Origin: Verrucomicrobiota bacterium
Lineage (GTDB): Bacteria; Verrucomicrobiota; Verrucomicrobiia; Chthoniobacterales; UBA6821
Direction of reading: 5' to 3'
Assembly (NCBI GenBank): GCA_008932965.1
Contig: WBXG01000001.1
Location: 25,975 to 57,974, forward strand
DNA: 32,000 nucleotides
This document shows positions 1 through 32,000 of the stretch, one piece after another (positions within the stretch are counted from its first letter, which is position 1; every line of letters starts with the position of its first letter). The position numbers and the translations under genes are program-made. The notes under the pieces were generated by a model, which was given only the letters and a program-made list of their open reading frames with translations, ran no database searches and had not been told where the DNA came from.

Positions 1-153
1 ACCATAAACAACTAAATCCTCGGGGCGTTCTGCGACCTCGGGGTCGAGGTTGTTCATGAGCATTCTTAAGGGAGCTTCTGTTAGCCAACTTTTTGCAGAC
101 AGTGCAGTACCTCGTGAAGCACAAATAACACGAGAAGAATGGTGTGTATTCAT
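1..153 (-). CDS. hutU: Urocanate hydratase, N-terminal fragment (gene continues past the window start)
   Basis: Manual minus-strand translation from the ATG (rc of 151-153) gives [51 protein letters not shown]. This matches the conserved urocanase N-terminus ([22 protein letters not shown]). It is absent from the ORF track because the window edge truncates it. Confidence 0.8.
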
Positions 154-263
154 TTTTATCAATAATTAGAATTTGAGCAATTCTAAGACAGAAAAAGGGA
201 AAAAGGGAATCAGGAAGAATTTTTTTCTTCTTTCAAAAAACTATTTTTATGAACTATTCGGGG

Positions 264-332
264 GGGCTCGGATATTTCGTACTGAAGTGTCATGAGGTGC
301 CCTATAGAGCATTCATCTGACTTTTATAGTCC
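264..332 (-). mobile_element. Truncated, degenerate half copy of the MITE-like repeat, directly abutting copy 333-517
   Basis: GCTCGGATATTTCGTACTGAAGTGTCATGAGGTGCC resembles the reverse complement of the right arm of other copies (ACCCGGATATTTCATACTGAATCGTCATGAGGCGCC, from copy 21726-21912). There is no second terminus. Confidence 0.5.
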
Positions 333-517
333 CTAACCCGGATATTTCACACTAATCTACTGCGGAGGCCGGGAAGCAAGGGTGGATGCTGCGTTAGACT
401 CACATTTTGATTTGGACAGCATGTACACATACAGCCCGGCATCAAAATGCTCGTCTGCCTTACCCCATCAGCCTTCGCGACTTCCTCGTCACGATTAGTA
501 TGAAATATCCGGGCTAA
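333..517 (+). mobile_element. MITE-like palindromic repeat, full copy (subfamily 1), flanked by CTAA/CTAA
   Basis: The termini are CTAACCCGGATATTTCACACTAATC and GATTAGTATGAAATATCCGGGCTAA. It is near-identical to 18832-19016, with about 10 differences by manual alignment. The internal palindrome is CATTTTGAT (403-411) / ATCAAAATG (441-449). Confidence 0.85.
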
Positions 518-1968
518 AGGTAATTTCTATGAAGCCTTGCTTTGAATTTTCTCCATACGATTCGTGCAAGTAATAATCCAAGTAGAGCAAGAGCGATTCG
601 AGTCACCTGCGAGTAGGCAGCATGATAAGTAAAGGCGGTGGCTTTGCTCGTCACCGGATCAACAGTTAATTTTGAAATCCAAATTGATAAATAATTTCCA
701 ATAGCTCCGATAAATAGAAAATAAATCGCTACTAAACGGCCTTCACTATCATGTGGGGCAATATCGCCCCAGGAAGCTAACATCACTGGTTCCGTAAAAA
801 GTTCCGCCACTCCCAGCATTACGATGCTGAGGACAGGAAGCAACATACAAATCGGAGTATGTTCACTAGCTAATCCCGAGGCATAGGTCATTGTTCCAAA
901 ACCGAGTACTAGTAATATCAAGGCAATACTTACTTTGGTATCAGTTTGAGGACGGATATGATGGTGACCCATCCAACGCCATAAAAAAGCCATCACCGCT
1001 CCTGCAATTAAAATACTAGCAGCATTCAGTGATTGAAACATTCCAGCAGGTACGGTGCACCCCATGATAGTACGGTTCACATAGCGGGAAATAAAGAGTG
1101 GATAGGAACTGGAAACTTGATTGCTAAAGATCCAAAAAGAGGTCACGAAAAGGGTGAGCACCGCCATCATGATAAGCCCTTTTTGGTGAGCAGGAGTTGT
1201 ATTTTTATAAATCTTTAAAAAGATAGTAAGGGCCATAATAACAACAATCATCAACAAATAGGCTACCCAGTCATGAAGTAGTATTTCGTAAAAGAAGAGA
1301 AAGGAGGTGAGTAGAATGCCACCTGTTAAAAAAGTTTTTTTAGAAAGTGAAAGATGATCCCATGCTTTTGTTTTCTGTGTCTGTTGCTCCCATTGAAAAT
1401 AGCGCTTAGATAGGAGAAAGATGAAAAATCCTAACATCATCCCAAAAGCAGCTACAATGAACCCCATATCCCAACTGATGTTTTCAACTAAATAAGGACA
1501 GATCATTGCAGCGAGCATGGAGCCAATATTGCCAGCGACGTAGTACCATGAAAAAGCTGCGGTAGCACCAACCGGATCATGATAGTAGCAGGTACTAATA
1601 AGACAAACGGCATTGCTTTTAAAAAAGCCAATTCCCATTGTTAAGAGGGATAAGCCAATAAAAACATTTTGTCCAAATACCGTTAGCATAAGGTGCCCTA
1701 AAATGATTAAAACAGAACCTGTAGCAGTGGCATAACGGTACCCGCAATAACGATCCGCTAACCATCCTCCCAGAATAGGAGTAATAAATACGAGTGAGAT
1801 AAAACTTCCAAACAGTTGATAGGCTGCTGAGTCAGAATAATGGAGCTGGCTCGTAAAATAGAGAACCAGAATAGCTTTTAATCCATAAAAGCTAAAAAAC
1901 TCCCACATGATAACAGCAATAATGCACAAGGCTGCTTTTTGTTGTGTCTTTTTTAATGCTGTTACCAT
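514..1968 (-). CDS. Proton-dependent oligopeptide transporter (POT/PTR2 family, DtpT/DtpA-like)
   Basis: 484-aa polytopic membrane ORF with the PTR2 signature region ILGGWLADRYCGYRY near the N-terminus. Its stop codon (rc of 514-516) lies in the CTAA flank of the MITE copy. Confidence 0.85.
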   Translation of the reverse strand: MVTALKKTQQKAALCIIAVIMWEFFSFYGLKAILVLYFTSQLHYSDSAAYQLFGSFISLVFITPILGGWLADRYCGYRYATATGSVLIILGHLMLTVFGQNVFIGLSLLTMGIGFFKSNAVCLISTCYYHDPVGATAAFSWYYVAGNIGSMLAAMICPYLVENISWDMGFIVAAFGMMLGFFIFLLSKRYFQWEQQTQKTKAWDHLSLSKKTFLTGGILLTSFLFFYEILLHDWVAYLLMIVVIMALTIFLKIYKNTTPAHQKGLIMMAVLTLFVTSFWIFSNQVSSSYPLFISRYVNRTIMGCTVPAGMFQSLNAASILIAGAVMAFLWRWMGHHHIRPQTDTKVSIALILLVLGFGTMTYASGLASEHTPICMLLPVLSIVMLGVAELFTEPVMLASWGDIAPHDSEGRLVAIYFLFIGAIGNYLSIWISKLTVDPVTSKATAFTYHAAYSQVTRIALALLGLLLARIVWRKFKARLHRNYL

Positions 1969-2032
1969 TCAGTGAAAATCTTATTTTAGGGCTCTTTAAT
2001 TGTTAAAAATACTTCTTTAATTCAGAATAGGA

Positions 2033-3436
2033 CTATAAAGCTAGTGTTGATGTCAGTTTTTTCGAACGTTCGTGGAGGGCATAAATGATGAATGGCAATG
2101 CAGAGCTAGAAAGAACACCTATAATCATCGTGCGCTCATATGTTTGGAGGCTACCAACAGCGATTTGACTTGGTGGGAGGAATCCAATACCAATTGTAAA
2201 AATACAACTCAAGGATCCGATAGTGCAGACAGTCCACAATCCGATTTTTCCACCAGGGATGATAAAAGTACGTTTCACTTCAGGGTATTTATAGCGAAGT
2301 TTTACTGCAGAGGCGAACATGGCTACATAAACAAGTAATGCTAAAATTGAAGTAATATTGGTTAATACCCAAAATCCACTCGTGACGGTTGGCATGAATA
2401 AGAAAACAGAGCATAATAGAGTAAAAATACACCCTTGGACAACTAGAATAGTTACCGGAACCCCATGTTTATTTTTATATCCCAATTTTTTTGGCAAGCA
2501 TTCGTCCTGACAAGCTATTAACAGACTTTTGCTAGGTCCTAAAATCCATGCATTAACACCTCCCACAGAACTCAACACAATGAGAAGAGCCAAGACCGGC
2601 ATAAACCAACTCATATGAAAAGAAATAAAGAAAACTTCAAAAGCCTGCATTAAGCCAGAAACAATATTGAGTTGTTTTTGAGGAATGACTAAGGCAACCG
2701 CTAAGGAGGAAAGGATAAGCGAACTTAAAATGATGATCGCTGACCAAAAAATAGCTATAGGATAGTTTTTTTGAGGGTCTGTTACTTCACCGACATGAAC
2801 AGCAGACATCTCAATGCCAACTAGGCTGTAAAGAACAGCTGTTAATAAGACCATATTATCGATGCTACTTAAGTCTGGGAAAAAACTGTGCCAGCTAAAT
2901 TGAATATTTATAGGCTTTCCAAGACACATCCAAACAATTCCTAGAATAATAATAAACATCATAGGAATGAGCACTCCAATAACGGCTGTTAAGGAGCTCA
3001 AGGCACTTGATGCTTTCATTCCAAAGAAATTAATAATAGTGGCTCCCCAGAAAAAAATAAAAACAACCGGCAGAATGTAGAATTTATTATTTACTAAATC
3101 TGGGTTAATACAGTAGGCCAATGTTGCGGCAATAAATGACATAATCGTGGGATACCAACAGAGGTTATAAAACCACTGCATCCATATCGTCATAAACCCG
3201 AATTTTTTACCAAAAGCTTCACGAGCCCAAAGATAGACTCCTCCTGCCTCTGGCCACCCTGTGGCAAGTTCAGCAGAAACTAGTGCTGTGGGAATGAAAA
3301 AAAGCAAGGCGGCAGCTGCATAGTAGAAGACGATGGAAAAACCATACTCTGCACTCATCGGCAGCGATCGAATACTATCGATTGCAATAATATTCATCAT
3401 AACAAGACCAAAGACACTCAGTGATTTTTTATTCAT
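2033..3436 (-). CDS. APC-superfamily amino acid transporter, glutamate:GABA antiporter (GadC)-like
   Basis: 467-aa ORF with about 12 hydrophobic segments. The N-terminal blocks LPMSAEYGFSIVFYY..FIPTALVSAELATGWPEAGGVYLWAREAFGKKFGF resemble GadC-type APC transporters. Confidence 0.75.
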   Translation of the reverse strand: MNKKSLSVFGLVMMNIIAIDSIRSLPMSAEYGFSIVFYYAAAALLFFIPTALVSAELATGWPEAGGVYLWAREAFGKKFGFMTIWMQWFYNLCWYPTIMSFIAATLAYCINPDLVNNKFYILPVVFIFFWGATIINFFGMKASSALSSLTAVIGVLIPMMFIIILGIVWMCLGKPINIQFSWHSFFPDLSSIDNMVLLTAVLYSLVGIEMSAVHVGEVTDPQKNYPIAIFWSAIIILSSLILSSLAVALVIPQKQLNIVSGLMQAFEVFFISFHMSWFMPVLALLIVLSSVGGVNAWILGPSKSLLIACQDECLPKKLGYKNKHGVPVTILVVQGCIFTLLCSVFLFMPTVTSGFWVLTNITSILALLVYVAMFASAVKLRYKYPEVKRTFIIPGGKIGLWTVCTIGSLSCIFTIGIGFLPPSQIAVGSLQTYERTMIIGVLSSSALPFIIYALHERSKKLTSTLAL

Positions 3437-3446
3437 AGACTTTTGA

Positions 3447-5066
3447 TTATTGAACTATGGGTTTTTGTTTTTGACTAAGAAATGGGTAACTAGCTAGAGC
3501 ACTGAGTATTAACACAATTCCAAGAAAAGCTTCAAATGAATTCGTCCATAGAGTGTAGAGAAGTGCCATCATGCTCACAGCTGCAAAAAAAAGTTGAGGG
3601 AGTGGATAAAGTGGGGAACGAAAGATTGTTTCGCGAGTATGTGGGGTATTTTGGGAAATTACATTGTTCAACTCCTCATACTCTTGACACTCGATTTTGA
3701 TATTTTTTTGAGTTAGCCCAGATATTTCATAATGATCTGTTGTGAGGCGCTGTGAATGCTGATCTAGAAATGGAGAGCGATGATCTTCGACAACAATTGT
3801 ATCTTTTATATTACTCGAGGCAAAGTTTGAGCCTAATGCTGTATTCTTCACATTGTTGCAAGCCGCCGCAGGATCAGCATGAAATATGCGGTCTAGCTGC
3901 AAATAGCTTTTATTTTTATGATGAGAGGCTCGAGAAAAAGCACGCCGTCTCAAGACGATAACGCTTAAAACACCTAAGAGTTCGCACAAAATCAATGCAA
4001 ACTGAGTGCTCACTAAAATAGTTTTAAAGGAGGAGGTTAACAGTAATACAATCACTAAGATATATTGAAAAAGAGTAGCACGAAGCGGTATATTATTTGC
4101 AGAAGCACAACTAAACCAACGTAAGACTAAAAGATGTTTTCCCATTGCTTGCATGATTCGTGGACCTGTCCAGGTCATTGCACTAATGCTAGCAATGAGA
4201 CCAAAAGCAATAAGGGCAGACATGGCGCGACCTCCCTGTTGGCCTATAAGATGTGTTGCAACAACACGTCCAATATCTAAAACACCACGTAGTTCATTCT
4301 TAGGTGCGGAGATGAGAAAGATGGCATTCACAAGTAAGTAAACAATCATTACAAAAAGTGATCCAATAATGAGAGAGCGCCCTACGGTGCGTTGTGAGGT
4401 GGTAACATCATCAGCGATATAGGTGGATGCATTCCATCCAGAGTAGGAATAATAACAAAAGAGTAATGTTACTCCCGAAGTCGGCTGAAACAATTCCTGG
4501 AGCGCAAACTTAGTAGGAAGAAGCGTTTTCAAAGGCACTGATGCATACCGCATTCCCAAGTAGCAAATAAAGGCGACCAGCAGGAATTTTAATCCAGTAG
4601 TAATATCTTGAAAACTAGCACTAACCCCTAGGTCAATGAGATGTATTCCAGTTACTAGAGTCACTAACACTATTGAAGAAACCATCGGAGGTACGAAGGG
4701 AAACATCGCTTGAAAATAGGTACCGAATGCCATGCTTGCCAGAGCGATGGGTCCTACACACCCTGCTATTTGTGTGATAATTCCTGCCGCTGTGCCAATG
4801 GCTGGATGATAGATTTTTGTAAAATAATAATATTCACCGCCGGAATGGGGCATTTGTGCAGATAGCTCTGCATATGACAAAGCCCCACAAAGCGCTACAA
4901 GACCACCCAACGCCCATAGCAACAGAAGAGTAAAGCTACTTGAGATAGAAAGCAGCTGGATTCCGAGACTCGTATATATTCCGTTGCCAACCATGGTTGC
5001 GGCAACAAGAAAAACACAAGTAATAAGACCAACTTTGCGAATAGGTTGAGCGGGAGGTGAGGCCAT
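3447..5066 (-). CDS. APC-superfamily amino acid permease carrying an in-frame MITE-derived insertion in the TM10-TM11 loop
   Basis: 539-aa ORF with typical APC blocks (GNGIYTSLG, LCGALSYAELSAQMPHSGGEYYYF). A hydrophilic insert of about 115 aa sits between VLRRR and FRSPLYPLP, where APC permeases normally have a short loop. Sixty-one residues of it (LDRIFHADPAAAC...TTDHYEISGL) are encoded by repeat copy 3713-3896. Confidence 0.75.
   Translation of the reverse strand: MASPPAQPIRKVGLITCVFLVAATMVGNGIYTSLGIQLLSISSSFTLLLLWALGGLVALCGALSYAELSAQMPHSGGEYYYFTKIYHPAIGTAAGIITQIAGCVGPIALASMAFGTYFQAMFPFVPPMVSSIVLVTLVTGIHLIDLGVSASFQDITTGLKFLLVAFICYLGMRYASVPLKTLLPTKFALQELFQPTSGVTLLFCYYSYSGWNASTYIADDVTTSQRTVGRSLIIGSLFVMIVYLLVNAIFLISAPKNELRGVLDIGRVVATHLIGQQGGRAMSALIAFGLIASISAMTWTGPRIMQAMGKHLLVLRWFSCASANNIPLRATLFQYILVIVLLLTSSFKTILVSTQFALILCELLGVLSVIVLRRRAFSRASHHKNKSYLQLDRIFHADPAAACNNVKNTALGSNFASSNIKDTIVVEDHRSPFLDQHSQRLTTDHYEISGLTQKNIKIECQEYEELNNVISQNTPHTRETIFRSPLYPLPQLFFAAVSMMALLYTLWTNSFEAFLGIVLILSALASYPFLSQKQKPIVQ
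3713..3896 (-). mobile_element. MITE-like repeat, old diverged copy inside the permease CDS, open in the gene frame
   Basis: The termini TTAGCCCAGATATTTCATAATGATC and GATCAGCATGAAATATGCGGTCTAG match the family TIR. The interior keeps patches such as GAATGCTGATCTAGA versus GGATGCTGCGTTAGA. There is no stop codon in the permease reading frame. Confidence 0.7.
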
Positions 5067-5084
5067 GAGATGAAGAAAAGCGGA

Positions 5085-5160
5085 GGGTAATGGGTAAAGT
5101 GTAAAGCGTAAAGGGTAATGGGTAATGGGTAATGGGTAATGGGTAATGGGTAATGGGTGA
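5085..5160. repeat. Heptanucleotide tandem repeat (GGGTAAT)n: six perfect units at 5113-5154 plus degenerate flanking units
   Basis: Read directly from the sequence: GGGTAAT GGGTAAA GTGTAAA GCGTAAA then 6x GGGTAAT then GGGTGA. It lies 19-95 nt upstream of the permease start codon (5066, minus strand), in the divergent region shared with pal. Confidence 0.95.
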
Positions 5161-5257
5161 CGAGTGCTCTCTCTTGCATTCGGTAAAGTTCCATTGCCCT
5201 CTTAAAGAAAAAAATTTTATTTGAAAAAAATTTGAAAACAAAGATCATAGAAGCTCT

Positions 5258-5758
5258 ATGAAAAATAAGTTCTCTCTTTTAACTCTTCTTGTGATTCTCC
5301 CTCTTCTTCCTGCCTGTGCTAATAAGAAAAAACAGCAGTATGCTGGTATTGATGGGGACTATGTTGCTGGAACACCTCTGAGTGAACGTTCAGGAAGTGC
5401 CAATTTCATGGCAGCAAATGTCAACCGTACAGAGTTTTCTCCAATAACTTTTGCTTTTGACAGCACCTCGGTGAGCAGCGATCAGCAAGAGAAAATCAAT
5501 AAGGTTGTTCAACTTGTTCGTTCCTCTGGACAAACAGTTATTGTTGCTGGATTTACGGATGATCGTGGAACTGAAGAATATAATCGGAGCCTTGGTGAAC
5601 GCCGTGCACTCGCCGTGCGTCAATCACTGATTGAAAAGGGTGTTGCTGGAAGTAAAGTTCAAACAGTTAGCTTTGGCAAAGAAATGCCTGTAGATCCCGC
5701 AAGTAATGAGGCTGCATGGACAAAAAACCGTCGTGCTGAATTCGGAATCGTTAAGTAA
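5258..5758 (+). CDS. pal: Peptidoglycan-associated lipoprotein (OmpA-family C-terminal domain)
   Basis: 166 aa with a lipoprotein signal and lipobox LLPAC. The OmpA-like peptidoglycan-binding blocks are FAFDSTSV, GFTDDRGTEEYNRSLGERRA and NRRAEF. Confidence 0.85.
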   Translation: MKNKFSLLTLLVILPLLPACANKKKQQYAGIDGDYVAGTPLSERSGSANFMAANVNRTEFSPITFAFDSTSVSSDQQEKINKVVQLVRSSGQTVIVAGFTDDRGTEEYNRSLGERRALAVRQSLIEKGVAGSKVQTVSFGKEMPVDPASNEAAWTKNRRAEFGIVK

Positions 5759-5867
5759 ACGGAGTCTCTCAAAACTATTGATCGGAGATGATCTGAGAAA
5801 ATAGGGAAAAGGTGCACTGATTTATTGATCTTGTTCTTAATCTATTGCAGTCTGAATGATCCATCAG

Positions 5868-5999
5868 CTAGAGCGTCTAAAAAAAGTTAGTGCCGCTTAT
5901 TGCAGAGTCATTCTGGTGCTCACGTCCTCGAGTATCTCGTATACACTGCGGTCTTGGCACTTCGTTGCTAGCACTACAACTTTTTTTAATATGCTCTAG
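5868..5999. repeat. Long imperfect inverted repeat (about 22 bp of outer helix enclosing about 77 nt), bounded by CTAG on both sides
   Basis: CTAGAGC (5868-5874) pairs with GCTCTAG (5993-5999). AAAAAAAGTT (5879-5888) pairs with AACTTTTTTT (5978-5987). AGTGC (5889-5893) pairs with GCACT (5971-5975). It is present only once in this window. Confidence 0.6.
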
Positions 6000-6011
6000 T
6001 GCATTAAAACC

Positions 6012-8018
6012 ATGTTTTTTATGAATACCTCCAACAAGACTAAGTTATTCTCACTTATTCTAATCAGTGTCGTTATTGTGGCGAGTTGCTACTTGTTTTT
6101 CCATCAAGGGATTTCATTTTTCACGCCCAAAAACCATGCTCCAGTATTATCCCTAAAAACAAATCATTCTGGGTACCAGGAAAGTAACTCTCCTTCGATT
6201 ATTTCATCAGCACTCAATCATCAAGAGCCACGTCAGCTTCAGGTTCTTCCGTATCCTCCGGCTCCTTTGGATTCTCTATCAGAGCAAGAAGAGCTCGATT
6301 ATCCTGGTGCCGTTGTGGTTGAATTTGCTGAGGTTCAGGGGCCGTGGCCCAACCAAAAACAACGCTTAAGAATTTTACAAACGCATTTAAAATGCACTTA
6401 TGTAAGAACAGAAGAGGTTGTAGATGCTTCCTCCGGCAATCTTTTAGGGCGCTTGGAAATGGCAGCCAATCAACTCTTGGTGGTATTGCCAGAGGGAAAA
6501 GACCCTCAGCAGTTTTTAAAAGAGTATGGTCCACAAGCCCTCAGTATCACTCCAGTGAGTGAGCCTCTTCCAATTTACCAGATGACCTTATCTGATACTT
6601 CTCTTGCATCTCTTCCAGCAGGTATAGAACAAATAAAACAAGTGGAGAGTAGTGTTGGTTCCTCTGCAGAACCCAACTATATTGGTCATCTTAGTAAAAA
6701 ACCGCATAACGACGCCTACGCATTCCAATGGGGGCTTTGGAGAAATAGTGAAGAAGATCTGTATCCAGAATTTAGACCGCGCTATGAAAATTATTTTTAC
6801 TACAAAGATCATGGGCTCAAAGATCTTTTTGAAACTTCAGCTGATGATCAAAAAAAGAGAAACACTTCATTATTGATCTCCTCTTCTCTAAAAGAAGAAA
6901 ACCTAACGAATCTCTCCTTGGGAGGTTTTTATGATGCCGCTACCAACAACGAACAGGAAGATTTTTCCACAATACAGGGTATTAATGCGGAGGGGGGCTG
7001 GGATGTTCGTACTTCAGCCGCTTCTGTAGTTGTGGGGATTATTGATAGCGGCCTTCGCCTCACACATGAGAGTTTAAAGAATAATCTTTGGACGAATCCC
7101 AAAGGTAAAAAGCATTACATTCATGGCTTTAGCGGTCCAGATATGGAAGAAATGATCGCTGATGATGTAGGTCATGGAACCCATTGTGCTGGAATTATTG
7201 GAGGAGAAGCAAATGATTATTTAGGTGTTGCCGGTGTTGCCTGGCAGGTTCAACTCATGCCATGCAAATGTGCTAACAGTGAGGGAGTCATTATTGAGGA
7301 TTCGATATTGAGCGCCATTAATTTTGCAAAAAAAAATGGAGCCTCCATCCTAAATTGTAGTTTTGGTTGGAGTGGTTCTTCTGCCTCAATTGCAATGGAT
7401 GTGGTATTAAATGATCTTCGAAAAAAAGAAATTATTTTAGTAGCTGCAGCTGGTAACGACGGCCTTAATAATGATATCAGCTTATTTAAAACTTATCCTG
7501 CAAGTTACTCTTTAGAATTAGATAATATCGTTTCTGTAGCTGCAACGGATTATGCAATCAGAGATTCTTATGATGAATCGAGGGAGCAAGAAGGGCTTGC
7601 CTCCTTTTCGAACTATGGGGCAAATACTGTTTCTCTTGCTGCTCCAGGAACCTGCATTCTTTCGACTTATAATAAATCTGATAACTCTTATGCTTTCATG
7701 AGTGGAACATCTATGGCAGCTCCTTTTGTGACGGGTGCACTCGCTTTAATAAAAGCAGAATATCCCAATGCAAATTATCAAGATCTCATTCAACACGTGA
7801 TTAAAACAACAGATCCACTTCCTTCACTCGATCAAAAGATGATTGGAGGGCGTCTCAATTTAGCAAGAGCTCTCCATACCAAACCACTCATTGGTAACGC
7901 ATGGTATCTATCTACAAATTGTTTTGATAAAAAAACAAGTTTACCTATCTCAAATCGTGTATGGAACTTTCTCCATGGACCATGCAAAAGAAATGACTCT
8001 ATTTATCAATCTCTATGA
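6012..8018 (+). CDS. Membrane-anchored subtilisin-like serine protease (peptidase S8) with an N-terminal region of about 330 aa of unknown function
   Basis: The catalytic triad blocks are VVVGIIDSGL (Asp), DVGHGTHCAGIIGG (His) and MSGTSMAAPFVTGALAL (Ser). There is an N-terminal hydrophobic anchor, LFSLILISVVIVASCYLFF. Confidence 0.85.
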   Translation: MFFMNTSNKTKLFSLILISVVIVASCYLFFHQGISFFTPKNHAPVLSLKTNHSGYQESNSPSIISSALNHQEPRQLQVLPYPPAPLDSLSEQEELDYPGAVVVEFAEVQGPWPNQKQRLRILQTHLKCTYVRTEEVVDASSGNLLGRLEMAANQLLVVLPEGKDPQQFLKEYGPQALSITPVSEPLPIYQMTLSDTSLASLPAGIEQIKQVESSVGSSAEPNYIGHLSKKPHNDAYAFQWGLWRNSEEDLYPEFRPRYENYFYYKDHGLKDLFETSADDQKKRNTSLLISSSLKEENLTNLSLGGFYDAATNNEQEDFSTIQGINAEGGWDVRTSAASVVVGIIDSGLRLTHESLKNNLWTNPKGKKHYIHGFSGPDMEEMIADDVGHGTHCAGIIGGEANDYLGVAGVAWQVQLMPCKCANSEGVIIEDSILSAINFAKKNGASILNCSFGWSGSSASIAMDVVLNDLRKKEIILVAAAGNDGLNNDISLFKTYPASYSLELDNIVSVAATDYAIRDSYDESREQEGLASFSNYGANTVSLAAPGTCILSTYNKSDNSYAFMSGTSMAAPFVTGALALIKAEYPNANYQDLIQHVIKTTDPLPSLDQKMIGGRLNLARALHTKPLIGNAWYLSTNCFDKKTSLPISNRVWNFLHGPCKRNDSIYQSL

Positions 8019-8065
8019 TGGTTCAAAAGGAACTTTGAGGACTTCTCTCTAGCTTGGATATTTTC

Positions 8066-8815
8066 ATGCCACGCTTCTATCTTCCTCCACATCGATGGTT
8101 GTTATCAGAACCACAACTCGATGATCTTGATGCCCACCATGCTGCTCATGTCTTGCGTTGTGAAGTGGGTGATTCGATCGTCATTTTTGATGGCAAGGGG
8201 ACGGAGGCACTAGCCACAATTATCAATCTTAAAAAAAAAGGAGGACTCCAGGCGGTGCTCTCTGTTGGAGTTCCTAAAAAAACACTCCCATCAAGCTGCC
8301 CGATTACACTTGCTCAAGCTATTCCTAAAGCTAAGAACATGGATCTTATTATCCAAAAAGCAGTGGAACTTGGTGCCTCACGCGTTATTCCCCTTCTAAC
8401 AGAGCGAACAATCGTACGATGTGATAACCAGGATGATGCATTGCAAAAACAGGAGCGATGGAAACAGATCGCTATTGAGGCATGCAAGCAGTCTGGACAA
8501 AATTGGTTGCCTCAGGTAGAAAAGCCATGTTCACTTCCAGAATTTTTAAAGATGTTGGGTCAGCCTGATCATCTTTTGCTAATCGCTTGCCTAGAAAACA
8601 AAAAGCATTCGCTCAAAGAAATTCTAAAAATTTTTCCTGCTCCTCAAGCAGTGACTATCATGATTGGCCCCGAGGGAGATTTTACTCCCAAGGAATATGC
8701 AGCTGCAAAAGAGGTTGGGTTTCACTCCATAGACCTAGGTCCTATTATTTTGAGGGCAGAAACAGCTGCATTTTACTCTCTTAGCGTTTTGTCTCACGAG
8801 TTGAATCATCAATAA
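8066..8815 (+). CDS. rsmE: 16S rRNA (uracil1498-N3)-methyltransferase RsmE
   Basis: It has the MPRFYLPP start typical of RsmE and the C-terminal blocks IGPEGDFTPKE and LGPIILRAETAA. The ORF track begins at a TTG at 8054, but the ATG at 8066 fits the family N-terminus better. Confidence 0.8.
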   Translation: MPRFYLPPHRWLLSEPQLDDLDAHHAAHVLRCEVGDSIVIFDGKGTEALATIINLKKKGGLQAVLSVGVPKKTLPSSCPITLAQAIPKAKNMDLIIQKAVELGASRVIPLLTERTIVRCDNQDDALQKQERWKQIAIEACKQSGQNWLPQVEKPCSLPEFLKMLGQPDHLLLIACLENKKHSLKEILKIFPAPQAVTIMIGPEGDFTPKEYAAAKEVGFHSIDLGPIILRAETAAFYSLSVLSHELNHQ

Positions 8816-8834
8816 ATCTTTCTTAAATTGCACT

Positions 8835-9668
8835 ATGCACTTACATGACACTCAAAATCAAAAAGATGATCGTCAACTATCAATCGATCGTGTTGGTGTA
8901 AAAAATTTACGCTACCCGATTGAAATCCGAGATCGTCCTCCAGGAGCAGGTAAGGATGAGGCTCTGAGCAGTCAAAGTACAGTGGCTCTCATTCAGCTTA
9001 CCGTTGACTTGCCCCATCATTTTAAAGGAACACATATGAGTCGTTTTGTTGAGGTGCTCAATTCTCATGGCTCCATTCTCCATGTGCTCAATATTAGGGA
9101 TATTCTAGAACAGCTCCTCGTCAAGCTTGATTCAGAGCAGGCACATGTCGATTTTGAATTTCCTTTTTTTATCAAAAAGGCAGCCCCCGTAACACAAGCA
9201 ACTGCCTTGATTGATTACAATGTCTGCTTTAAAGCAACTTTAACAAAAAAAAATAGAGAAGCTCGAGCAGCTTTTGATTTTGTTGTTACTGTGGTAGTAC
9301 CGGTTACCACGCTCTGCCCTTGTTCCAAAGCCATCAGTCAGTCCGGGGCTCACAATCAACGAGGCCAGGTAACCTTTTCTGTGCGTTGTGCAAGGACGAT
9401 GTGGATTGAGGAGATGATTCGTCTGGTTGAGGATTCTGCAAGCTGCGAGCTTTATACGTTATTAAAACGTCCTGACGAAAAATTTGTGACAGAACATGCT
9501 TATGAAAATCCCGTTTTTGTAGAAGATCTTGTTCGTAATATTGCCCAACGAGCAGAAGCAAATTCCAATATTCTTTGGTACCGTATTGAAGCAGAAAATT
9601 TCGAATCTATTCACAATCACAATGCTTATGCCTTAATCGAGAAAAAAGGAGCAAGGCCTCATTCCTAA
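8835..9668 (+). CDS. folE2: GTP cyclohydrolase IB (FolE2/MptA family)
   Basis: The blocks are LSIDRVGVKNLRYPIEI, LCPCSKAISQSGAHNQRG and ESIHNHNAYA, as I remember them for COG1469 FolE2. The stop TAA (9666-9668) is the left flank of a MITE copy. Confidence 0.8.
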   Translation: MHLHDTQNQKDDRQLSIDRVGVKNLRYPIEIRDRPPGAGKDEALSSQSTVALIQLTVDLPHHFKGTHMSRFVEVLNSHGSILHVLNIRDILEQLLVKLDSEQAHVDFEFPFFIKKAAPVTQATALIDYNVCFKATLTKKNREARAAFDFVVTVVVPVTTLCPCSKAISQSGAHNQRGQVTFSVRCARTMWIEEMIRLVEDSASCELYTLLKRPDEKFVTEHAYENPVFVEDLVRNIAQRAEANSNILWYRIEAENFESIHNHNAYALIEKKGARPHS

Positions 9669-9825
9669 CCCAGAGATTTCTTGCTAATCGTCATGAGGAG
9701 GCCGCGAAGGCTGATAGAGCAAGGCTGTGTGAGAACATACTGCCCGAGGAAAACTTCGAGATCAACGCAGTAATGAGGAGCTTTCCACAAGCCGTAATAG
9801 ATTTAGTATGAAATATGCGGGTTAA
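9666..9825 (-). mobile_element. MITE-like repeat (subfamily 2, inverted relative to 21726-21912) filling the folE2-lptD convergent gap exactly
   Basis: The right part CTTCGAGATCAACGCAGTAATGAGGAGCTTTCCACAAGCCGTAATAGATTTAGTATGAAATATGCGGGTTAA is nearly identical to the reverse complement of the left arm of 21726-21912. The left terminus is degenerate (TAACCCAGAGATTTCTTGCTAATCG). Confidence 0.8.
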
Positions 9826-12347
9826 TTTCCAGGAATGAGTGGATTAGCACTAGAACCAGGAGAGGGATTAGCAGTAGGTGCATTGAGATGAAATGGCATT
9901 GTCACATCGGGTGCATCCTTGAGCGTGCAGACAATAACAGCACCATACTGGGTAAGGTTTCCTTGAGTCGAGGTTCCTTGGTTATTACGCACATCAGCAC
10001 CTAAAGAAACGATCCAGCTTGATAGATCTCGATTAATTAAATAGCGCTGATAGAGCAAGCTATTACCTGGGGCATATCCACTTGATGTCGTGCTAGTGGA
10101 GGTAGCGGATTCATTTAAGTTATAAAGTTGTGTAGCGCTCAGAGACCAGTGATCCGTCAATTTCCATTGAACAGAAACGGAGGGCTGGTTGCCACTGATG
10201 CCGTTGTAATTATTGATATAGGCACTTCCGACACATACCTGCAACCAGCGGGCTGGCATAATATCAAATTGCAGGTTCATTTCTGTAAAGCCTTGAGATG
10301 TCGTTGGCACCTGCGAATCAAGGCGAAGAGCTAGCCAACTAATCGGATTAAAAGTAAAACGATTATTAAAATTAGAAACAGAACCATTACGGTATGGGTC
10401 AACTCCATTGATATCGATGAAACTGTCAATATAAAACCAGTCATGGGTCCCTTCATCACGACGAGTTTGTAAACGGTTTCGAATACCCAGACGCATGATC
10501 GTCCATGTGTCGATTGTGTCAATTGCCGCAAACTGAGGAAAATTGAGTGGCTGCAGTTGGGTTGAACTTGGTTGATAGCCTGACTTGGTAAGATTATTAG
10601 CTCCATTAGGAATATAACGATCAAATTGAAAAACCTGGTTGACATTGGGCCCCCCCGCGTAAACGTACGAGAGGTTGCCATAGGGCTGGAAGACATGTCT
10701 TAATCCATCAAGTCCAAGAAGACGTGATTGCACTCCTTCAAAGTTACGAGAAATTTTAAAAGAGCCCTCTATCCCAGCATTAAAAATGGGACGGACTGTT
10801 GTTCCTGTCCAATTGAGATTATTAGCATGCGTGCTTGTGATCACACCATTAGTGGCGATTGGAGTGTTGGGGAAGGTGGTGATAGCCCCATTGGTGTTGA
10901 GAAAATCTCCACCATGATTGTAAGCAGTAACCCGCATTCCAATTTTAGGGATAAGTGAAAGCCATCCAAAGAGCGTTTGAGGTAGGCTTAATTGATGGAA
11001 TGTATCAAATCGGGTCGCATTATAACTAGAGGGTGTTTGGTAGTTAGGGTAATTTGTGGAGTTGATGGCAAAACTACGTTGTAATTGACCGATGGATGTC
11101 GTTCCATCGTAAAATAGAGGAAGTCCAAAGAGCGGCTCCTGATTAAAATCAAAGGCCAACTCAGGAAGTCGCTCTGTTGTTTCTTGAAAATTATTCATCT
11201 GCCACCGTGTTACTAGCGATATGGTGGAGTCATCATTCCTCTTGGTCAGTGTAATATTGTTGTCTGGTTGGGGGTTGTAGGCATTTTCAACAGGATAGTA
11301 ATTTTGCATGAACGTAAAATCGCTCAGCTTTGTTAAATCAGCCGTCGCATAAAGATCATCCTTGAGATAAAATTTTTGAGTGAAGGTGAGGCGATAACGT
11401 TGCTCAAAATTCCCCGAGGTAGGATTAACAATTCTTTGTTGGCCAGGTGCATTGTTGATGTTGGGATTGGCATCCCAAGCATAATAGGAGATAAACTGTC
11501 CGGTGTTTCGATCATTTTTACCAAATTTATCCTCTACATCTAATCCCATTGCATATCCACGAAGGGAGCGGTAGTCCGAATGAACTCGTGTGAGTAGATG
11601 ATCATCATTGCCGATGGCATACATGTAGGAGGAGAGGAGGTAGCCACCCCAAGTTGAATCATATCCAGGCTGAATCTGAATTCCCGATTGCTTGAGACTT
11701 GCGTACATATAAGGAACCCAAATGATAGGGACTTTTCCTACATAGATGGTCGTATTTAAAAAAATGACCCTATCCTTATTGTAGATACGCATGGCACGGG
11801 ATCGAATTCCCCAATCAGGACTTGAAGAGTCTGAGGTGGTCATGAAAGCATCACGCGCTCTAAATTCTTTTTGAGAAACGGAATTAAAACTTAAGGCACG
11901 GAATTTGAGTGGAGCAAAGTCCCCAGCGAATTCAAGACCACGAATTTGCTTTGTTTCCAGATTATAAAGGGCACGCTCTCCTGAAAAAAAGTTGGTATTG
12001 TTGTAAATACGGACATGTCCAATGAGCAAGATGTCACGTGTTTCTGGGTTATATTCTGCCCTGTCACAATAAATACTAATGCCGTTGTAATGGATTTGAA
12101 CATTTTCCTCGGCAAAGGCTACTCCGTTTTCAAAATGAGTATTTCCATCGGCAGTAATCTCCACGGCTTTGCCACTGAAGTTATTAGTCGGTGCCACCTC
12201 GGAACTCAACGGGGTGCTCACAAGAGCTTGCTGCATCGGATCTGCAGGTGCCTCTTGGGCAACTAATGGAACTCCCATGTTAATAGCACCAATGAAAAAA
12301 ATCATTTTCAGATGCCGTAATGGAGGAGTGAAAGTAAAGTTGGGCAC
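9822..12347 (-). CDS. lptD: LPS-assembly outer membrane protein LptD (OstA family)
   Basis: 841 aa with an N-terminal signal-like segment. It has an OstA-like N-domain (VEITADGNTHFENGVAFAEENVQIHYNGISIYCDRAEYNPETRDILLIGHVRIY) and a long C-terminus rich in aromatics and Gly, consistent with a beta-barrel. Confidence 0.7.
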   Translation of the reverse strand: MPNFTFTPPLRHLKMIFFIGAINMGVPLVAQEAPADPMQQALVSTPLSSEVAPTNNFSGKAVEITADGNTHFENGVAFAEENVQIHYNGISIYCDRAEYNPETRDILLIGHVRIYNNTNFFSGERALYNLETKQIRGLEFAGDFAPLKFRALSFNSVSQKEFRARDAFMTTSDSSSPDWGIRSRAMRIYNKDRVIFLNTTIYVGKVPIIWVPYMYASLKQSGIQIQPGYDSTWGGYLLSSYMYAIGNDDHLLTRVHSDYRSLRGYAMGLDVEDKFGKNDRNTGQFISYYAWDANPNINNAPGQQRIVNPTSGNFEQRYRLTFTQKFYLKDDLYATADLTKLSDFTFMQNYYPVENAYNPQPDNNITLTKRNDDSTISLVTRWQMNNFQETTERLPELAFDFNQEPLFGLPLFYDGTTSIGQLQRSFAINSTNYPNYQTPSSYNATRFDTFHQLSLPQTLFGWLSLIPKIGMRVTAYNHGGDFLNTNGAITTFPNTPIATNGVITSTHANNLNWTGTTVRPIFNAGIEGSFKISRNFEGVQSRLLGLDGLRHVFQPYGNLSYVYAGGPNVNQVFQFDRYIPNGANNLTKSGYQPSSTQLQPLNFPQFAAIDTIDTWTIMRLGIRNRLQTRRDEGTHDWFYIDSFIDINGVDPYRNGSVSNFNNRFTFNPISWLALRLDSQVPTTSQGFTEMNLQFDIMPARWLQVCVGSAYINNYNGISGNQPSVSVQWKLTDHWSLSATQLYNLNESATSTSTTSSGYAPGNSLLYQRYLINRDLSSWIVSLGADVRNNQGTSTQGNLTQYGAVIVCTLKDAPDVTMPFHLNAPTANPSPGSSANPLIPGN

Positions 12348-12386
12348 TGTTTATAAAAAGTCGTTAAAAATAATGTTATACCCTGG

Positions 12387-13064
12387 CTAGCTCCCTAAAT
12401 GACGAATATCCTCTGCACTCACGGCAAAAACAACATCCTCAGCAATATTAGCAGCATGATCGCCGATACGCTCGAGGCAGCGGCTGATAAAAATTAAATT
12501 GAAATAAATCGGAATTTTGCTGGAGTCATCCTGCATTCTTAAAATGAGACGTTCATTGAGCTCTTTGTTGAGACGATCGAGTTGCTTGTCTTGAGTTTTA
12601 ATGTGCAGTGCTAAGGTCTCATTCTCCTCAGTATAGGCTCGAAGTGCATCATCAAACATTTTCATGGCAAGCTTGATGACTTTATCGAGTTCATGAAGTT
12701 CGGGAACTTCTGGATGTTCGTTAATTTTACGACTGCGACGGGCAATGCTTACTACTTGATCGCCAATGCGCTCAATGTTGGCTCCAATTTTCATAGAAGA
12801 AATTACATAGCGCAGGTCGGAAGCGACTGGCTGAAAACGACTCATAATGTATAAACCCTCACGATCGATTTGCATTTCCAAAAGATCAATTTCTTCATCA
12901 TTAGCAATAGCATTATTGCAGTAATCATCATTACGTTCAAAAAGACCACAAATGGCATTTTTAAAGTTAGCCCTAGCCAGCTCTCCAATGGTCATAATGC
13001 TGCTGTGAATCTGATCTAGTTTTTCAGTGAAGGGAGTGAGGATGTGGGAGCGAGAATAAGCCAT
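12387..13064 (-). CDS. phoU: Phosphate signalling complex protein PhoU
   Basis: 225 aa with two PhoU repeats carrying ERIGDQVVSIAR and ERIGDHAANIAEDV. It lies immediately downstream of pstB. Confidence 0.9.
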   Translation of the reverse strand: MAYSRSHILTPFTEKLDQIHSSIMTIGELARANFKNAICGLFERNDDYCNNAIANDEEIDLLEMQIDREGLYIMSRFQPVASDLRYVISSMKIGANIERIGDQVVSIARRSRKINEHPEVPELHELDKVIKLAMKMFDDALRAYTEENETLALHIKTQDKQLDRLNKELNERLILRMQDDSSKIPIYFNLIFISRCLERIGDHAANIAEDVVFAVSAEDIRHLGS

Positions 13065-13129
13065 GGTATGGACTGCTTAACAGTAGTTGAAGTGAAAGTT
13101 TTGAAAAGGGATGGAAAAAAGTGAAAATA

Positions 13130-13957
13130 TTACCCAAAACGACCCGTGATGTAATCTTCTGTCTGTTTTTCAATAGGGGCAGTAAAGATTCTGTTAGTGT
13201 GATCAAACTCAATTAATTTTCCAAAATTAAAAAAGGCTGTTAGGTCAGAAACGCGGCTCGCCTGTTGCATGCTGTGGGTCACAATGATGATGGTGAATTC
13301 CTTTTTTAACTCCACAATGAGCTCTTCTATTTTAGCTGTGGCAATAGGATCCAGTGCAGAGCAAGGTTCATCCATAAGCAGAATATCTGGCTGACCTGCA
13401 ATAGCGCGAGCAATACAGAGGCGTTGCATTTGTCCTCCTGAGAGACCTAAGGCATTTTCTCCTAAACGATCCTTCACTTCATCCCACAAGGCAACCGAAC
13501 GGAGGGAGCGTTCAACCGTCTCGTTCAAATGAGCTCGTTTGTGACACCCCATAATACGAAGTGGAAAAACAACATTTTCATAGATCGAGCGAGGGAAAGG
13601 ATTTGATTTTTGAAAGACCATCCCAATGCGTCGTCGTAGGGCAATGATTTCAATAGATGCATCAAAGATACTTCTTCCCTCAATGGTAATGTCACCTTCA
13701 TGGCGTACCCCAGGAAGCAGTTCATTCATACGATTGAAATTGCGTAAGAGTGTTGATTTACCAGAACCTGAGGGCCCAATAAAAGAGGTTACATGCTTGG
13801 AGGGAATAGCAAAATTGATATTAAAGAGGGTCTGTTTTTTTCCATAGAAAAAATCAAAATTGATGACTTTAATAAAAGTCTCATTAGTGACACCGGAAGG
13901 TGTCACCTTCGAAGATGAAGGAAGTAGCTCCGTACTATTGATGCTGGTTGGGTTCAT
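13130..13957 (-). CDS. pstB: Phosphate ABC transporter ATP-binding protein PstB
   Basis: Walker A is GPSGSGKST, the ABC signature is LSGGQMQR, and Walker B is ILLMDEP. It overlaps pstA by 4 nt. Confidence 0.92.
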
Positions 13958-14844
13958 TGAAATTTTCTACGGAAGAGTAGTTGAGCTAAAATATTTGTTC
14001 CAGTTACCATGGCAACTAGGACAAGAGAGGCAGTCCAAGCCATTTGAACTTGGTAATGATAAGGAAGTGCTGAGAAATTATAAATTAAAACCGAAAGAGA
14101 AGCCGTTGGCTCCATGATGGAGCTTGCCCATTGTTGACTAAAGAGAGCGGTAAAAAGAACAGGTGCCGTTTCTCCCGCAGCACGAGCGACCGCAAGCATC
14201 ATTCCCATCATCATTGCTGGTAATGCCTCAGGTAAAACGATACGCCAGATTGTTTGAAAGGGAGTCGCCCCAAGTCCATAGGAAGCATCACGGTAGGAAG
14301 AAGGGACCCCCATCAGTGCCTGCTCCGAGGTTAAAAGAATGGTTGGCAACATTAAAATAGAAAGAGCAGCTCCTCCTGCTAAAGCCGAAAATTGCCCTGT
14401 ATGGAGAACGACTAAGGCAAAAGCAAAAGCACCACAAATAATAGAGGGGATTCCAGTAAGGAGTTTGGCAATGAAGCGAACTGTTGCTGTCAGAGAGGAG
14501 TGAGGGGCATATTCACTAATATAAATGGCACCTAAAATTCCAATAGGAGCTGAAAGCAGGGTAGCAATACCAACCATCGTTATGGTTCCAATTATAGCAT
14601 TGCCAAAACCACCACCGTGTAACCCAGGTGGTGGTGGGAGTTTTGTAAAGACTGAAAAATGCAATAAAGGAAGACCTTTATGAATCAGCAAATAAAGAAG
14701 AGAAAAAAGAGGAACTAAGGTGAAAAAAGAAAAAAGAACACACAGTGTTGTAAGGAGTTGATTGCTCCAGAGACGCAGGAAAGAGGTTTTTTTCTCATGG
14801 TTGGAGAAAAAATGGTGAGGTGGATTTGAATGGGGTATCATCAT
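13954..14844 (-). CDS. pstA: Phosphate ABC transporter permease PstA
   Basis: 296-aa polytopic ORF with the EAA-type loop [19 protein letters not shown]. It overlaps pstC by 4 nt. Confidence 0.85.
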
Positions 14845-15791
14845 GAGCCTCCTCCAAGGGCTCTCTGCGTACGACGTAGCACAAGCTCCCCAATGATATT
14901 AGTGCCTAATGTTAAGAGAATCAGAATAAAGGCGGCATACATGAGAGCATTAATTTGAAGCCCCTCTGCTTCTGAAAACTGATTGGCCAGTAGCGCCGAG
15001 AGTGTGTTGGAAGGAGAAAAAATGGAGAGTGTGAGGCGTTGGCTATTTCCAATAAGCATTGCAACAGCCATCGTCTCACCCATAGCACGTCCAAATGCTA
15101 AGATGCTTGCTGCTACAATTCCTGGAGCTGCGTACGGGAGCAAGACTCGAGTAATTGTTTCCCAACGAGTAGCCCCTAGGGCGTAGGCTCCTTCGCGAAG
15201 CGTCTCGGGAATGGCCACCAATGAAGCACGTGAAATGGCAGCAATGGTTGGGAGCACCATAAGGGCAAGCACGAGACTTGCTGTGAGCAGAGAATTGCCA
15301 TAGGCAGGTCCATGTAAAAAAGGAATCCATCCGCAATGATGTACCACTATTTCTCCATAATGCTGTACAAGTGGGACAAGTGTAAAAATACCCCAGAGAC
15401 CATAAACCACGCTTGGAGTCGCAGCCAACATCTCTACAATCATTCTCATCAACTGGCGTAAGGGACGAGGTAAGAAATTTTCGCTTAAAAAAAGTGCTAC
15501 GGCTAGACCGAGCGGTAATGCTAATAAAAGAGCGAGAAGGCTGCTTACAGCAGTTCCAAAAAGCATGGGTAAAACTCCATAGAGATCCCGGTTGGGGCGC
15601 CATTCAGAGCTTGTGAGAAAATGCCATCCAAAGTGCCGTATGGCTGGAAGGGCTTTTGTGAAAATTTCATCAATGATGAGCCCTAGAAGGAAAATGATGA
15701 TGACTGCAGCAATCCAACAGAAACAACGAAAATAATCTCTTCGACGTCGATAGCGATTTTTTGGGATGAAGGCAGGTGCGCTCACAAACAA
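14841..15791 (-). CDS. pstC: Phosphate ABC transporter permease PstC
   Basis: 316-aa polytopic ORF with the EAA-type loop GAYALGATRWETITRVLLP. Its operon position is between pstS and pstA. Confidence 0.85.
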   Translation of the reverse strand: MFVSAPAFIPKNRYRRRRDYFRCFCWIAAVIIIFLLGLIIDEIFTKALPAIRHFGWHFLTSSEWRPNRDLYGVLPMLFGTAVSSLLALLLALPLGLAVALFLSENFLPRPLRQLMRMIVEMLAATPSVVYGLWGIFTLVPLVQHYGEIVVHHCGWIPFLHGPAYGNSLLTASLVLALMVLPTIAAISRASLVAIPETLREGAYALGATRWETITRVLLPYAAPGIVAASILAFGRAMGETMAVAMLIGNSQRLTLSIFSPSNTLSALLANQFSEAEGLQINALMYAAFILILLTLGTNIIGELVLRRTQRALGGGS

Positions 15792-15817
15792 AAGTAATAA
15801 TATTTTTCAACAATCTT

Positions 15818-16855
15818 TTACTTGGTAGCAGATTCTTGAATATTTGTAAGAGCCTGAATCGATTTTTTTTCAGTTGCCTCGGGAAGCGGCAAATAGCCAA
15901 GGGCTGAGGATAGTAATTGTCCCTCCGTAAGAGCGTAGGTGAGAAATGCTTTGAGGGCTTTGGCTTTTTCGCAAGGATAGATTTTTTGAACAATCACCCA
16001 GGTAAAACCAGAAATAGGATAGGCGCCAGGAGTCTCCGGATCTGGGACAAAGCTTTGTAGATGATCGGGAGGAGCAGAATTAGCTAATGCCAGTGATCCT
16101 GCTTTATCGGAAGCTGGGATCATCTTTCCAGCTTTGTTTTGAAGCTCTGCCGATGGGAGATTATTGTTTTTTGCAAAACCATATTCGATGTAGCCGATAG
16201 CACCAGTGGTCCCTTTGATTAACGAGGTAATTCCATCATTTCCTTTGCCGGCCAGGCCGATGGGCCATTTCACAGATTTTCCTGAACCTACTTCAGTATT
16301 AAATTCAGGACTGATCTTAGCTAAATGTTCTGTAAAAAGAGCTGTTGTGCCACTCCCATCCGAGCGGGTAACAACAGTGATAGGAAGAGCGGGTAAAACA
16401 ACACCAGGATTACAGATCTCAATTAGGGGATCATTCCAATGAGTAATTTTTCCAAGAAAGATATCGACATAAGCTTCACGACTCAACTTCAGTTCTTTGA
16501 TATTAGGAAGGTTGTAGGATAGAACAATCATTCCAGCAGTCAGAGGAATCATAATGACACTACCGTGATTCTTTTCAATTTCAGCATCGGTCATTGCAAT
16601 ATCACTGGCACAAAAATCGGTGAGTCTTTTAGTAAAATTGACAATACCAGCACCACTTCCAATTCCTTGATAGTTTACCGCAATGTCAGGATGGTTTTTC
16701 TGAAATTCGGAGGCCCAACGAATATAGAGAGGTGCAGGAAAGGTGGCTCCTGAACCGCTAATAGTTGTTAATGCAAAGAGGGAACCTATTTCGTAGAGAA
16801 AGAAAATAGTAGTAATGAATACACCCCACCATTGTTGAGAGCACTTTTTTTTCAT
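15818..16855 (-). CDS. pstS: Phosphate-binding protein PstS
   Basis: It has a signal-like N-terminus and the PstS blocks GSGATFPAPLY, YQGIGSGAGI and RSDGSGTT. Confidence 0.85.
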   Translation of the reverse strand: MKKKCSQQWWGVFITTIFFLYEIGSLFALTTISGSGATFPAPLYIRWASEFQKNHPDIAVNYQGIGSGAGIVNFTKRLTDFCASDIAMTDAEIEKNHGSVIMIPLTAGMIVLSYNLPNIKELKLSREAYVDIFLGKITHWNDPLIEICNPGVVLPALPITVVTRSDGSGTTALFTEHLAKISPEFNTEVGSGKSVKWPIGLAGKGNDGITSLIKGTTGAIGYIEYGFAKNNNLPSAELQNKAGKMIPASDKAGSLALANSAPPDHLQSFVPDPETPGAYPISGFTWVIVQKIYPCEKAKALKAFLTYALTEGQLLSSALGYLPLPEATEKKSIQALTNIQESATK

Positions 16856-16900
16856 AAAATGTGATGCGAGACTCTAGCACAAAACTTAGAAGAGGGAAGA

Positions 16901-16923
16901 TGTAACTGAAATATCCGGGTTAA
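16901..16923. mobile_element. Solo terminus of the MITE-like repeat in the pstS / GT2 divergent intergenic region
   Basis: TGTAACTGAAATATCCGGGTTAA matches the family right terminus CAGTATGAAATATCCGGGTTAA. No partner terminus is nearby. Confidence 0.6.
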
Positions 16924-16969
16924 CAAAAATGAATGAGGAGAATGATCCCCGTTGTAGTATTTTTGATTT

Positions 16970-17944
16970 ATGCTTGTCATTGGCAAGCTCCTGCTGCTAG
17001 TGGAGACGATGTCGATCAAAAATGTTGATCCCTTTAAAATGTTGACCCCTTTTTTTAGCATTATTACCCCTTCCTACAATCAAGGGAAATATCTCTCTGG
17101 ATGTCTGGATTCGATTCGACGTCAGACTAACGGCTCCTACGAACATATCGTGATCGATAATTGTTCTACCGATGAAACAAAAAACATTCTTGTGAATTAT
17201 GCACAAGATCCCAGAGTAAGGCTCCTTGTTGAATCAGATCATGGTCAGTCGAATGCCGTTAACAAAGGCTTTCGGATGGCTCGCGGCGAGGTTATTTGTT
17301 GGCTCAATAGCGATGATGCTTATTTTCCAGAGACCCTTGAAAAGCTGTATCATGCCTTCAAAAATCCTGCCTCTCAGGTGATTTTTGGAGATGTTCTTCA
17401 AGTTTCCTACAATGGGGAGCCTCCTCTCCGAGCAGCTGCACAATTCAAAGATCGTCGAGATTTTATTCGATGGTGGAGTGGTCGTATTAGGCTCCATCAG
17501 CCAGCTGTTTTTTTTCGAAGCTCGGTGCGTGAGAGAATTGGCTTTTTAAAGGAAGATCTCCATTATGCAATGGATTATGAATATTGGTGGCATATGTCAG
17601 AGTTCTATCATTTTCATTATTTAGGTGAGGAGCTTGCTATTCAACATCGACAACCCGATTCTAAGACGATCCAGGCGTGGTATTTAGTTCTTGAGGAACG
17701 GGAAAAGATTTTTTCTCCCTTTTATCCTCTGCTTGAGGAAAAAAAATCGGTCCTTGATCATGAACGCTCTGATTCGCTTGCGCATCATTTTTTAATACAA
17801 GCCTACGCGGTGGTGCAAAAGGATCGCCATCAGGCTTGGTTCTATTTTAGTAAAGCATTACGCTATGCTCCGTTGATATTTTTAAAGCCCTCCGCATTCG
17901 GATTGATCCGCCAATTATTTTTTTATGACCGGGATTCTTCTTAG
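16970..17944 (+). CDS. Family 2 glycosyltransferase (start uncertain: ATG at 16970, 17009 or 17039)
   Basis: The GT2 N-terminal blocks are FSIITPSYNQGKYLSGCLDSIRRQT, HIVIDNCSTDET and WLNSDD. The ATG at 17039 (MLTPFFSIITPSYN) fits the usual GT2 N-terminus best. Confidence 0.8.
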   Translation: MLVIGKLLLLVETMSIKNVDPFKMLTPFFSIITPSYNQGKYLSGCLDSIRRQTNGSYEHIVIDNCSTDETKNILVNYAQDPRVRLLVESDHGQSNAVNKGFRMARGEVICWLNSDDAYFPETLEKLYHAFKNPASQVIFGDVLQVSYNGEPPLRAAAQFKDRRDFIRWWSGRIRLHQPAVFFRSSVRERIGFLKEDLHYAMDYEYWWHMSEFYHFHYLGEELAIQHRQPDSKTIQAWYLVLEEREKIFSPFYPLLEEKKSVLDHERSDSLAHHFLIQAYAVVQKDRHQAWFYFSKALRYAPLIFLKPSAFGLIRQLFFYDRDSS

Positions 17945-18854
17945 TACTTTTGAGCCTTATGAACAAGTAGCCCATTTTACGGAGCAGCGGATCAAAAAAC
18001 ATTGGGCAGCACATCCTCCCCTTTTTTTTTCTGGTTTAGTGCGTGATCAGGATCTTTATTTCAATTTTAAAAGTGATTCACGAAATTGGATGGGAGTGAC
18101 CTTAGAGGCGGTCGAAGAAATGCTCTATCGTCGATTTACCCATGTATATTTAATCCTTGATGATCATCCTCCAGTAGGAGCGTGTGATGATATTTTTTTA
18201 AATGAGACCTTGCCCGCTCTTGCAGTAAAACTCGATGCCGTCACTATAGGACTTCTCGGTTATGGGCAGCATCGAGACCCTCACGGAGTCATTCTAGAGA
18301 AAGAAAATGGCTTCCTAGAACAATGTTCTTCGACAGCTCCATGGAAGTTTTCACTGCATCCTGGGTTGTGGAAGCTTGAAGCATTGCAACTCATTTTAGA
18401 AGAACGACTGAATCAATATGGTGAGGGGAAACGAACTGCATGGAATTTTGAGCGTCATCAGGATCAGCCTGAGGATCCCATTTTAAAAACTCTGTTACAT
18501 CGATGCTTTCGTATTTCTGGAGAACATTTTTTAAAAGAACCCAAAAAAATGAAGTTTGAAATAATAAAAGAGGGTATCGAGCGTTTTGGAGTTGATCTAA
18601 TGCTCTATCTAACAAAAAAAAGGGGAGGTGCTCCAGCTCGCCTGGAGCTAGAAAAAAAAGAGTTGTGGCGTTATGGTCACTACTTAGGTCCTTATCCTAT
18701 TTTTTGGAGCGGTCTCATGCAACAAGGAAGACCCCATAGGGGGTTTGAAAGGTGGCTTTTATCTTGCGGAAATCGAGAGCTTCAAAAGGAATGGAAAAAT
18801 TTAAAATCTCTTTTGGAGTCAAATTCATCTCTTAACCCGGATATTTCACACTAA
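17925..18854 (+). CDS. Hypothetical protein, overlapping the GT2 gene by 20 nt; its last 7 codons and stop are encoded by a MITE copy
   Basis: 309-aa ORF with protein-like composition and no motif that I can assign firmly. LILDDHPP could be a DXD-like motif. The C-terminus ...SSLNPDISH* is read from TTAACCCGGATATTTCACACTAA. Confidence 0.55.
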   Translation: MTGILLSTFEPYEQVAHFTEQRIKKHWAAHPPLFFSGLVRDQDLYFNFKSDSRNWMGVTLEAVEEMLYRRFTHVYLILDDHPPVGACDDIFLNETLPALAVKLDAVTIGLLGYGQHRDPHGVILEKENGFLEQCSSTAPWKFSLHPGLWKLEALQLILEERLNQYGEGKRTAWNFERHQDQPEDPILKTLLHRCFRISGEHFLKEPKKMKFEIIKEGIERFGVDLMLYLTKKRGGAPARLELEKKELWRYGHYLGPYPIFWSGLMQQGRPHRGFERWLLSCGNRELQKEWKNLKSLLESNSSLNPDISH

Positions 18855-19016
18855 TCTACTGCGGAGGCCGGAAAGCAAGGATGGATGCTGCGTTAGACTC
18901 ACATTTTGATTTGGACAGTATGTACACATACAGCCCGGCATCAAAATGCTCGTCTGCCTTACCCCATCAGCCTTCGCGGTCTCCTCGTCACGATCAGTAT
19001 GAAATATGCGGGTTAA
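18832..19016 (+). mobile_element. MITE-like repeat, full copy (subfamily 1), flanked by TTAA/TTAA
   Basis: The termini are TTAACCCGGATATTTCACACTAATC and GATCAGTATGAAATATGCGGGTTAA. It is near-identical to 333-517. Confidence 0.9.
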
Positions 19017-19115
19017 AGCCAGGGCAGTCTCCCCCGCGGTCTCCCGACCGCCGGTGGTGTCTGCATCAGGATTCGCGGCGCCTCGCGACGAATCAGTATG
19101 AAATATGCGGGTTAA
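19017..19115 (+). mobile_element. Half copy of the MITE-like repeat (right arm only, GC-rich left part), in tandem with the preceding copy
   Basis: It ends in CGCGACGAATCAGTATGAAATATGCGGGTTAA, which matches the family right arm. It has no left TIR. Confidence 0.65.
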
Positions 19116-19237
19116 GTGGAAATAAAACCTTGGAATTAAAAATATCGTTCACCCCCTTTTTAAAAATTAAAAATAATCAGTTGTTTCTTTTATGGACTTT
19201 GTGTAAAGCAGTGCACCGCTAATTACACAATTATTCT

Positions 19238-21304
19238 ATGTTTAATCTTACACAACTCTCTGAGAACGGTATTACTCTTGCCATGATCTGCGGATCGCTT
19301 GGCATTCTTGTTGCACTGGTTCTTATTCGCTCCATTCTCAAAGCACCCGCTGGTACCAGTAAGATGGGTACGATTGCTGCCGCAATTCAAGAAGGGGCCA
19401 AAGCCTATCTCAATCGTCAAATCACGGCCATTTCTCTCATCGCCATTGTGATCTTCGGTGCTCTTTACTATTTTAAAGGTCAGACCACTTCGACCGGTTT
19501 TGTGATCGGTGCTTTTTGTTCCCTGGCAGCTGGGTATGTCGGCATGCGTATTGCCGTTGTTGCTAATCTCCGTACAGCTGCTGGTGCCTTGCTCTCTCGT
19601 CACTCTGCTATGCAGATGGCTTTTAGCGGAGGTGCGGTTACTGGATTATTAGTTGTAGGACTGGCACTCCTTTCGGTAGGAGGATTCTTTCTTGCTGCAT
19701 GTCATTTTTTAGGGGAAGCCGAAGCAGTCAATAGTCTTATTGGCTTGGCCCTAGGAGCCAGTCTAATCAGCGTCTTTGCACGTCTTGGTGGTGGTATTTA
19801 TACAAAAGCAGCCGACGTGGGTGCCGACCTTGTCGGTAAGATCGAGCAAAACCTCGATGAAGATGATCCACGTAACCCTGCTACCATTGCCGATAATGTG
19901 GGAGATAATGTTGGGGACTGTGCAGGAATGGCTGCAGATGTCTTTGAAACCTATGCAGTCAGCTTGATCGGGGCTATTTTTGTAGGATTTCTCATGCTCA
20001 AAGGAACTCCTGCCGCAATGATCTATCCCTTTATTCTTGGAGGAATCTCGGTTATCGGTTCTATCTTTGCCATTTTCTATGTGAATGCTTCCAAACAAAA
20101 GCCAGGAGCATCCCTCATTACGGCTGTCGTTTTAAACGTTCTCTTCTCAGCAGTGCTTTTTTACCCAGCAACCCATCTTCTTTTCCCAACAGCCCTTGAA
20201 GTTGCTGGAAAAGTCATTACAGCCAACGGCCTCTATGCCGCGGCTCTTATTGGTCTGGTGATGACAGCAATCATCGTTCTCATTACGAATTATTTCACCT
20301 CCACCCATTATGAACCTGTCCGACGTATTGCACGTGCATCAGAGACTGGGCACGGAACCAATATTATTGCTGGTATTGCCGTAGGAAATCACGCCACAGT
20401 GCTTCCTGCCGTTTTCATTATCGCTGCTATTTTAGGAAGTTTTGAGCTTGCAGGCCTCTATGGAGTGGCCGTTGCGGTGATGAGTATGCTCTCCCTATCT
20501 GGAATTGTTATCTCGCTCGATGCTTTTGGTCCTATCACTGATAATGCAGGTGGAATTGCGGTGATGAGTGAATCTCCTAAGTCCGCACGTGAAATCACCG
20601 ATGAACTCGATGCAGTTGGCAATACAATGAAAGCGGTTACCAAAGGATATGCTATTGCTTCTGCAGGTCTTGCAGCGCTTGTTCTTTTTGGTTCTTATGT
20701 TGAAGAGCTCAAAAATCATATGATTGGAGAGGTAGCACTCTCCTTCTCTCTCTCCGATCCTCGTGTGATTGCTGGTCTTCTTATCGGTGGATTACTTCCT
20801 TTTGTCTTCTCTGCATTCAGTATTGATGCGGTTGGCAAAGCAGCTGGGGCTGTTGTCTTAGAAGTGCGCCGTCAGCTGAAACTTCATCCTGGAATCCTCA
20901 CCGGTAAAGATACACCTGAGTATGGTACTTGTGTTGATATTGTCACCAAAGCAGCCCTTCGTGAAATGATCATCCCTGCGCTACTTCCGATAGTAACAGT
21001 GATTGCTGTCGGATTTATTCCATGGCTAGGTGCTGTGGCTCTTGGGGGTGTGCTTGTAGGAACCATTGTAACAGGACTTTTCTTGGCAATCTCGATGACC
21101 TCGAGTGGTGGTGCTTGGGACAATGCGAAAAAATATATTGAAGAAGGAAACCATGGTGGTAAAGGCTCCTCAGCTCACTCTGCTGCTGTCACTGGAGACA
21201 CCGTAGGTGATCCTTACAAAGATACTGCAGGTCCTGCGATTAACCCGATGATTAAGGTGGTTAATATTGTAGCGATTCTCATCGTTCCTCTCTTGTTTAA
21301 ATAA
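19238..21304 (+). CDS. hppA: Membrane-bound H+-translocating pyrophosphatase, K+-independent type
   Basis: The blocks are [61 protein letters not shown] and [39 protein letters not shown] has Lys at the Ala/Lys position associated with K+ independence. Confidence 0.9.
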
Positions 21305-21346
21305 AAAAAAGAAGAATTTACAGGGTGGAAGAAGAAAAATATCCCC

Positions 21347-21664
21347 ATGAATCTTCTTCCTCCTCGTATTGCTGTTATTGGTAGTGAGCTCGTGTTGGCG
21401 TGGAGTGATGATGTCGAAGAATACCTGCCGCTGCGTACATTGCGTGAAGCCTGTCCCTGCGCTGTGTGTGCCGGAGAGCCTGATGTGATGGGTCAGATGC
21501 CTTCCTTAGAAAAAAAAACATTCACTTCAGAAAGTTTTGTATTAACAAAATATACATTTGTGGGAGGCTATGCGCTGCAATTTTTCTGGGGCGATGGGCA
21601 TAGCAGTGGGATTTATTCTTTTGAGTATTTGAAAAATATTGACCCTAAAACAATAAACCAATAA
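21347..21664 (+). CDS. DUF971 family protein
   Basis: 105 aa with the L(V)LAWSDD, LRTLREACPCAVCAGEP and GDGHSSGIYSFEYL blocks that I associate with DUF971 (gamma-butyrobetaine hydroxylase-like N-terminal domain). Confidence 0.65.
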   Translation: MNLLPPRIAVIGSELVLAWSDDVEEYLPLRTLREACPCAVCAGEPDVMGQMPSLEKKTFTSESFVLTKYTFVGGYALQFFWGDGHSSGIYSFEYLKNIDPKTINQ

Positions 21665-21676
21665 ATATGGGTCGCT

Positions 21677-22119
21677 ATGAATGTGAAAACTACATTAGAA
21701 CTTCCAGCTCCACTTCTTCATCAGGTTAACCCGGATATTTCACACTAAATCTATTACGGCTTGTGGAAAGCTCCTCATTACTGTGTTGGTCTCGAATTGT
21801 GATTTGGGCGGTATGTACTCATACAGCCCGGCATCACAATCCTTCGCCCGCCTTGTACTAATAAGCTTTGCACGGCGCCTCATGACGATTCAGTATGAAA
21901 TATCCGGGTTAAGACTGCGGCGTTGCAGTGTCATACGACCATGAAAGAATTTTTTGTGAGGCCTTGAAAGAAAAATTAGCTAGAACTTCACGAGTTAATA
22001 CTGTGCGACATCGAACTGTCATTCCTCCACCTCCAAAGATTCCACGCAAGGAGCTCGAAGCCATTAAAAGAAAAATTTTAGATGCTGCTGCTGAAATTCA
22101 TCCTGACGATTGGAAATGA
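21677..22119 (+). pseudogene. vapB: VapB-type antitoxin gene split by a MITE insertion and carrying a 1-nt frameshift in a T6 run; a C-terminal 63-codon ORF (21928-22119, GTG start) remains
   Basis: The N-terminal piece MNVKTTLELPAPLLHQV runs into the repeat and stops (..NPDISH*). Removing 21726-21912 minus one TTAA (183 nt) joins it in frame to KTAALQCHTTMKEFF. Adding one T to the run at 21950-21955 continues into CEALKEKLARTS...DDWK*. The stop overlaps the vapC ATG (ATGA). Confidence 0.55.
21726..21912 (+). mobile_element. MITE-like repeat, full copy (subfamily 2), flanked by TTAA/TTAA, inserted in vapB
   Basis: The termini are TTAACCCGGATATTTCACACTAAATC and GATTCAGTATGAAATATCCGGGTTAA. It shares the core ATGTACTCATACAGCCCGGCATCACAAT with subfamily 1. 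Confidence 0.9.
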
Positions 22120-22496
22120 TATTAGATACTAATGCTATTTCAGCGATGTCTCGTGAGGACAGAGAAATTGAAATTGTTGTACAAGAATTAGTGCAACCAT
22201 ATCTTTCGGTTCCAGTTTTGGCAGAGTATCACTATGGATTGATCAATTCACGGCATCAAAAAGTATTAGAAGCATGGCTTGACGAATTGAAATCATCATG
22301 GCCTGTATTGATACTCGATGTCATGACGGTGTATTTCTATGCAGAGATAAGAAATAAATTAAAAAAGAAAGGAAACATGATTCCTGTTAATGATCTTTGG
22401 ATTTCTGCACTCGCTGTTCAACATAGATTGCCCATCCTTTCTGAAGATCGTCATTTCGATCGTATCGATGGTGTTGAACGGATAGGATGGAAATAG
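22116..22496 (+). CDS. vapC: PIN-domain ribonuclease toxin VapC
   Basis: It has the MILDTNAIS start with the conserved acidic residue, and a C-terminal SEDRHFDRI block. There is a 4-nt ATGA overlap with the upstream antitoxin ORF. The ORF track uses a TTG at 22110. Confidence 0.8.
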   Translation: MILDTNAISAMSREDREIEIVVQELVQPYLSVPVLAEYHYGLINSRHQKVLEAWLDELKSSWPVLILDVMTVYFYAEIRNKLKKKGNMIPVNDLWISALAVQHRLPILSEDRHFDRIDGVERIGWK

Positions 22497-22497
22497 A

Positions 22498-23685
22498 ATG
22501 ATTCGTTCTCCTCAACATCGCCGCTGGATTATTGTCGTTCTTGGTTTTTTAAGTGCCACCAATCCTCTTTCAACCGACATGTACTTGCCGGCATTCCAGG
22601 AAATTGCCCATGATTTACATACAACCACTGCAAGTTTATCCTTCACCCTTTCAAGTTATTTTATTGGGATCGGTATCGGGCAAATGATTTATGGCCCACT
22701 CCTAGATCGTTTCGGCCGCAAGAAGCCTCTCTATCTGGGGCTTTCACTCTACATTATTGCTTCGGTCGGGTGCATTTTTTCTCACAATTTAGAGGAGCTG
22801 GTAGTATGGCGATTTTTAACTGCAGTGGGTGGGTGTGTTTCTACGGTGGTGAGTATGGCCATGGTGCGCGACCTATTTTCGGTAGAGGAGAGTCCTAAGG
22901 TTTTTTCTCTATTGATGCTTGTTCTAGGTGTTTCTCCTCTCCTCGCTCCGAGTGCGGGAAGCTTTGTTGCAGCTCATATTGGATGGTACGGCTCCTTCCT
23001 TATTTTGATTTTTCTTGTGGGACTGATGATGATTTTAGCAGCGCTTGTCCTTCCAGAAAGTCATCCAGGAGACCCGACCGTTCAACTAACCCCAGGTCCA
23101 ATTCTACGAAATTATTGGAGGGTATTTCGGGATCGTCAATTTTTTACCTTTGCTCTTATTGGAGCATTTTCTTTTGCCTCCCTATTTGGCTTTATTGCTG
23201 CTTCTCCTGTGCTTCTCTTCACTTTTTTTAAAGTGAGCATCTATAGTTACGGGTTGATTTTCACCTCCCTTGCTGCTGGCTATATTAGCGGTAGTCAAGT
23301 CAATCTCCTTCTGTTACGGCGTTTTGCTAATCGTGAGGTTCTTAACATTGCTATTAGTTTTCAACTGGTCCTGTGCCTCACCTTTGCAGCTGTTACTTGG
23401 ATGAATTGGGTTACGCTCCCTCTTGTCTTTGCCTTACTTTTTGGGATGCTCTTATCCATCGGATGTGCTTCTCCTAATGCAACAGCCCTAGCGATGGCTC
23501 CTTTCGCTAAAAAAGCAGGAAGAGCTTCTGCACTTTTTAATACGATTCAGATTTTTCTAGGAACTATGGCCTCGGTGGCTATTGGACTTATTCAAATAAA
23601 AACGATGTTTCCCATTGCGCTTGTTTTCGCCATTCCTCCCTTGGTTGCAGGAGTTCTCCTTTATTACAAAAAAAATTCACCTTGA
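22498..23685 (+). CDS. MFS multidrug efflux transporter, Bcr/CflA family
   Basis: 395 aa with about 12 TM segments. The MFS motif A is GPLLDRFGRKKPL, and the N-terminal LSTDMYLPAF block is typical of Bcr/CflA. Confidence 0.8.
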   Translation: MIRSPQHRRWIIVVLGFLSATNPLSTDMYLPAFQEIAHDLHTTTASLSFTLSSYFIGIGIGQMIYGPLLDRFGRKKPLYLGLSLYIIASVGCIFSHNLEELVVWRFLTAVGGCVSTVVSMAMVRDLFSVEESPKVFSLLMLVLGVSPLLAPSAGSFVAAHIGWYGSFLILIFLVGLMMILAALVLPESHPGDPTVQLTPGPILRNYWRVFRDRQFFTFALIGAFSFASLFGFIAASPVLLFTFFKVSIYSYGLIFTSLAAGYISGSQVNLLLLRRFANREVLNIAISFQLVLCLTFAAVTWMNWVTLPLVFALLFGMLLSIGCASPNATALAMAPFAKKAGRASALFNTIQIFLGTMASVAIGLIQIKTMFPIALVFAIPPLVAGVLLYYKKNSP

Positions 23686-23848
23686 GTGAAAATTAGCCTT
23701 TTCAGCAGAGTTTGCTAAGGACTAAAGTAATCCTCCTGGAAATCCAAAATAGGGTGGTATCGTGGAGTTATAATTCTCTTTCTGGTTTACAAAAGCTTCG
23801 CAATCCCGGGATGGACCCTTATTAGTTGTCACAGTTGCTATTTTTATT

Positions 23849-24766
23849 ATGGAACAAGTCATCATTGTTGGGACCGGATGTGCCGGATTAACAGCAGCCA
23901 TCTATACTGCACGAGCCAACCTCTCACCTCTCGTGCTCGAGGGGAGCCAGCCCGGAGGTCAGCTCACCACGACTACCGAGGTTGAGAATTTTCCAGGATT
24001 TCCGGAGGGAATTGATGGATCTGAACTCATCATGCGGATGCACAAGCAGGCAGAGCGCTTTGGAGCTCGGTTTGTCTATGGGAGTGTGGATGAGTTTGAA
24101 CATCGTGAGGGAATCAATTGTGTGAAGGTCGATGGAAAATGGCTTGAAACCAAGGCGCTCATTATTGCCAGTGGAGCCTCGGCACGCTGGCTCGGCCTTC
24201 CTGGAGAGAAGGAACTTGTCGGGCATGGACTCACTTCGTGTGCAACTTGTGACGGGGCATTTTATAAAAATGTCCCTGTTTGTGTCGTTGGCGGTGGTGA
24301 TTCTGCTTGTGAGGAGGCCCTTTTCTTGACCCGATTTGCGTCCGAAGTCTACCTCATCCATCGTCGTGACTCGCTGCGTGCTTCCAAAATCATGGCAGAT
24401 CGAGCCCTGGCTCATCCGAAGATCAAGCCACTCTGGAATAGCGCTGTAGTCGAGTATGTAGCCGATAGTGAAAAAAAGATGCGTGCAGTACTCCTTCAAG
24501 ATCTCACCTCCAACGCTACAAGGGAACTTGAAGTCAAATGTGTCTTCGTCGCCATCGGGCATAATGCTAACACCGGTCCTTTCGCTGGAAAGTTGGATAT
24601 TGACAACAAAGGGTACCTTAGTCCAAAACAGGGGACCGAAATGAATCTTCCGGGGGTCTTTGCCGCTGGAGATGTTGCGGATCAAGTCTACCGACAAGCA
24701 GTGACCGCTGCAGGCCTTGGATGTGCAGCAGCGATTTCGGCAGAAAGATGGTTAGCAGAGCAGTAG
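23849..24766 (+). CDS. trxB: Thioredoxin-disulfide reductase
   Basis: The FAD site is [12 protein letters not shown], the redox centre is CATCDG, the NADPH site is [12 protein letters not shown], and there is a GVFAAGDV block. Confidence 0.92.
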
Positions 24767-24802
24767 GGAGAGGCTAGCAATTAATTTTAAACCAAGAGAA
24801 TC

Positions 24803-25315
24803 ATGGATGAAGTACTTCAAGATCAAGCAGAGGCATTGGTCGAATCTTTAGGAAAGTATTTCAATATCGATGGTCTCATTTTTGACGACGAAGATGATAC
24901 CTGTCTCATTCGTTTCGATGAAAAAAACCTGGTAACTCTCACATGGCTTGAGGAGGGTAATGTCATCATGATCGATGAATTTATTACGACACTCTCTCTT
25001 CAAGATAGGGTAGATCGGCATGAGATCGTGGAAAACATGTTAGAAGCAAATGTATTCTGGATGCAAACAAAAGGGGCGACTCTTAGTATGCACTCTGAAA
25101 GTGGCACCGTCATTGCAGCTCGCCGGCTTCCTGTATACGGTCGTGATGGAGTGATGATTGCCGTTGAAGTTCTAGGAAGCTGCATTCGAGATCTTGTAAG
25201 CTTAGCTTCACAGTGGCGCTCTCTTTTAGAAACAGGAGAAGCAAATGCTTCTAAGTTGTATCCATTAGATACAAGTGAAAGTGATTCTAAAGGATTTTTA
25301 GAAAATAGAGGTTAA
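24803..25315 (+). CDS. Class I type III secretion chaperone (CesT/SycE-like)
   Basis: 170 aa and acidic. The pattern LGKYFNIDGLIFDDEDDTCLIRFDEKNLVTLTWLEEGNVIMIDEFI ... MLEANVFWMQTKGATLSMHSESGTVIAARRLPV follows the CesT-family consensus as I remember it (L.FDE.G.C.L.FD....V.LE......L.L, then LLE.N.F...T.GA.LAL....G.L.L...LP). Confidence 0.72.
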   Translation: MDEVLQDQAEALVESLGKYFNIDGLIFDDEDDTCLIRFDEKNLVTLTWLEEGNVIMIDEFITTLSLQDRVDRHEIVENMLEANVFWMQTKGATLSMHSESGTVIAARRLPVYGRDGVMIAVEVLGSCIRDLVSLASQWRSLLETGEANASKLYPLDTSESDSKGFLENRG

Positions 25316-25384
25316 AGGTTATTAAATTTAGTAATCTCGTATCATCTTCATCAGTCTAAAACAGCCGACTACTAACAATAAAAG

Positions 25385-32000: not shown

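Follow-up and report, generated by a model that had tools for sequence, protein, structure and literature searches.

Palindromic repeats that are translated in frame as part of a protein are best known from Rickettsia, where they have been seen as an oddity of intracellular bacteria with reduced genomes. Summaries in PMC10969869 and PMC1779305 of the work of Ogata et al. (2000 Science) describe these Rickettsia palindromic elements (RPEs) as repeats that lie both between genes and, in frame, within unrelated housekeeping genes. QMITE1 and QMITE2 of Coxiella burnetii are MITEs that extend over the ends of genes, to which they contribute a stop codon or C-terminal residues; in occasional cases they sit in frame within ORFs, the mid-ORF cases being in hypothetical proteins (PMC5896051). 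Intragenic repeats of the ERIC/BOX type, in enterobacteria and pneumococci, likewise carry ORFs, according to Delihas (2007) as cited in PMC10969869.

Described here is an amino-acid permease gene that reads through a MITE, within a 32,000-nucleotide stretch (termed the window) of a Verrucomicrobia metagenome-assembled genome (MAG). The repeat family involved (termed family 1) and the RPEs are both short (100-180 bp) and palindromic, each family specifies a conserved peptide, the inserts are apparently tolerated, and PheT is a host protein in both cases (PMC1779305). Unlike RPEs, family 1 has clear TIRs, a 4-bp Y-TA-R target duplication and a phase rule by which the target YTA is a Leu codon; it is translatable in both orientations and frequently lands on stop codons; and its host is not an obligate intracellular alpha-proteobacterium but a member of the Verrucomicrobiota, order Chthoniobacterales, sampled from environmental metagenomes. 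It seems best classed as RPE-like rather than as an RPE, in view of this host. The parallel with RPEs had been drawn in a first-pass annotation of the window, and it is borne out by in-frame palindromic copies with a conserved peptide in the permease, PheT, PyrF, RnpA and other proteins. Family 1 resembles the QMITEs in its overlap with gene ends, but it occupies well-defined genes (permease, PheT, PyrF, RnpA) and keeps one frame systematically open in both orientations; identity with the Coxiella QMITEs, which GC content and the permeases had suggested, was considered and rejected, as homologues and a TIR scan assign the window to Verrucomicrobiota/Chthoniobacterales. With ERIC/BOX-type repeats it shares small size, mobility, open frames and an occasional location inside genes, but not sequence, host or structure. 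A literature search on MITEs in Verrucomicrobia gave nothing relevant; the RPE-like system is new to Verrucomicrobia, though of an already known kind.

Positions 3713-3896 of the window (Table 1) are a full-length, diverged copy of a 182-nt MITE family (176-nt core plus 4-bp Y-TA-R duplication), both ends of which match the family TIR (TAACCCGGATATTTCAYACT and its complement). An nhmmer profile built from only the five intergenic copies of the window aligns from profile position 2 to 182 with the minus strand at 3894..3714 (E=2.8e-12, 40.5 bits), and the permease ORF runs through this full-length match in frame, as had been proposed. The 61-residue peptide quoted in the first-pass annotation (residues 391-451) is also correct, with 60 codons constituting the insertion proper and the leading Leu being the target codon; and the terminal tetranucleotides it pointed out (TTAG at 3713-3716, CTAG at 3893-3896) coincide exactly with the 4-bp target-site duplication, one copy at each end. 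They are not, as was suggested there, ends that avoid stops: a consensus TTAA would leave the same phase just as open. The gene frame is indeed the only one without stops across the copy (0, versus 1-5 in each of the five other frames). Taking this open frame as a sign of selection, however, proved unfounded: the subfamily consensus is already open in the gene frame, so that the absence of stops by itself is no evidence of selection, and 33-38% of trajectories remain open when the observed 47-53 substitutions are simulated under neutrality.

Table 1. Coordinates of the permease locus and of repeat copies in the window (position 1 is the first nucleotide of the window).
Feature	Coordinates	Strand	Remarks
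APC-superfamily amino-acid permease gene	3447..5066	-	539 aa; ORF list, Pfam AA_permease_2/AA_permease
TM11-TM12 segment downstream of insert	3450..3623	-	strong purifying selection; AF2 helices 489-508, 510-532
Loop extension downstream of insert, residues 452-481	3624..3713	-	orthologue alignment
Downstream target-duplication copy	3713..3716	-	CTAA on gene strand; CTA = Leu451
60 inserted codons, residues 392-451 (DRIFHADP...HYEISGL)	3714..3893	-	gap versus empty-site orthologues
MITE core, 176 nt, family 1 'PheT-type' subfamily B	3717..3892	-	same orientation as gene; nhmmer full-length match
Upstream target-duplication copy (gene orientation)	3893..3896	-	CTAG on gene strand; CTA = Leu391
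Loop extension upstream of insert, residues 376-391	3894..3941	-	common to empty-site orthologues, absent from ~443-aa relatives
Family-1 copy, intergenic	334..516	+	terminal CTA = stop codon (TAG, minus strand) of PTR2/MFS gene 514..1968(-)
Second MITE family copy, TIR CTAGAGCGTCTAAAAAAAGTT...	5868..5999	+	family also inside same permease loop in two other lineages
Family-1 copy, 159 nt, internally deleted	9666..9824	-	between two convergent genes; both stop codons = its terminal TAA
Family-1 copy	18833..19015	+	overlaps last 22 nt of ORF 17925..18854
Subfamily B copy, truncated	19058..19114	+	96.5% identical to subfamily consensus
Family-1 copy, intergenic, 185 nt	21727..21911	+	open in translatable frame
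Family-1 copy	31720..31901	+	starts on TAG stop codon of ORF 30358..31722

An empty site is preserved in the syntenic permease orthologue L001/P0002, which has a single CTA (GAG-CTA-CTT in L001) where the window has CTAG-[176 nt]-CTAA; the gap in the orthologue alignment coincides exactly with the TIR-bounded element, and the insert is absent also from P0126, a second lineage. With these empty sites the insertion survives the refuting check set in the first-pass annotation. In L001 the site, CTAC, falls short of a perfect YTAR and lies between diverged flanks. It forms the one clean empty/filled pair obtained; for a second candidate (L002 5195-5378 versus L001), the sequence at the L001 position is unrelated. 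The filled structure recurs in five independent metagenome assemblies (L002-L006), and is therefore not an assembly artefact; the insert is found in 6/6 assemblies of this lineage. (All sequences compared are metagenome assemblies.) The orthologue alignment further reveals that the loop was already extended before the MITE arrived. An older insertion, as put forward in the first-pass annotation, may lie behind this 45-residue extension, for which no MITE ancestry could be detected: nhmmer --max against both families gave at best 2.6 bits, and blastn found no other copy.

Across the fetched loci family 1 comprises 194 non-overlapping copies, 90 of them full length, with a modal length of 182 nt (3n+2); the window itself holds 6-7. 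The element has TIRs beginning CCCGGATATTTCAYACT..., ends CCCGGATATTTCA and no transposase, and with its small size, many copies, target duplication and empty site it has the attributes of a MITE. In a per-copy test of 67 copies, the bases at -1 match in 57 (33 expected, p<5e-5) and those at +1 in 52 (41 expected, p=2e-4), and no signal is seen at the ±2 bases. The duplication thus extends one base to each side of the TA, giving 4 bp, which rules out a simple TA duplication and an IS630/Tc1-mariner origin. In either orientation the consensus reads L-T-R-I-F-H...Y-E-I-S-G-L, and no copy has more than a single open frame per orientation. Of the copies with a 3n+2 length, 77% are open in the forward orientation and 40% in both, versus 18% and 1.4% when the interiors are shuffled.

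In related genomes, in-frame family-1 copies, with peptides running LTRIFHTD...YEISGL, occur in PheT, PyrF, RnpA, a PMT glycosyltransferase, a PD-(D/E)XK nuclease and two large ORFs. Pfam domains flank the element on both sides in PheT; PyrF, RnpA, the PMT glycosyltransferase and the PD-(D/E)XK nuclease have a Pfam match on a single side, and an ORF that stays open for 60 codons or more in either direction from the element. Often, too, a stop codon is the precise landing site of a copy. In two other lineages the same permease loop has been invaded, independently, by a second MITE family; counting both families, this loop has been entered three times. The loops of P0032 and P0019 have in common a 30-38-nt 3' segment, with weak matches elsewhere, and match neither MITE profile.

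The protein sequence of the permease is identical to NCBI KAB2645003.1 (from a Verrucomicrobia MAG) in the protein collection searched. Its membership in the APC superfamily is evident from residues 13-377, which match Pfam AA_permease_2 (PF13520; E=3e-38), and from homology on either side of the insert to BasC (PDB 6f2g), its best solved relative, which aligns to residues 10-374 and 479-533, that is, to TM1-10 and TM11-12. The AF2 model has 12 main helices, with 489-508 and 510-532 as TM11-TM12. At the TM10-TM11 junction, which the BasC alignment flanks on both sides, BasC, one of the LAT-type APC transporters (PDB 6f2g, 9h76), differs from the permease: BasC has about 5 residues there and close relatives about 12, whereas the permease has ~105 (residues 376-481), 60 of them MITE-encoded. 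The first-pass annotation was therefore right about the position and excess length of this loop, though its size is ~105 rather than 115 residues. APC/LAT transporters have an established N-in/C-in topology with 12 TM helices; together with the BasC alignment and the Arg/Lys-rich start of the loop (VLRRRAFSRASHHKNK), this suggests that the loop is cytoplasmic. Model confidence is low throughout it (pLDDT 24-45 for the inserted residues and below 50 across residues 385-480), and the MITE-encoded insert is predicted to be disordered.

Selection differs sharply along the gene. Between two filled alleles the permease core has an omega of 0.12 (3N:8S), and versus L001 an omega of 0.09; across the 55 codons of TM11-12, downstream of the insert, omega versus L001 is 0.056 (dN 0.028, dS 0.51). 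Near neutrality is seen in the loop extension (dN 0.51, dS 0.79, omega 0.64), and the insert has a dN/dS of ~1.2 versus a 98% strain, a ratio that rests on five substitutions (4N:1S); the contrast between loop and core substitutions has a Fisher p of 0.05. The comparison of rates that had been proposed as a check therefore finds the core of the gene constrained and the insert drifting. What really speaks for read-through is not the open frame but the omega of TM11-12, together with the preserved 3n length; selection on the downstream segment argues that the insert is translated through, and the insert is probably neutral for transporter function.

With members of subfamily B the in-gene copy shares 72-73% identity, and from their consensus it differs by 47 mismatches (74% identity). 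Versus the intergenic copies of the window it is only 61-65% identical, the latter being 64-95% identical among themselves, so that the higher divergence previously ascribed to it is real, but partly reflects a difference of subfamily (72-73% identity within its own, 64% with its neighbours). Long residence, which that divergence had been taken to indicate, nevertheless holds: the truncated same-subfamily copy at 19058-19114 has kept 96.5% identity to the consensus, and hence the in-gene copy is old despite the subfamily effect. Its JC distance to the subfamily consensus is ~0.32, and the permease dS to L001 is 0.71, or ~0.36 per lineage. The in-gene copy has a predicted RNA MFE of -40.2 kcal/mol (z=-1.1), ranking 74th of 75 copies, versus a family median of -71 kcal/mol.

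Very probably, then, this is a MITE inserted in frame into a permease loop, with the gene functional and translated through an insert that is drifting. Under this explanation, after the split of the window lineage from that of L001/P0002, a non-autonomous MITE (176-nt core) would have entered a Y-TA-R target within the permease gene; with 4 bp of target duplicated on entry, the gene would have grown by exactly 180 nt. With the target YTA being an in-phase Leu codon, and the element lacking stops in that phase in either orientation, the gene would have gained 60 codons (Leu-[T/D]RIFH...YEISG-Leu) and kept its frame. The landing site would have been the TM10-TM11 loop, a short cytoplasmic one in this LeuT-fold transporter, and additional residues, probably disordered, may be tolerated there. 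The gene would have remained functional thereafter, while near-neutral drift would have cost the insert ~26% of its identity to the subfamily consensus as well as its long RNA hairpin.

That the MITE-derived residues, alone or together with the 45-residue extension, have instead become a functional cytoplasmic module for regulation or interaction is improbable. Such exaptation could account for an insert that has stayed open and 3n through ~26% divergence and that is present in every assembly of its lineage, and for the independent gain of MITE-derived sequence by the same loop in other lineages; yet omega, 0.09-0.12 in the core, rises to 0.64 in the extension and to ~1.2 in the insert, the region is predicted to be disordered, an open frame is expected in a third or so of neutral trajectories (see above), and close relatives work with a 12-residue loop. 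Given that the absence of stops alone is not significant, the ORF might also be open merely by chance in a pseudogene, or in a gene no longer translated past the element, with the C-terminal helices not made. We consider this very unlikely: the dN of an untranslated segment should approach the ~0.3 seen in the element, whereas that of TM11-12 is 0.028 at a dS of 0.51, synonymous changes predominate in the core between filled alleles, and no net frameshift has accumulated after 26% divergence.

Less credible still is removal of the element after transcription or translation--by intron- or intein-like excision or by ribosomal bypass of the hairpin--to yield a mature protein lacking the 60 residues. 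Young copies, those within essential genes included, do form very stable hairpins (-65 to -92 kcal/mol), but the old in-gene copy has lost its hairpin; no Rfam family, introns included, matches the window at the gathering threshold; 60 residues without intein motifs are too small for an intein; and only copies in the single open phase span long ORFs, a restriction that would be needless if the element were removed. Finally, the early extension of the loop might prompt the reverse view, with no transposition involved: an ancestral loop would have given rise to the repeats, or deletion would have produced the empty alleles. Against this, which we regard as the least plausible of all, stand the 194 copies found in several genomes, most of them outside permeases, with their TIRs and 4-bp duplications seen copy by copy, and the exact coincidence of the orthologue gap with the TIR-bounded element.

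Returning to the MITE insertion, a candidate for its parent transposon is found outside the host lineage. The 20-nt terminus of family 1 adjoins transposases of the PF13701 (DDE_Tnp_1_4) type in L027 (a Verrucomicrobia MAG) and L084 (a Gemmataceae MAG), and L057 is a weak further case. The L027 element is ~1.76 kb long, its second IR is imperfect and its flanks are CTAA/CTAG; one of the PF13701 elements with the shared terminus is degraded, and these elements belong to other PVC-group MAGs. Isolated TIR matches in other phyla had been put down entirely to chance (with 18 bases specified, we estimate that ~70 would arise in 596 Gb), a view partly revised now that two or three adjoin PF13701 transposases. 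The IS1380 family is characterized by short (4-5 bp) duplications and CC ends. Its member IS1247 is 1672 bp long, with imperfect 16/13 IRs and a 5-bp duplication (PMC3281130). The MITE shares its 20-nt terminus with the PF13701 elements of L027 and L084, but has no transposase, and no such IS was detected in the host lineage's contigs: no autonomous IS with MITE ends was found in the Chthoniobacterales fragments examined, and a search of the loci for TIR pairs 400-4000 bp apart found only an 860-bp pair, in L083. These shared termini suggest mobilisation in trans by an IS1380-type (PF13701) transposase. An IS5-type parent is a possible alternative, as IS5-type elements also target YTAR.

The permease is a clean, datable example, in another phylum, of a phenomenon associated with Rickettsia, one in which selection can be measured and both the empty site and the target duplication are seen. 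More generally, the family may have been shaped by selection between lineages of the element to be harmless in gene-dense genomes--a second, independent origin of 'protein-coding selfish DNA' like that of the RPEs, probably mobilised by IS1380--although this is a tentative reading, of which we are slightly more doubtful than convinced. If it is true, Y-TA-R targeting would direct the element either onto stop codons, which the duplication regenerates, or into in-phase Leu codons, where either orientation is read through without meeting a stop; and the element would repeatedly supply new loop sequence to essential proteins in environmental Verrucomicrobia. The family-wide rule by which such insertions can do no harm (a Y-TA-R target, the Leu-codon phase and a frame open in both orientations) allows one to test how often mobile DNA seeds new protein loops and linkers. 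It also flags problems in the annotation of MAGs: long loops that lack an explanation, C-termini encoded by MITEs, and repeats that provide the stop codons of genes.

Family 1, a family of 182-nt MITEs, has a full-length copy inside the first of two tandem APC permease genes, where, as the first-pass annotation had proposed, it is read through in frame. That interpretation is supported here by the empty site, selection downstream of the insert and other in-frame copies, with corrections of detail given below. Both ends of 3713-3897 match family 1 by repeat finding, and a profile HMM constructed only from the five intergenic window copies matches the gene at 3894..3714 (minus strand; profile positions 2-182; E=2.8e-12). 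The observation itself is thus real: the copy is diverged but full length, has the same orientation as the permease, and is stop-free, among the six frames, in the gene frame only.

Comparison with a set of 1238 permease homologues locates the insertion precisely. Close relatives (~80% identity) are ~443 aa in length, with a TM10-TM11 loop of ~12 residues. The homologues P0002/P0124 (annotated as 533 aa owing to an over-extended start; true length 477 aa) are encoded on a contig syntenic with the window (OmpA-like, permease, permease, PTR2, then hut genes); they possess the loop extension--that is, the residues flanking the insert--and lack exactly the 60 residues 392-451, which are likewise absent from P0126. 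The corresponding DNA is ...GCAG-CTAG-[176 nt]-CTAA-CTC... at the filled site and ...AGAG-CTA-CTT... at the empty one. Besides the window, five independent assemblies have the filled allele; their gene differs by 18 nt from the window's. The absence of the insert from orthologues, a check that the first-pass annotation proposed, is confirmed. Because family-1 copies occur elsewhere in the empty-site genome (L001 2861-3043 and 14512-14712), this is not a MITE-free relative; its site is merely unoccupied. The latter copy overlaps the L001 PTR2 gene (13089-14543) at its 3' end.

Repeat copies and the host gene in the window
Feature	Position	Strand	Remarks
Permease ORF	3447..5066	minus	539 aa
Family-1 copy	334-516		intergenic; one end on PTR2 stop codon (514-516)
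Family-1 copy	9666-9824		intergenic; between convergent genes 8835..9668 (+) and 9822..12347 (-)
Family-1 copy	18833-19015		covers last 22 nt of ORF 17925..18854
Family-1 copy	21727-21911		intergenic
Family-1 copy	31720-31901		begins on stop codon of ORF 30358..31722
Truncated family-1 copy	near 19058-19114		from repeat finding
Second MITE family copy	5868-5999		~132-145 nt family, unrelated to family 1; own TIRs CTAGAGCGTCTAAAAAAAGTT / AACTTTTTTTAATATGCTCTAG

By repeat finding, the window has a family of ~183-nt elements; an nhmmer search of the fetched loci yielded 194 non-overlapping copies (90 full length), and a terminus scan of reference genomes found the family to be abundant in Chthoniobacterales/'Spartobacteria' MAGs (Kiruna_bin-02438, Tobar2m-G38, Deming_bin.170, SMAG_U8253). 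The modal length, including both terminal TAs, is 182 nt (42/83 copies). The base preceding the 5' TA equals that preceding the 3' TA in 57/67 copies (33 expected; p<5e-5) and the base following TA is identical at both ends in 52/67 (41 expected; p=2e-4), while positions ±2 around TA show no correlation between ends in these 67 copies. This implies a 4-bp target duplication, Y-TA-R, and therefore a core of 176 nt and an addition of 180 nt, or 60 codons, per insertion. The terminal tetranucleotides TTAG/CTAG, earlier described as avoiding in-frame stops, are indeed present; the per-copy test identifies them as Y-TA-R target duplications. Several copies adjoin one another through a common TTAA (e.g., flanks 'GTTAacccg' in L016 and L090). 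Copies are also present on contigs assigned by binning to Phycisphaerales and Burkholderiales (L046 6589-6766; L088 1687-1980), which could reflect mis-binning or horizontal spread; those in L088 adjoin an IS4-type transposase (PF01609 + Nterm_IS4).

Read in the phase that makes the target YTA a Leu codon, the TIR encodes L-T-R-I-F-H-T-D on entering and Y-E-I-S-G-L on leaving the element--in both orientations, because the termini are inverted repeats--and the remaining two phases meet TAA or TGA inside the TIR. Among 83 copies, this 'YTA' frame is open in 44 forward and 32 in reverse, as against 0-3 for the other frames. For copies of length 3n+2, it is open in 40/52 forward, 30/52 reverse and 21/52 in both orientations; shuffled-interior controls are open in 18% (forward) and 1.4% (both), an excess indicating that family 1 is intrinsically translatable. 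Long ORFs, with ≥60 codons on either side of the element, span eight independent copies, of which five share one orientation and three have the opposite one. Besides the permease, the hosts recognized by Pfam are PheT (whose tRNA_bind and B3_4 domains flank the element), OMP decarboxylase, RNase P protein, a PMT-type glycosyltransferase and a PD-(D/E)XK nuclease; two large unannotated ORFs are also hosts. Within rnpA of a Kiruna MAG (L063 28-651), a partial copy is followed by a full in-frame copy (...HQASQPPRHDQHEICG-LTRIFHTD...), making ~1.3 tandem copies.

Landing on a stop codon is a second safe outcome, because Y-TA-R contains TAA/TAG: in 17 of ~81 copies, one end coincides exactly with the stop codon of an ORF that is ≥100 codons long. 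Within the window, this is so for 334-516, 31720-31901 and 9666-9824; in the last case, both convergent neighbours have their stop codons in the element's terminal TAA, and the L001 counterpart of the upstream gene has a TAG stop and then different sequence. Given its overlap with ORF 17925..18854, copy 18833-19015 encodes the last few residues of that protein.

The host protein is identical to KAB2645003.1 ('APC family permease', Verrucomicrobia MAG), and its residues 13-377 match AA_permease_2 (Pfam; E=3e-38). The best solved relative is BasC (6f2g/9h76), a bacterial LAT homologue, to which residues 10-374 and 479-533 align; only ~5 BasC residues lie between these blocks, so that the permease is ~105 residues longer precisely at the TM10-TM11 junction. 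In an AlphaFold2 model based on 24 homologues, the 12 main helices are present as expected, and pLDDT is <50 across residues 385-480. APC transporters have an established N-in/C-in topology, from which the loop is predicted to be cytoplasmic. Downstream of the tandem permeases are a PTR2/MFS transporter and then hutU-hutH-arginase/formiminoglutamase-hutI homologues (window 1-5066; filled-allele loci L003-L006), a gene order that suggests a cluster for the uptake and catabolism of histidine or amino acids. Between the divergently oriented permease and OmpA-like genes lies a heptanucleotide tandem repeat, (GGGTAAT)n (window 5085-5165; TTACCC motif counts: window 8, L002 10, L004 17, L001 4), which could be a variable promoter-spacing repeat and through which some gene callers translate, creating spurious 'THYPLPI' N-terminal extensions (P0002, P0123, P0125).

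The in-gene copy is, as first described, much more diverged than the intergenic copies (61-65% identity to those in the window), but it is closer (72-73%) to a distinct subfamily that includes the PheT copy, whose members are ~95% alike and whose 182-nt consensus is open in both orientations. The truncated copy at 19058-19114, of the same subfamily, is 96.5% identical to this consensus; across that stretch the in-gene copy reaches 75% and is therefore old, in keeping with the long residence originally proposed. Its 47 mismatches to the consensus (JC ~0.32) and a dS of 0.71 to the empty-site orthologue (~0.36 per lineage) are consistent with insertion soon after the split from the empty-site lineage and near-neutral drift since. 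A long hairpin is typical of family-1 copies, including young ones within genes (median -71 kcal/mol, z -4 to -10); for the permease copy the folding energy is -40.2 kcal/mol (z=-1.1, rank 74/75).

The first-pass annotation had also taken the lack of stops as a sign of selection for an open frame. This argument fails: the consensus is already open and, in simulations, 33-38% of random trajectories from it with 47-53 substitutions stay open, so that a stop-free frame does not by itself demonstrate selection. Continued translation through the element is indicated, rather, by selection on TM11-12 downstream of it (dN=0.028, dS=0.51, omega 0.056) and on the permease core (omega 0.09-0.12), and by an insert length kept at 3n. 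Between two filled alleles the insert itself shows 4N:1S (omega ~1.2; 5 substitutions). For the 45-residue extension, dN=0.51 and dS=0.79 relative to L001 (loop versus core, Fisher p=0.05). The extension, which the first-pass annotation suggested could be an older insertion, predates the insert and evolves nearly neutrally; it has no similarity to either MITE family or to anything else in the fetched loci.

Long TM10-TM11 loops also occur in more distant homologues. The second MITE family has 17 matches in the fetched loci, including the TM10-TM11 loops of homologues P0028 and P0012: a profile built only from non-permease copies matches the P0028 loop DNA over its full length (L094 11147-11287, E=1.3e-24) and that of P0012 in part (L093 11139-11226, E=2.7e-8). 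Independent insertions by two MITE families have thus reached this loop, in three lineages. The loop inserts of P0032 (L095 2113-2322) and P0019 (L096 1661-1840) match neither MITE profile; they share a 30-38-nt 3' segment (89-97% identity), have weak matches at L035 1372-1409, L050 6519-6556 and L093 3261-3315, and may represent a third repeat family.

The MITE contains no transposase, and a search of the loci found no long TIR pair in the host lineage. In two MAGs, one of Verrucomicrobia and one of Gemmataceae, an identical 20-nt terminus adjoins PF13701 (DDE_Tnp_1_4) transposase genes (a third case is weak), which points to an IS1380-type parent. An IS5-type parent may be an alternative; IS5-type elements also use a YTAR target. 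In the Verrucomicrobia MAG (L027) the element spans ~1.76 kb, its second IR is imperfect and its flanks are CTAA/CTAG; in the Gemmataceae MAG (L084) the terminus is just upstream of the transposase start. By comparison, IS1247 measures 1672 bp, has imperfect IRs and makes a 5-bp duplication (PMC3281130).

In-frame intragenic MITEs are already documented. RPEs in Rickettsia include 44 insertions in R. conorii genes, encode conserved peptides and, as RPE-7, have entered PheT (PMC10969869, PMC1779305), as has family 1 here; QMITEs in Coxiella contribute stop codons and C-termini and occasionally lie in frame in mid-ORF (PMC5896051); and ERIC and BOX elements, too, occur within genes (PMC10969869). 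A full-text literature search found nothing on MITEs in Verrucomicrobia, and no Rfam family matches the window. Hence the permease case belongs to a known phenomenon; its new aspects are the phylum, an explicit rule of phase and target, the capacity to be translated in either orientation, stop-codon landing and the repeated colonisation of one transporter loop.

Follow-up and report, generated by a model that had tools for sequence, protein, structure and literature searches.

The window analysed here, a stretch of 32,000 nucleotides of Verrucomicrobiota DNA with a G+C content of 42.7%, contains two convergent genes, folE2 and an lptD-like gene, whose stop codons face each other across a single copy of a short repeat. 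The initial annotation had proposed that the stops of these two genes, as well as those of a POT transporter gene and of accC, coincide with the ends of copies of this repeat, and all four coincidences are indeed present in the sequence. The genes concerned are the following.

514-1968, minus strand: POT/PTR2 family transporter (Pfam PTR2, 1e-45; C-terminus in agreement with that of the related locus L204)
8835-9668, plus strand: folE2, GTP cyclohydrolase FolE2 (Pfam GCHY-1, 2e-92; NCBIfam FolE2 equivalog, 271 bits)
9822-12347, minus strand: lptD-like outer-membrane LPS assembly gene, 841 aa (homologues with PF04453, named LptD/OstA)
30358-31722, plus strand: accC, biotin carboxylase (Pfam; PDB alignment over residues 1-448 of 454)

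The folE2 gene ends with CAT TCC TAA (stop at 9666-9668), directly followed by the element end CCCAGAGATTTC, and on the opposite strand lptD ends with GGA AAT TAA (reverse complement of 9822-9824), directly followed by the other element end CCCGCATATTTCA. The intergenic region is wholly element, as had been claimed: a gap of 153 nt (9669-9821), from stop to stop. The limits first given to this copy, 9666-9825, are better described as a core at 9669-9821 with 4-bp target copies at 9665-9668 and 9822-9825. The POT stop (reverse complement of 514-516) adjoins the copy core 337-513, and the accC stop (31720-31722) adjoins the core 31723-31898. The latter stop does lie in the left flank of its copy, as proposed, but this flank is ATAG and not a YTAR tetranucleotide. 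Concerning lptD, the ORF 9822-12347 has no Pfam match of its own and displays a weak CT351/LptA-like match; its name is acceptable because its homologues, the best of which is 93% identical, carry PF04453 or the LptD name in hundreds of cases.

Altogether, the repeat family is represented in the 32 kb by six complete copies (153-179 nt) and three fragments. Every copy end in the window, when read inward, is TA-R-CCCGGATATTTCA; the ends CCCGGATATTTCAYAC stand in inverted orientation and form terminal inverted repeats, and the whole element is palindromic. The copies and their parts, to which no strand is assigned, are listed below.

265-312: old decayed fragment of one MITE end, common to the relatives L204-L206
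333-517: intact MITE, core 337-513, flanked by its CTAA target copies (333-336 and 514-517)
3713-3896: MITE, core 3717-3892, in the amino-acid permease ORF 3447-5066 (minus strand); 176 + 4 = 180 nt, in frame
9665-9668: left 4-bp target copy CTAA, holding the folE2 stop
9669-9821: MITE core of 153 nt, decayed and chimeric on comparison of copies, with a 26-nt internal deletion
9822-9825: right 4-bp target copy TTAA, holding the lptD stop
16907-16923: isolated MITE end, with the 13-nt terminal motif and TTAA, between divergent genes
18832-19016: intact MITE, core 18836-19012, TTAA on both sides; the ORF 17925-18854 runs six codons into it
19017-19115: partial older copy with one end only, TTAA at 19112-19115
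21726-21912: intact MITE, core 21730-21908, TTAA on both sides; splits a vapB-like antitoxin gene
31719-31902: MITE, core 31723-31898, left flank ATAG (with the accC stop) and right flank TTAA

Three of these copies meet ORFs in another way. The ORF 17925-18854 and the vapB-like fragment each enter a copy for six codons and end with the same tail, NPDISH followed by a stop, just as had been noticed in the initial annotation. The permease ORF stays open through the copy 3713-3896, which places a 60-residue insert in a loop and leaves the downstream transmembrane helices conserved. A PIN gene (22110-22496), for which an exact-protein look-up gave no match, lies downstream of the interrupted antitoxin gene.

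We then considered the target site over the window and other Verrucomicrobiota loci together. Among 38 complete elements, 26 have identical 4-mers on both sides (CTAG 9, TTAA 8, CTAA 7, TTAG 2), in line with the proposed YTAR target and its duplication. The bases next to the central TA vary together in the left and right flanks, so that the duplication is of 4 bp and not of 2. An IS630/Tc1-mariner-type MITE, which would duplicate 2 bp (TA), is excluded by the same 26 of 38 pairs, in which CTAA goes with CTAA and TTAG with TTAG. The flanks are unequal at the 9666 copy (CTAA and TTAA) and at the accC copy (ATAG and TTAA), where a former duplication would have been blurred by later point changes.

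A full-length element (L073:433-2187, 1755 bp) carries the same 16-nt termini (CCCGGATATTTCACAC), is flanked by CTAG on both sides and encodes a 489-aa DDE transposase (PF13701, 1e-127; NCBIfam IS1380, NF033539, 347 bits for a cut-off of 180). A second full-length element, L086, is similar. Since its termini are common to the autonomous L073 element, the MITE derives from an IS of the IS1380 family. The host of L073 is a distant, high-GC Verrucomicrobiae genome outside the lineage of the window, and no IS1380 transposase gene is found within the 32-kb window. A derivation from the IS5 family, which would share a YTAR target of 4 bp, is not supported, since the sole full-length elements with these termini have IS1380-family transposases and the only NCBIfam match is to IS1380.

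The family extends well beyond the window. In a scan for the terminal motif with one genome per species, the matches listed are concentrated in Verrucomicrobiota MAGs, and many of them form inverted pairs 115-240 nt apart; they include at least dozens more copies in related genomes. The window copies are 90-97% identical to copies of a Chthoniobacterales MAG (JAIPKF01) and of a Spartobacteria MAG (CAIWMF01), which we count as a sign of recent mobility. Neighbouring proteins are likewise annotated as Chthoniobacterales, so that the window can be assigned to a low-GC member of this group. Short length (under 300 bp), lack of coding capacity, multiple copies, inverted ends, target duplication and the filled and empty sites described below make this repeat a MITE, in agreement with the first reading of the window. 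It represents a new family of an already known kind, non-autonomous, of about 177 nt and IS1380-derived.

Filled and empty versions of a same site could be compared at the POT stop, the PhoU stop, the lptD stop and the permease loop. The loci L204, L205 and L206 are close to the window, as judged from a neighbouring permease gene (98% identical protein), and their POT site is empty, reading ..ATTACATTTAG/GGACTATAAAAG (slash at the junction, which can also be written ...ACATTTAG/GGACT). The filled site of the window reads ...ACCTTTAG/element/TTAG GGACTATAAAAG, with TTAG on both sides in the sense of the POT gene. This is the cleanest case, and these sequences are those expected of a simple insertion into T+TAG with 4 bp duplicated; the idea that insertion at a stop with target duplication regenerates the stop thus holds at this site. 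For PhoU, whose stop lies in CTAG, the element comes directly after the stop in L202 and L209, and unique sequence does so in the window and in L204. The LptD C-terminus, ..PGN and the stop, falls at the same codon in five relatives, in four of which (L195, L198, L202 and L203) the stop is element-free. As for FolE2, it ends 13 codons past a conserved ALIEKK in the window, and does so too in L202 and L209, which lack the element there. The only comparator for accC, L210, is near-identical and also filled. Wherever a comparison can be made (lptD, folE2 and POT), the stops abutting the elements are therefore native.

The lptD-folE2 synteny used above was recovered through LptD and permease homologues. 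One metagenome scan with folE2 returned relatives of 58-77% identity only, none of them with a convergent lptD downstream, and hence yielded no empty site. In a few of these relatives, folE2 is preceded on its own strand by a distant homologue of lptD.

At other Verrucomicrobiota loci, Pfam domains were found in all eight tested ORFs ending on the terminal TAR of an element, for example Sua5 (with a complete C-terminal domain), DnaJ, a helicase and an Rce1-like protein. A second stop-to-stop case is seen at L091, between QueG and M14 peptidase genes, with a perfect CTAA duplication; within 8 kb of DNA with 66% G+C, there is no YTAR site other than the one occupied by this insertion. When termini abutting an ORF of at least 150 codons are considered, the frame that places the stop at the terminus is used in 25 of 40 cases (P=1.5e-4 against one third).

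The initial annotation also called for the distances from element ends to stops to be compared with those of randomised YTAR sites. Once the elements are masked, the window offers 7-9 YTAR stops and about 45-57 other intergenic YTAR sites, so that a tolerated insertion has a chance of 11-17% of falling on a stop; 3 of 6-9 insertions did so (P=0.02-0.19). Over all loci, 7 of 26 tolerated insertions are on stops where 3.98 are expected (P=0.064), under a null model whose gene calls are crude (longest-ORF greedy). Separated by composition, the low-GC loci have 5 stop insertions for 1.82 expected (P=0.023) and the high-GC loci 2 for 2.16. Stops are hit about twofold more often than expected over all loci together, a modest effect (P=0.064). 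The excess over availability is at most two- to three-fold, and the count in the low-GC relatives (5 vs 1.82) may reflect some extra preference or selection for gene ends. It should be kept in mind that selection against insertions in 5' regulatory regions would produce an excess of this size without any function at the stops.

We propose, with good confidence, that the repeat is a YTAR-targeting MITE mobilised by IS1380, that its coincidence with stops comes from target specificity combined with purifying selection, and that the 9666 copy results from at least two events. An IS1380-family DDE transposase, presumably acting in trans in the source genome, would mobilise the palindromic element of about 177 nt, cutting at YTAR (CTAG, CTAA, TTAG or TTAA) and duplicating the four bases. 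A YTAR site always holds TAA or TAG on one strand, and on the other strand too when read towards the element; and as half of the TAA and TAG stops follow a pyrimidine, stops are target sites in their own right. After insertion at a stop, the gene would keep an intact Y-TAR stop with the element directly after it. Such insertions would disrupt nothing, hence be close to neutral and survive, and those in coding sequences and 5' regulatory regions would mostly be purged. The coincidence of elements and stops is expected from the target and purifying selection in a compact genome, and no function is needed to account for it. It is real, follows from the target preference and is fairly ordinary.

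The stop-to-stop copy itself has a more complex history. L202 and L209, whose LptD is 93% identical to that of the window, have an element-free spacer of 112 nt separating the stops of lptD and folE2; each of these stops is part of a TTAG, and as the two TTAGs have the same orientation they form a 4-bp direct repeat around the spacer. The outgroup L200 (LptD 85% identical) has a 388-nt composite element directly after the lptD stop, then a spacer of 56 nt. In L204, the closest relative, the gap is likewise filled from stop to stop, but by an intact copy of 178 nt (L204:5198-5375) that belongs to the 21727 subfamily. On the lptD side, this copy and that of the window are alike for 78 nt apart from two differences, and they diverge beyond. 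Within the window copy, about 100 nt on the lptD side are of the 21727 type and about 55 nt on the folE2 side are of a decayed 334 type. The claim that a copy fills the convergent gap by insertion therefore stands for the stop-to-stop arrangement but not for a single insertion: because the relatives retain the 112-nt spacer, at least two events are required. The element could have inserted at the lptD stop, the folE2 stop or both, each being within TTAG in the relatives, and the spacer of about 112 nt could have disappeared through a deletion joining the two TTAG repeats or through recombination of two copies lying close together; we also assume an exchange with another copy in one lineage. 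The loss of DNA beside a MITE can be seen directly at the POT 3' end of L209, where a MITE is present and the last 10 codons and about 100 nt downstream have been replaced. Two other resemblances were set aside. The L200 element is not regarded as an orthologue of the window copy, the shared motif CCTCGGGCA being a subfamily feature and the identity only 69%. An 8-nt match, CTCATTCC, at both gene ends is missing in L202 and was treated as chance.

One would also wonder whether the order of events was the reverse, the two genes having once overlapped and shared the TA of their stops in one TTAG, with a single insertion splitting them and the 112-nt spacer of L202 and L209 being a later gain. 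This history is possible, and the QueG/M14 peptidase locus gives it some substance, since there the same pattern occurs with a perfect CTAA duplication between real convergent genes. Moreover, the L202/L209 spacer is bracketed by the TTAG direct repeat and holds a motif present three times in L095. However, this motif spans only the inner part of the spacer, and the L202 spacer has neither terminal inverted repeats nor a significant match to any MITE copy that would make it a decayed MITE or another mobile element, and its fold is not significant (z +0.58). The outgroup also has a spacer beyond its own MITE, the flanks of the window and L204 copies differ (TTAA and TTAG), and the chimeric nature of the window copy, made of two subfamilies, fits recombination between two copies. 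For these reasons we consider the overlap history less likely than not. We regard as still far less probable that the abutting stops are not native at all, the element having inserted into the 3' coding end of the genes, where its terminal TAR, in frame one time out of three, would truncate the protein. Such events do occur, as illustrated by the NPDISH tails of the ORF 17925-18854 and the vapB piece, and by L209, in which the last 10 POT residues are replaced by the element-encoded LTHIFHTGSS and a stop. On the other hand, lptD, folE2 and POT stop at the same codon in element-free relatives, accC aligns to solved biotin carboxylases up to residue 448 of 454, and the frame count given above (25 of 40) is well over the one third that random truncation predicts.

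The last explanation to be weighed is a functional one, in which the element would be retained or recruited at gene ends, its hairpin serving to terminate transcription, to stabilise the 3' part of the mRNA or to direct processing. The folding predictions leave no doubt that transcripts of intact copies would form long hairpins, like those of Correia elements and ERICs. These hairpins span the whole length of the element and are far stabler than those of shuffled sequences (z -9.0 and -5.8 for the copy 333-517, -9.3 and -5.0 for the intact L204 copy). ERIC and REP are precedents for hairpin effects at gene ends, Correia elements can be added to them, and the convergent spacer of the window and of L204 has given way entirely to the element. 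The modest surplus of stop insertions among low-GC genomes (5 vs 1.82) points in the same direction. However, the 9666 copy, for which a role as bidirectional terminator or mRNA stabiliser had been put forward, has lost the hairpin and folds no better than shuffles (z -1.05 and +0.14). No stem followed by a U-tract, as in an intrinsic terminator, is present on either strand in 9400-10100, and no Rfam match reaches the gathering score in the whole window. Furthermore, of 13 gene ends that adjoin an intact copy, 6 have the more stable RNA on the sense strand of the gene and 7 on the antisense strand, copies are also found within genes (vapB, permease) and in 5' regions, and the overall count on stops (7 vs 3.98) is not significant. 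These predictions thus argue against a terminator or stabiliser role for the 9666 copy and are neutral for the family. A broader version of the same idea would make the MITE more than a passenger, its strict, piggyBac-like YTAR target making stops its main safe harbour across Verrucomicrobiota and the 85-bp hairpins being co-opted as gene-end elements that replace convergent spacers and serve as terminators, processing sites or 3' protectors. If true, it would explain both the approximately two- to three-fold stop excess in low-GC genomes and the complete replacement of the lptD-folE2 spacer. We hold both the functional explanation and this co-option to be unlikely.

The general view of gene ends is left unchanged by these insertions, most of the coincidence with stops being predictable from the target sequence together with purifying selection. 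The family is nevertheless useful for annotation: it explains broken contigs, the NPDISH tails and the 60-residue insert of the transporter, as well as many 3' intergenic regions of Verrucomicrobiota genomes that seem to have "zero length". For transposon biology, it offers a natural set of filled and empty sites for the strict 4-bp YTAR target of an IS1380-type element, beside the TTAA of piggyBac.

Among known systems, the closest are the IS elements of the IS1380 family (PF13701/NF033539), as the terminal 16 nt are identical in the MITE and L073 and both make 4-bp duplications. The MITE differs from them by its size of about 177 nt, its lack of a transposase and its palindromic nature over the full length. 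To our knowledge, no strict YTAR target has been described for the IS1380 family. ERIC of Yersinia, Correia/NEMIS of Neisseria and MIRU of Mycobacterium are likewise small elements with inverted ends, a TA-containing target and a long hairpin, and they are often transcribed together with genes at whose 3' ends they lie. De Gregorio et al. reportedly described, in 2005, ERICs that overlap or adjoin stop codons. MITEs that overlap stops or are fused to ORFs are already known: Correia elements and ERICs occur fused to ORFs (PMC2229807), and the ends of MIRU overlap neighbouring genes (PMC3184786). Correia elements are, in addition, processed by RNase III (PMC2229807). The window MITE is set apart from these three by the family of its parent transposase, by a 4-bp YTAR target in place of a 2-bp TA and by its Verrucomicrobiota host; at most, an effect at the RNA level can be predicted for it. 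The copy 3713-3896, inserted in frame (180 nt) in the permease, recalls the palindromic elements of Rickettsia, or translated MITEs, and is the one such case in the window, known from its sequence. Finally, a parallel can be drawn with the eukaryotic piggyBac, of which IS1380 transposases are considered distant prokaryotic relatives (PMC10140906). It also makes a 4-bp duplication with a central TA, and its TTAA is one of the four targets of the MITE. The target of the MITE is however broader (YTAR), the kinship is a lead from the literature only, and seamless excision is a feature of piggyBac.

One member of the MITE family lies within a gene coding for an amino-acid permease:

3447-5066 of the window, minus strand: APC-family amino-acid permease gene, carrying an in-frame MITE
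3713-3896 of the window: MITE copy within this gene (176 nt; 180 nt together with its 4-bp duplication)

The permease reading frame is kept across the element, and the protein thereby gains 60 residues (LDRIFHADPAA...DHYEISG). These are located in the loop preceding the last two transmembrane helices, both of which are conserved. The majority of the homologues are 443 residues long and devoid of the insert. It is present, and the frame still open, in the homologue P0121, which displays 98% identity. The homologue P0122, from the relative L209, represents an empty site, since it possesses the long loop without the MITE. Immediately upstream of the permease start, we also observed a run at 5085-5165 made up of 7-nt units (GGGTAAT or a variant of it), for which the repeat finder gave a spacing of 14 nt; in L209, the gene caller called the counterpart of this run as an N-terminal extension (..HYPLPITHYPL..).

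Elsewhere, the element provides the C-terminus of a protein. In L209, a more distant relative, this concerns the gene of the POT/PTR2 family transporter:

L209:14515-14709: MITE at the 3' end of the POT gene

This copy sits at a TTAA, 10 codons upstream of the native stop, and the transporter ends with 10 element-encoded residues (LTHIFHTGSS*), so that it is as long overall as the native protein. This locus lacks about 100 nt of downstream DNA and contains a second element end, which is nested. As for the hypothetical protein encoded at 17925-18854 of the window, which ends with the element-encoded tail NPDISH*, its homologue P0241 from a Chthoniobacterales MAG (87% identical) likewise ends with ..SSLNPDIS; this insertion is therefore older and has persisted. 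The C-terminus of the remaining homologues lies 3-15 residues past a conserved LK motif.

A further copy (21726-21912) splits a gene:

21676-22119 of the window: vapB-like antitoxin gene, split by the MITE
22110-22496 of the window: PIN toxin ORF, intact, downstream of the split gene

The vapB-like gene also seems to carry a frameshift around 21950-21965. Unless this operon is silent, it would be unusual to find a toxin that lacks its antitoxin.

Downstream of lptD, two relatives carry the following:

L200:6467-6854: 388-nt element following the lptD stop
L202:3770-3881: 112-nt spacer separating lptD from folE2 in the MITE-free relatives

The L200 element has normal MITE ends, and its middle, of about 230 nt, is unrelated and G+C-richer; possible readings are a nested insertion and an internal module of a different kind. 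The spacer holds the motif AGTCAAATTACTTTGAAAT, which forms a partial palindrome with a downstream arm. This motif was not found in the window and occurs three times in the Spartobacteria contig L095 (3102-3166, 5492-5512 and 7186-7238). It may represent another small repeat family.

Finally, a complete copy was found under a distant label:

L081:958-1136: complete 179-nt MITE copy, TTAA on both sides

The contig is labelled Gammaproteobacteria bacterium RIFCSPHIGHO2_02_FULL_42_13 (40% G+C). Either the family crossed phyla or the bin is misassigned. Members of the family also interrupt assemblies of these genomes, as illustrated by the Logan short-read contig of SRR5818191 (L001), which is identical to 5970-9772 of the window and terminates about 100 nt into the MITE.
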